DNA of 64,000 bases from Podarcis cretensis. Lineage: Eukaryota. The notes below the pieces were generated by a model that was given only the letters and a program-made list of their open reading frames with translations, was not told where the DNA came from and ran no database searches. The DNA lies in NCBI GenBank assembly GCA_951804945.1, contig OX638155.1, positions 35,402,001 to 35,466,000 on the forward strand. The letters run 5' to 3'. Of the stretch, positions 1 to 64,000 are shown piece after piece; within the stretch, counting starts at the first letter, position 1; each line of letters starts with the position of its first letter. The position numbers and the translations under genes are program-made.

Positions 1-69
1 CTCTGCATGCAGAGGGGGCCAGGATGAATCTCTTGCACCCCCCAGTGGAAAGGCTCAGGGGAGAAGCCA

Positions 70-392
70 CTGGGAAAGACCTTGTGTTTGAAACCCTGGA
101 GAACTGCTCCCAGTCACAGTAGACAGTGCTGGGCTATCCAGACAGACATAGGGTTGCCATATTTCAAAAAATCCAACCCCCCAAATTGTGATTTTAAGCT
201 TTCTGGGCTGTTTCTGCTGCTTCTTCCACTGTGTTGCCATACATCCAGGTTAACCCTGACATTTTGCAAATTTGGCAAAATTCGCCCCTGATGCCATTTT
301 TACACCCCAAAACCGGGACATATCAGAAATTTTCCTGATGTATGACAAGCCTAGACAGACAAAAAGACCAATCAGATAAAAGGCAGCTTCCT
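70..392 (+). mobile_element. Squam3-like tRNA SINE, 3' part, interrupted by a hAT MITE
   Basis: gaaaccctggagaactgctcccagtcacagtagacagtgctgggct...aaggcagcttcct matches the SINE body seen intact at 39070. Confidence 0.65.
149..353. mobile_element. hAT-type MITE (TAGGGTTGCCA TIR)
   Basis: TIRs tagggttgccata / tatgacaagccta; 8-bp TSD gacagaca (141-148, 354-361). Confidence 0.75.
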
Positions 393-1704
393 CTGCTCCT
401 GTATATCTTGTTTTCCATTCAACAACACAATATCAAGTTCTTTATCTCCCTCCTCTTGCTTTGTCTAGTCTTTCAGGTCAATATACATAAAATATATGGA
501 TCAGACTCAATTCAAATAGCCACTTTTCAATGGCAAGGGAAATACTGCTCTTTTACTGAAACTTAATACACCTGCAGTGCCCTCTCTGCTTTTTCCATCA
601 CAAGGGTCTTCTCATGAGAAACCCAGCCTTGATGGGTTCCATAGACATTGCAATGGGAGTTCATCATAAATAATTTCTGGAACAGAATCTTCCATATGCA
701 CACTTACTGAGACATTATATCATGCCGGCAGTGCAAGTGGGATTCATGGCAAATGGCAGAACGCAACAGCCGATGGAGTTATTTTCTTGGTTTCATGCAC
801 TTGACAAAAAGCTTGGAATGGATCGACCATGGTCACCAGGGGGGATGTATTGTGGTTACACCTTCAACTTGCTAAATGCCAATAAACTTTAAGGTGAAGG
901 AGTGCATTATTAGATCATGCACCATTAAGAAAAAGAGAGTGCACTGATTTAGACCTGCTGGCCTCATTACAGTGAAGAACACCAGATTTGTAATCCCTGT
1001 GCAGCTGTTGATAACTTGCAACTTTTCTGATTAATACAAAGATTCTGACATGTAAGTACTTGTAATGGAAATTGCAGAAGACCAACATGATCTCAAGGAG
1101 TTAGTGTGGTGTATTGCAATTATTCTCTTCAGTGCTTAGTTCTCCAATTCTTTTCCCCATTTCTCCCCTGTTATAAAACTGCGGTGGAAAGCTTTCTGGA
1201 CAGCTTCAGGCAACTCCTTATCTAGGAGTCTTTCACGGCCAGGAGTCACCTGCATTCTCAAGGACAGTGGCTGCTTGCATTGTGCTTGGCAGACCCTCCA
1301 AGGCCAGTGTCTACCTACCTTCTCTGATGAATCTACCTAGGTACTGTAGTCCAAGATCTCAAAGTTAGTATCTATCACCTAGTCACCATACAGCAGAACC
1401 TCAAGGTCACCGTACAGCAAGGCCAGCCATCTATTGGAGGGACCTCGTGTCAACTCATATAGCCTTTGGGAAGATGTGTGCTTACTTAGTGTGAAGCCTT
1501 TTAGTATAAATAAAGGTAGGGGAACTTTGTTTAGTGAACCTCAATGCAGATCAGGGAAGCCAACTTGTTGCCATTTTTCAGGGTTCACCTTGAACCTGGC
1601 CTAGTAGTGAATCAGCAGTCACATATACCCATAACCCACAGAACAGCATTGATAGAAATCCAACCAAACAGTTTCCCTTGAAGAATTGCACAGTAAATTT
1701 TGGA

Positions 1705-1885
1705 CATGCAGCTGTGAGTAGGAAGGCTGTTCAGATTTTGCCTCTGCCACAAACTCACTAGGTAGCCTTAGGCACACAACTATTATTATCTCTGCTGCAA
1801 TATAGAGATAATAGCACTGACTTAACTTACAGATTTGTCCTACGAAGATAATGCATTGAATGCTCTAACACTAAGTATTCTGATT
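1705..1885 (+). mobile_element. Ancient CORE-SINE (MIR-like), degenerate
   Basis: ctctgccacaaactcactaggtagccttaggca...gcaatatagagataatagcactgac resembles the CORE-SINE body. Confidence 0.45.
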
Positions 1886-3924
1886 GCTGTGTAAGAAGCC
1901 ATTTCAAAAATCTAAAAGCTGTTATTTGGCACTCACTGATGTGTATATAGCCTATATATTTTTACTCATGATGTGAGTGAATCCATGCCTTATATCTATA
2001 CCTAATTGTGATCAATAATGTTTACAGGAATTTTGGCTTGCAGAGTGCTTTACAACTCTTCTTAATTTCTATTCATAATGCATGGAGGTGATCAAATGCA
2101 GCTGCTCGCATATGCTATAGAAAAAAGGAAGGGGGGAATTTTGAAAAGACTAGTCATCCACAAAGACACTCCACATGGTGGCATGCTGCTATTGAACTTT
2201 AATTATGTCTGTGATCACTTTGGAGAATCTAATGCATTGTATAAATTGCTAACCAACACACAATTCTGATGTGTGTGGTTTTTATTCTTTTTAATCATTG
2301 TAGAGAATTAAGGTGAATAGCTTTCACAGCAAGCTTCTGTGCCATAATGGGGGGTTGAATGGGTAGACACTGAATGGGTAGACACTTCATAGTCCATTTT
2401 GACAGATTCCCCTAACATCCTAGTCATTAAGCAGCAAAATGTATTGCATGTGCCCCAAGGAGGGAGATGCTGGCTCCCCGCTTTCATCCTCCCAATACGG
2501 AGGCTCTTGGCCAGATATGGAATCGTAGTCTCAGTGTAGCACTGCCAAAGCCAGGATTTACAGATAACTAGCAAATTGGCATCTTGTTCACTGAGATAAA
2601 CTAGGCAGTACTACACACAAGGAGATTATCCCCAGTTGGGAGGTGGGAAAAGATGGCATCCAAGTGATTTGTATCTGTTTCTTACATTTCAGCATCATGT
2701 CGAAACTGGACTTGGACAACACAGTCCTTCAGATATTGGACTGTCTTCCGGAAAGTACAAGTTCTGAGGCTTACAGCATTAAAAAAAACCCCAAAAAACA
2801 GGTTGCAAACCAAAACCTTGGGAAGCCCTTGATTTCAAGAGGCGAATAAGGCATTAAAATAAAGAGAATGCAGGGCCCTCTGCTGAAATGTCCCTTTTCT
2901 GCTAAATTATCTCATATCCTTATAGGATAAGGGATAAATTATATTGGGGGGGGGGTATTGAAATCATGCACCTCTCACAGACCAATGAAACTCCTTGTGC
3001 TCTGAATGGAGAAGAACAGCCACGGTGTACATAAACAGTTGAGTACATCTTCTGCCACCTATTAGTGACTCCAAACAATCAGGGTACATCCAGGAAGCTG
3101 CCAGCAGAAACATCAGGACATTATTAAATATTATTCATTACCTTCCATGGAAAAGGAAAAAAAAAAGAGAGACTCCTTAATCCTTCGTCTGCAGTCCAAG
3201 AAAGCATTGTAGTGTCCCTTGGGGATTTTTGTTCTCTCCTTTAGAAGCCTTAGGTTTTGGCTCACTGTTAGGTTCATGGATAGAACTGGCCCGTTGTTGC
3301 ATTTTGTTTTCCAACAAGGTAATGCCTTGCTGCAGGGATGGGCAGAAGGAAGACTGGGATCTATTGCTTGAGTGATTTGCAAGAGCCTGAAAGGGTTTCT
3401 GACTCCTAATGGATTAACAATAGCAAGTCAAATGGAAAGGGTTTTTGTTGCTGCTTAAATCTTCGTTGCTGGCCTTGTGCCAGTCATTTATCTCTTAACC
3501 TCAATGTTTGTCATCTTAAAATAAAATTATTTTTTTAGTTTATTGCATTTGACCAGGTCTTTTGAGAGTTATGTGTTGGAATCCATGATTTACCATACTT
3601 CAGATGTATGTTTGTATTAGTATATCCAGTGTGTAGGGTGCAGCAGGTAATTGAATCCCCCCCCCCCCACATCTTGCACCTTCCTCTTGGCAGGGTCTGG
3701 TAAAAAAAACAAAGTAGATCGTACAAACCCAATTTCTCTCCAGCCCTGCATAGAATCAACTTCAAGTATCATCTCAAATGCCTCAGTTCAGCAAAGAAGA
3801 TCTGCATGTGTAAAGAGCAAGTTTCTGCAAAAGCAGCTGAAGTATATCCAAAAACTGCATCATTATAACCAGACCCCATTGAGTTAGCGCCATACATTTT
3901 TTATTGTGCTTTAAATACTTTGTT

Positions 3925-3974
3925 CAGAGCTGCCCAGAGTGGCTGGGGCAACCTAGTGGCATATAAATAATAAG

Positions 3975-4025
<51 letters not shown>
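3925..4025 (+). mobile_element. L2 3' tail with (ATT)n microsatellite
   Basis: gctgcccagagtggctggggcaacc...ataaataataa followed by about 16 ATT units; same tail as the L2 copies at 17935 and 58820. Confidence 0.7.
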
Positions 4026-4589
4026 TCACTCAAGTGGGGTTGCTTCTTCCTGAGCAACTAGTTGTTGTGTTAGAAGTAACTTAGATTGTGCCTTTATAAC
4101 AGAGTCTATTAAACAATAGATAGTCTAAGTGTCATACTAATTTTGCCATAACATAAATTCAACATGATTTTAATTATAGATGCAAGACAACCATTTTCCA
4201 GATACTTTTTTTTTATGGAAATCTGTATCAGAACTGGGTTGTTTTTTTTTTAAGTCCCCTTTGTCAAGTAACTGTACCAAGATTAATATGAAAAGAAAAA
4301 TCAGCTAATGAATGAAAGCTGATTTACACAGCCCCCCTGATCTTTTATAATAGTGGTGGTATACAGCATGGCTTACATCCTTGAGCATCATCCTTGAGCA
4401 TTGGTCATCCTGGCTGGGGCTGAAATGAGCTGTAGCCCAACAATATATGGAGGGCTATTGATTCCCAATCCCCATCTTACATCATCATAGCCAAAGCTGC
4501 ACCTTATGCAAGATAAGCAACTCCAGTTTGTTTTGATCTGTTCTTCATAATTTGCCGATCCATTGATACACTTGGGAGGGGGCTTCATT

Positions 4590-4740
4590 CAGTGGCAAAG
4601 CACACACAGAAGGTACAAGATGCAGCCCTTGGTCTCTCCTGTTAAGAAGAACCAGGTAGAAGTGCTGGGAATGAGCCTCTCCTGAGACCCTGGAGACCCT
4701 GTAGAAGATACTGAGCCAACTGGACCAATGATCTGATTCA
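4590..4740 (+). mobile_element. Squam3-like SINE (degenerate)
   Basis: ctgagaccctggagac...atactgagccaactggaccaatgatctgattca. Confidence 0.55.
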
Positions 4741-4925
4741 GGCCACATTCACACCAAACTCTTAAAGCACTATGATACATGGTTTCCCCCAAAGAATTCT
4801 GGAAGCTGTAGTTTGCTAAGGCAGCTGAGAGTTGTTAGGAGACCTATTCTCCCCTCCCAGAGCTACAATTCCCAGAATGGTTTAACAATCAACCCCTCTT
4901 CACAAGGAACTCCAGGAATTGTAAT
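4741..4925. mobile_element. Non-autonomous DNA element (ggccacattcacacc family); related copies at ~18655-18825, 22735-23070 and 57300-57420
   Basis: Shared motifs cacaccatacatttaaagcac / ctgggaactgtagtttgttaagg recur at four places in the window. Confidence 0.55.
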
Positions 4926-5696
4926 AAAGAATAATCAGAGTAGACTTATTTAAATTAATGGATTCATGTTACTTACATCTATGGCTCTTAATGAGTCTAC
5001 CATAAGTATGACTTAGTTGGATATCACTATCCAACTATCTAAAGAGACTTAATTGTTGTTTTTCAGCCCTTGTTGTAAGGACTATTTTATTGACACCACC
5101 ACCGGAGCAGAAAAGCTCTGCTGATATCTGATAGTGTATTCCAGGATCTGGTGTGTTTATGGATATTATGATAAAATGAAAGGAAAGGAATAAAAAGAAG
5201 CCTGTATGTTTACAAAGTGATATGGTAGCCTTACAAACTCTTTTCTTTGGCTGCTGGTCGTACCATGTGGAACTAATGACTGCATAGCTTATGTAATGTT
5301 AGAGCAATATTTAAGATTTACCCTCTGAAATGCTTCTGATTACTCCATGTCATCCTTAATGAATAGTTTCTGATTTAAAATTCCAAATTAGTTGTTCATT
5401 TTCTTGGCTCCAGTCCAGAGCCAAAGTTAGTTATGTGTGCAAAAGTCCTGCCGAAACTGATGGGACAAACAGGCGTGCCTGTGGCTTGCTGACATCCCAT
5501 TGGTTTTCAAAGGATTTAAGCATGACTAACGTAACCTGGATTGGAGATCTAACATATGGTTGCTCCACATTTGCTGCTATATCAAATATGCTATGTGGCA
5601 ATTGCCTCTCAAAAAGGCTTGTGTTGAGGGCGGGGTTTGCATAAGCTTTTGTAGGCAACATTTTATTGGTACCATGGAAGCTGGAGGTATGATAGG

Positions 5697-6062
5697 TAAA
5701 GGTAAAGGGACCCCTGACCATTAAGTCCAGTTGTGGACAACTATGGGGTTGTGGCGCTCATCTCACTTTACTGGCCAAGGGAGCCGGTGTTTGTCAGCAG
5801 ACAGCTTCTGGCTCATGTGGCCAAAATGACTAAGCCACTTCTGGCAAAGCAGAGCAGCACATGGAAACACCTTCCCACCAGAGCAGTACCTATTTATTTA
5901 CTTGCACTTTGACATGCTTTCGAACTGCTAGGTTGGCAGGAGCAGGGACTGAAGAACGGGAGCTCACCCCGTTGCGGGGATTTGAACCACCGACCTTCTG
6001 ATCGACCTTCTGATTGGCAAGCCCTAGGCTCTGTGGTTTAGACCACAGCGCCACCCGTGTCC
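5697..6062 (-). mobile_element. Sauria SINE, full length
   Basis: (ggtaaa)n tail and Sauria SINE body. 16-bp TSD ctggaggtatgatagg (5681-5696, 6063-6078). Internal 12-bp duplication cgaccttctgat. Confidence 0.95.
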
Positions 6063-7310
6063 CTGGAGGTATGATAGGCCTCTTAAATACACTAACCATG
6101 GTATTTGGGTAGGATCTTTGTCTTGTACCTTGCAGATGTTCCTGTTTGCCATTGGAAAGGAAATCAAATAACTGTCTTTAAGAAATACACAAGGATCGTA
6201 TTAAGCACCACCACTGAATATTTCTTGGGGTTTGTGGGGGCAGGGGTGGGACGGTATTCTGCAACAGGTCATTGACACAATAATAGTTAATTGGTGGGGG
6301 ATATGTGTATACTGGCCCCCACATCATTTTGCTCAGCAATGGTTCCATAGCGTTATTCCATTATTGCCATTTGGAGGGGGAGCACTTACACTATATATGG
6401 TTTTAAAAGTCACATGATTTCTGCAAGAGGCTAATAGTTTGCCTGTCCTGAAACGTTTGCAGGCTCAAGCAGCACTGAAAGTAGCATAGCCACCCCAATA
6501 TCACCACAAGCATAAACTATCATGAATGCACAATAAAAAGGATGTCTGGAGGGGCCCAGAGTTTTATCATGTGGAAAAGTCATTCTTATCCCACAAAGGT
6601 GGCTACTGATGGATCAAAAAGAGGAAATGTCTCCCCCCCAAAAAAAAAAGATGACAAAAGAGAATGCAGATTTGCATGAAAAGTGCATGTCCTTTTTTGC
6701 ATACATAGTTGCACATTTACAAGTAATTACCATAATTTAAATAGAAACACAACATCTCACCATTGTATGGAAGATTGTGATCAGGTGACTTGGGTTTCTG
6801 TTCAGTTTGCAGTCAAGGTGCTAACTGTTGATGGGCATTGCATATCCAAGTGCGACTGGTGCCTAGTTGATGATTTGCCAGTGTAGATTGCGTTGATTGA
6901 TTTCTTGCATTTCTTGTACTTTTATTGCATCATTATTTTTTGCATTAATGTTCAGCTTACCACTTTAGGGGCCTTTGGGCCCCAAAGTAGTGTATAAACA
7001 ACACAACTTCAAAGGTCCTGTTCTTTATTCTTACAATATATGTGTACATACTGTGTAATATTAGCTCTCCCAATAGAGGGCTGACCTATGTTAAGCCACC
7101 CTATGGCAACATGAGTTTGAATGCCTGATTCAAGTTTTATTTCTGGTCTCCAGGCAATGGGACTTTGTAAGACCTCACTCTTCTTGTTGAATGAATTGTC
7201 TGGCTACACAACTTGAGATGCTGCATATAAACTGATAAGGAAGCAAGAGTGATGGTCCCTTCCAACTCTATGATATGCAAGATCTGTGATTCAAGATGAT
7301 GCAGCTAAAG

Positions 7311-7700
7311 CAGGGGTCAGCAAACTTACCGCACCTTGGGCCAGTGTCACCAGTGCTGATCGCATGGCGGGCCAGAGGGCAGGGGAGCGCATGCCCATAT
7401 GTGTGCACATATGTTATTTCCGGCGCACTTCTGGGTCGGAGGAGCACCGGAAATAGCTTGTGCGCATGTGCACAGGCCTCCTCCGACCCGGATGTGCACC
7501 GGAAATAACGCTTGCACATGCGCAAATAATGCTTGCACATGCACACAAGCTCTTTCCAGTGCTCCTCCGACCCAGAAGTGGGCAGCCACGCAGTGCAGCA
7601 CTGGTAAGAGCAGGCAGCAGGCGGTGGGGGTCGCCGCGGTCTGGATAAACAAGTCCCTCGGGCCTTATCTGGCCCGCGGGCCTTAGTTTGGGGACCCCTG
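7311..7700. mobile_element. hAT (Charlie/Buster-like) MITE, CpG-rich
   Basis: TIRs CAGGGGTCAGCAAACT / CAGGGGTCCCCAAACT; 8-bp TSD agctaaag (7303-7310, 7701-7708) with central TA. Confidence 0.9.
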
Positions 7701-8422
7701 AGCTAAAGCAATCTGTCCCCATCCTGTTCTTCGCCTGGCTCCTGTGTCCACTCTCTACCTGCACTAAGGTCAAAGCAGATTTAAGTTTGTTGTAAAGGCA
7801 TGAGTAAAAGAACTGCAACAAACAGAATGAAGAATCAACAACGTGGGAGAAGCCACAGCAACACAATCTCATGCTTTATCAATAGAGCCCATAAAGGTGA
7901 ACAGGGCACTGTTTCACCAACATCAATATGCCCACCTGCCTGCCATCTTACAACCAATCAGAGGGTGGCTCTGCCTGTCAATGGCCCTGGCTCCGCCTCC
8001 TGCTGGTCTCCCTACCTTCTGCCTGACTAATCCCAATGGGCAAAGTCACCACTGAACTTTACGCAAACAGACAGTCTTAGTGGCTGCTATATGTAGCAAA
8101 AAGCATAGACTGGAGATGTATACTGTATCTCACCAGTCATGTGAGCTGATGCAAATTAGGAAAATGTATTAGATTTGGATAATTGTCTTTTGTTGGATGA
8201 TTGTTTAGTTAAATAAAGCAAGGGATTTTTTTTTAAAAAAGCTTGAAGTTTAATATTTTTCAAACTTAATTTTTGCCATTTTCAGCCAATGAACCTGCCC
8301 ACTGGAATACAAGGGAAATGAATAAATACATTTTTTTGGGGGGGGGGGGGGAGAATGGCTTTGATTATGTAGTAGAAATAACCTCCAGGCCCCTCATGAA
8401 AGAAGTACATTTATTTACAATT

Positions 8423-8510
8423 TGGCTTGATTTTCAAAGGTGTTGAGCACTTAACTCTCACTATTGTCCATGTAAATAGTGGCTGGTCAAAGTCTTTGAA
8501 AATCAGGCCA
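8423..8510. mobile_element. Old palindromic MITE
   Basis: Inverted ends tggcttgattttcaaag / ctttgaaaatcaggcca. Confidence 0.55.
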
Positions 8511-9484
8511 AAATTGCCTTTAGACATTCATCTCTTCAGGGCAGGCTTTTGATGGTTGTTTGATAAGTGTGCTGTAGCACTGTCTCCCCAGACAGCAATA
8601 TATGAGTAATAATAATAATAGCTAGCAGATTGGGGCAAAGAGTTAGGGACATTTGATGTGGTTCTGCAAGGGCTTTCATGGTGCATTTTATTTCTTTTCA
8701 ACAAAAATAAGCTCTTGTTTTACAGGCAATATACTAGCGGAGCATGATAGAAGCAAGATGCCTGAAAACAATTTGGAAACAGGAAGGTGTTTGCCTGCTC
8801 ATGTGCAACTTGGATACTTTTCCATAATTTTTGATTTCATTTTCTCGAAATAACTCGAATAAAACGCTGCCAACTGGCAGCCTCGGCAAACTAAGAAGGG
8901 CTTGTTTGCTTGCAATTACTTTTGTATCACGATGCCAAATGACCAGCGTATTTCACTTTAAGTACATCCATATGCGAGCATAGAGACATACCTGCCAACC
9001 AGAAGTCGCCACTTTGTTCTTTCGATCTTGTCTCTTTTGTGGCGTCTGCACATGGCAAGTGGCTCAAGCAGAGTGGCAGGCAGGCAGGCATGCAGGGCAG
9101 GCACAGCTCCTTGTTGGATTGGGCCCTGCAAGTGAAACAGAGCTGAAAGGAGATAGCCGAGAGGAAGTGCAAGGGATGAGCCCCGACATAAGCCAGTGAG
9201 CCAATATTTTTACTACAGGGATGGGAAATGGTGGTGGCCCTCCAGACTCCCATCAGCCCAAGCCACCATAGCTGAGGAGAGCTGGAGCCCAACATCTGAA
9301 GCGGCACAGGTTCTCCTGCCCCCAGTGGGTAGCCTGTAAGATACAAGAAGCAGGCAAAGTCTTAGAAAGCATTGTAGGGTGATTGGCTGTATGTGGTCAG
9401 CTGACACTGACGATGCCAGTGCAGATTGTGGCTGAGATGGGGCAATTTCCCTGCTCTGTACTTAGATTATGGAATATTAGAGAC

Positions 9485-9620
9485 ACGAGGAACCTGTGGT
9501 CACCCAGATGTTCTTGGACTACAACTCTCATCACCTCCTGACCGCTGGGCATGCAGGCTGGAGCTGATGGGAGTTGGAGTCCAACAACATTTGGAGGACC
9601 ACCAGTTCCTCATCTCCAGG
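9485..9620. mobile_element. Palindromic hAT-type MITE family; other copies at ~4380-4470, 9217-9325, 21023-21125, 32650-32745 and 42770-42900
   Basis: ccagatgttcttggactacaactctcatca...tgatgggagttggagtccaacaacatttgg palindrome; same family as the TSD-flanked copy at 52027. Confidence 0.7.
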
Positions 9621-9784
9621 CTATTGTCGCACCAGGAGCCTGGGTGATGCAGAGAGAAGCGTGGATTTTTGGAAACCTCATCTGGGAGCATGGTTTCCAG
9701 CGCTGCCTTACTTTCCAATGCCAACTAATTGGAAACAGATGGTTCTTTGCCATGCAATGGCTGCTTTAGAAATTGTGTGGCAGC

Positions 9785-11910
9785 GACTTCTGGGTTAGCG
9801 CCATTGGCAATGGCGGAATTCCTCTGATCCAGAGGAACCCGCTCCGTGAAAATTGGGTCTTGCCGCCGCGGTGAAGGCGGAGACCCTTTAAAAATCCCAG
9901 GCGGAGGAAGCCTGGGAACGTGGGATTCGGCTGACACCAGGAGCGCCCCCCCTACACGCAAGGAAACCCCTTTTTCGGGGATCCGAAGCGACGTGGGGTG
10001 AGCGGCGCGGTGTTTTGAATCGACCGCTATTTTTACGGAGTGAAGCCGCACAGCCGTTGCCGGAGAGCGCTGACTTTTTCCTGGGGACAATTGGACTCTA
10101 AACAAGTACCCGTGAGTAGAACGGAAAATTGGGCTAAGAAACACTTTAATTTGGCACTCAGCAGGAAGGTTCTAAACAGGAAGTCCGCCTTCCGCTTTTG
10201 TAAATAGTCTGAAGCAAAAATCGTGCAAGCCAAAGTCTGGAAAGTTGTACATAAAGGTTTTAAATTCCTCCTGTTTTGATCATCTAAACCCCTCTTGGAA
10301 GCAGGAGTAAAGAGGGGAAATTTGATTGTTCAAGCCTGCAGGAGAGAGAGTAAAGAAAGATAAATTTCCACCATCTCAGACCTGGGAACGGGGTGTCAGA
10401 GACGGAGATTTTTGGTGAAGTTCATTGACTGTGAATGGAACATCTTTTGACAGTTAGTTGAAGAAGAGAAACAAATTGATTCCAATGTTGCCTTTTGCAT
10501 TTAAAAGAAACAAAAAATCCAAAAAATGAAAGTAATTTTTCTTTGTTGGATCTGCTTTTAAAAGATGGATACAAATAGAAATTGCCTCCTCTAGAGGGAG
10601 TTTGTTAAATTGTTGCTGGAGTCGTTCTGGGGATTTTACAGCTGTGGAGATTAGGATCGTGGGACCAGACTGTGACCTTGAACAAAAATGTGTTTGGAAG
10701 AAGTTTTGGTGCTTGCTTTTTGCAAGACAAGCGCTTTGTTGGAGCAGATGCATGAGAAGATGGATTTGATGACTGTTGCAGTCAGAAACTTTGGACAAAC
10801 AGTGAATATGTATACAGAAACCATCCAGGAGCCAACTCAGGAATCTGTTTTGATAGAGCAAGTGCAAACGCAGAAGATAATGGAGGAGGCTGCTGTTGAA
10901 CCTCAAGTAATACAAATGGAGAGGCCCGAGGCCCTACAGGAGCATAAGCTATTGTTGTTGAAGGCTGAATTTGAAGTGGGCCAGGGGGGGTCTGGAGTTG
11001 TGGGGCCCCTTAAGTTTGGAGGGACTTTGAAACATGCTTTTAAATATTTTCTGGACTACACTGTTGATTGTGGGGAATGGGACTGTGGGGAATGGGCCGA
11101 TCTGCTGAGGAGAGATGGATATATTTTTGAGTTGGAACATCCCCGAGACCTACTCCTCAATGAGAAAGGAAAGAAATTAAGAAAGAGATCTACAAAAGAC
11201 AAGGTAAAGTGCAAGTACAAACAAGAAGAAGACCTGCAGAAGGGACATGGGAAAGACTTAAGAGCCTCAGATATAAGATTACCAGGTTCATGGACTAGAT
11301 GGAATGGACAGTAAGGACTGACATAACCCGAGACCAGGAAAAAGAGACGCTGGAGGAAGATTGGAAGAAAACTTTTAAAAAGTTATTTTGGGAATTAGTG
11401 TAAAATTAATGAGTATTAGGGAAAATGTTGGAATGAAAATATTTGGCTTTAGTAGAAATGTTATAAGGAATTATGTAAAAATAAATATTAAGTTTTAAGT
11501 CTTAAGGTATTTTTGGGAAGATAAGATTAAAATAAACTAAGGTAAACTGAATGACAGAATATAGTGAAAGATGGAAATGATTTGTTGAGTTAATTAATAG
11601 GTTAGACTGTTAAGACAAACTATTTAAAAAAAATTGAGAAGGATGGAAAGAATTTGCTGAAATAAATAACTAAACTAGAATACAAAAAGGGAGGTGTGAG
11701 GAGGTCGATGAAACAAGTTAATGAAAGATAAAGATATGGAATATTGTGTTTTTATTGTTATTGTTGTATTGATTTTTATGTTTCCCCCCCCTCTTTTAAG
11801 TATTGTTATATATGCTTTGAAAATTTTCTTTTGTTGTTGTTGCTTTCTTCTTTTTTCTTTCTCTGTAATTTTTGAAACTTCTAATAAATATCATTTAAAA
11901 AAAAGAAAAG
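9785..11910 (+). mobile_element. Non-autonomous L1-derived retrotransposon (HAL1-like or internally deleted L1), complete
   Basis: Perfect 16-bp TSD gaaattgtgtggcagc (9769-9784 and 11911-11926). L1-like 5' start GACTTCTGGG...AATGGCGG and CpG-rich 5'UTR. One 208-aa ORF, an ORF2 C-terminal vestige (RDQEKETLEEDWKK), AATAAA at 11883 and an A-rich tail. No EN or RT motifs. Confidence 0.85.
10688..11314 (+). CDS. 208-aa ORF of the L1-derived element (ORF1p-like, coiled-coil-type N-terminus)
   Basis: Longest ORF in the window, ATG-started. The N-half is E/Q/M/L-rich and heptad-like, and HPRDLLL resembles the ORF1p PR-x-hydrophobic motif (inference). Confidence 0.5.
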   Translation: MCLEEVLVLAFCKTSALLEQMHEKMDLMTVAVRNFGQTVNMYTETIQEPTQESVLIEQVQTQKIMEEAAVEPQVIQMERPEALQEHKLLLLKAEFEVGQGGSGVVGPLKFGGTLKHAFKYFLDYTVDCGEWDCGEWADLLRRDGYIFELEHPRDLLLNEKGKKLRKRSTKDKVKCKYKQEEDLQKGHGKDLRASDIRLPGSWTRWNGQ

Positions 11911-12338
11911 GAAATTGTGTGGCAGCTTCATGAGAAGAGGCAATAATCTGCAACCTCCAACTGTGCAGTAAGCCAAATCCTACCACTCTCTGAAATTGAA
12001 AGGAAACCAGGGGTGGATGGGAGAGCATTGAGATCGGATTCTTGTGCATGTGATGCTACAGAGGTGGGCAGTACATAGGTGCAAACCCCAACATAGATGA
12101 GGGGAAGCAGCTGGGGAAAGGGGTTGGAAGGGGAAGTCATCGGCAAAAGAAGAGTTATTATCTTTCCTTTGCATGCTGCTGTTTCTCCCTTGCAAATTGT
12201 GTTCTCCCCATAACCGCTTTGTAGCTTTTTACTGGTGTCTGAGATTCCAGGACCTGAATCTGCTGCTAAACATTTTTTTTATAACTTTTTTTTTTTAAGT
12301 GTGGGAGTATTTGGGACTATTTAATGTGTGGTTCATGA

Positions 12339-12670
12339 CAGTACGTTTCCTGGCACAATGCAAAGTGTTGGCGCTGACCTTTAAAGCCCTAAATGGCCTC
12401 AGCCCAGTATACCTGAAGGAGCGTCTTCACTCCCATCGTTCAGCCCGGATACTGAGGTCCAGTTCTGAGAGCCTTCTGGCGGTTCCCTCACTGCGAGAAG
12501 TGAAGGTGCAGGGAACCAGCAGAGGGCCTTCTCGGTAGTGGCGCCCGCCCTGTGGAACGCCCTCCCATCAGATGTCAAGGAAATAAACAACTATCTGACT
12601 TTTAGAAGACATCTGAAGGCAGCCCTGTTTAGGGAAGCTTTTAATATTTGATGAGTTATTGTATTTTAAT
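12339..12670 (+). mobile_element. L2 LINE fragment (RT C-terminus and start of 3'UTR)
   Basis: Encodes KVLALTFKALNGLSPVYLKERL; near-identical to the copy at 18064-18351. Confidence 0.9.
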
Positions 12671-13385
12671 CCGCTCCATTTCTGTGTGGGGAGGAGTTGT
12701 GGTGGACCGCATGGCCACCCACTCTCCTCTGGGGGAGGGGGACATAGTCCCGCATTGCCCGGGGGATCCCGGCCACGTCAGCAACTGGCCAGCCAATCTG
12801 CTGGCTGGGGGTTGCGCAGCCGGGGCCATTTAAACAGAGGTGCGAGCTGGAGGGCTTCCTCTTTGGCTCGCTTCCTCAATCTCCTGCCCTCCCTACCTCC
12901 CTATTTTGCAGGTTTTAGTCATTGGCCTTGCTATGGACCTTGGTTGGTCGCCATTGAGGGGCCTGGTAGGAATTTTTCCACTTGGCAAATTGACACTGGC
13001 CATTTGGTTTTTGCCTACCTCGTAGCAATCGTCAAAAGTTTGTTAGGGTTGTGGTTAGGTATTGTTTGACCCTATGATGGGGGAGGGGAGGTGTGGCCAT
13101 CACCTGCCCCTCCAAGCTTAAGGGTATTTCATTAAAGGAATCCTGGGGTGTGAATCTTGTCCGAAGCCCAGGGCAGGGCTAGGGCCATGACACGACCCCG
13201 ACGGGAACACCAGGGGGAGCTTGAGTTGGTATGCATTGACGGGGCTCCCCCTTCTGGTGGTTTACCCTTACCGGACAACCTGCACAGTGGGCAGGAGTCA
13301 GATATAGTCAGATATAGTCGGGTTCATTCAATGCCTAAGCCGATACTGCTCACATTCTGTAATCAATAAAGTTGTGGTCTTTACC
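12671..13385 (+). mobile_element. GC-rich repeat, probably a DIRS/Ngaro-type terminal-repeat remnant
   Basis: Abrupt GC/CpG-rich block ending in caataaagttgtgg, an end motif I associate with squamate tyrosine-recombinase elements. No ORF. The family call is from recall. Confidence 0.45.
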
Positions 13386-16300
13386 CAAATGGTAAATGAT
13401 GAATAAATCTCTACCTGGTGATTTTTTGCCTACTATGCAGTTGCTACTGACACAGTGATTTGGCCAGGAAAAAGTGAACACGAAGAAGAAAGGAAAACAG
13501 GGAAAAGCAACCGATTGAGAGAGATCCCTGTGTGGATCCTGACAGCAGCAGACTTTGAGCTTTAAAATTTCAGCAGCGCCCTAGTGCGAGGCCAAAATTC
13601 AGCGCCCCCCGCCTCTCTCCTTCTGCAGTTTGTCATTGTTGCAGTGTTCCCTGCGGTGCCCCCTTGGCTCAAAGCCCAATGCAGGTGAACCGGTTGCGCT
13701 CCCCTAAATCTGCCTCTTGTCCTGAATGAGGAACATAGGGAACCATTTGCTGCACACTGGCAACTTAAGCTAGCAACACCTTAGCAGTGAGTGAGTTAAC
13801 TTGATTTACATATAAAAGAATAATTTAGTTACATAGCACTATCAGTGTTCATAGTGCCTTATAGAGAGATTCATAGTTAAAAGTGTGAGCAGTCCCTGGT
13901 CTTAAGGATATTAAAATCTAAAGCAGACAGTGGGGAAAAACAAGGGGTGGCGAAGAGCTGAATATTTGTAGATTCCATAAAAGGAGCTGCAGGTACTTGG
14001 TGCTTTTTTTAAAAAAAATATCTGCTTAATTCCCCTCATCTGTTACTCATCAATAAAATGAGATAATATGACCGAGTTTTGCAAATTACCATTTGAGCTC
14101 CATGATGAAGAGTGTCATTATATTATATTATTCTAAAACTGATTATGCTGAGATGAGACATCATCACATGACCTCAGGTGGCTGCTGTCAACAGATGGCA
14201 AAGTGAAATCCTTTGGGCTCGATTATTTACTTATTCAGAAGATTTGCAATTATGAACAGTGACAAAAAAATACATACCAGGTCTTTCTGATTTTATTTTA
14301 AAAGCCTATTTTCTAGGTACCATATGACAGAAATCATGATATAATGGCATACGCTTGAAACTTTAACTCATCACGGTTGAAAGGTCTGTCTAGAATGTTC
14401 ATTTCTGGGTTAATTTTTACTTGAGTAGACAGTGTAAATCTGAGGATGATTTTGAAAATAGAAGTTTCATCGCTGTATTCTGCTTCATGTAAATTGGCAT
14501 GTGTGTGTGATTCAACTTGGAAAAGTTTGGCAAATCCAATTAGTGTCAATAAAACTGCTGGGGTTCCTAAATTTATCAGTTTAATCTAAAGGGTGAGGGG
14601 AAAGCAGAAGGGCTTGAATTTGGAAATATCCCCACTTTTCACTTGAAGAAAGGAGCAGCAGGGAAAGGAGCAACAACAACAACAATAATTAAAAATGTCA
14701 CAGAAGTTAAAAAGCAGTCCATAAAGTCCATTTTCATTGGCAGCTTGCTTTTCCTCCTTCACTGTAATATTTTGTTCACTGGAGTTCTCTCTCTCTCTCT
14801 CTCTCTGCATACCTCTAAAAAAGAAATTCTAACAGAGTTGCTGTTTGTAAAGTTTAGGGCTGTGCCCCAACACCTCCCGCTTCTAATTGCATAATTTGAT
14901 TTGCCAATTGCGAGGAGAGACTCTGCTGGCATACTTGTTTGTTTTATCTCCCTCTTTTGGAAAGGTCACTATCCCGTCTACGCAAGTCGCTAGCAGAAGA
15001 ACTGTAAATTAATTCAATCTAGTGGTCAAAAGAAAACATGCAGCTCCGACTCCTTGGCTTCCCCTGCCCTGCTGCAGATATTTCCACAAGTTCCTCCAAG
15101 TTACAGAGTCTTCCCTGAGGGAAGCACCTCTCCTTCCATGACTGAATCGCCAAAAGCCTGGAGAGAGCAGGAGTGAGTTACGTCCCCTTCTGGAGTTGCC
15201 TGCCAGTGACAAGCTGAGCAGAGTAAATAAAAAAAGCTAATTTCCTCTTTCTTTCTTTTTTGAAAACTATGTAGCTTATTGCTGAAAACACACACCTATG
15301 TATAATCTTTTAAAAATATTACTGAAATATGAGTGTTTTGCAGGAGTTGCTACAGAAACACGTAGTGCTATGTAGAACCCAAAATAGGATGTCTAGACAA
15401 ACTCCTACTGTCTGACCTTTTATGTATTTCCTAATCCAACCAATCTTGCCAACCAAATTGGTGACTAAGCAGCAATTCACTTTATACACTGTCATAAAGA
15501 CCTGACAGGGCCCAGGTCACCATTATAAATTTCAGTCTGGCTACTTCAGCAACTCTCAGCTTCCTTTACCAACACAACTCCCGAGTGGTTTCCAGCCTGT
15601 GATGTGTGCACTGGATCATCGTGAAGTAATTTTTTGGGGCCGTAAAATCCGAAAGCCACAACTCGGCTGGGAAACAGAGAGCACTTTCATCCAGCAGGAC
15701 CCCAGAGTTTATATTAAACCGTAAAAGAAAGACTGGAGAAAGTCTCTGGTGAAAACAAAAATTTAAAAAGCAGTGACGTTAAGGTCAAGGGCAGCTGACT
15801 GGTTGGGCAAAGGAGATCAGCGTTTGCATCTTTGTAATATTAAACGTTGACATGGGAGTAAATAGCTCTAGCCCATATGAATCACAACCCCTCCCCCTCC
15901 TTCCTCCATAGTCAAGTCATCCTTCACCATCCCGAGCAGCCATGTGAAAAAAAAGCCAAGATCATTTAAAATGGCATTTAACCAAAAAATTAAAAGGAAT
16001 GTCCAGATTCCTTCCACACTGAACATCCAAAATCGAGCTCCCTCAGAAATCCTGCAAGGTATCTGCAGCCTGCAGGAGTCTGCAAACACCCCCCAATTGT
16101 TGTTAATATTAATTTCATTTATGAATTGCTTCCTTGATTCAAATGTCAAAGGGATTTATAATACATCAGAGTTTCTGCAAGTTCTGTTGTGAGTCCCATG
16201 GTATCAACCAGGATGGGCATGGCAAGATTTGCTGGAGGAGGAAGAGGAGTGGGAAGGAGCTTGAGCAATGACATGGGAGCAGGACCTGCCATGTTGTTGC

Positions 16301-17774
16301 CAGATGACACAGAAGGGGAGGGAGAACCACCTGAGTCAGTCTCCATTCCACCCAGCAAGTTCAATAAAGTCAGCTGATCTGGGTGGTCAGCATTGCTTCA
16401 TAACCAGACCACATGCGGTGGAAACCGCAGATGACCTCAGAGTGAAGACTCTTCCACATATATTGCTTCAACACATAATTCTGCCACCTGTGGTAGGTTT
16501 CCCCAGCCGCCTTCTCTCTGAAAAGATTGCTGACTACTGAGGCAATTAACACAGCATAATCTGTTTGCTTAGCTAACGATAAGGGAGATGGAAGCTGTAG
16601 CCAAACAGTATCTGGCAAGGACATAACTTGCGCCAGCTTGCTTTACGCCAGCTTCTTGTGTGTAGGGTTGCTCCCTTATTCATCCTAACTGTACCCACAC
16701 AAGTTACTAATAGTGTAATGCAAACAGGGCGTACAAGAAAAGGTTGCCACATAGAATGCTCTTCTTCGGGATACTCCATTCCATCCCCTGTCTCAGCTGG
16801 TTTTCCATCCTCCTCTCCCGCAGAGGAGATATTATTTTGCTATGTATTGCACTTGAAAATTCCACTGCAGCTGAAAAAGATAATCACTCCGTGAGGTCTC
16901 AGAGGCACAATAAATTATTTGTGTGTGAGAGAGAGGTGTTTGGGGAGGTTTTTATATTATGAAGAAAAAGAAAGTTACTGTTTCCCCCCACTACTCCCAG
17001 GGGTGCCCACCCCCAAACACATAGACATCTGCATAATTTCAAAGAGAAGCCTTTCCAAAACACACACACACGGCTTCCAAGAGGAATAATAATAAAAAAT
17101 GCCTCACCTTGTAAAACAATTCGTAAGGCGTGTAATTTTTCTACAGGCATTTTTGTTGTTGTTGTGTTTTTCTATCCTTACATAGAACTTGTAGCTTTGC
17201 TCCTGTTTAATAAAGTTTTAGGTGGTTGGTTATCATCACAGTCCTGCACTGTGGGGGTTTGTGCATTGCACAAGACCCCCGAAGGAAAACTGAAATTTAC
17301 CAAGGACAAACTGTATGCACACCTTTCAATCTAAGTGCGATGTGCACCTCACTGCTCCAGTGAGATTCTTCAGGGATGCAAGGCAGAGTGAGGTGACCCA
17401 CTCAGGCAGCTGCTTTGGGGTATCATGAAAGGGCGGGAAATGGTTGTTCTTTATTATTGCTGTATTTTTACTGTTGGAGAAAGGAGAGCTGCTTGCAGGA
17501 TTTTCTGCTGCAGGTGCCAGTCTGACTTGGCTAACCTCGGGCACCTTGACCTGGATTGGGTAGACAGGGGCACTATTTGTCGCCAGCCCAGCAGTTGCAT
17601 AGTGCTAACCAAGGCTTGATTCCCTTTGGAAGGAGGTCATTTAGCTTTTTGTAGCATCTGTATTTGTTTACAGATATACAGGTTGAACATAGGTGGAAGC
17701 ACAGCTTGAAACACTCTGATTGACAGCCCAAATCCATTCCTCCCACATAAATACCTTACAACCTATGCTTACAG

Positions 17775-17900
17775 CAGGGGTCAGCAACCCCAGGCACTGG
17801 GGCAAATGGCGTTTCTTCAGGCTTCTCTCTCAAGCCCCCTGGACCGTCACCAGTCCTGCCACCCACACTCCTCAAGAGCATTTGCCTGGATGAAATAAGC
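17775..17900. mobile_element. Truncated hAT MITE left end
   Basis: caggggtcagcaacc TIR, as at 7311. Confidence 0.4.
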
Positions 17901-17934
17901 TCTTGAAGTGTATTATTATTGAATAATAATCTTA

Positions 17935-17936
17935 TT

Positions 17937-17982
<46 letters not shown>

Positions 17983-18550
17983 TATTTATACCCGGCCCAT
18001 CTGGCTGGGCCTCCCCAGCCACTCTGAGCTGCTTCCAACAAAATATTAAAGTACAGTAATGCATCAAACATTAAAAGCTTCCCTAAACAGGACTGCCTTC
18101 AGATGTCTTCTAAAAGTCTGGTAGTTGTTGTTCTCTTTGACATCTGGTGGGAGGGCGTTCCACAGGGTGGGTGCCACTACCGAGAAGGCCCTCTGCCTGG
18201 TTCCCTGTAATTTGGCTTCTTGCAGCGAGGGAACCGCCAGAAGGCCCTCGATGCTGGACCTCAGTGTCCGGGTAGAACAATGGAGGTGGAGACACTCCTT
18301 CAGATATACTGGACCAAGGCCATTTAGGGCTTTAAAGTTCAGTGCCAACACTTTGAATTGTGCTCAGAAACGTACTGGGAGCCAATGCAGGTCTTTCAAG
18401 ACTGGTGTCATGTGGTCTCGGTGGCCATTCCCAGTCACTAGTCTTGCTGCCGCATTCTGGATTAGTTGTAGTTTCTGGGTCACCTTCAAAGGTAGCCCCA
18501 TGTAGAGCGCATTGCAGTAGTCCAAGCGGGAGATAACCAGAGCATGCACT
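17935..18550 (-). mobile_element. L2 LINE, 5'-truncated, with (TTA)n tail
   Basis: ORFs [21 protein letters not shown]...[10 protein letters not shown]...[12 protein letters not shown] and AFSVVAPTLWNALP are typical L2 RT C-terminus; (AAT)n at 17939-17981. Confidence 0.95.
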
Positions 18551-19599
18551 GATGGTGCCTCTTAATAGCATCTGATGGGTTAACCCTCCAAGGAGGTGAG
18601 CAGCAAGGGATCTAAATTACTAAACAGGTAACAAAACCAGCAGCCTCTCAGATCACACCCACACACCATACATTTAAAGCCGTCTTACAACCCTTTAAAA
18701 GCTGTCGCTCCCTTCTAAGAATCCTGGGAGCTGTAGTTTGTTAAAGGTGCCATTAGGATTCTTTAGGGGAAGCTTTGACTCTTAAAGTGATAGGAGAGTC
18801 TTTTAAATGTATGGCTTGGATGTGCTCTCACTCACTTCAACAGGACTTACGTCCCAGCAGCAAGAGTTCAAATGAGGTTTTATACATCCCCAAATGACTG
18901 CTGGAGCCCCACCTCTTAAGCTGAAGATGCTCCAGGATCTGTTTCTGTTGCTGTCCCTCATGCCAGGGTGAAATTAGGATCCAGTGCTGAGATATCACGT
19001 GACACACAATGGCTTTTGACATACTTTGTGGTTTATTTATTGCAACATTCACAAAGCGCCACCGAAAGGGAACTGAATTATGTGAAATGATCTGGAATCT
19101 GAGCAGCTCCATACTCAGTGCACATATTCCAAACATGAGTTTGGTTGATGAAGAGCATTTCATATACTGACATGGATCCTATTTCACAGTATTTGAAACA
19201 AAACACCTTTTTTTGTTTCATTGGGAGGTGGAGGAGCTTAACTTCCAAATCCCATCTTAAAAGGGCTCACTGTTAAAACCTGTAAGAAGAATCAATTCTG
19301 TTTGTGTGAGATGGAATTGGTCAGAGTTTAGTTCTACAGGATATGTGAAAGCTTGAAATGTGCCGTTGTAGTGATGTTTTTTTCCCTTTTTTCCTTATGA
19401 TGTGAACCCTACTGATGTACACATAATGTAAATGTGACAATTAGTGAGAATGCCTAGGTATCGGCTATGATATAGCAAAGAAAGGCACAGTGGATTATCT
19501 CTCTCTCCCCCCTTTTGGCAGCAAGCTATTAATTGATAAAGTGCAATTAATAGGAAATTCCCTCTTTAGATGTGCTTCCCCGCTCCCACTTCCATTCAG

Positions 19600-19864
19600 A
19601 CCGTTCTTCTTAGGGAATGACTGTGTGTGGGTGAGAGAGGAAGATGCAATAAGATGGCGGAGATTAGGCTTACTGAGCGGCCGCCGAGCCAGTCTGGAAA
19701 AGCTGTCAAATCGCCCCATTTAGCTCAAGGGGGGAAACGGTTTTTAGCTGGTGGGTGATTCAACGATCTGAAGAGCCAGCTCATGGATGCTGCTTTCCTG
19801 GAGCAGCTGTGGTTTGCATTCCCACTCCTTTGGTTCTGGAAGTGCATGTGCAATTGCAGTAAGT
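19600..19864 (+). promoter_or_regulatory. Candidate promoter and first exon (YY1 site, CpG cluster, 5' splice site)
   Basis: AAGATGGCGG at 19651-19660, GCGGCCGC at 19677-19684, retained CpGs in non-repeat DNA, and GCA|gtaagt donor at 19858/19859. Confidence 0.4.
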
Positions 19865-22750
19865 TCTTGAAACTGCTTCAGCAGATACTTCTGTTGCCTG
19901 GAACAGGGGAAGCACTCAAGAGGAAAAAGAGAAAGGGAGGAAAACTCCTGGCACAGAAGGGAGGAAACTCCTTTGCTGAATGGTTTCTCCATATCCAGAG
20001 TGGGAAGAGCAGGAAAAGCCTGAAACTTGCTGTTGCCTTTGCTGCTGCTTTGGGTGAGTCATAGTGGAGGGTTTTCTGGTCACTGATGTATTAGGACACA
20101 TTTGCCTTTGGAGACAGAGATGTGCGCTATGTGGGCAATGGAGGAAAAAGTATTTAACATATGTTGTGCTGTCAGGTGAGAACAATGTGTTGAAGCTGTA
20201 GGTGTGAAAATGATCCATGGGTCAGTGAAAAAGCTAATTGTATGTTGTTGTTGTTTTGAAAGAGAAGCAGAAGATAGTTATTCAAAGGTTTTGTCCTCAT
20301 GGGATAAAATCCTGATATTTTTTGTTTTGTTTTGTAGCGTTTCGAAGCCCTGCATACTCTTGGCCAGAGGCCAGAAACGAAACATTTGCACAAACATTAG
20401 GAAATGATGCCACTTTCAGCTCTCTTGAAAACTGTTGTCTGTCTCCAGACTTGGACTGTATTTGCCATGTCGGTACGTACCACAACTTGCCAATAAAAAC
20501 CAAACCAAAACAGGATGTGTCTGCAGTGTTGCCTTTGTCACGCATGGCTCTTTAATCATTTGAATTTGAGCTCGCGCTTTAACTTGAGTATTTGCGTGAG
20601 GTGCAGCAGTTCAGCATTACTGTGGTTCCTGGTATTATTTGTGTGCCATCTCAACACACATTTTCCAAGCTGCTGGTCACATGTCCATCTAGCATTCCTC
20701 TGCCTGCAGCCTGTGCTTCCCCCCCCCCCATTTCTTGCTGCAATGGCAATGAGTTCTTGCTTATCCTGATATGGAGCAGTGCATCTCTTGTGAGAGCTTA
20801 TGCTGTTTTAGTTTTATTGTTTTCAGAAGCTGATCCAGAAAGTTGACACACAAACAGACCTTGCCTGCAGGACAGCCCAGTCCATCCAGCATAATTAAAA
20901 GCATTCAGAAGCCAGCAAAAAGAAACTGCATGTCACTTAGAACAGCAATGTTGCATTGCTAAGAGTGTAGTAACATGAGAGTAACACCTTACATAGTATT
21001 CTGCATAGAATTGTACTTAAATCAAGGGTGCAGAACCTGTGGGTCTCAAGGTGTCACTGGACTCCAGCTCCCATAATCCCTGAGTATTTACCATGGGAGA
21101 TGAAGTCCACAGGCTCTCCACCTTTGACTTCTAGAGATATTACTGTAATTAAACAAAGGGCAAATTAAACAATGTTAGGACCAGGGTGCAAGCCTGAACT
21201 ATATTGACACTTCTGAGCCAAACCTGACCACCTTATTCTGAAATCCAATTCCCCTTTTTAGCCTCTTAGCGGCAGCTCCTCATGTGCAAACTGAAAACAA
21301 CAGCCTCTTTTGCAAGTGACAGCAAATTAGTGCGACAGCACTTTGCATGCCATGGGAGGGCATGTAGAAGTAATAGCCAAATTCATTTCCATTTCTGAAC
21401 CTATTCGATGAGTCTGTGCACCACAGCTAACTGCACAAAAGGCATGATGGGAATGCTTCCCATTTTAGAGTCTCAGGACGCAGAGAATTTAATCTTCTGT
21501 GACTGCTGGTCTCCAAGCACTCCTGCCAACTGAAGGCGTTGCTGGCACAAGAAGCACATTTGCCAGGTCTCCAACTAGCAAAAAATACCCATGGCTTGTA
21601 GTATTAATCTTTTCCTTTGGGTTTCGTTCAAGTAAGGTTGCCAGGGCTCAGGGTTTTATTAGCCTCCTTCTTGGGGACTCCAGAGAAAGCTCAGGCTGAA
21701 GAGGTGGAAATCAGGGTGCAAGCTCTCTTCCAAAAGGCTGATCCCAAGGTATCCCCTCCCCTATATAGATCACGTCACTCTTTCCCAGCATCTCTCTCTC
21801 TCTCTGAGTGAAAAAGAGGCAGCCACCAGCAAAGGCACAAAACATGTATTATGAAAATATTTGGGAGTGAAAGCAATGACCCTACACTGGAGAAGTATTC
21901 AGATAATATATTAAGTTTACCTTACACTATGGACTCAGCTACATTAGTAAAAAAACACACACAATGATTTGAATGTGTTATAAACACGCAACACCGGATG
22001 GTGCCAGAGAGCACAAAACCTTTCTATAGTGTTTTTACATAGGGTTTCTTTTGTTATAATGATTTAACTTCTGACTTCTTTATAGTTCCCCTCCCCCCAT
22101 GTGTAGATCCACACTTAGTGAGTCAAGTCATGGGCACATCTTGCCCATTATGGTTTACCCAGACTAATGTGCAAAGTATATACTCTACTACTGAGCTATG
22201 GCTCCTCCTCTAAAAAGATAAAACTGAGATCTCTCATTTTTCAACAGAAAAATCACCATGAGCCTTGAGGCTCCGCTCCCTTCTCTGTCAAGGTCCACCT
22301 TTAAGCTCCAAGACTAGTGTGGACATGGAAAATGGCACCAATATCCTGAGAGTGGGAAGGTGCTTGGTATTCCCAGCATCTTGGGGCTAAGAGGATATTC
22401 GCAGCTTGGACCAACACTTGGAGCAGGTCTGCCGCCGCCCTAGAGTTGTGAAGAAAAGCTATATGCAGCAGAGTTATAGGCAGCAGATATGAGTGACTAC
22501 TTCACACCTGCCTATTCCTGCAAGAGGGGAGGGTTATCCATCAGGTATAGCTCAGGTTTGACCTCAGTAGTGTCAGGGCACATCATGGCTGGCCTCAGTG
22601 GGCATCTTGTAAGGACGATTTAGAACTACCTTCTCCACAGGGCTAGCCTGAGATCTATTGCTGTTTGAGGTGAAGGCAAAATGGTGGACCTCCCATTTCT
22701 TGTATAGAAAATGACCAGACTGGAAACTGAATCTTAGGCTGGACAGACAA

Positions 22751-22915
22751 CAGGGGTGCCAACTTGAATAAAATATTTTTTTTGGGGGGGGCAGGTAAGC
22801 CCCATCCACATAACTGATCACATGATGTGGTACACACACACCATTTGAATATCAATGCCCATCAATCTGGAGGGGGGCAAATATTGGAGATCCCTCGGCC
22901 CCTAGGAGTTGGCAG
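22751..22915. mobile_element. hAT-like MITE nested in another DNA element
   Basis: caggggtgccaac...gttggca ends, with cagacaac repeated at both sides. Confidence 0.5.
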
Positions 22916-23793
22916 ACAACATACATTTAAAGCAAACATCCTCCGCCCTCAGGATTCTGGCATTAGTTAAGAATGTTGGGAATTGTAACTCTGTGAGGGG
23001 CAATCTATAGCTCCCAGGAATCTTTCTGATCTGGATATGCTTTAAATGTATTGCTAGTATGCAGTCTTGCTTGAACACTGCCTGTGGACTTCACTGCAAC
23101 CGAAGATATCAAGTTTGATTAGCGGGTGCAGGGCACACTATCAGGCCTGTTTTCCAGCATCACTTGTCCCTGCTCTCCCCCACCACCCCAGTCTTTGCTG
23201 CCTGAGGCGGCCATCACAGACGATCTAATGGTAGGGTTTTCCTTCCCCCTTCACATTGGTCTTAGCTGATGGAATAGGCCATGTGCCTTCAATCAAACTG
23301 TGGCTTTGTTAATCCCATCTATTGGTTTCTTTCTTGCTCAGACGGCAACGCAATTAGAATACAATGTTCAGCTGCTAACCCTTAATGATGCTACCCCACA
23401 TTGACAAAACTCAAGGGAACTCAAGGAGGACGTGTAGAGTCATGGTGCTGGTACAGAATGCAACTGAGAGAAGAAGAGGGAAGTGGTTGTCTTGGGGGGA
23501 GGAAATTACTGAAAAGCGTTGGTAAACTGCATTCTGTGGGTGGCAGCTTTCTAAAATAGCTCTCCAAAAGGCAGAAAAGAAAGCAAAGATGAAGTAGAGG
23601 GAAAAAGTGAAATTTGAAACTGGTACAGATGCAAATGAAATGTAATAAATGCATGCCTAGGCATAGCTGTGCTCATAGTGTACTTTCCCTTTGACCTACT
23701 TAGCCGGATCCCCAAAATTGCAGCAGTCAACTTTTTCATGTCCAAATCCTTCTTAATTATAACACGAGACAGTTTTTTTTTAAAAAAACACAC

Positions 23794-23796
<3 letters not shown>

Positions 23797-23844
<48 letters not shown>
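23797..23844. repeat. (TA)n microsatellite
   Basis: About 24 TA units. Confidence 0.95.
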
Positions 23845-23848
<4 letters not shown>

Positions 23849-24106
23849 CACCACCCTGAAAATTGGGTCTTTGGTCACAGCACGGCATTTCTGAAGCACA
23901 GATCAAATCGCTCATGGATCAAACTACACTGCAGGATGACTAATTGTGGGATGACTAATCCCCATTTCCCCTCCAAAACTCTATTTCATAGTGGCCCAGA
24001 AAACACAACCATCAAGATGTTGTTATCTCACCATGGGCTTTTGCATTGAAACACTCACCCCTTTGCAAGGCACCAAACAGAATAATTTTTAGCCCTGAGA
24101 ATAAAG

Positions 24107-24190
24107 AAGCAATCCTGCACACACTTATCTGGGAGAAAGCCCCCTCAAACTCAGTGGGGCTTACTTTTAAACAGACATATGCAATATTGT
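24107..24190. mobile_element. Short palindromic MITE family; other copies at ~41633-41710, 49077-49165 and 53390-53470, and a related type at 4935-5030, 27022-27130, 36385-36485 and 52683-52800
   Basis: gcaatcct...cacttacctgggagtaagcccc...ggggcttacttc...ggattgc type palindrome repeated across the window. Confidence 0.55.
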
Positions 24191-24557
24191 GTTGCCAGTC
24201 AGTCTAGCATTCCCATTTTTTAAAAGAATGTTTTTATTTATAAAACAGTTCTGAGCTGACACTGCGTAAAAAGAGGAGAAAAAACAACAGCCCTCCTCAG
24301 AAGACTTGTAGTCTATGACAGATTCAATGAACAGAGACTGAGTGGAAGAAATTGAAGGCAAGGCCATTATATGCTGGGCAGGGTATTTTCTTCTTATAGT
24401 TGTGATAAAAGTGCAATGCCACCATCGTGGCCTGTTTGTGATAGGGATGGTTGAATAAATCAGTTTGCTGTTCCTCCCTGCTTCTCATTTTTTCCATTTC
24501 TCCCAAGTTCTGCATCACTATCAACTTGCCACAACTGATGTCTTTCAACTGAATTAA

Positions 24558-24910
24558 AGGTAAAGGTAAAGGGACCCCGACCATTAGGTCCAGTCATGGA
24601 CGACTCTGAGGTTGTGGGGCTCATCTCGCTTTATTGGCCGAGGGAGCCGGTGTACAGCTTCCGGGTCATGTGGCCAGCATGACAAAGCCGCTTCTGGCAA
24701 ACCAGAGCAGCGTATGGAAACACCGTTTACCTTCCCACCGGAGCGGTACCTATTTATCTACTTGCACTTTGACGTGCTTTTGAACTGCTAGGTTGGCAGG
24801 AGCAGGGACCGAGCAACAGGAACTCACCCCGTCACAGGGATTCGAACAGCCGCCCTTCTGATCAGCAACCCCTAGGCTCTGCGGTTTAGACCACAGCGCC
24901 ACCCGCATCC
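24558..24910 (-). mobile_element. Sauria SINE, full length
   Basis: Same body as 5697-6062; 16-bp TSD ctttcaactgaattaa (24542-24557, 24911-24926). Confidence 0.95.
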
Positions 24911-25322
24911 CTTTCAACTGAATTAAGTGTGTCAAAACTTGTATATAAAGTCAAATAAGCATTACTCAGCTTCCAGTATTCTTACTGGATATGTGAGAGA
25001 AAAGCTTTCTGTACAAGAAGTGCTATTAAAGTGATACTTTACACTATCTTCAGACATAAGGGATGTGAAGACAGTGTGGCTGTCGTGGCTGAAGTACTGA
25101 GAGATTCCAAAATGGGCTCCTAGTCAGAAGAATCCCTTTAACTCTCTCAGCTGACCTGATCCTTTGCATTTGAAACTAGTCTAATATCTTTGCTTCAAAG
25201 AAATATAGGAAACAGCCTTGCACAGGGCTACAGCAGTGGTTGCTCGGTGTTGCCTACTCTGAATACCCATGGTTCCTTAGGGTTTCAGGATTAGGACCCT
25301 CACTCAATGTGCTGGTTAGCAA

Positions 25323-25379
25323 AATCTGCCAATGAAGGCAGTTAATCCAGTGTCAAGTTTCTGCCTTCATTGGCAGATT
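25323..25379. repeat. Perfect 19-bp inverted repeat with a 19-nt loop
   Basis: aatctgccaatgaaggcag (25323-25341) / ctgccttcattggcagatt (25361-25379). Confidence 0.9.
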
Positions 25380-26389
25380 CTCCATTCCATGCTAGATTGT
25401 CTGCTACAGGCAATTCTGAGAATCAGCTTAAGATGCTGCAAGTGCAGTTACATTTGATCAAGATGCAGAGTTGGCCCTAGCATTAGGCAGAGTGAGGCAG
25501 CCACCTCAGGAAGCTGAAATGGAGCGTCACGAAGGGGGATAATCTATTGTGGCTGGATTTTTAGTGGCACAGAAACGGGAAAGCACTTGTGGGCTTTTCT
25601 GCCTCAGGCGCCAAAATAGTTACCCCAGGGTTTTACGCCCAAAGGGGAGGGCACTATTTTCTGCTCTGCCTCAGGCAGCAAAATGTCTTGTTAAAGTGCT
25701 TGTATGAATGGCCTTGAAGTTCATAAAGTAGTGGCGATGCTGACATTGTCGCCTGTTGCAGCTTCTAAGGAGAGCATTCATGCTTTGGGTGAAAGAAGAT
25801 TATTCAGACTGACAGCAAATGAAAAACTTACCATACTCTTGGTTTCATTAGTCTTCATTATATGACCACGACAGCTTTAATTGCTGCCCTGCATACATAA
25901 GTAATAAAAATGTAAAATGTTTAAATGAACTGTGCCTCCCAGAAGCCATTATAAAAGATTAATGACAAGCACTCTTTGCTAATTTAAACGTCTCTAAAAC
26001 CCACATCCGAGTAGCCCTTGTGGTTATGATGATACTAGAACAATATTTGCGAGACCTCTTGTCTTGAGCTATTATGCACTGAGCTTTGATGACTTTGATT
26101 ATTCCGTCCTTAGTGAGTCTGACTTCAATACATATTTGACTCCCATTGACTCAGCCTGACAACTCATCTCATTCCTGAGGTCCAAAGTGGCTTCAGGTAT
26201 TGATAGCAGTCTGTCTTGAAGAACTGCTGATGATGCTCTGAGGCCTGGAAGTGCAGGCATTATTAGCAGCACTCCAAACTTTACCTGTTGCAAATTTCAC
26301 TTCTTGGGCAAAGAGCTAGAGAAGAAAATAGTACTGAGCTTTTCTAACAAGCCCTGCAGCCCTGCATCTAGCCCTGCATCCTGTTCTTC

Positions 26390-26650
26390 CAGGGGGAAAC
26401 CTGCAAGCTGGACCTGTGTACAAGAGCCCTCTCTCCTCCTGCAGTTTCTAGCAACTGGTATTCAGAAGCATAATGTCTCTGACCATGGAAGTCAGCATAG
26501 CCATCATGGCTAGCAGCCATTGGTAGACTTATCATCCATGAATTAGTCTCATCCTCCTTTAAACCTATTCAAATTGATGGTCACCACTGTTCCTGTGGGA
26601 GCAAGTGCCATACTTTAACTATGCACTGCACAAAGAAGTTCCTTGTACTC
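26390..26650 (-). mobile_element. CR1 LINE 3' fragment
   Basis: agcaactggtattcagaagcat...atagccatcatggctagcagccattg...tccatgaatt; same family as 60490. Confidence 0.75.
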
Positions 26651-27613
26651 CTTTACATCTTCCAAATCCTACTGACCTCATAAAAGTCATGGAGTACCAG
26701 CTGGTTGGCCTCCATTGCTCTTCTGGCTTCCCAACATCAAGGGTCTCTGGCGCTTTCTGAGAGGGAGAGGGTAACATGCCTGGAGCGAGGTGTGGTGCAG
26801 CATGTGGCAGCAGGTATGTCAGATTGGCTACTCTGCTATACCTGACTCCATGCCTCATTTCCCACACTCCTCCCTTTGAGGAAGTGGCAGCAACTCATTG
26901 TATTGGGAAGCTCCACCTGCACCACCTCATTGGCTGCTACTGAAATAATAGCTGACCAAGCTTAGCAGATGAGCCGAAAACTGTCCTGGCTTCAGCAGAT
27001 ACAGGAGATTATAGCTAATGCTAGCTCTACTCAGAGTAGACCCACCGAAGTTTATGGGCATGTCTAACTTGGGTTCATTAATTTCAATGGGTCTACTCTG
27101 AGCAGGACTAGCACTGGTTACAACCCCAAGTAGACGTGGTGATCCCTTTTCACGAATCAGCTCCTGTTTGTGCAAAGGGTAAGCAATCTCTCAAGAAATA
27201 CAGCATGCAAGCAAAACAGAGACGCAGTTAATTGTCATCTAGATAAACAGAGACCAAAGTTACTCCCCAACACAGATATTTTTAGTCACTTTTGGTAGTT
27301 ACCCAATGAAAAGATCGTCTTACCTATTTTGTATCAGTTATTCCATGAGTCCAACACAGCAACAGTTCTCCATACCAAAAAACAGATCATGTTATAAAAA
27401 AAAACCTCACACACCAGATATAGTTAAGAATGGCTCATGTTTCTGGAAGAAAAGTGAACAGGATCAAGGGAGGGCTAACCTCAAAACCTTGGATTTAGCA
27501 ATTTGGCAGAATATCCTGTAAGAAAGAAAGGAATGCGTGCCATGACTCCATTTTCTTCATTTCTCCATGTAACAAAGTGAATGAGAACCGCTAAAAACAT
27601 AGAAAAAACAATA

Positions 27614-27839
27614 CAGTGGTACCTCGGGTTACAGATGCTTCAGGTTACAGACTCTGCTAACCCAGAAATAGTACCTCGGGTTAAGAACTTTGCTTCAGGA
27701 TGAGAAGAGAAATTGTGCAGCGGTGGTGCGGTGGCAATGAGATGCCCCATTAGCTAAAGTGGTATCTAAGGTTAAGAACAGTTTCAGGTTAAGAACGGAC
27801 CTCCGGAACAAATTATGTTCTTAACCCGAGGTACCACAG
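27614..27839. mobile_element. Tc1/mariner-type MITE
   Basis: TIR cagtggtacctcgggtta / ttaacccgaggtaccacag; TA flanks. Confidence 0.9.
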
Positions 27840-28906
27840 TAATTGATATATAATAAAACAATAATACATGTATAAAAATTACTAAAACCATGCAAATAAT
27901 TGCAATAAAACAGCTTTAATTTATAGCCTGATATCATTTGACAACTTGCTAAGCTATAGGACAAACAGTGAACTAGTTTGGACATAAAGATCAGCCTTGG
28001 TTTAGTGTAACAAAAATGAGTCACAGCAAACAGTGGACCTGTGTGCCTCCACATATCCTACTCTAGCAGAGCTGAGAGGAGATCAGAAGCTTTCATTCCC
28101 ATTTTTTGTAACCACAGTTAACCACATCTGAACCCTAAACTGGATAATCTTAACTGTGGTTCCTTGAAACAACCAGATTCATAACTCAGGTTTAGTAGCT
28201 GATTTCTTCCAAAAAAGTCCCCATTATGATCAACTGGCTTGTCAAGTTCAGATCAAACAACAAGATAAAATAGTCACCAAACTCTTTCTTATAGCAGCAC
28301 TGGAGGACAAGGGGGTGGGTAACACACAAGCCTAAGGCTTCTTGTGGTTCATTCCTGTGAGGTCTGTACTCTTCCAGTATGTATTACCACCAATGGAGCT
28401 CATACCTTCATCCCCACTTCACTAGCAACTTCTATCAGGGACAGAAATTATTCATTCATAAAGGCAAATAGAGACTAAAACAATCTGGAGACAGGAAGTG
28501 CCATGGAATATATGCTCCTTGCATATTTTCCAACAGATTTCACAGATGGCAACAAGGACAACTATGTACAGTACTGTGCTACAAACAAATAAATTCTTGG
28601 AACTGCATGCCTCATTATACATTGCTGCAGGCTTGTCTCTGCTTACTGTACACTGCATTAATTTATTCAGAAATAAAGCATCCTGAACTGACTTCAGAAG
28701 CAGGGTAAAATCACCCAGACAATTTTATTTAAATCTTAAGTACATTTTTAATATAATGAATGCTTGCAACCCAATCATTATGGACATTTACACAGAAGAA
28801 CACATGCACAGAATTGCAGCCTTTGGTGAAACAGGAGGTGCCATCGCATTTCATCCCATGACAAGAGATCATGATGACTATAATATTCTGTACAGTAACT
28901 CTACAG

Positions 28907-29289
28907 TAGGGATGGGTAAATTCAGCAGTTTCTGTTTCTCTCAGTTTCTCATTATTCCAATCTTAAATTCAGTTCCCTATGTTTCGACATCAATTTGCAA
29001 TTTTTAAAAAGTGCTCCTGAAAATTCACCAGCTTTTTACAGGGCATATTTCTCCCACTAAACACCTTTTCGTACGCAATTTTGCCTATTGTACATAATTT
29101 TTGCAAAGCAATTTCCCCTAATATGAATGCATTATTATTATTATTTGCACCTATTACTTAGCTGGAGAACTGAATTGCAATATTCAGAGAAGTGCAAATT
29201 TTGAAGGGTTGCTTTTTTTACTTCACATATTGTTTTGAAAGTGTGAACCAGGTAAATAAGAACTGACTTGAATTTCTGTCCCATTCCCA
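28907..29289. mobile_element. hAT non-autonomous element (TAGGGATG TIR)
   Basis: tagggatggg / cccattccca ends; 8-bp TSD ctctacag / ctctgcag; second copy at 62442. Confidence 0.75.
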
Positions 29290-29445
29290 CTCTGCAGTGT
29301 GGCATTCACCTCAGTGAGCTTGCCTCCAGCCAAAAAGGAAGGAACTCAGGGTTTCCAAGATCTGAATCTGTATTAGTGATCCCGAGAGCAAGAGAACGTT
29401 ATTACCTTGGGTTATTGAATCCCTCCAAAGGGTCACTTTGTAATA

Positions 29446-29754
29446 CAGTGGTGCCCCGCAAGACGAATGCCTCGCAAGACGAAAAACCCGCTAGACGAAA
29501 GGGTTTTCCGTTTTTCGAGGCGCTTTGCAAGACGAATTTCCCTATGGGCTTGCTTCGCAAGACGAAAACGTCTTGCGAGTCTTGCGAGTTTTTCCCCTCC
29601 CCCCTTTTCCTAAGCCACTAAGCCGCTAATAGCCGCTAAGCCGCTAATAGTGCTAATTCGCTAAGCCGCTAATAGGGATGCTTCGCAAGACGAAAAAACC
29701 GCTAGATGAAGAGACTCGCGGAACAGATTATTTTCGTCTTGCGAGGCACCACTG
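29446..29754. mobile_element. Young Tc1/mariner-type MITE with internal repeats
   Basis: 22-bp TIR CAGTGGTGCC(C/T)CGCAAGACGAA, TA TSD, CpG-rich; internal GCAAGACGAA and AGCCGCTAA repeats. Confidence 0.9.
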
Positions 29755-30847
29755 TACTAAATTCCTACAGAGAAGGTGCCATAGTTTTCAGCACAATCCT
29801 ATACCTGCCAGCTAAGAAGAAAATCCCACTGAGTTCAGAAAAGTAAGTATAGGAAAATTTTGGGATTGGGATTGTAATGTACAAGAGTTGTACCCTGAGG
29901 TTCTTTCCATTGCAAGTGAAAAAATAGCAATCAAGCATCTGTTTATAGGTGTCATACAGAGGAACAGGGAGGTCAGCCAGAAATCTGGTGTTGTCCAGGA
30001 ATCTCCAGCTTCCACCTGGACATACAAAACTACTGAAAGCCAAGTTTGAGTCAATTTTGTGGCTTTCATTTTGATCCAAATAGTTCAGCCACATTATTGA
30101 GATAGAAATCAGGGTTACATGGCAAATAGTGACCCCCTCTGTGTTCCCTGTCACCTTACACATTTCATTTTGCAGGGTTATGCTGCAATCTCATTCCTGT
30201 GTGTAAGTGCGTCAATCGAAAATGGATGGAATGTTTATTATTTCTAAATCTCATGGTGCTGGGTGTGGGGAAGGGAAAGGGAAATGTTGGGGTTTTAGGT
30301 CAATTACCAGGCCTATAGGTAGCCACGCTGACAGATGAGCCCTTTGTTCGTTTGTACTCTTTAAGTACTACACCCAACACTGGATATTTTTTGTTCATGT
30401 AAAACATCAAATGAATATATATATCTTAATATGCAACCATTCCTGACCAGAAGCCTGTGTCCTAGGAATATTCCACTCACCCTAGCATTATTGACTTGGC
30501 TAGACTATGAAAAAAAGCAGAATAAATTCTAGGCATTGCAGAGAATACTGCAATGGGAGGTCCAGGACAGCTCGCACTTGCTGGCCACAGTGATGGAATT
30601 TGGGCCAATTGATGGTGGAGATGATTCCTTCACTCACATTGGCTCATAGAAACTCCACTTCTGAAGTGGAAAGTTTGGTTCCCATGGGCAAAAGCTCTCG
30701 TCCCAAATCAGAGAACATTGCACTCACAGAAACCTTTAGAAAACTGAAGTTATTTCTACAAATTCAAGTCCAAATCCTAGAGTAATGATCAGAGACAGGT
30801 GGTATCATTTTTAAATGAAGCAGAGACTAAATGGTTATACACGGACT

Positions 30848-31024
30848 CAGTCCTTTTTTCTGGTGGGACGCAGGGGTATACATACCCCTAAACATTTTGT
30901 GAATCCTTGTACTTTTGTCCATTTACTGTATTTATTTTCCCCGATTTGAACTATAAAATGGTGGTTTTCTTGAGTCAAAATGAGAGTACCCCTAAACATA
31001 TTTTTTTTTAGAGAAAAAGCACTG
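30848..31024. mobile_element. hAT MITE (CAGTGCTTTTT TIR); truncated relative at 42636-42765
   Basis: 8-bp TSD cacggact / catggact; internal repeated tacccctaaacat. Confidence 0.8.
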
Positions 31025-32187
31025 CATGGACTTATGCTTTGGCTTTTGAAAAGATGGAAATAGTTTCCCCTTTGCCAAAACAGGAGTACCAAGTGCCCTA
31101 CAAAACAGCAAACTTTGTAAAGGACTTTTGCAGTTTCTAAACAATAAATGACATCCATATACCTATGCAGTAGTCATGACCTTAGGTATCAATATCCCAG
31201 GTTAGGCCTCAAGTTGCATGTGGAGCAGTGCCAGCCTATTGTAGTTAAACAGTTTAGGTTTATAACAGTTGGGTGGGAATGGGCCCTGTGGATCAGCTAT
31301 GCTAACCCTTTGCTCTGAGGCTGGCTGTTCTGCACTTAGCAGTTCACAGGTGCTTGCTGATATTCCTTTGGAATGGGGATTCTGTAGGTATTTGCAGATG
31401 GTGTGGTTTGGCATCTGGTCTTAAATCAATATCAACAGGAGCTCCTGCTGGCAGACCATTCTCTCCAAACACTATTGCTTCTCCCTGCTTTCAATAGTCC
31501 CCTTTCAACAGCTACCCTACGACCAAGGAAATTATCGTGGTTATGACCTGATATCACATATGCTGTGAAGAGAAACCGGTTTACTTTGTACCCTGTATAG
31601 TGTTCTAGACAATGTTCTGTACCCCTTGACCATGTAAAATGGTATCTGCCTCATGCAGAATTCTGAAATTCTGGGCTCTACTTTAGGTCCCTTCTGAAAT
31701 AACTTGACAGCTGCTCCTATATCTGTTATGGAGTTAACCATCGTCTGGCAAACAGTTGAGTTTTTCCCTCTGCTAAGAAAAAAATGCTGTCCAGAGCTGT
31801 TGTCACTTCTTGCACAATCTGCCTACAGTACAGGATAGTAAAAATAAAATAAAATGCCCTGTTTTTGAACACTTACTGCTGGATAAATTCGTCTAATGTT
31901 GTGGGGTTTTTTTCCTACAGCTTGTGCATGCTGTCTGAACGGGTGTGTCTTTTTGCTGTTTTCTTCCAGGCTTCAAATGCAGACGATAACAGAGAAGCAT
32001 GGCTCTCTGGTAGGTATCCACCATGGAATTTAGCAGCATGCATCTTGCCTTTGCACTCTCAAGGAGTCACTGCTTTAAATGCGCCAATGTACATGCTGGC
32101 AATTTGCTGGGGGTGGGGGAATAATTTGCTATGAACTTACCACCACCCAAGTACAAATCCTGTATTAATCTAGTATGTTGTCCTATA

Positions 32188-32429
32188 CAGTGGTACCTTG
32201 GGTTACAGGTGCTTCAGGTTACAGACGCTTCAGGTTACAGACTCTGCTAACCCAGAAATAGTACCTCAGGTTAAGAACTTTGCTTCAGGATGAGAACAGA
32301 AATCATGCCGCGGCGGTGCAGTGGCAGTGGGAGGCCCCATTAGCTAAAGTGGGACCTCAGGTTAAGAACAGTTTCAGGTTAAGAATGGACCTCCAGAACG
32401 AATTAAGTTCTTAACCTGAGGTACCACTG
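32188..32429. mobile_element. Tc1/mariner-type MITE (same family as 27614)
   Basis: cagtggtaccttgggtta...ttaacctgaggtaccactg, with a 16-bp internal tandem duplication. Confidence 0.9.
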
Positions 32430-34399
32430 TTTAAGAATGACACTTGTAATTAAAGGGGAAAATCACTGATTTATACACATGAGCAGTGAATGGGAAAGGT
32501 TTCGGCACTGACTTGCATGCATTTTTTGTTTACAAGTCTGTGCTCCTTCAAGCTGTCTCACACAAAACCAGACCAGAATAAATATCTTACAAAACGCAAG
32601 GGAAAGGAGAGACCAAAACAATGCCTGACTTGTTAAATAATTGCAAATCTGACCCTCCAGATGTTTCTGAACTACATGACCATGCTTGATGAGTATGAAT
32701 GGAATTGTAGATCAGCAGCATCTGTAGGGCCAAAACTTCCCCACATCTGCAATTCAGCATTCCCATGTAGTTCAGATTTTGTTGAGACATTCACTTCGTT
32801 TTTAAGATATGTGCCTTTTCTCTTAAAAAAAAATAAAATCAATTAAAATAGATACCAGGCAGGTATATGTGAACTATAGACACTAAAATTTCTATTAGTT
32901 TTGCTGTTTATTTTGCATAATCCTGAGTCACAGCTAGCATATATAACAAAAACTGAACTAACTGTAATTATATGACAACTTATATGCCTGTGGTGCTGTG
33001 TGGTTCTCCAAGGCCCTTGGCAGAGCTCTTTTCCAATCCTTTTAACCGAGATCTTTCAAATGGAGTTTGAAACGGGACCACTGTGCATAGGAAATATCTA
33101 TTCTGTCTTTGAGCTCCTTCCCTTTCCAAAATGTTTTCTGGAGATGCTTGGGATTGAACCTGGGATGGGCTGCATTCAAACAAAGTTATCCTGTTCATAC
33201 AAGGGCTTTCCTTTTCACAATAGAACTTCCTCTCCATCCTCTGTCTCCCCAAATGTTCTGGAGGTTTGAAAGAACTCCCAGAACAGATAGTGGGCACAGG
33301 GGGGAAGAGAGAGGGGGTGCTCTGTTGTGCAAGCGGAAGTCCTTGCCTGAACAAGATGACTTCATTGGATACAACCCAATGTGTGAGCACAGACTAGCAT
33401 CACCCCTAATGTCATGCATGTAGGCTCGCTCCGGTTCCTGATGTAATGCAACGTAGAAGACAGTGCACATACAACTGTACACACAACTTTCTCACTACAG
33501 ACATTAAAATATGAAGCATTCCTGCCTTGAACTGGGACTTAATTACCCTGGTAAAAACTGCCCCCATAAATATCAATCCCAAGAAACCATAGATGGGATG
33601 CAATATCAGGCATTCGTGTTGGAGGGTGGGAGGCTACCTGGAAGCTAGAGTCAGGCAGGCTGAGGGCCAGACCTCTAACACCCTTCTGGTGTCACCCGAC
33701 CTCCAGAGACAGGATGCTGATGGGCTGTAGTATGACTGTAACTAGCTCTGCATTCTGAGCTATTACACACCACTCATGCCATGTCATTCTGTGGCATGCA
33801 TAGATAGACCAGGGCTCAGTAATTCTTTCTCTGGCAGAATACAGCATGTTGTTTCAAGTTCAAAATGTATGCCGGACTCTCATCCCTCGGAGATCATCAG
33901 TTCCAGAGCCATGGTGGATTTGCTTCCTGACAACATGAATTTGTTCTAGTATAGCAGTGTGCCAGCTGATGCTACTCATTCCAGATAATTCTCAGTCTTA
34001 CCATACAACCATTGATTATCAGGGTATGAGCCAGAAAGAACTCTGTGGATCAGGCAGTGACTGCTGATGATCAGTTGCAGGACATAAAGTCAGGAATGCC
34101 AGTTTGGGATGCTTCTCTCCATGAAAACACACACACAAAAACTAGCGTAGCCTGGAGATATCAGCCTGCTCTGTTTTGTTCTTGGAATACTTTCTCCCTC
34201 CTTTCTTCACCTATGGGAGCATCAAAAAATGTGCTTCTTTGTTTGCACTGCTGTAACCCATTCTACATTTTTAAGATGTTCCCACCTTGTTCCCACCCCG
34301 TTCTGTTGCATGTGCTCATCTACCCTGAACCAACAGCATTTCTGCCAACAAATAAGCAAAGAAACCCCCACTGAATGTAAAATTCTTATCAGATACAGG

Positions 34400-36952
34400 G
34401 TTTTCATACCAGGTTTTTTTTTTATTATTATTCATGGATACATATACAAGAGATGCATAGTTTTTCAGAGCTAGGGTTGAATGTAACAAACTTCCAAGAC
34501 AGCTCAAAAGAAATGAAACAAACAAACAATGACAAATAGGGGGTGTGACATACCAGGAACAATACATATGATTATCTTGCTAAAGTTATTGCAGAAATGC
34601 AAACATTGTGGTGCTTGTGTGGTCAGCACCTCGCCCAAGATATTTCTGTATCAGAGTCAAAAATCCTTTGGCCTGCCTGAAGGTTCCTCCACTTGCACTC
34701 TTCTGACATTTCAGGAAAATTGAGAGAAATGGACGTCTGAGAATTACACTGGAACTCCATGTCTTTCTTGGCAACTACATGTTTTAAATGTAGAATACAT
34801 GAAGAAAGAGCAATTGTTGGCAAGGGGCGTCCAAAAATATAGTTTAATCTATGGAGTGCTGCTCCCGCACAAGTTTCTGTTGCAACAAATGGAAATTATA
34901 CAGAAGCACTTCTTGATGAATGGTACAATTATGATATTGGAAGACTGAAAGTTGCCTGAAACGGAAGTGCCTGCAATATACAGAATATAGATGCTAACAT
35001 ATGACATTTTAAAGTGTATCATTTTATGAAAAATCCCCCTCCCGCAGGAGTCAAAAACAGTTGAACCAATCTAGCTTTCTGTGGAAAGTTGTGCTTCGTT
35101 TGATGTATTTTCTAGCTGCAAGTTTAGCTGAAAACTGTCAAAATTTATATGTATATATAATATGGCAGTCTAGGAGAAATGCATGCAACTGCTACAAAGC
35201 TGAGTACAGGATAAATATCTCTTGCTAAGCAGTTGGGAAGTCACCCAATTAGAAGGACCAGTAACATTATAATATTTACATACAGCCATATTATATTCTT
35301 ATGTTTTCACAGTAATGTGCAAATGTTACAAATATGGCTTTTCATTTTTTAAAAAAAGTAAGTAAGACATAATTGTACAGAGTAATATTTCTAAATGTTT
35401 AGGACTGTTTCACCTTTTTGTGAAACCTGTTGAGTTTGCTTTAACTGTACACTGCACTCAGTCACCACCTTAGTAACTGTGGAGTAGTTCACTCGTATTT
35501 CCTAAGGCACAATATTAATGTTAAATGCTTTAAAAATGGAGCCATGCTTTCTTTTTGTCTATGTGACATAATATGCCATTACTAGCTATACGGTAACAAC
35601 ATTATTGGTTGTACGAAATACCATGTCAAAGACTACATTACATGCTTAAGTTTCATATGTACTCTATAAACTTGAAGCTGCTCTGAAAACATACTATACA
35701 GCATTGCATATTAAAACATTTGGTTTTTTGGTAATATTTGTTGTACACAAAGCAGAGAGTTATAAGGCTTCAGTGGAATAATTATCTTATAATTGAACAA
35801 ATATTTTACATTCTTTGAAAATGGTATTTACATTTGCTTTTAACTCATCTTTTGTCATTTGGTAATTAATACATGTTTCATATGCATCCTTCTGGACTGT
35901 CTAAAGTGCTTGCTTATCAGCTTGAGGAAAGAAAATGCATAATTGTCTTAAACATAACAAACCCACAACATAGTAATGGCAAGAGTATTTGCATGGGATC
36001 AGGACTGCATTCTCAGAAGCAGAAATTATTGCTGAATTCAAAGCCTCCATATATATGCATAAATGCTAGTTTGTATGTATAAGCATAAGCATAAAACAGT
36101 TGAGGAAAATATAGGTATCCACGTTTTTGTCCATCATCAACCTTAATATTTTGTGCTGTTCAATTTTCTTGTGCTATGTCTAGAAATTGATTTAAGTCAA
36201 AGTATTAACATGCAGTCCTATGATACATGAGCAAAGACCTGCAATAGGCTGAAAAGTATAGAACTGAGATGACAATCTGGGTTTGTTTTTTAAAAAATGC
36301 ACCAGGAATAAGGCAACAAGATGTAAAATACAGTTCAAAAGTGAAGAAATCCAGGAATTCAGACACGTATTTTACTTTCCAGGGCTTGTAACTAACTAAA
36401 TCATACTCAGGGTAGACCCACTAGAATCTTGCCTATCATCTGAATGGATCTACTCTGAGTATGAATGAGCTGATACAACCCAACAGGGGGTTTTATACCC
36501 ATAATAACAGACAGTTCCAACACACCCCAAGTTCCAATGTATGTTTGATGGTTACTGTGCCTAGAAATATTTTGGATGGCAGCATATCCAAAGCTGCCAA
36601 TACAATGTCCTGATGTCGGAAGCTAACAAAATAAGGCACTTCCAGTAGAGCCCAAAGGAAAAGAAAGCCAGTTTTCAGTCAGTCACCAGTTGTGTCACAT
36701 TTCCTATTTCAACTTGTGAAACGCACCATTTCAGAGTTCGTGTCCTCCATTTTCCTTGAGATGATTTTCTTGACAGAAGGTGTTTCCTTGGTTGAAGCCA
36801 GCCAATTAGTTTTATGTATAGATATACAGAGAAGAGGTAATTGTTCCAAACATTCCAGAAAGGGAAAGAGCAGAGCGGTACCAGGGAGGATCTTCCATTT
36901 ATCTGAAGCCGATGTCTCAGCGTAGCTTAAAGCAGGATATCTAGACGGCCAG
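34400..36952 (-). other. 3'UTR of the minus-strand gene
   Basis: AT-rich and nearly TE-free. Two Pumilio elements TGTAAATA on minus (35273-35280, 35825-35832), many 8-mer miRNA seed matches, and AATAAA on minus at 34421-34426. The 3' end is approximate. Confidence 0.55.
34421..34426 (-). terminator. Candidate polyadenylation signal AATAAA
   Basis: tttatt on plus; the first canonical hexamer I found downstream of the stop at 36953. Confidence 0.4.
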
Positions 36953-37002
36953 CTATGAATGGACGTTGGTGCTGGAGAGGTCGTTCCTTATTATTTCATT
37001 TA
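36953..37002 (-). CDS. Terminal coding exon of an unidentified minus-strand gene (phase 1; x-NEIIRNDLSSTNVHS-stop)
   Basis: On the minus strand a ~30-nt polypyrimidine tract and ttgcag acceptor (37003-37035) is followed by TA AAT GAA ATA ATA AGG AAC GAC CTC TCC AGC ACC AAC GTC CAT TCA TAG. There is strong C bias at third codon positions, and UTR-like sequence follows. The gene was not recognised. Confidence 0.65.
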
Positions 37003-37290
37003 CTGCAAGGAAGAAGAAAACAGAAGGAGGGAAGGGTTATTGCTCTATACACACTTCTGCAAAAAGTGACACTTAAAGGCACTTGAATTAGTGTTGCCTG
37101 TTTCTCTTTGGTCACGGATACTAAGCATAAAATGCCAGTAAGTAGCCAATCAAACCAGGATGGGACCGCAAGAGCAAAAGGAGCTCATAATCCTAAAGGA
37201 AATTAATGCTGGGCTCCCAGGCTTCCATTAGAAAGGAGCACCTGGGGCCTTGTCGTATTGCATCACTCATATTCCACCCCTGCAATTTAG

Positions 37291-37292
<2 letters not shown>

Positions 37293-37321
<29 letters not shown>
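37293..37321. repeat. (CA)n microsatellite
   Basis: Direct. Confidence 0.95.
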
Positions 37322-37324
<3 letters not shown>

Positions 37325-39069
37325 GGGTTGACTTTGAAGGGGAAAGGGACAAAGAAGAGGAAGTCCATAGAAGAACTGATCCATGGCACATAAGCTGACC
37401 TGAGCTTGCAAGCATAACCCACAAAACAGCAGGGGGATGACCTGAATGCTTGAAAATGGCTATGACTCAGTTGGATAGGGGTTCCGTATGCTGAAGTTTC
37501 CACAGTGGGAAAGAGAGTTGATGAAAGAAATAAGGAACCTAAATTGGTGTTTTTGCTCACTCGCAGCCGATAGTGGTGAAACAGATAAATCGACATGTCT
37601 TCCTCAACAGTGGAAAGCACACAAATGTGTGTGTTTGGGTTTTTTTTTAAAAAAACAAAACACACAACCCCTTATTCACCTTCAGAAAACTTCTGAGGAC
37701 AAGGCAGCAAGCCATAGCAGACATTTAAAGAAAGAAGTTGACAGGGTCTATAATCTAAGCATTAACCTGCGGGATGAACAGAGTAGTGCAATGTTTTCGT
37801 TACTCGTGGTTATTATTTTTTCATTCCCTTCACCCCCTGCTCGACTTTGGAGCTGTGCAGTTTCTCACACTCCAGCTATGTCCATTTATCGCTTGTGATT
37901 TTTGGCAGATGGGCAGGAAATGACTGAACCTGGCAGAGCATATCAACAGTGAGCTGCACAACATCCCTTCTATTTCCACCTCTCCTCCCTGTGGTCCCTG
38001 CCACTGCTTGATTTACATTAAGATAGACAAAATGTCATCAGGAAGGCTGTCACCACTTTGGAGCTTTCCTAACATCACAGTGAAGGGGAAACACATGCCC
38101 ACGTCATGGAATTAGCCTGGAAAAGCCCACATTTCCCTTTGCTTGTGGGCTGTTGATCCTTTCTGCTTGGATAATTCCATTTGTTTGTGCAAGAAAAGAC
38201 CATGCTGATCAAAAACAAAACTTCCTGTAGCTGTGCACAGATTATTTTTTTAAAAAAGTTTTTAAAAGATGAGTTTGGTTTTTTTTTAAAGTATTTCATC
38301 ACTATGGCACATTTTTAGAGAGAGAAAGCAATTTAAATTGGGTTCCAGAGTGGCATATGAGAAACTGGACTATGATATCTTCATACATCTAAATGCCAGT
38401 TTTCCTTAGGAAAACCTGTGTAAGGTATTGGGGCCCTTGAGCACCAGAGGTCAGCTACCTTATTACTTTTGGCACCAAGGCAGCTCACAGGCTGAAAGGC
38501 TTACTGAACTGATCTTTCCTGTGCAGCAGCACCACAAACGTAATGGCCAGAGAAGGTATTGTAGCTTGCCAACCCGGCTGGGTCAGATGACCTGATCAAC
38601 CAATGGGGGCCTGATTGGCTCTGTATGACTTTTGCTCTAGCTTTGCTTTCTCAGTGTGATCAGCTTGCCTCTTGCCTTGCCTGCTTTTCTGATCAGCTTG
38701 CAACACTACCTGCCTTGCCTAATCATACCAAGAAGAACGCTTTGGTGAACAACCATGGAAAGTAAGTTATGTGGGACATTGTACTGCATTAATGGAAAGA
38801 GCCGTGAGTGGTTCCTGACATCAAATCTTCTAAGAAGATGCTACAATCAGGGGGACAATCATCAGCAAATATTTGAGCCTGTGCACCTTAGCCATTCTGA
38901 CAGAACATTTGATTTTGGACTTGCTTTGAAATTCTATTGACACAGCACTTTTAAGCACCATTGTGGGTAGGAAACAGTTCCATTGAGTCACTGCTCCTCA
39001 AGTAACCTCAGAAGTCCCAGGCCATGTGGAAGAGTATGCAGCTTAAATCTACCACACACTGGTGTTTTG

Positions 39070-39255
39070 AGGACCATAGCTTGGCGGAAGAACATCTACT
39101 TTGCATGCAGAAGGTCTCAGGTTCAATCCCCAGCGTCTCCAGTTAGAGCTGGGCATAACTGTTGCCTGAAACCCTGGAGAGCTGCTGCCAATCCATGTAG
39201 ACAACATTGAGTAAAATGGCCTAAGGCAGTTTTGTATAAGGCAGCTTGCTGTTTC
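39070..39255 (+). mobile_element. Squam3-like tRNA-derived SINE, near full length
   Basis: tRNA-like head (catagct...ggttcaatcccc B box) and body gcctgaaaccctggagagctgctgcc...gtataaggcagctt. Confidence 0.85.
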
Positions 39256-41436
39256 CAGAAACTGGAGCAATGGTAGGCTTCTTACATATGGAGCAGGAAT
39301 TGCCATGCCCATGAGAAGAAGCCCTTAATTGTATGTCCGTACTTGAGGATTCCTTCTCAGAAGCCTGACTTCTGGATCTCAAGGGGCCCTACTGATTGGC
39401 TGTCATTGAGAATATGTCATGAATATACTACTGTTACTTTAAATACCCACCAACATCTGTTTGAAAACAAAAAGTAGAGTGGATTTGCTCATGGGTTGGA
39501 TTCCCTTTATTAGTACACTTGAAGTTGAAAACAAACCCTGTTAAGTCAGATGGGGAGAAGGGGAGGGAATCCAGTTTGTTTATTTCATTAGGGTCTACAG
39601 CTAAATGTTGTATTTGATGTTTGTCATGGCATACTAATACTTCTTTTAAATAAGCAAAACCTGTGATCTTGCAACGGGGCAATGGGCACAGCAACAGAGC
39701 TGGAGAAAAGCTATTTCAAATACCCCTGAGCATGAAAAGTTACTCTTTTGTCCAAACAGAAAGCACAATCAGTAAGCAGACAGTTTGGGGTCTATTCCCC
39801 AGCAACTGCCTGAAAATGTAGTCAGTTTTAAAAACAAAACAAAAATTGTAGCCCAATTGATGTTTCAGCTGTTTTACGGCAAACACATTTTAGATAGCTT
39901 AATGTGTAATCCTTTCTTTTATGAACTATCGTATTTCGGGAATGAAAATGTGGTTCAGTCACTAAGTGATGTCATTCACATATATATATATCTAGAAGCA
40001 AACAGGATAACTAATGGTTTGTTTTATTCTTTATTTTCATTTTTCAAGAAAGCTTGAACATTGCGTCCCAATGTCAACAGATGCAGGGATCCGTTCATAA
40101 TTTAAAAATATTTAACAAACACCTCTTTCCACTTGCACAGAACCCTTACAGAAGCCTTACATTAGTGGCTTTTCTATAAACCAATCTGGTTATTACATCT
40201 CTTTAAGACTGGGCTTCTTATCTTAACACTCGTTTTGCACGTGAGGTAACTTAGGGACACAGGCAGATAGCTGGCATGCTAAAAATCATACAAGTCAGTT
40301 TGTGGTCAAACTGAAATTCAAAACATAAACTTCAGTCTAAGATTATACTGTTCTTGGAGATGAGCAGAATCCTTCCTATACTAACCATTCGCACAGCATT
40401 TTAAAAATATGTGAGGTTTTTTGCGAGCTTGCCAATTACACCTACAGTTTCCCAACATGCTCTCTGCTTAAAACAATTGTCAGAGCGAAAGTTTCCATGT
40501 CATCCTCACTTTCCCACTAGCACCCTGCACCCTCCCTCTTAAAAAAAGAATCCAAAATAGATTTAAGAAAGGCAGGTTTGTCATGTGACCACGCTACCTA
40601 TCAAGGGACCTGAAAAATAAAATTTTCTGTCGTTAAACCCATCAGATGTTACAGCAACAGGATGTGGCAAGACTGTGGTTTAATAAGGAGGTTTTTCTTC
40701 TGAATTTAACTTTAAAATGACCTTGCCATGGAAAAGTTTGTTTCAGAGTAAACAAAATAGCATAACTGATAACAATAATTTTATTTATTTCTTTTAGAGG
40801 CAACTATATTTCATCACATTAACATACAAAGTTTAAATGCTTTGCCTACAAGGCAAACTCTTCTGAAGTTCCTCTACCCTCCCCCCAATATTAAATTGGG
40901 TGCTCTTAGAATCACAAAGTAACCTTTGCTATAAAATAATGATCTATAGATGTAATCCTGGTCCTATCAAAGCTACTATTAATTTTAAATTAAGCCAAAG
41001 CACAGACTATTTTAGCCAGAGATCAAAGCTTTCTTAAGGCTTATGACAATGAAAACAAATGGGAGATAATTGGCAAAAGAAAAAAGAATGAAATATTATT
41101 ATTATTATTATTATTATGACCTTCCTCCTAAAGGAGCCATGGGTGGCAAACACAAAGAGTTAAAACAATACAATTAAAAATAAAATCAAAACATCTTTTG
41201 TTTTCAGTACAAAATGTGTCATATCATATTAATGAGATGATACAGGAGTAGACCACAGACTAAAGCACAAATGCTTTGGTGCATAGAAGAATGCAAGTTC
41301 ATATCTGCTATGACTTTACAACGATATACATCATTTGCAAATGCAAGTTAAAGAACAGAGACTGTTAAGCAGCAGAGGAGATAAGAATTTAAAGCATGGG
41401 CTGGAGAATGCTGAATCTGCAGTTTAATGACCCAAG

Positions 41437-41495
41437 ATTGGGGTTGGACTCGATGGCCCTTGTGGTCTCTTCCAACTCTATGATTCTATGATTAT
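41437..41495 (+). mobile_element. CR1 or POM-SINE 3' tail
   Basis: ggggttggactcgatggccc...ttccaactctatgattctatgatt. Confidence 0.75.
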
Positions 41496-42069
41496 TCTTA
41501 TTGAAAAGTGAGTTTTTGAGCCTGCTTCTTAAAATAAATAAATAAAGCAATGTTTAAATTAGCAAGACACTGCACCACATTCCACCTAAGAATATCACTG
41601 TGCAGCAGAGTGAATTCAGAAAGTATATTTACAGTGGAATCCTATATACAGTACAACTTCTCGAGCTCAATGGGACTAACTCCCAATTAAGTGTGTATAG
41701 GATTGTCTTCTTAAGAGTCTACAACTTTCTGCTTGCACCTGAATCACAAGAACAACTGGTGTGAGAAACATTCAACTGATTGCTTAGAGAATACCACAAA
41801 AGAACATATAGACGTTCCCAGCTCCAAAGCTAAGTGGTATATTCCAGGAAGATATGCAATTGTTAAGTTACCCATAATGGAGACAGGATGTGAGCAGATT
41901 CTGCAGCTGCAGCAGAGTTGTGCTAAACTGAACAACAACCTTAGGTCAGCCTCACACTGTAACATTTAGGACTTCTTACCTTGGGAGAGAGTAGCAATGA
42001 AATTGTGTGTATCTCTGTCCCTAGTGTTTATGAGGAATGTAGACAGGGTGACTCCCTGTCTCCATCCAA

Positions 42070-42175
42070 TGTCTGAAACCCTGAAGAGTTGTTGCAAGTC
42101 AGTGTAGAAAGTGTGGAGTTAGGTGGACCAATGGACTGACTGAGCGTAAGGTAGCTTACGTTATGTGTTCCTATG
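42070..42175 (+). mobile_element. Squam3-like SINE 3' half
   Basis: ctgaaaccctgaagag...agtcagtgtaga...ggaccaatggactgact...taaggtagctt. Confidence 0.7.
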
Positions 42176-44186
42176 AAATGAGGTTTGTTAAAACCCTCAC
42201 CTTCTTACTGGCCTTGATTTGGGGCCTCTAACAGATACCTGATCAGGTGAAGCTTTTACTGGCATGGAGATAAATAACGTGAAACACTTCATGTGCTTTT
42301 CATGTGTTGGGGTCAAATGAGATGTGATCCTAAAAGCATCACCAGCATCTATGTCAGGTTTTTATTTATTTTATGATCATTGGGACCACAGTGCACTAGA
42401 CGGGCTAGCCATGATCACCATGAAAACTGTCCCTATGTTATTCTGGGTGGTTGCAGCCTAAGTCTGCCCCCCACCAGTTTTGTTGAACTACAAAACTTGT
42501 GGTCCCCCAGAGTCTGATGATACCTCTCTCTTATGTGTGGGTGTTGCCAGTTTGACTGCATAAGGATTGGCCCTTATCCCCCAAATACTGCTAACAGAGG
42601 GAAGGACTATGTAGAGGTGCATTTATAGGCCTTTGCAGTGCTTTTCTCGGGGGGGGGGGACACACATACCCCTAAACATTTTGTGAATCTAAGTTTGGCC
42701 TCATTGAGGGGCAGTATTTCAATATGAGGAGGAAAATGAGAGTACCCCTAAACATTTTTTTAGATCATGTATAGCCAATGTAGAACCCTACAGATTTTGC
42801 TGGATTCCACCTCTCATCAGCCCCAGACTGCATGGCCAATAGTCAGGGAAGACAGGAACTGGCATACAACAACATCAGAAAGGCACCATGTTGGCTTCCT
42901 CCAATCAGATAATTGGTGGCCAGGAATTCCCCATCATTCCATGAATGTAGAGATGACAGTATAGAAATAGAGCATGCTTAGTTGCTACCATTTTTGCATT
43001 TTGCTCATAATTTTGTGGGACCCAGTGCTCCAGGAACACATAAAACACAGCATTGGCTTTTACTTGTGCCTGACTTTTTGAAAACTTAGGTTCCATTTCA
43101 GGTGGCACTGACTTACAGTAAAATGCTTAATTTCTGTGAATCCTGGGATGGAAGATAAACTTGTCATCCTTGAATGTATTTCATGAAAAACTAATTATTT
43201 GGCTTCCTCTCTTAACAATGGGCCTTAATGTATGGAATTATGCCAATACAACATCTGACTATACGTGTTGATCCTTCTCAGAGCTGAATGCCCTTGATTT
43301 CCATTTAATTCAGAATAAATTGTAAGTTCCTTCCCAGAGAATAAAATGCCCTCTGCTTTTTACAATATTGAATACATGGCCAACTCTCAAACAAGTAATA
43401 AAAATGACAGTAATGGAGCAGATGAACATTTGTGCCAATAACGCGAAAAAATTCTGCCCAGTGGGCTATATATTTTTATTTAATACATGTCGCTTGGGTC
43501 ATATACAATGTCTGTCTATAGTTTTCTCCTTCCATTTCTTTTCCTGAGGAACTATGCCTAGTCTTATCAAGGGAAAAACTGACAAATAAATGACATGAGC
43601 TGTAACGTTATAATATGAGGGACTTTGACTGCACTCTAAGAGAGGCATAATGATGCAAAACAAGGCAGATAAGAGAGTCATAATGGTAGCCAACCAGCAG
43701 ACTCTTCGGGGGGAAACCCCAACAAAATGCAACCCAACTTTATTTTAAGTAGTACTATTCAGGTCCTCTTATTATAAGCTGGCATTATTTCCTGTGCTAC
43801 AGCTCAATGTGGGAGCACATTGTTAATGATGTGTGAGAAGTCATCCTGCTCCTCTGGGCTGATTCACACTTGCATTTACATCAATTGGTATCCTGTAACT
43901 TGAAGACTTGCTGCTGAAGGTGTGAGCTGCCTCTGTTGAAAAGGACTTGTGGTTGAGGCGATGCATGATGCAAGCCCTGTCTATGCCTGAGGTGTTCGAT
44001 TTATTTTAAACATGCAAATCACCTCAGTGAGTAAGGGATATGTGACTCTGAACTCCTCCCAAGGGACCTTGTGACGTGTGAGAGAGAGATTCTGCAAAAG
44101 GCAGCACCCCTTTTAACTTGTTAGCTTTCTCATAGCCTGTGGAACAATGTGGGGACAGATGAAAGTTCTTCTGAGAACGAGCTTAG

Positions 44187-44187
<1 letters not shown>

Positions 44188-44232
<45 letters not shown>

Positions 44233-44550
44233 TTATTAAATTTCCATACTGCCCTTCATACAACACAAAAATGCACAACACAGTAACAAACAAAAATAAT
44301 AACACTCCCCCCCTCTGCCCAGTTTTAAATGCCATAGATTGTGTAATTAGCCAAAGGCCTGGGAGAAGAGGAATGTTTTTGCCTGGTGCCTAAAGATATA
44401 TAATGAAAGGGCCAGGTGAGCCTCCCTGGGGAGAGCATTCCACAAGCGGGGAGCCACCACAGAAAAGGCTCGTTCTCATACTGCTGACTTTTCATGGCAG
44501 AGGCAAACAAAGAAGGGCCTCAGAGGATGGTCACAGGATCCGGGTTGCTT
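44188..44550 (-). mobile_element. L2 3' fragment with (ATC)n tail
   Basis: gggagagcattccacaagcggggagccaccacagaaaagg is the reverse of the AFSVVAPRLWNALP-type segment; (ATC)n at 44188-44232. Confidence 0.75.
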
Positions 44551-46433
44551 CAGGGTCCTCATCAATAAAACTGGAATTATACTCTAGTGATGTTGTGGGG
44601 GTCAAAATAAGCTTTGTTACTCACACCTTTACTTTAGAGAGGGTTATACAAAAAGATGGGCACAAGAGCACACTGCTTTGCTACATAACTGAAGGTCTAA
44701 GTTAAATCTGCCTATAGTCAAAAGAGTTTTGATTTGTCTATTTATTGTTTCAATCTTTCTTTGGCCCCCAATGATGCTTTGCAGAACTCTGAATGGATGG
44801 ATGTCAAAGGTAGGAGGGACCCAATAAATTTGCATTTAAATTTATACAGATTATGTTTGTGTATACTATATAGACTTTCCCCCAGCAGCCAACTAGTAAA
44901 AGCTTTGAGTTTCTAGAATAGGTCACATTAACTTTGTATCGTACCATTATCATACAAGGATATTTGTCTCAGATTTGAAAAGATCTATTGGCCTAGCTGC
45001 ATCCTTTTGCACCGATACTCATTCCTGGTCAAATGGACCTCACTTTTCTCTGCCCATTCTCTCCCCGCTTCCCCCCCCTTTATATTTTCTCTTTAAGATG
45101 CTCCTCTTTGCCTTCTCCTTTTGGCCGCTGTATATATATATATATTTAGAGCCGTCTTCCTCACAACTTCCACATGCTACACTCCTATTCCTTCCTTTGG
45201 CATGTAGCTTTCTCAGTTTCCCTAAACTCCTCCTGCTTCTTTCACCCCTCTTTTTAGACCCCACCTCTGCTTCCCTTGAGCTCCTTAAAAATTGAGCATC
45301 TCAACCAATGGCAAACACACCCCTCTGTGGCATTAAGGGTAACTCAAACCAGAAGAGATGATGGAGATCTGTGATTGAGTCTGATATCCCCTTAATGCTT
45401 TACATTATTTTTTTGGTAATAAAAGGAACTCTCCCTCCATTACAATCAGGAATGCTATGCTGTGAGGAAGACAGCTGAGCCCCCTTCCCCCGTACCATCT
45501 ACCTCCCCCCTCCAAAAAATGCCACACTTTCCCTTCACTATCTCCTATGTGCTCTCTTTAAAAAATAAAATATCCATGCCAGTTTCTTCTAATGGGGTGA
45601 ACAGTAGTTTCAGTGGTAGGGTAGGGCCAGAGAAAACATTAACTCCTGCCCACCCTGCAGGGCCCTGGTGCTGATGTAACTCCTCTGTGCCCTGGTGGCT
45701 ACAACAAAATCCCTAAATGGATAGCAGCATCAATTTATATTGCGAGGATTTCCACTCACTACTGATTAAAACACAGCAATCTTCTTTCACGTAAGAAAGG
45801 TGTAAATAGGAATATTACATAACCACAAAGGAAGAAGGGTGTTGTTAGGAACTCTGTCGTGGATGGAAAGGCAATTCAGAAACTAGCAATATTTCCCTGA
45901 GGCAACAAACAACAGATCCAGCCACAGAATAATAGAAATGCAAAACAATTAGCCAACAACAACAAAAAGGCTTACAGAGCAGTGGAAAATGTAACCATAC
46001 ATTCCATGAAGGAACCGGATCTTGTGTTACCTCAGGTATTCTGGATGTGTCTAAATCATAAATTATTTTTATCTCTTTCATCATAATAAGCCACTGCCAC
46101 GGGGCATACTATTTTTGGAGCAAGAGAATAGGCCGGTGAAACACACGAGTGACAACAAGTAGCAGGTTTTAACAAAACATGATCCTCCCCTATGTGAATA
46201 GGGTTTTGGCAGTGATGTTTGACAGCCATTAGAGGGGAATAATTTTCCTACCTGAGATAGCCTTTCCTTTCCCTTTTGTTTGCTAGCTTGAAAAATCCAA
46301 ATTGTAAATGCAAAACGGGCTTGGTTGGTAAATGTACTTTGCTGATGATGTTCCAGATAAAGCACAAAGCCTTTCTTTTTTTCAGTCAGCTTTGAGGGTG
46401 CATATTATAATAGTCACCTGCTGCATTGACAGC

Positions 46434-46572
46434 CATAGAACCATAGACTCAGAGTTGGAAGGGACCAGGAGGATAATCTAGTCCAACTCCCTGCAGGAAT
46501 CTTTTCACCTAACGTGTGGCTCAAACCCACAACCCTGAGATTAAGAGTCTCATGCTTTATCAATTTAGCTAT
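46434..46572 (-). mobile_element. tRNA-Lys-derived SINE with CR1-like tail (POM/Squam2 type)
   Basis: Minus strand agcatgagactcttaatctcagggttgtgggtttgagccacacgtt (tRNA-Lys-CTT-like) joined to ttggactaga...cccttccaactctg...tctatg. Confidence 0.8.
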
Positions 46573-46845
46573 GGTTTTTATATATATCTTGGCTATTACC
46601 AGCATTGGCCTGCACACTTGGGTGGAGCTGTGGAGCCATCTCCATGATATCGTCATTGCTGCAGCAGAGCAGTGAGGTCAGGTCGGCATGAGCCCATTGG
46701 AGGAGTTAATCCAGTGCTCCTGCAAGCATGCCCCATGCAGACCTGACCTTGCAGCCACCATGCCCTGTCCAGACCAGGTAAGTTGCAGCAATGTTGGTGT
46801 TGAGAGGGTGGCTCTGCCCTACCACACAGACTACTTACTGCCAGT

Positions 46846-47096
46846 TAGTCATAACTTGGTTGTTGAAAGCCTTGGTCCACGTACGTTTTGGCTCCAAAAC
46901 GCCAAAAACCCGAAAGTAACTGTTCCAGTTTTCAAACATTTTTGGGAAGCAGAACATACGATGTGGCTTCCACAGCTTCCAGTTGAGTGCAGGAAGCTCC
47001 TGCAGCCAATCGGAAGCCGCATTTTGGTTTTTGAATGGTTCCGGGAGTCGAATGGACTCCCAGAACATATTAAGTTCGACAACCAAGGTACCACTA
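46846..47096. mobile_element. Tc1/mariner-type MITE
   Basis: Degenerate cagtcgtaccttgg-type TIRs; related to 53095-53317. Confidence 0.75.
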
Positions 47097-47573
47097 TATT
47101 ACTATAACTATGTGTTCCAAGCTTGTGAAATTTTGTTGTCTTGTTTTATTTCGTGGGAAGCCATCTTGAATGCTGTAGATGAGGTATAGAATAAATATTT
47201 CGAACGAACGAACGAATGAATACTGTACATCAATAACTAAGGTTGCAAAAATTATACCATGGATATGCTTTGGTAGGTAAACCAGGGAAAATTTCAACAG
47301 TGCTTGACATCTGTGTAGAAGCCACTTGACTAGAATTTGCCTGGGTTCCCATCCCGTATCAGTGTCATTCCTGGATTCATCCACTCACCCAAGGCAAATC
47401 TCATTAAGTTCAATATTTTCTGCCAAGCACAAATGAAAAGCTATGATAATTTGGATTTGTTCTGCTACAAATGGGGTCAGATTGGCTGCTGCTGGGTGTC
47501 AGTTTCTCCTGACCACTGTGTCATCTATAAATTGTTATGTTGATCTGGTCTATAAATATTTGACAAAATAATG

Positions 47574-47576
<3 letters not shown>

Positions 47577-47605
<29 letters not shown>
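47577..47605. repeat. (CA)n microsatellite
   Basis: Direct. Confidence 0.95.
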
Positions 47606-47608
<3 letters not shown>

Positions 47609-48030
47609 GCTAAAAGTGATGCTAAAGATGTCACAGTCTTTTCTTAGAGACAGGTATCTTAGTGGGAGTTTAAAGGTACAGAAATAGCTGCCCCAGCATA
47701 ATGCAAGTTGCAACTGTCCCCTCACCCTTCAATTCACACATAAATATACATATACACTCAAAAAGAAGGAGGACTAAGGGAGGGAAAGCCACATTTTAAC
47801 CAAAATTATGTATTTACATTCCTAATAGCACAAGTGAAGCAAAAGCTAGGCATGCATTCAAGTTTTACACAGAATTTCCATACCACAAAACAAAACAAAA
47901 CAACCCACTGTAACCGTTATGTCAAATAAAACAGCCAGTGCTCAAAACCTGAACTCTTAAAGGGCTGGAAGAAGAGAGGTGAGGTGGACCCCATGAATTA
48001 TTGCTTCTATTTTCTAGTACTTTCTTAATA

Positions 48031-48067
<37 letters not shown>
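48031..48067. repeat. (AAT)n microsatellite
   Basis: Direct. Confidence 0.95.
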
Positions 48068-49738
48068 GATTTCATTAGAATTTTGTCAACATTTGATAGC
48101 CTAAGTCATTGATGGCCAACAGACAGTTTGCAGACCCAACATGCCCTAGTAGTTCCATAGTAGTAAAGGAAAAAAAGAATGTTCCGATTAGTTTTCAGTA
48201 CATGTGCTTCATAACTCTAAAGCCCTTCCTGCATGGGTGAGAAACTTTCATCCCTCCAGAAAAGGCTGGCCATATCATGAGGCACATGGAGTCATGTGAC
48301 TCAGGCAGCAAATGGCGGGAAGACTATGCCCTTGCCTATCTACAGCCCACAACCAGCCAGCCACTGGGGTCCTTCCTCAGAATGAGGCACTGCAGGTGTG
48401 GTTGCTTAGTGTGGTTGTGCCATCATCTTGCAGTGCTTTAAGATGCCACGTTAAAATACAGCTCAAAATCCTCTTAAAACATAAACTGCGTTTCAAAGCT
48501 ATATTTTCAAGCACCACAAAGCAGTGCTCAAGTGCTCTCTGTGAAAATAGGCCACACTGGTATAGACATGGCCTAAGTCATCTCTGTTTTCTTGGTTCCT
48601 TTTTAAAAATGTTATCTTTAGTCCTGTTTTTCATAATAGAAGCAAATAACAATAAACCCAATAAAAACATCTCAAACAGTTTTCTTGGTCCTAATTGAAT
48701 GATGAAGGCTACCCCAGCATACCTACTGGTCCTAATACAGGACTGTCATGAGAGCAGAACGTAAAACAGGTTGTTTTTTTAGGATTGCTGGATTTTAAAT
48801 AATTGACATTTTATGGTAAAAAACAAAACCAGATGGAATTAAGTGTGGCTCAAATTATGGTCAAGGACACGTCATCTTGCTGCAAACATCTGGAAACAAT
48901 TATAGTTCACACCAAATCTTGTCACATGACACTTAAAGACATATCACTTGTCAGCAGACATTTTGTACCCACCCACCCGCATAAACATACAGTATCTAAT
49001 GATTTTACTAGGAAGGAATGACATTTTCTCTAGGCCTGTGACTGTAGCATGCAGTCTAATTTTATGGAAGTTCAAAGCTGCAATCCTAAACACACTTCCT
49101 ATGAAGAAAACCCCACTGAACACACTAGGACTTACTTCTGAGTAAGCATGAATAGGAATGCACTATTAAGTGCACAAGGATTCCTAAATGTTGTATAAAT
49201 GTTTTCCTGATCCATGATTTTGTCAGGTAAGTTACCATCCTACTTATGTTTGGAAATGGCACCTCACTTTCCTCCTCTGAAAATTAGCTTTGGGAAGGAG
49301 CAGTTTTCAGGAGTGAAATAATAGGTGGATGGATGCACAAACTTTATTCCACCTGCCAGTTTCTCCTTGCAACTTGCCTTCACACACTTCAAGAGAGTTC
49401 TAGACATGCGTTTGCTATCCCAGGAGAAGTGGAATCCCCAGGGTTTCAGTATATCAGAATATGTCATTTTTTGGCTCAAACCTTCTCTATCCTACTCCTT
49501 AAATCCCTATTTTTTCCACTCTTGCTTGTAAAGTTTCCACTGAAACCACTTGAGAGTTTCATCCATGAGAATAGGAAGCTTATTCCACCGCATCAATGAC
49601 TTACTGCCCTGATCAAGGGAAGCAATAGTCCGCCATGGTCAGACCATATCTGGCACCACAATTTAAGGAGGATACTGACAAGATGGAACATGGAGGGTAA
49701 CCAAGATGATTAAGGGTCTGGAAACCAAGCCTTATGAG

Positions 49739-50236
49739 CAGTGTTCAAAACTCCCATTGTTCTACGCACAAAGTGCGCATGCACACAAAAGCTCATACCA
49801 ATAACTAACTTAGTTGGTCTCCAAGGTGCTACTGGAATGATTTTTTAAAATTTTGTTTCAGCTATGGCAGACTAACACGGCTACCTACCTGTAACTTGTT
49901 CTAGGCACATTTTGTGACAGGAAATTTCATTAGTGCAAGCAGTAATGTGCCTAAGATTTCAGATTAAAATTGCAGAGGAAGGAAAGGAGCAGCTTTTTCT
50001 GCCTCCCCACTTCCAGCTACCCTCTGGAGACGAGACCCTCTTAAGAATATTGGGGGGTGGGGTGGGAAGGGGAAGGACTAGACCATGTGAAAAACGAACA
50101 TAATATTTTAGCTGCAGTTCATTCATTTCCAGCTCTGTATTCTTGTTATAAAAAAGTGTGCCTCAACATTCCACCCATAACCTAGGTTTGAGGTGCCATT
50201 TAACTCCTAGCTTTCACATCACAGTTTCTAACACTG
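49739..50236. mobile_element. hAT-type non-autonomous element inside CR1
   Basis: TIRs cagtgttcaaaact / agtttctaacactg; 8-bp TSD cttatgag (49731-49738) / cttaggag (50237-50244). Confidence 0.8.
49771..49895 (+). mobile_element. Penelope-like element terminal (pLTR) fragment
   Basis: aaagctcatacca...ttagttggtctccaaggtgctactgga...cagactaacacggctacc; 14-bp flanking duplication ttgttcta(c/g)gcaca (49757-49770, 49896-49909). Confidence 0.7.
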
Positions 50237-52026
50237 CTTAGGAGGAACAGTTGAGAAAACTGGGTAAGATTATCTGGTAAAGAGGAGACTGAAAGGAGAT
50301 ATCACAGCCATCTTCAAATATTGAATGGGCTGTCACATGGAGAGTGGAACAAGCTTGTCTTCTCCTCCAGAGGCTAGGACCCAAACAAATGACTTCAATA
50401 AATGAGATTCCAACATCAGGAATAATTGTCCGACAGTAAGAGCTGTTCAACAGTGAAGCAGACTCCTATGAGAGGTGGTGGACTCTCCTTCCTTGGAGGT
50501 CTTTAATTAGAGGTTGAGTAGCTATCTGTCATGTATGATCTAGTTGAGATTCCTAGATGACCCTCAGGGGTCCTTCAAACTCTACAATTCTATGATTTTA
50601 TTAAAAAATAAGTGTAAGGTGGCACCTACAGTTTGCATAGTAGTATAGGATGCTTCAATGTGAATATGGCACGAGTAATTCTCTCTTCTTGTCTGCTTCT
50701 GAATAATCAATATGCCAGCAGACACTCTCATCCTGATATAAACTGTTGTGATAGCAGAATTTAAATCATAAACATTTCTTAGAATTGCGCAATGTTTAAA
50801 TAATTCAAACATGTTGTGGTTGAAATAAAACCAGATGGCTTTATCTCGGTATAAACTCCCCTGAATGCCTCATAATGAATAGTTCACAAAATATCAGCCT
50901 TTAAAATGCATTAAACTTTGATTATTATTTTTTTGTTAATGGCTGTTACTATGGTCTTCTTATGGCCTCTACACTTACTCAAACAACCCTTTTAACCTGG
51001 TACTTAAGGCTGTAGATTTCAGATTATTCCAGTCCTTATAGTTACTGCTGCTCATACTTGTAATTACATAAAATCAATTAGAGAGTTTACATGTCTGGTC
51101 CATTGATTTGATTTGATAGTAACTAATACTCCAGCAATGTGTAATTATAAGAAACCTAATGACCTCTCTCTACCGAATGAAACTATCATTACATCTAATA
51201 TTCTTTGATGAATTGCTCATTATGTACAATGTTGAGAAATATTCTGTAATGACTAATAATTTTTTAATCAGTACCAAAATCCAATCTTATTTGTGTTCAC
51301 AACCAGCTGATGCTTAGAATTATCCTGCCTCACTGATGACCCAGGTACTATTAAATACAAATGTCCCAAGTAAACATTTGCTTGTAATCTGGAGACAGAT
51401 GCATGCATTTTTTTAAAATAACAAAAAGCAGAAACAGTGACGTGGGTGTGTATTCTGATATCTCACACAACTAGCCATGATAACTACTATCTCCCACCAA
51501 GAAATAAACTAACCAGTTAGCTGAATGATATGAATTTTGTCTGGGACTCACAACTTTCCGCCCCACAGAAAGCCACATACAATGCACTGTAAATAATGAG
51601 GGTGACAGGAGTTCATTGCTACTTGGCTGAGGAAAGATTAATGTGTGGTGGGAAAAGGAGGAATGTGTGCAAGAAGTGTACAGAAAAACTGAGCTCTGCT
51701 GTACAACCCCTCGCTATAGGCCAAGGGAAAGCACCCCCACCCTCTGAATTTTGTGAATACATACCTGTTTTCTTGGGAGAAACCATCTTCTGCTCAAACT
51801 GTGGAGAGTTTATAGATTAGCTTCCCAGCCTGAGAGCCACTTGTGACTACCCAAGTCCAGGCTCCCAAAGTGATCTGGTGAAGAAGACTAGGCAGAATGC
51901 CTTGAAAGTGAGAGCTGTAGAGCTTCCATTTTTCACTAGAACTACTTAAGCACTTTGCATGTACTACTTGCTTCTCCTCTCAGAAGAGATGCTACTCCCA
52001 GGACTAGCAGTTAGGTGAATCTAGGG

Positions 52027-52152
52027 CAGGCATAGTCAATGTGGCACTCTCCAGATGTTCTGAGACTATGACTTCCATCAGGCCCAGACTTCACAGCGTA
52101 ATGGGAGTTGTGGTCCAACAACATCTACAGGGCATCACGTTAACTACCCCTG
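52027..52152. mobile_element. Palindromic hAT MITE
   Basis: 8-bp TSD atctaggg (52019-52026, 52153-52160); cagg...cctg ends. Confidence 0.85.
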
Positions 52153-53094
52153 ATCTAGGGGTAGTGGTTAATATGGTCCAACCAATAGGCCCCAATCAGA
52201 TTATTCCTTTCTCCTCTTCCTTGGCAGGTGAGCGAACCCAATTGTCAGAATTTTCACTGTGGGAAACATGGAAGAATATTCTTTTTTTTTTAAAAAAAAA
52301 CAACCCACTGGAATGACTCAGAACATTCTGTATTGTACTTTCAAAGCAATCAATAGCAATCTGCCTGTACGATCATTTTCTGTTTTCTCTTAAATTTCCT
52401 GAGAAAACACCTCACCCTATTGGTATTTGGAAAGTTACGATGTGTCATCCTGGCTTGGGTTGTGATTCTGCAGTACATAAGAAAAAAAAGATTCTCTGAA
52501 ATTTAGCTGTGCTCTTCATTCAGTTGCTCAGCAGTTTAAATAATAAAAGAACTGTAATAATCCTGAGCACTCAACAGCACATTTTGCACTCAAAACAGGC
52601 CGCCTGTATTAAAGCCACAATGCTGATTTCCTTTGGTATCTGAAAGCAAAATCACTTGCAACCTGCATATGCAGGAGTCAAGGGGTTGCCTCCAACTAAG
52701 TTTTACTCAGAACAGAGACACTGAAATTAATGGGCCTAAGGTTAGTCATGTTCATTGTTTTCAATGGGTCTTCTCTGCAAAGGAGTAGCATTGGCTACAC
52801 AGCACATGGTCTACTTTATTGGTACACACTGGAGGCCTTATTCTGCATAGCACTTTGTGTCTAGGATCTGTAAGTGAGCAATATAAATGGGGATATTCTT
52901 CAGTCCTTATGCAACTCTAAACTGATACCAAAATTTTACTGATTGCTTGAGCATGCACAGATATATTTGCCCCATTAAACATGGCTGAAAACTCTCCTGT
53001 GCCTTCTGTATGTTGTATTGTTTATTCTGCAACAAGCTTGCCCTGCACTGGCTTTCTGAAGCATAGGGCATTAGTAAACTGACCACAGCAGTTA

Positions 53095-53317
53095 TAGTTG
53101 TACCTTGGTTGATGGACACCTTAGCAGTCGAATGTTTTGGCTCCTGAATGCCGCAAACCCAGAAGTGAGTGTTCCAGTTTGTGAATGTTCTTTGGAACCC
53201 GAATGTCTGACGGGGCTTTGGCGGCTTCCAGTATGAAGCCACACCTTCGAAGTCAAATGTTTTGGAAGTCAAACAGACTTCCGGAATGGCTTCCATTCAG
53301 CTTCCAAGGTACGACTG
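53095..53317. mobile_element. Tc1/mariner-type MITE
   Basis: tagttgtaccttgg / ccaaggtacgactg with TA flanks. Confidence 0.8.
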
Positions 53318-56300
53318 TATTTGAAACAAACTTTGGATAGTTTAAACCACAATCAATCTGCTTGCACTTTTTGAACAACTGCAATTTACAGCACAACCCT
53401 CGATATGTCCACTCAGAAGTTCAATGGAGGTTACTCTCTACTTTCAGGTAAATGGGTGCAGAACCACAGTCTTAAACTCATTCAGCAACATTTAACTATA
53501 GAAAACTATTGAAGGGAAGCACTACACTGGTGTCTTATATGCATGAATGCATGAATGTGCCCTAGAGAAAAGCTGACATCCATAGTACAAAAACCCATGA
53601 CTATGTGCACATACATGCATGCATGTGTGTTTTCATTTGCAGAGAAAAATACAAGACAAATTGAACCCCCTAAGAGAGTAGAATGTTCAACCTGAATAGG
53701 CCCAGATTTTATTAATATTCATTGGAAATTCTTTGGAGTATGTTCGTTGCAGATTGAAAATTGTAATTTTGAACACAAAAAGTGCCAAGTTTTTTGTCTG
53801 AGAGATGTTGGAGTGTGTGTCTATTTTCTTAGGTTTCTGGTTCTTCAGCGTACATTAGCTACACATTTTCAAGGCTTCTCCATAACCATGAAGGCTTTAG
53901 TCATGTTGTGGCTCTTTGCAGCTCCATATACGCTTGGGGGAGTGGGAGGTAGGTGCACAGCTCAAAGCATCACTGAACAGCTAAACAGGCAGCCCTGTTT
54001 TAAATTTTAAAAGGATGACTTCCCAGTAGCACAATTTGTAGCAGCCTCTCTAGCAGGTCTCCCCTGCACATGAGCCTGGGTTTGTAGGACTGTAGTCTTG
54101 AAGAAAGTGATTAAAGGCAGGAGTACTTGAAAATGATAGGGGCCCTAGACAAGTTGTCCCTTTCATATTTCATGGCTAATCTGGCCCTGCCTAAAAAACA
54201 GTTAACATGATTTGTTTAAAAGCTCTGAGTAAACATTGTGCATCCTGAGATTTTTCTTTGGACAGGTAGAAGTAGGAGCCTCTCCCACTTCACCACACCT
54301 TTTCTAAAGCAGCATTGCACAAATGATTATCTTGGGTAGCTTCCGTCTACACACATTTCTGAAATACTTTCATTCCAACCTGTTTTGGAAGGAAGTTTTA
54401 AGAAGAATGGAAACCTGGCATTTAACTCAACTGGGAAGAAGTGGTTTCCACTTCAGTGAGAAAGGGAAAAGGCTTATAAAAAGAACACAGAACGTTACAG
54501 CTAAGCATGGAGATGGAAGATAAGAAAAGTTGAGAGAGAAAGAAACTCAGGCAATTACCTGTTTTTGAGTGGAGGCTGAGTCACTTTCGCTTGCCTTTCT
54601 CTTATCCAACCGTGTAAATATTTTTAACAGCCAGATGGACATTTTAAATCATTCTTTAAAAAATGTGGACTGCCCTGATTTTTTCCTTAAACCTAATGGG
54701 TGGGAGTTTTGCTGGCCGAAATCTGGACAAATCGTAGTTTTGGATTGCGGAAGAGAAGATACCAACCTTCTCCCACAAGACTTTAACCTCCCGTTTGCCA
54801 CAGAACTTAATCTATACAGGGACCTCTCCTTCTGCCAAAAGGAAATAACTTTCCTGCACAGGGCATCTGGGAATACCAGAAAACAATCTTAAATCCATAA
54901 AGTAATTGTAGTGTAGTTTTACTGAGTTGTTCAGTTCAGTTCGGGATTTTATTACAATGTCAACAAATGTTTAATTTGTTTTAAAGTTTAGGTTCTTTAA
55001 ATCTGAGTGATATATGGTAGTTTACAGCTTGCTGGCAACTGCTACTGTGGAGGAAAAAATGAAAGTGCATATAAAGGCAGTTCTACGTTTTGACATTATA
55101 AAGCAGGGAGCAGAGCCAAAAGCAGCAACTAGCACAGCTTTCCCAGTGCTGGCCAGCTTTAGGGACTGCTCGCTTATTGACATCAGTCGCTGTGGGATAC
55201 ATTTCTCTGCTCTTAACCAATCTCATCTGGAGAGCATAATTAAAAAAGAAACGTCTTAATATGTAATTTCTCTCCCCCAAACATTTACAGATGTTAACTA
55301 GGGAGTCAGTCCACAAAACAGCACTGCTCTGTCACACAGTGTCCATTAATTTTGGGAGACTGGGGGCAAGCTTAGGCAAGCAATGTGGGGTTAGTTCGTG
55401 TGTGTATGTGTGTGTGTGAATTGTGCTCTTCACTGCTGGTGGCTGTGGGCTGACTCCCTCTTTATCAGCTCTGAGATGGCTTCTAGGACTTTATTTTGAA
55501 ATAAGCAACTATTTAGTATATGAGAGGGGAGGGGAATCTGAAATTGATATACTATATGTGTGTATAATGTCTGGTTTTTTGTTTTTTTAAAGAAAACAGT
55601 GGCTACTTTAAAAAATGTACAGCCAGTTGCTATATTTTTCTGTATCTTTTATGTGCTTCAGCCCTCCTAAACATTGCTGGAGAAAACAGATAAGGCAGCA
55701 TTCTATTCTCCTGACTTCAAACAATGAAATAACAGAATGCTGTTTTTAGTTTCACTGAGTTTGCTCTCTATTTTCTGTCGGCCTCCTTGGCCAAATACTT
55801 TCCCCCTCCCCTTCCCCCCCCCTTCCAGGTGCTGCTAAAAGCATTTACAGAAACGCAGTGAACAAACCTTGGAGGCGATGTACTTTTATGCATACACTGG
55901 GCACGAGAAAGCGATAGCATTAAACGGAGTGGCTTTATAGAAGGCCCTGTCCCTGGGGAAATTTAAGAAAAAGGGTTGGGGGGGGGCTTTCCTCAGCTGG
56001 CTGAAAACTGTGCAAGCAGACGTCTCTGCTTGCGCTGGCTGCACACGTGTCAGTCCCACTTCTGCAATGTTAACTGAAGTGGAACTTTTTTCTCAGCGCC
56101 AAGTACTTCATGATTTACACAGCCGTATCAAATATCTCTGGAGTACCCTGCAAGAAGGTGATGGCTAAAACCTCAGTTCTGACATTTGCAGCCCAGACAC
56201 AGTTGTCTGATTGAGGGCCCCCCTCTCTCTCTCTCTCTCTGGCTTTCGTTGGAGCCAGAGCCTTGAGTAAACCAGAGGAATTTCTCGATTTTTCTGAGGG

Positions 56301-57039
56301 CCGTGAGCGCTAAGTGTTTTCCGGTACCCACTTCCTGCCGTATCTAAAACAACAGCAGCTGCAAGAGCCTGATAGAGAAGCATCCCAGGGCACAAATTTT
56401 CATGAATCGGGTGGGAAAGAAGAAGTGGGGGGGGGGGAGGGTGAAAGAAGACATTTATTCTGGAAGCTGATAACAGAGGCATACATACGGCATCAGATTT
56501 GTGCTTGCCGAAGATAGCCCTCTAGGCCGAGGGCAGTGAAGTTAGAAGCAAACCCAGCCCTCAGCTGTGACCATGGGAATAATAAGTTTCCATGCTGGTT
56601 AGGATAACAGAGGGAGCCACTGCGCACTGGTCCTATTGTACTGAGTATCAAACTTTGATTAGCTAATGTCTCCAAAGGACAGATAAGGAAGAAGAAGTGA
56701 CTCAGACACTAAGGCTTTCATGTCCTTTCTTTACCATGACTGTGGGTGTTTGAAAAGAAAAAGTGGGGGGGAGGTTGCATGTTTCCAATAAGAAAACAAA
56801 AAGGAAAAAGGCACAGCTGCCTGAGAGAAACATATTACAGAACTCAGAAAGATTTCAAATAAATAGCACATAGTTTCATGGAAAAATTGGAAGATTTTAA
56901 AAACAATATTATTGTTGACATTTTCTGGGCCACTGGTTTCCAGATTGTGGGGAAGAGCCCACCAGAGGTTGCTGGCAAGGACCTGGAGGATGCGTTGTCA
57001 GGCTGATGAGGAGCTTGCTCTGCTGCTGACAGTGATGCA

Positions 57040-57290
57040 AAGCGACTCAAATTGCAATGTGTTTGTACCAAATACACGGCATGGCTGTGTTTGGAATACT
57101 ACATACAGTACAGTGGTCTCCACCTTTTAAAAAGGATGTTGAAGAGCTGGAAAGATTCAGATCAGACAATGCACAACTAGTTTATAGAATTAGCTGCCAG
57201 AAGAGGTGGCAATTGCCAGGAGCCTAATGGCTTAAGAAGAGTAGAGCCAAATTCAGAGAGGATACGTCTTATCAATGTCGGCTAGTGTTC
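57040..57290 (+). mobile_element. Old CR1 fragment
   Basis: ttggaatact...aaaaggatgttgaagagctggaaa (KDVEELE) followed by CR1 3' sequence. Confidence 0.6.
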
Positions 57291-58819
57291 TCCAGGTTCA
57301 GGTAATATCCACGCCATACATTTAAAGCACTTTTATGGCACCTTAACATTCAGGGCTTCCAACAAAGAATCATGGGAACTATAGCTTGTTCAGAGTGCTT
57401 ATTGTGGTTGGAAGCCCCTCTGGACTTCTAGTCCCATGATGCTCCACCAGAGCTCTTAGTTCCTTAGCGAGGGGATCAAAACTGTGGGTGACTTGTCTAA
57501 GGGCTCCTCAAACCAGCATTGGAAGTCTAATAGGAACAGTAACTGGCTGATTCTCTGTTTTCTTTTGTGGGGGCTGACTCTACTCTCTGACAACTGTAGG
57601 CCTAAACAAAATGAACTCTCACCAATAGGAGCCATACAAAGCAACCTATCCAAAGACCCAGTGGGGAAAATGGCATGGGACAGAATTGGACTTTGAGAAG
57701 CAAAAAGCACACTGATTAGAACATTAAAATAGGTTTCTCTGGGCAAGTCATATATATTTGCAGTGCTGCATCACAGCCTATCCCTGATGTATCACCGCCC
57801 ATTGTCTGATACTCACTAACAAGTTTTAAAAGAAGGCTCCAGGTAACAGCAAAGGAAGCTGGCAGTCATGCTTCACTTGTTGGAGCAGGAAACAGGATGG
57901 TAAGTTTCCGCTTTCATTTCTGCCCAAAGGTTTGGCCTCAACTGGATTTATGTATATTGCGAAAAGGAAGAAAAGAAAAGAAATGCACAGTGTTGGATGC
58001 AATCCTGAGACTAAGTTGCATTTCTGTAGCTCTAATATACTTAAGCAGGAAATGGAATGAAAACCCACTCTAGAAAAACCCTGTTTTGCATTTCCACTTA
58101 AAAGTTCATCACATTCATTCAGTTTCTGGGTTTGAGCCATATTTTGCAGGAACGGCACACAAAGGAGGACATTCCCCAATCCTTAATTATTTCTCACATA
58201 GTAGAACTATAGATCTCAGAATGACAAAAGGTTAGATTTTTTTTTTAATGCTTCTCTATCTTATAGGCTCATTTATCTCACATATACCACCAAAGTGAAT
58301 GGTTATGAGTTATGCCAGGCAGCTTTCTCTTTAAATATATATAAAAAATGTTTTAAATGCAGCACTGTGGTAATTTTAGTCTGGAGGTACTTCGTAGTCT
58401 GAAAACTCCTTGCTGCAGGTGTTTTCCCCAATTAAAGTTAAATATAGCTTTAAAAACTTGTGCGGGTGGTTATGTTCTCTGCTTTCAGTTTCTTTTGTAT
58501 TAGCCTGGGTTCCATGCACAGCCCCATTATGAAAAAAATGAGCATTAGAGGCATACACCAGACAGCAATCTACAAAATGCAGCAAAATATTCATTGCTAT
58601 AATATTTTGACACATATTCATTAATTAGGCTTTTCTTTAAGCATCTTCTCCAACAGTCCCTTCCAGCAATCCATTAAGTAAGCCACAAGCCTCATGTGAG
58701 CCACTTCTTGGATCTAGCCCAGGAATTTGGAAGCAGTTTATTAGTACTTCTTAAATCATTTCCATTAACTAGTCTTAAAACTCATGTTGGCATTTAATAT
58801 GGGCTTTCCTATAAAGAAC

Positions 58820-59130
58820 GGGACACAGAGGCCCTCCTCCAAGGGCCTTCTGGCGGTTCCCTTACCATGAGAAGTGAAGTTACAGGGAGCCAATCAGAGA
58901 GCATTATCAGCAGTGTCACCTTCCATGTGGAACACCCTTCCATCAGATGTCAAGGAGATAAAGAACAGCACAACTTTTAGAAGACATCTGAAGGCAGCTC
59001 TGTATCGGGAAGTTATCAATGTTTGACACTGTGGTTTTTTTTAATGTGCTTTAAGCTGCACAGAGTGGCTGGGGAAACCCAGCCAGATGGGCAGGGTAGA
59101 AATATTATCATTATTGTTATCATTACCATC
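58820..59130 (+). mobile_element. L2 3' fragment
   Basis: agggccttctggcggttccc...catcagatgtcaagga...agaagacatctgaaggcagc...cagagtggctggggaaacccagccagatgg. Confidence 0.85.
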
Positions 59131-60489
59131 TAATTATAATAAAATGTTCTGGGTCAATTCAGGCTTAGACATATATACCCATCAATGACTAATTTGCGTC
59201 CCCTACACACTACTATGGGAGCAATCCTAAGTATAGTATGTGTAGTTTACACCAGCTTAAAATAAGCTGGTGTAAAGTATGCCAGATCCAAACTCAGTTC
59301 GGGAGCAGGGCTACTGCCAGGCTAAGCCTGGTGTAGGGAAAACAAACCTTTCAAATAGAGTTTGATATATACCACTCTAAGTTCCGACAGCTTGCCAGGT
59401 TACATGACCATGATTGCAGCCTCAGGGAAGGAATAGCCAAGGAGAAAGGAGTGTGAAAAAATATCAGGCAAGGCCCAGAGTCAGCAGAGCCTGGGTTTAC
59501 AGTGTAGTTAGGCAAATGTCCTGTATTTCTTGTAATGTGAGGCATATGTCCTGCATCTGATTGGCCATTGTGAGAACAGGATGCAGGATTGCACGGGTCA
59601 TTGACCTGATGCTGCAGGAGGTTCTTGCTTTCTCAGGAGCTGAACCACCCTCATTTTATTCTCATAACAACCCTGTGATATATTGGGTGCATAAATGAAC
59701 CAGGGTCTCACTGGCCCCGGTTTTTAGCTCAAACTACTATATTACACTATATCTTTGCAAATGCTATTTTTCTTTCTCTTCATTTGAAGGGGGGGAAAGT
59801 CAAGATCAACACGAATTCAAATATTACAACTGTAAAGAAACTTGTGAACATTTGGGAAAACTGGGGAAGCAGAAACGTAGCGGACTCCGAGTCACTGACT
59901 GCGGCTCCTTATATCCATTTCTCATAATAAGCTGACAATCTTTTCTGTGGTCGAGCTTGTAACCAGTCTTACGTTTAAATAAAAGTGGTAACAGCTCCAT
60001 GCACCACTATATCCCTACAGACTTATCCACTTTGTGAAAGATGACTATCTGGTCTTTTTGACTTTGCGTTGAGATTCAGTTGCAATACCTACTGGTATTA
60101 TTATTCTTATAACCCTGAGCCATCTGATGCTATTCCCAAACCTCACTTCTATTATGAAAACACTTGTAAGCTTTCCTAAATTACATATAATGCTTGGAAA
60201 ATCCTTCGCAGTCCGTTCCCTGTGATCTCTGCATTTCTGGAGAGCGCAAGCCTGAACCTCAATTGATGTAAACTGGCGGCGGAGGTGGGGAGCTGTTGTA
60301 CAAGCAATAACAGCTCTTCTGGCTTTATGGATGAGGTGAGGATGCAGCCTAAACATACCTGTTTTCAGACAAACTTTGCAGCCGCCACACAAAGCCCTAC
60401 TTTCTAGCAGTCACTGCACCAATCTGGAGTTGTAGAGGTTTAGGGAAACTCGAAAAGGCAGGGCTTTCAGGACATACTGCCAATGACCT

Positions 60490-60775
60490 CTTAAGCATAT
60501 AAAAAGAGCCTTGGTGGGCCAGACCAAAGGCCTATCTAGTACAGTGTTCTCACAGTGGCCAGCTAAATGCCTATGGGAAGCCCACAAGCAGGACAGGAGA
60601 GCAATAGTACTCTCCCGTCGGTCATCCTCAGCAAGTGGTATACAAAGACACACTGCCTCTAGTGCTGGAGGTATAACACAGGCCTCATGACTAGTAGTAT
60701 CCTCCATGAATTTGCCTAACCAACTTTTAGAACCATGCCAGTTGGTGGCCATCACTACATATTGTCTGTGGTAGA
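60490..60775 (-). mobile_element. CR1 LINE 3' end
   Basis: accaaaggcctatctagt...ttctcacagtggcc...tcctccatgaatttg...gttggtggccatcactac. Confidence 0.8.
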
Positions 60776-60789
60776 CCTTGGTGGACTAT

Positions 60790-61230
60790 TTATTTATTTT
60801 GACAAAGTAATAATAAAAAATAAATAAGAATAAAAATGTGCACCCCACAACTATCCAACCTTCCAAAATTTCAACACCTCTTGCGATAGTTTGACCCCTT
60901 TCTGTTTTAACAGTACAAATTCTACAAACACGCTCCATATCTCCTCAAAATCATTTCTCCTGCATATTCCCTGTCTTACCTGAATGGTACATTAATTTAT
61001 CATTAATACCCCACACCTCTTTATACCATTCATCCATTTTATATTCGGCTTGCCCCTTCCACTTCTTGGCTATAATAATAATAATTCATGCAGCTGTCAA
61101 TAAATTTGTGAGCAAGTCCTTCAGAGCCTGTGAACCTTCCACCCCATCGTAAATGGATAATAATGCTATCTCTGGACTTTTGGTCAGCTTTAACCCAGTG
61201 ATTTCTGTTGTGTTCTTAAACACCCTTTGG
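60790..61230 (-). mobile_element. L1 ORF2 C-terminal fragment and 3' end
   Basis: Minus-strand translation VFKNTTEITGLKLTKSPEIALLSIYD...LLTNLLTAA*IIIIIAKKWKG, typical of the L1 ORF2 C-terminus. Confidence 0.75.
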
Positions 61231-61670
61231 AGTCTCAAATTTTAGTGGTGCCCCTCTACCTTTCGTACTCCATTCTGAATCATAGTTGCAGCCAGGCATG
61301 CCAACTCTAGGGGGCCAAAGGCACCTTGGCACTTTCAATATTTGCTTTAAAGGGGCTGGCCCCTCTCAATCTTCAGGCAACCCCACACACGCCGCATGTC
61401 CAGTGGCCAGTTCCTTCAGAACACTCGGCCTCCTGCGTCATGCAACACATGCCAGCCCCCATCTTGGGGGCAACACAGCACCTCTGGTTGCAGTGTCCCA
61501 GCAATGCCTCTGAGGCTCTGTGCCCAGTGCGACTGAACCAGCCGTGCTCCCCTAAATCTACCTCTGATATTGTGGCAGCAAACAACATGTCTCAACTGTA
61601 CATTGTGCAAGTACTTCCTTTTTTTCTATCCAGAATCTCCCACAATTCAGCTACATCTGATGACTTAGGG

Positions 61671-61824
61671 CAGGCATGTCCAAAGTCCGTTTTGGGGGCC
61701 TAATTCGGCCCCCTGACCAGTTTTATCTGGCCCCTATGTGGCAGTTATTTATTGGGGTCAAATCCTTTAAAAAAGCTCAACAACTTCAATCCTAAAAAAT
61801 GATCAACAAATTTGAGCACCCCTG
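61671..61824. mobile_element. hAT MITE
   Basis: 8-bp TSD acttaggg (61663-61670, 61825-61832); caggcatgtccaaa / tttgagcacccctg ends. Confidence 0.8.
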
Positions 61825-61864
61825 ACTTAGGGCTTTAGTGTTATGAAAGAGGAGGGGGGACGTC

Positions 61865-62160
61865 TCTCTAGCCACATCCTACATACCTGCATACATCTCT
61901 CCTGTGCCTCCCCTTACTCACATTCTCCTCTCTCCCCCACCCAATGACCCTGCCCCCCAAATATTGCATCCTTTGTTGGTAGGTTTGTTGCACGAGCCCC
62001 TTGATTGCTTTGGTTGCCCTTTCCTGAATCTTTTCTAGCTCTACAACATCCTTTTTTGAGGGATGGTACCTGGAACTGTACATAGTACTCCCAGGGTGGA
62101 TGCACCATAGATTTGTATAACAGCGTCATGATAATGGCAGTCTTATTTAGCAAACATAAG
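61865..62160 (-). mobile_element. CR1 RT C-terminal fragment
   Basis: Encodes LYKSMVHPPWEYYVQF and KKDVVELEKIQERATKAIKGL across a frameshift. Confidence 0.8.
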
Positions 62161-62282
62161 AATGGAGACGGGAGCAGAGCTGTACTGAAGTGCAGGCTGA
62201 ATCTCCTTCCCATCCCAGACCTCTCCTTAGGATCTCACAGTACTGAGCGAATCTGCTGAGTGCTTCGGGAAAGCATTATCAT

Positions 62283-62626
62283 GGGAGGGATCACAGCTCA
62301 GTGGTAGAGCACATGATTTGCAAGCTGACGGTTCCAAATTCAACCCCTGAAATCTCAAGTTTTAAAAAGATCAAATAAAACAGTCTCTTCCTGGGACCCT
62401 AGAAAACTGCTTAAAATCAGAGGATGCAATATGGGATGGACTAGAGGTGGGTGAATTTGCCAATTTCACTTCCTCTCAGTTTCTCATTTTTCCAATCTTA
62501 AATTCAGTTCTTCACATTTCCACGTGAGTTTGAGGTTTTGCCCTTTTTTGTTTTTAAAGTTCCTCATGAAAAATTCCGTTTGAATTTCTCCTAATATATA
62601 TGCAAACACTTTTGCAAGCTATTTCC

Positions 62627-62669
<43 letters not shown>

Positions 62670-62835
62670 CTGCTAGGTAGAGGAACTGAATTACAAAATT
62701 CAGAGAAGTTCAAATTTCAAATGATGGCTGCATTTTGGTCCTTTTAATGTTTTGTAAAGTGCAAATCAGGGAGGCTTGCTTTTAAATGAAAACTGAATCA
62801 AAATTCTTCCCTGTCCCTAGTATAAGCTCCAGCAG
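62283..62835 (+). mobile_element. Squam3-like SINE interrupted by a hAT element (62442-62819) that contains (TA)n
   Basis: Head cagctcagtggtagagcac; body ends at gatggac and resumes at gtataag after the insert, which is homologous to 28907-29289. Confidence 0.7.
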
Positions 62836-63251
62836 ATGTTTATTTTGATGTGCTGTAAAATCCTAAAATGCCATGCAAATAAAGAGGATTTTTGCACTGT
62901 AATGAGCACTAATAGTCTCCAGGACACATTTCATTGTTCACAATGCTTTTTATATCATTATTAATAATCAGCCTTCATATGGTATATTGAACACACTAAA
63001 TTGATTCATACGCATTATCATTTGAAATGTGATACAAGCTCCCTTCAGGTCAAGTGAACACATTTCAAATCAATAGAGTTTTCAATAGTTTTTCAAGATT
63101 ACGAAGATTGATAGTCTGCAACAGTTCTTAATACATAGTCCAGACACTGTAAAGTGAGAACGATGTCAAGCATGCAATGTAGTCTAAGATTAGGTTATGG
63201 AACAGCACAAAGATTAAACTCATATTAATTAACGGTAGAGAAATTAAACAT

Positions 63252-63337
63252 ACGTTCCGAGCACAATTAAAAGTGTTGGTGCTGACCTTTAAAGCCCTAA
63301 ACGGCCTCGGTCCAGTATACCTGAAGGAGCGTCTCCT
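63252..63337 (+). mobile_element. Short L2 fragment
   Basis: aaagtgttggtgctgacctttaaagccctaaacggcctcggtccagtatacctgaaggagcgtctcc. Confidence 0.85.
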
Positions 63338-64000
63338 ATCTTTCCTTCCACTCAGGGCAGTGCCCAGTCAGGATGTCCTGATCTGTTCTTCATAAAACAG
63401 TAGGCCACTAGGACTATTTTCCCTCACTACATTTGCAAAACTTATGCAATAGTCAGGAATGGCCAAAATCCTGATGAAAGAGACAACTGGCCCCACCTTG
63501 GCTTTAGGCCTAATTTTGAAAGAAAGAAAAATTCTCCAGAAGCATTTTTCGTAAAGACAGGCCAGGTCATTAGAGTAACAAGAGTTTAAGCAGCTCCCAC
63601 AGTGGCTGTGGATTGATCTGCCAACACTGCACAGCTCTCGGGTGACACTCCCCAGAAATATTTCGAGCTAATATCATATTCCAGTGATGAATGTGAGCAT
63701 CTGAACAATGCTTTCTCGGGACAGAAGGCTCTGCTTCTGCACAATGTAAATTTTCTTTGGCACCAGCCCAGGCTTATAAGCAAACAAACGTTACTATAAC
63801 TTATGCACAGCAGGGCCTTATCCACCGAGCAAAATTGCAGTTATTTTTTTAAAAAATCCTTCCTATTTGGAATGTTGTCGTGGAAGGAAACGAGTGGCTT
63901 GAAATGTGGAAGTGACTCTCGTTGGTCTTTCCATTTGTTTGCACAAGACAAATTTGGGCTAAAAAACAGAGCTGGCACTTAATGTCATGAGGTTGAGGAC

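Follow-up and report, generated by a model that had tools for sequence, protein, structure and literature searches.

A HAL1-like LINE-1 family of lacertid lizards with an apparently selected reading frame for an ORF1p predicted to lack most of its RRM

A 2126-bp unit in the window (the whole 64-kb stretch of DNA analyzed here) belongs, with a probability that we put at roughly 0.9, to a highly repeated family of ORF1-only elements that derive from lizard LINE-1 (L1) and resemble the HAL1 (half-L1) elements of mammals. The family occurs in lacertid lizards, its reading frame appears to be under selection, and its product is a cut-down ORF1p that seems to have lost most of its RRM and for which we propose a role below. 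As far as the literature searched shows, HAL1-like elements had been known from mammals only. Such a family bears on two unanswered questions, namely the reason for which ORF1-only elements retain a gene at all and the part that ORF1p plays in retrotransposition: it has spread widely in lizard genomes while its RRM was deleted stepwise and its frame was guarded, and so presents a natural deletion series that separates the need for a protein from the need for translation. A protein from which most of the predicted RNA-binding domain has been removed would, in essence, be a natural test of those roles of ORF1p that lie besides RNA binding.

Structure of the unit

The initial annotation described an insertion of 2126 bp bracketed by a perfect 16-bp target-site duplication (TSD), with an L1-type 5' end, a CpG-rich 5' UTR, AATAAA and an A-tail, and this description was confirmed throughout (Table 1). 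TTTA lies directly 5' of the left TSD, giving the target TT/AGAAA, which resembles the site preference of the L1 endonuclease. The window holds one copy of the unit only, and the TSD pair is the unit's only match elsewhere in the window with E < 0.4. CpG observed/expected ratios run from 0.81 to 1.22 in 200-nt windows starting at 9769–9969 and from 0.13 to 0.26 over the ORF; the CpG-rich start of the 5' UTR is likely an internal promoter. The last 600 nt of the unit have 23–34% GC. Two terminal features recall the lizard clade-1 elements described in PMC5381506: the C and T tracts of the 3' UTR are of types known from lizard L1, and ATGGCG follows the start motif, here after a 14-nt spacer versus 8 nt in the clade-1 motif.

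Composition alone rarely yields a comparable frame: when the unit was shuffled 2000 times with its composition kept, an ATG-initiated ORF of 200 codons or more arose twice. Endonuclease and reverse transcriptase (RT) are missing, as first annotated, in that the plus strand of the unit contains no further ORF of 120 aa and the ORF2-like parts of the comparison proteins P0009 and P0010 have no tblastn match in it. No tRNA head was found, Rfam gave no match inside the unit, and no joint among the rows listed indicates splicing of the 5' UTR. Pfam gave no match for a 158-aa antisense ORF.

The peptide that had been proposed as an ORF2 vestige is present in the sequence as written, and we take it to resemble squamate ORF2 C-termini. 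Homology searches, including ESM Atlas, found no ORF2 match for it, the comparison sequences containing no lizard ORF2 C-terminus. A repeat of this segment in the 3' UTR was not significant (815 and 137 of 1000). We also considered whether the conserved C-terminal end of the ORF is an alternative frame of ORF2, and rejected this because its alignment to the ORF1p end of P0010 extends to 11284.

Table 1. Features of the unit, in positions of the window
Feature	Position	Strand	Remarks
Left TSD	9769-9784	+	equals 11911-11926, 16/16
Unit between TSD copies	9785-11910		2126 bp
L1 clade-1-type 5' terminus	9785-9815	+	8/11 letters of lizard start motif, then ATGGCG (9810-9815)
5' UTR	9785-10687	+	903 nt; CpG-rich in first 380 nt
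Antisense ORF	10454-10933		158 aa
ORF	10688-11314	+	208 codons in this copy; family stop TGA at 11288-11290 (200 codons)
Codons 1-96, shortened ORF1p coiled coil	10688-10975	+	starts at Met matching Met56 of full lacertid ORF1p P0012
Codons 97-111, 15-residue remnant of predicted RRM	10976-11020	+	in-frame deletions on either side (parent residues about 164-197; 213-252)
Codons 112-200, ORF1p C-terminal domain	11021-11287	+	strongly conserved last 22 residues
In-frame tandem duplication within C-terminal domain	11066-11095		15 nt
Putative ORF2 C-terminus vestige	11290-11403	+	other frame than ORF, one internal stop
AT-rich 3' UTR	11404-11910	+	degenerate duplication, C8 tract, T-rich tract, AATAAA, A-tail
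Degenerate duplication in 3' UTR	11538-11597 / 11611-11669		60 nt
C8 tract	11784-11791
AATAAA	11883-11888
Tail	11897-11910		14 nt, A8-G-A4-G
Right TSD	11911-11926	+	perfect copy of left TSD

A dispersed family with a shared internal structure

A protein search returned four matches among 143 candidates, including three Podarcis lilfordi proteins that lie on three contigs and are 71, 61 and 41% identical to the ORF product; an exhaustive search gave six matches, one of them already known, and added two relatives and three weaker matches. Together these make up the family relatives, namely the three P. lilfordi proteins and three further ones. Five of the six share the stop codon of the family, and the sixth ends early. 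Pairwise protein identity within the family is 28–81%, and hence the family is old, against an initial suggestion that it is young.

Contigs of four public runs (X1, X5, X7 and X15) were aligned to 9300–12400. Summed contig depth, which is no copy number, reaches 43,618–91,064 over the ORF bins versus 64–70 on the flanks in X1, and 3,645–5,623 versus 18–21 in X5; the copies probably number on the order of hundreds. Contigs of two other organisms, 82–86% identical to this copy, span the internal deletion points, with X15 records 13 and 14 crossing both gap-free and X7 record 29 crossing the first, and contigs extend 51–63 letters past 11289 in three of the four runs. Run X15, which is RNA only by guess, also holds family pieces; the metagenome collection yielded no lacertid contig.

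Relatives at three P. lilfordi loci, and contig depth far above that of the flanks, mark the unit as a family copy and not a one-off deletion, and the initial annotation was right to propose a non-autonomous, multi-copy, L1-derived ORF1-only family of lacertids. A single normal L1 that was internally deleted after its insertion is an extremely improbable origin. The presence of only one copy in the window would suit it, but proteins encoded at other loci have the same deletions and stop, as do contigs from further organisms, 37 X1 contigs show the family stop at 11289, and three contigs in one species exclude one orthologous locus. The shared junctions and stop thus rule out the alternative that the initial annotation had itself raised.

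The family is L1-derived, devoid of endonuclease and RT, and dispersed in many copies with a shared internal structure; that the whole unit inserts together, with a TSD and a poly(A) tail, is seen for this copy only. A domesticated ORF1p gene would sit at a single orthologous host locus, but the family is multi-copy and this copy TSD-flanked, and a bipartite LINE would have no protein-coding ORF, but here a 200-codon ORF is conserved. This also accounts for a set of "hypothetical proteins" annotated in Podarcis as mobile-element products.

A cut-down ORF1p

The ORF had been read as an ORF1p that has diverged far from the canonical form. Its ORF1p origin stands, as hhalign and profile comparisons show, but divergence is not the whole of the change, since deletions have also removed the N-terminal region together with most of the predicted RRM. 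The weaker matches of the ORF led to L1 ORF1p, and searching with one of them retrieved the full P. lilfordi protein P0012 (CAI5776284.1; 370 residues), which UniRef names "L1 transposable element RRM domain-containing protein". The structural model of P0012 (mean pLDDT 46.7, poor outside the coiled coil and under 50 in the RRM) has a helix at 58–168, an alternation of strand and helix at about 170–254, and a helix-strand-helix domain to 324. The six best rows of a Foldseek search with this model were human L1ORF1p chains at E 0.004–0.05, none of them under 0.001; VIA-align placed human L1ORF1p at Z 5.2, level with unrelated folds; and comparison of P0012 with PDB sequences gave coiled-coil look-alikes only. 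Pfam (including Transposase_22) had no match for the ORF or its relatives, nor for the full parent, and in ESM Atlas no score for the ORF exceeded 0.81.

Profiles tie the family to its parents. By hhalign, the family profile matches the N-half P0009 with a probability of 97.8 (E 8e-13) and the C-half P0011 with 96.5 (E 7e-10). Against a profile of six parent sequences, the family protein P0001 scores 67.6 bits versus 1.8 for the best of 200 shuffles, and does so in two blocks that place parent residues 82–157 on 13–90 and 259–333 on 118–195 (the second at 40.1 bits). Six of the seven family proteins lie far above 200 shuffles each; the exception is P0008, with 1.1 bits versus 5.2 for shuffles.

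In the joint alignment the family starts at parent Met56, such that the N-terminal 55 residues are missing and the coiled coil is shorter. No relic of parent N-terminal coding sequence was found upstream of the ATG in nine comparisons (166–471 of 500 shuffles were as good). Parent residues 213–252 are missing at the same columns in six of the seven members, while the seventh has a gap of similar size whose placement is unsure; P0001–P0003 additionally lack residues of about 164–197. The two profile blocks fit this net internal loss of about 74 residues, and the placement of the deletions around codons 97–111 hangs on alignment at 25–35% identity. Within the predicted RRM of the parent (169–256, about 88 residues), 69 residues are missing in P0001–P0003, the branch to which this copy belongs, and 40 in P0004, P0005 and P0007. 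We infer from domain order and a low-confidence model that the deleted stretch is the RRM. A coiled coil (helix 3–45 in the family model, pLDDT about 40–56) and a C-terminal domain are retained, and neither an RRM nor a complete ORF1p is; the missing complete ORF1p leads us to file the element as a HAL1 variant and not as a plain member.

All seven family proteins are acidic (pI 4.6–5.7 versus 8.4 in the parent), which argues against RNA binding. In an unrooted tree, where long branches meet, family and parents are split by a 100/100 branch of about 1.1 changes per column, and the shared start, gap and stop favor a single origin of the family.

Protection of the frame and drift of residues

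The contig pieces were listed for their length, not for coding. Among the 33 rows listed, 9 lie inside the ORF and 13 in UTRs; the 2 that straddle the ATG (10588–10772) and the 9 on flanks or junctions were left out. Among the pieces listed, which are related and were all compared with one copy, 7/9 in the ORF are gap-free versus 1/13 in the UTRs (Fisher p 0.0015), and 8/9 versus 3/13 are compatible with the frame (p 0.0075), one ORF piece being frameshifted. Gap letters per base amount to 0.002 in the ORF versus 0.017 in the UTRs, where homopolymers are also commoner (15–20%, against 9% in the ORF). None of the 12 indel rows listed lies in the ORF, and X7 record 28 carries one +15 nt and one −15 nt change, both in frame. 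Substitutions run at 15.5% in the ORF and 12.7% in the UTRs. Of 2000 sequences simulated neutrally at each level, 57 remained free of stops when divergence was 15.5%, and 9 when it was 25%, the level that corresponds to the 55% protein identity between the two main branches. The depletion of gaps in ORF pieces relative to the UTRs thus upholds the initial expectation that copies conserve the frame. Open frames at 28–81% identity, in protein databases that favor such frames, together with this depletion indicate that coding capacity has been kept over long times, and selection on the frame in master copies is very probable.

What is selected may, however, be translation and not the protein. An open frame could keep the RNA stable and on ribosomes, within reach of ORF2p, with the protein as a by-product; we regard this as unlikely on balance, though as a serious contender. 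With the frame protected, amino acids change at close to the neutral rate: residues 62–171 of P0002 show 70% identity, which equals the neutral expectation at 15.5% nucleotide divergence (a rough comparison, as different copies are involved). The RRM and the basic N-terminus have proved dispensable, the products are acidic, and the AlphaFold model of the family protein has a mean pLDDT of only 37.5. Against this, the ends of the protein are better conserved (62% over residues 1–30 and 76% over 179–200) than the middle (36–52%), the coiled coil and C-terminal domain are kept, and both deletions hit the RRM only. The C-terminal end is conserved even in P0008, the most distant member; contig depth is sevenfold higher at 11251 than at 11120, and the conservation of this end may reflect shared DNA.

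A second alternative holds that the ORF is a slowly decaying relic under relaxed selection, of which databases pick the open copies, in a family on its way to an ORF-less bipartite element. Domain loss was indeed stepwise and the branches that separate the family from its parents are long (a stem of about 1.1 changes per column); bins at the head and tail of the unit have 5–20 times the depth of ORF bins, so that ORF-less or other families may share them; and this copy has lost its stop and gained a private amino-acid change. Yet the contig pieces, which were not picked for open frames, still lack gaps in the ORF, the 15-nt changes of X7 record 28 preserve the frame, and subfamilies at 28–55% identity all have open frames. 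We consider slow decay distinctly improbable as the general state of the family.

How the element may work

Our explanation is that the unit is a decaying ORF1-only L1 copy, mobilized in trans, whose coiled-coil and C-terminal domain protein acts in cis; taken as a whole, it has in our judgment an even chance of being correct. The element RNA would be transcribed from the L1 5' promoter, its short ORF translated, and ORF2p then captured from an autonomous L1. Target-primed reverse transcription would insert the RNA, the enzyme being borrowed in trans, and the ORF1p, pared down to its coiled coil and C-terminal domain, would help its own RNA to enter the L1 particle. As for history, the alignment suggests a deletion that fused the terminal part of ORF1 with the 3' end of L1, creating a new stop. 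The 40-residue in-frame deletion would have accompanied or followed this joining, and the branch of this copy would later have lost 33–34 more residues.

A coiled-coil adaptor is the best single mechanism for the protein itself, although we hold it tentatively and at somewhat less than even odds. Proteins of ORF1-bearing non-autonomous LINEs are thought to multimerize with those of their partners (PMC5786205), distinct coiled coils form heterotrimers (PMC10588031), and a guinea-pig HAL1 has kept its ORF for 29–44 Myr (PMC3627910). The basic N-terminus of ORF1p is, however, required (PMC5940361), and a human L1 coiled coil without the N-terminus formed no heterodimers and had no effect on retrotransposition (PMC5605252). 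This inactivity weakens the adaptor reading, as the N-terminal region is missing from the family protein. A complex prediction with the family coiled coil and two parent coiled coils scored 0.18 versus a mark of 0.34.

Two further possibilities would turn the protein against L1. It may be a parasite's tool, an acidic coiled-coil mimic without an RRM that enters L1 ORF1p oligomers, diverts particles to its own RNA and evolves fast in conflict; this is unlikely, but if true the protein would be a hijacking factor of satellite type that acts on a vertebrate retrotransposon, and would demonstrate a selectable ORF1p function besides RRM-based RNA binding. Alternatively, a dominant-negative ORF1p could poison or compete with autonomous L1 particles, to the favor of the half element or of the host. 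In humans, a truncated ORF1p acts in trans to suppress L1, more effectively so when the RRM is missing (PMC5605252), and the coiled coil, a type of domain that forms heterotrimers across distinct members (PMC10588031), is retained here. However, the human coiled coil without the N-terminus did not suppress (PMC5605252), and that region is missing here; coiled-coil identity to the parent is only 25–34%; and an L1-dependent element would presumably gain little from plain suppression. We judge poisoning to be slightly less probable even than slow decay of the ORF.

The 5' UTR also carries five short upstream ORFs of 5–14 codons each, and these five ATGs ahead of the ORF count against our explanation.

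Relation to known elements

HAL1 families are known from mammals (Smit 1999; Bao and Jurka 2010; cited in PMC5753468, PMC5786205 and PMC3627910). Like them, the unit is L1-derived, contains ORF1 only, lacks endonuclease and RT, has both L1 ends, a TSD and an A-tail, and belongs to a family with a long-kept frame. It differs in being a squamate element that descends from lizard clade-1 L1, and probably also in a protein from which the N-terminal region and the greater part of the predicted RRM are absent. In mammalian L1, the RRM and C-terminal domain bind RNA together and form the conserved half of the protein (PMC5940361, PMC6428221). A literature search found no squamate HAL1 and no mobile ORF1p without an RRM in titles or the openings of abstracts, and an earlier entry in Repbase, Dfam or Bao and Jurka 2010 is possible.

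The lizard clade-1 L1s, for instance Anolis L1_AC1-15 (PMC5381506), share with the unit the 5' start motif, the long CpG-rich 5' UTR, and an AT-rich 3' UTR that contains C tracts, T tracts and AATAAA, and with P0012 the coiled coil and C-terminal domain. In contrast to the unit, they measure 6.2–6.7 kb and not 2.1 kb, and have an ORF1 of about 350–370 and not 200 codons; the unit has no ORF2.

Other non-autonomous elements resemble the family in part. HeT-A and Ag-Sponge, of the Jockey and CR1 clades, likewise have one ORF1-type protein and borrow the enzyme in trans, but they belong to other clades and hosts, and the account in PMC5786205 mentions no domain deletion in their ORF1. RIME, NARTc and Bov-A also join the 5' and 3' ends of a parent by internal deletion, but have no ORF, and PMC5786205 reports such elements from RTE, Ingi, Vingi and R2 and not from L1. 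Among host genes, L1TD1 is an ORF1p derivative with lost domains, of which exon 1 keeps the C-terminal domain only, and it binds ORF1p and promotes retrotransposition (PMC4161310, PMC11925450); Lyosin is an ORF1p derivative without the C-terminal domain, with RRM deletions in most bird forms (PMC12129022). Both are fixed host genes, whereas the family described here is mobile and dispersed.

State and age of this copy

The 208-codon ORF first annotated is open in this copy, but only in part a family trait. At position 11289, all X1 depth (122394.6/122394.6, 37 contigs) reads G, giving TGA at 11288–11290, from which it follows that the family ORF has 200 codons and that this copy has lost its stop; the last eight codons are private to it. 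At least 8 differences among the 40 listed are private in this sense, with this copy departing from 95% or more of X1 depth, and one of them is an Asp-to-Tyr change.

The initial suggestion of youth was not supported for this insertion either: besides the private differences, the tail is short and interrupted, and the 3' junction is found in a second organism. No joint across the unit, as an empty site would give, occurs among the 15 joints listed, and X15 record 16 fits from 11911 after 53 unlike letters. Run X1 covers both junctions with 29 letters inside the unit, two below the criterion for bridging. Run X5, from the second organism, bridges the 3' junction in record 24 with 34 letters inside the unit and a flank that differs by about 1%; the insertion is thus likely older than the divergence of the organisms behind X1 and X5.

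Ends apparently shared with other families

The ends of the HAL1-like unit are covered more deeply than its ORF. In DNA runs, summed contig depth, which is not a copy number, is 4-20x that of the ORF bins in most head and tail bins (5′ and 3′ parts of the unit), an excess from which both ends seem to be common to other, more abundant families. These families are perhaps ORF-less derivatives or a partner L1.

Coordinates of features in and around the unit (window positions)
Feature	Position	Detail
Palindromic repeat	9507-9610	left flank
Terminal hairpin (predicted)	9785-9836	52 nt
Folded 5′ region (predicted)	9785-9905	z -3.1
Upstream ORFs and splice-like sites	9810-10641	5 short ORFs
Head bins	9820-10235	
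Donor-like site	10112	
Acceptor-like site	near 10641	
Tail bins	11276-11795	
TGATG	11288-11292	family
Tandem duplication	11538-11597 / 11611-11669	60 nt, 72% alike
Further repeat	12300-12590; 18125-18505	opposite strands

Untranslated regions and ORF stop

Predicted folding of the 5′ region beats all 200 shuffles, and the terminal nucleotides form a single long hairpin. Judged from sequence, splicing between the donor-like and acceptor-like sites would take out four of the five upstream ATGs; among the contig joints listed for public runs on the unit region, none is a spliced joint in the 5′ UTR.

Overlapping stop and start codons such as TGATG are an arrangement serving termination-reinitiation. 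In the family, the ORF stop overlaps in this way the ATG of the putative vestige frame, a possible ORF2 C-terminal remnant; in the window copy, the frame from this ATG ends after two codons. The 3′ UTR carries a degenerate tandem duplication, matched by 0 of 1000 shuffles.

Neighboring repeats and TRIM39-like models

Two Podarcis muralis TRIM39-like gene models, P0014 and P0015, combine RING and B-box with a C-terminal L1 ORF1p RRM and CTD. This end may be either a fusion exon, like Lyosin (a domesticated ORF1p gene), or a mis-stitched model.

The short palindromic repeat flanking the unit is high-copy, with very great depth in public runs; its miRNA-hairpin matches are weak, far under gathering score, and it is probably a MITE. 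Two pieces of one further abundant repeat, with similar translations, are probably old LINE fragments.
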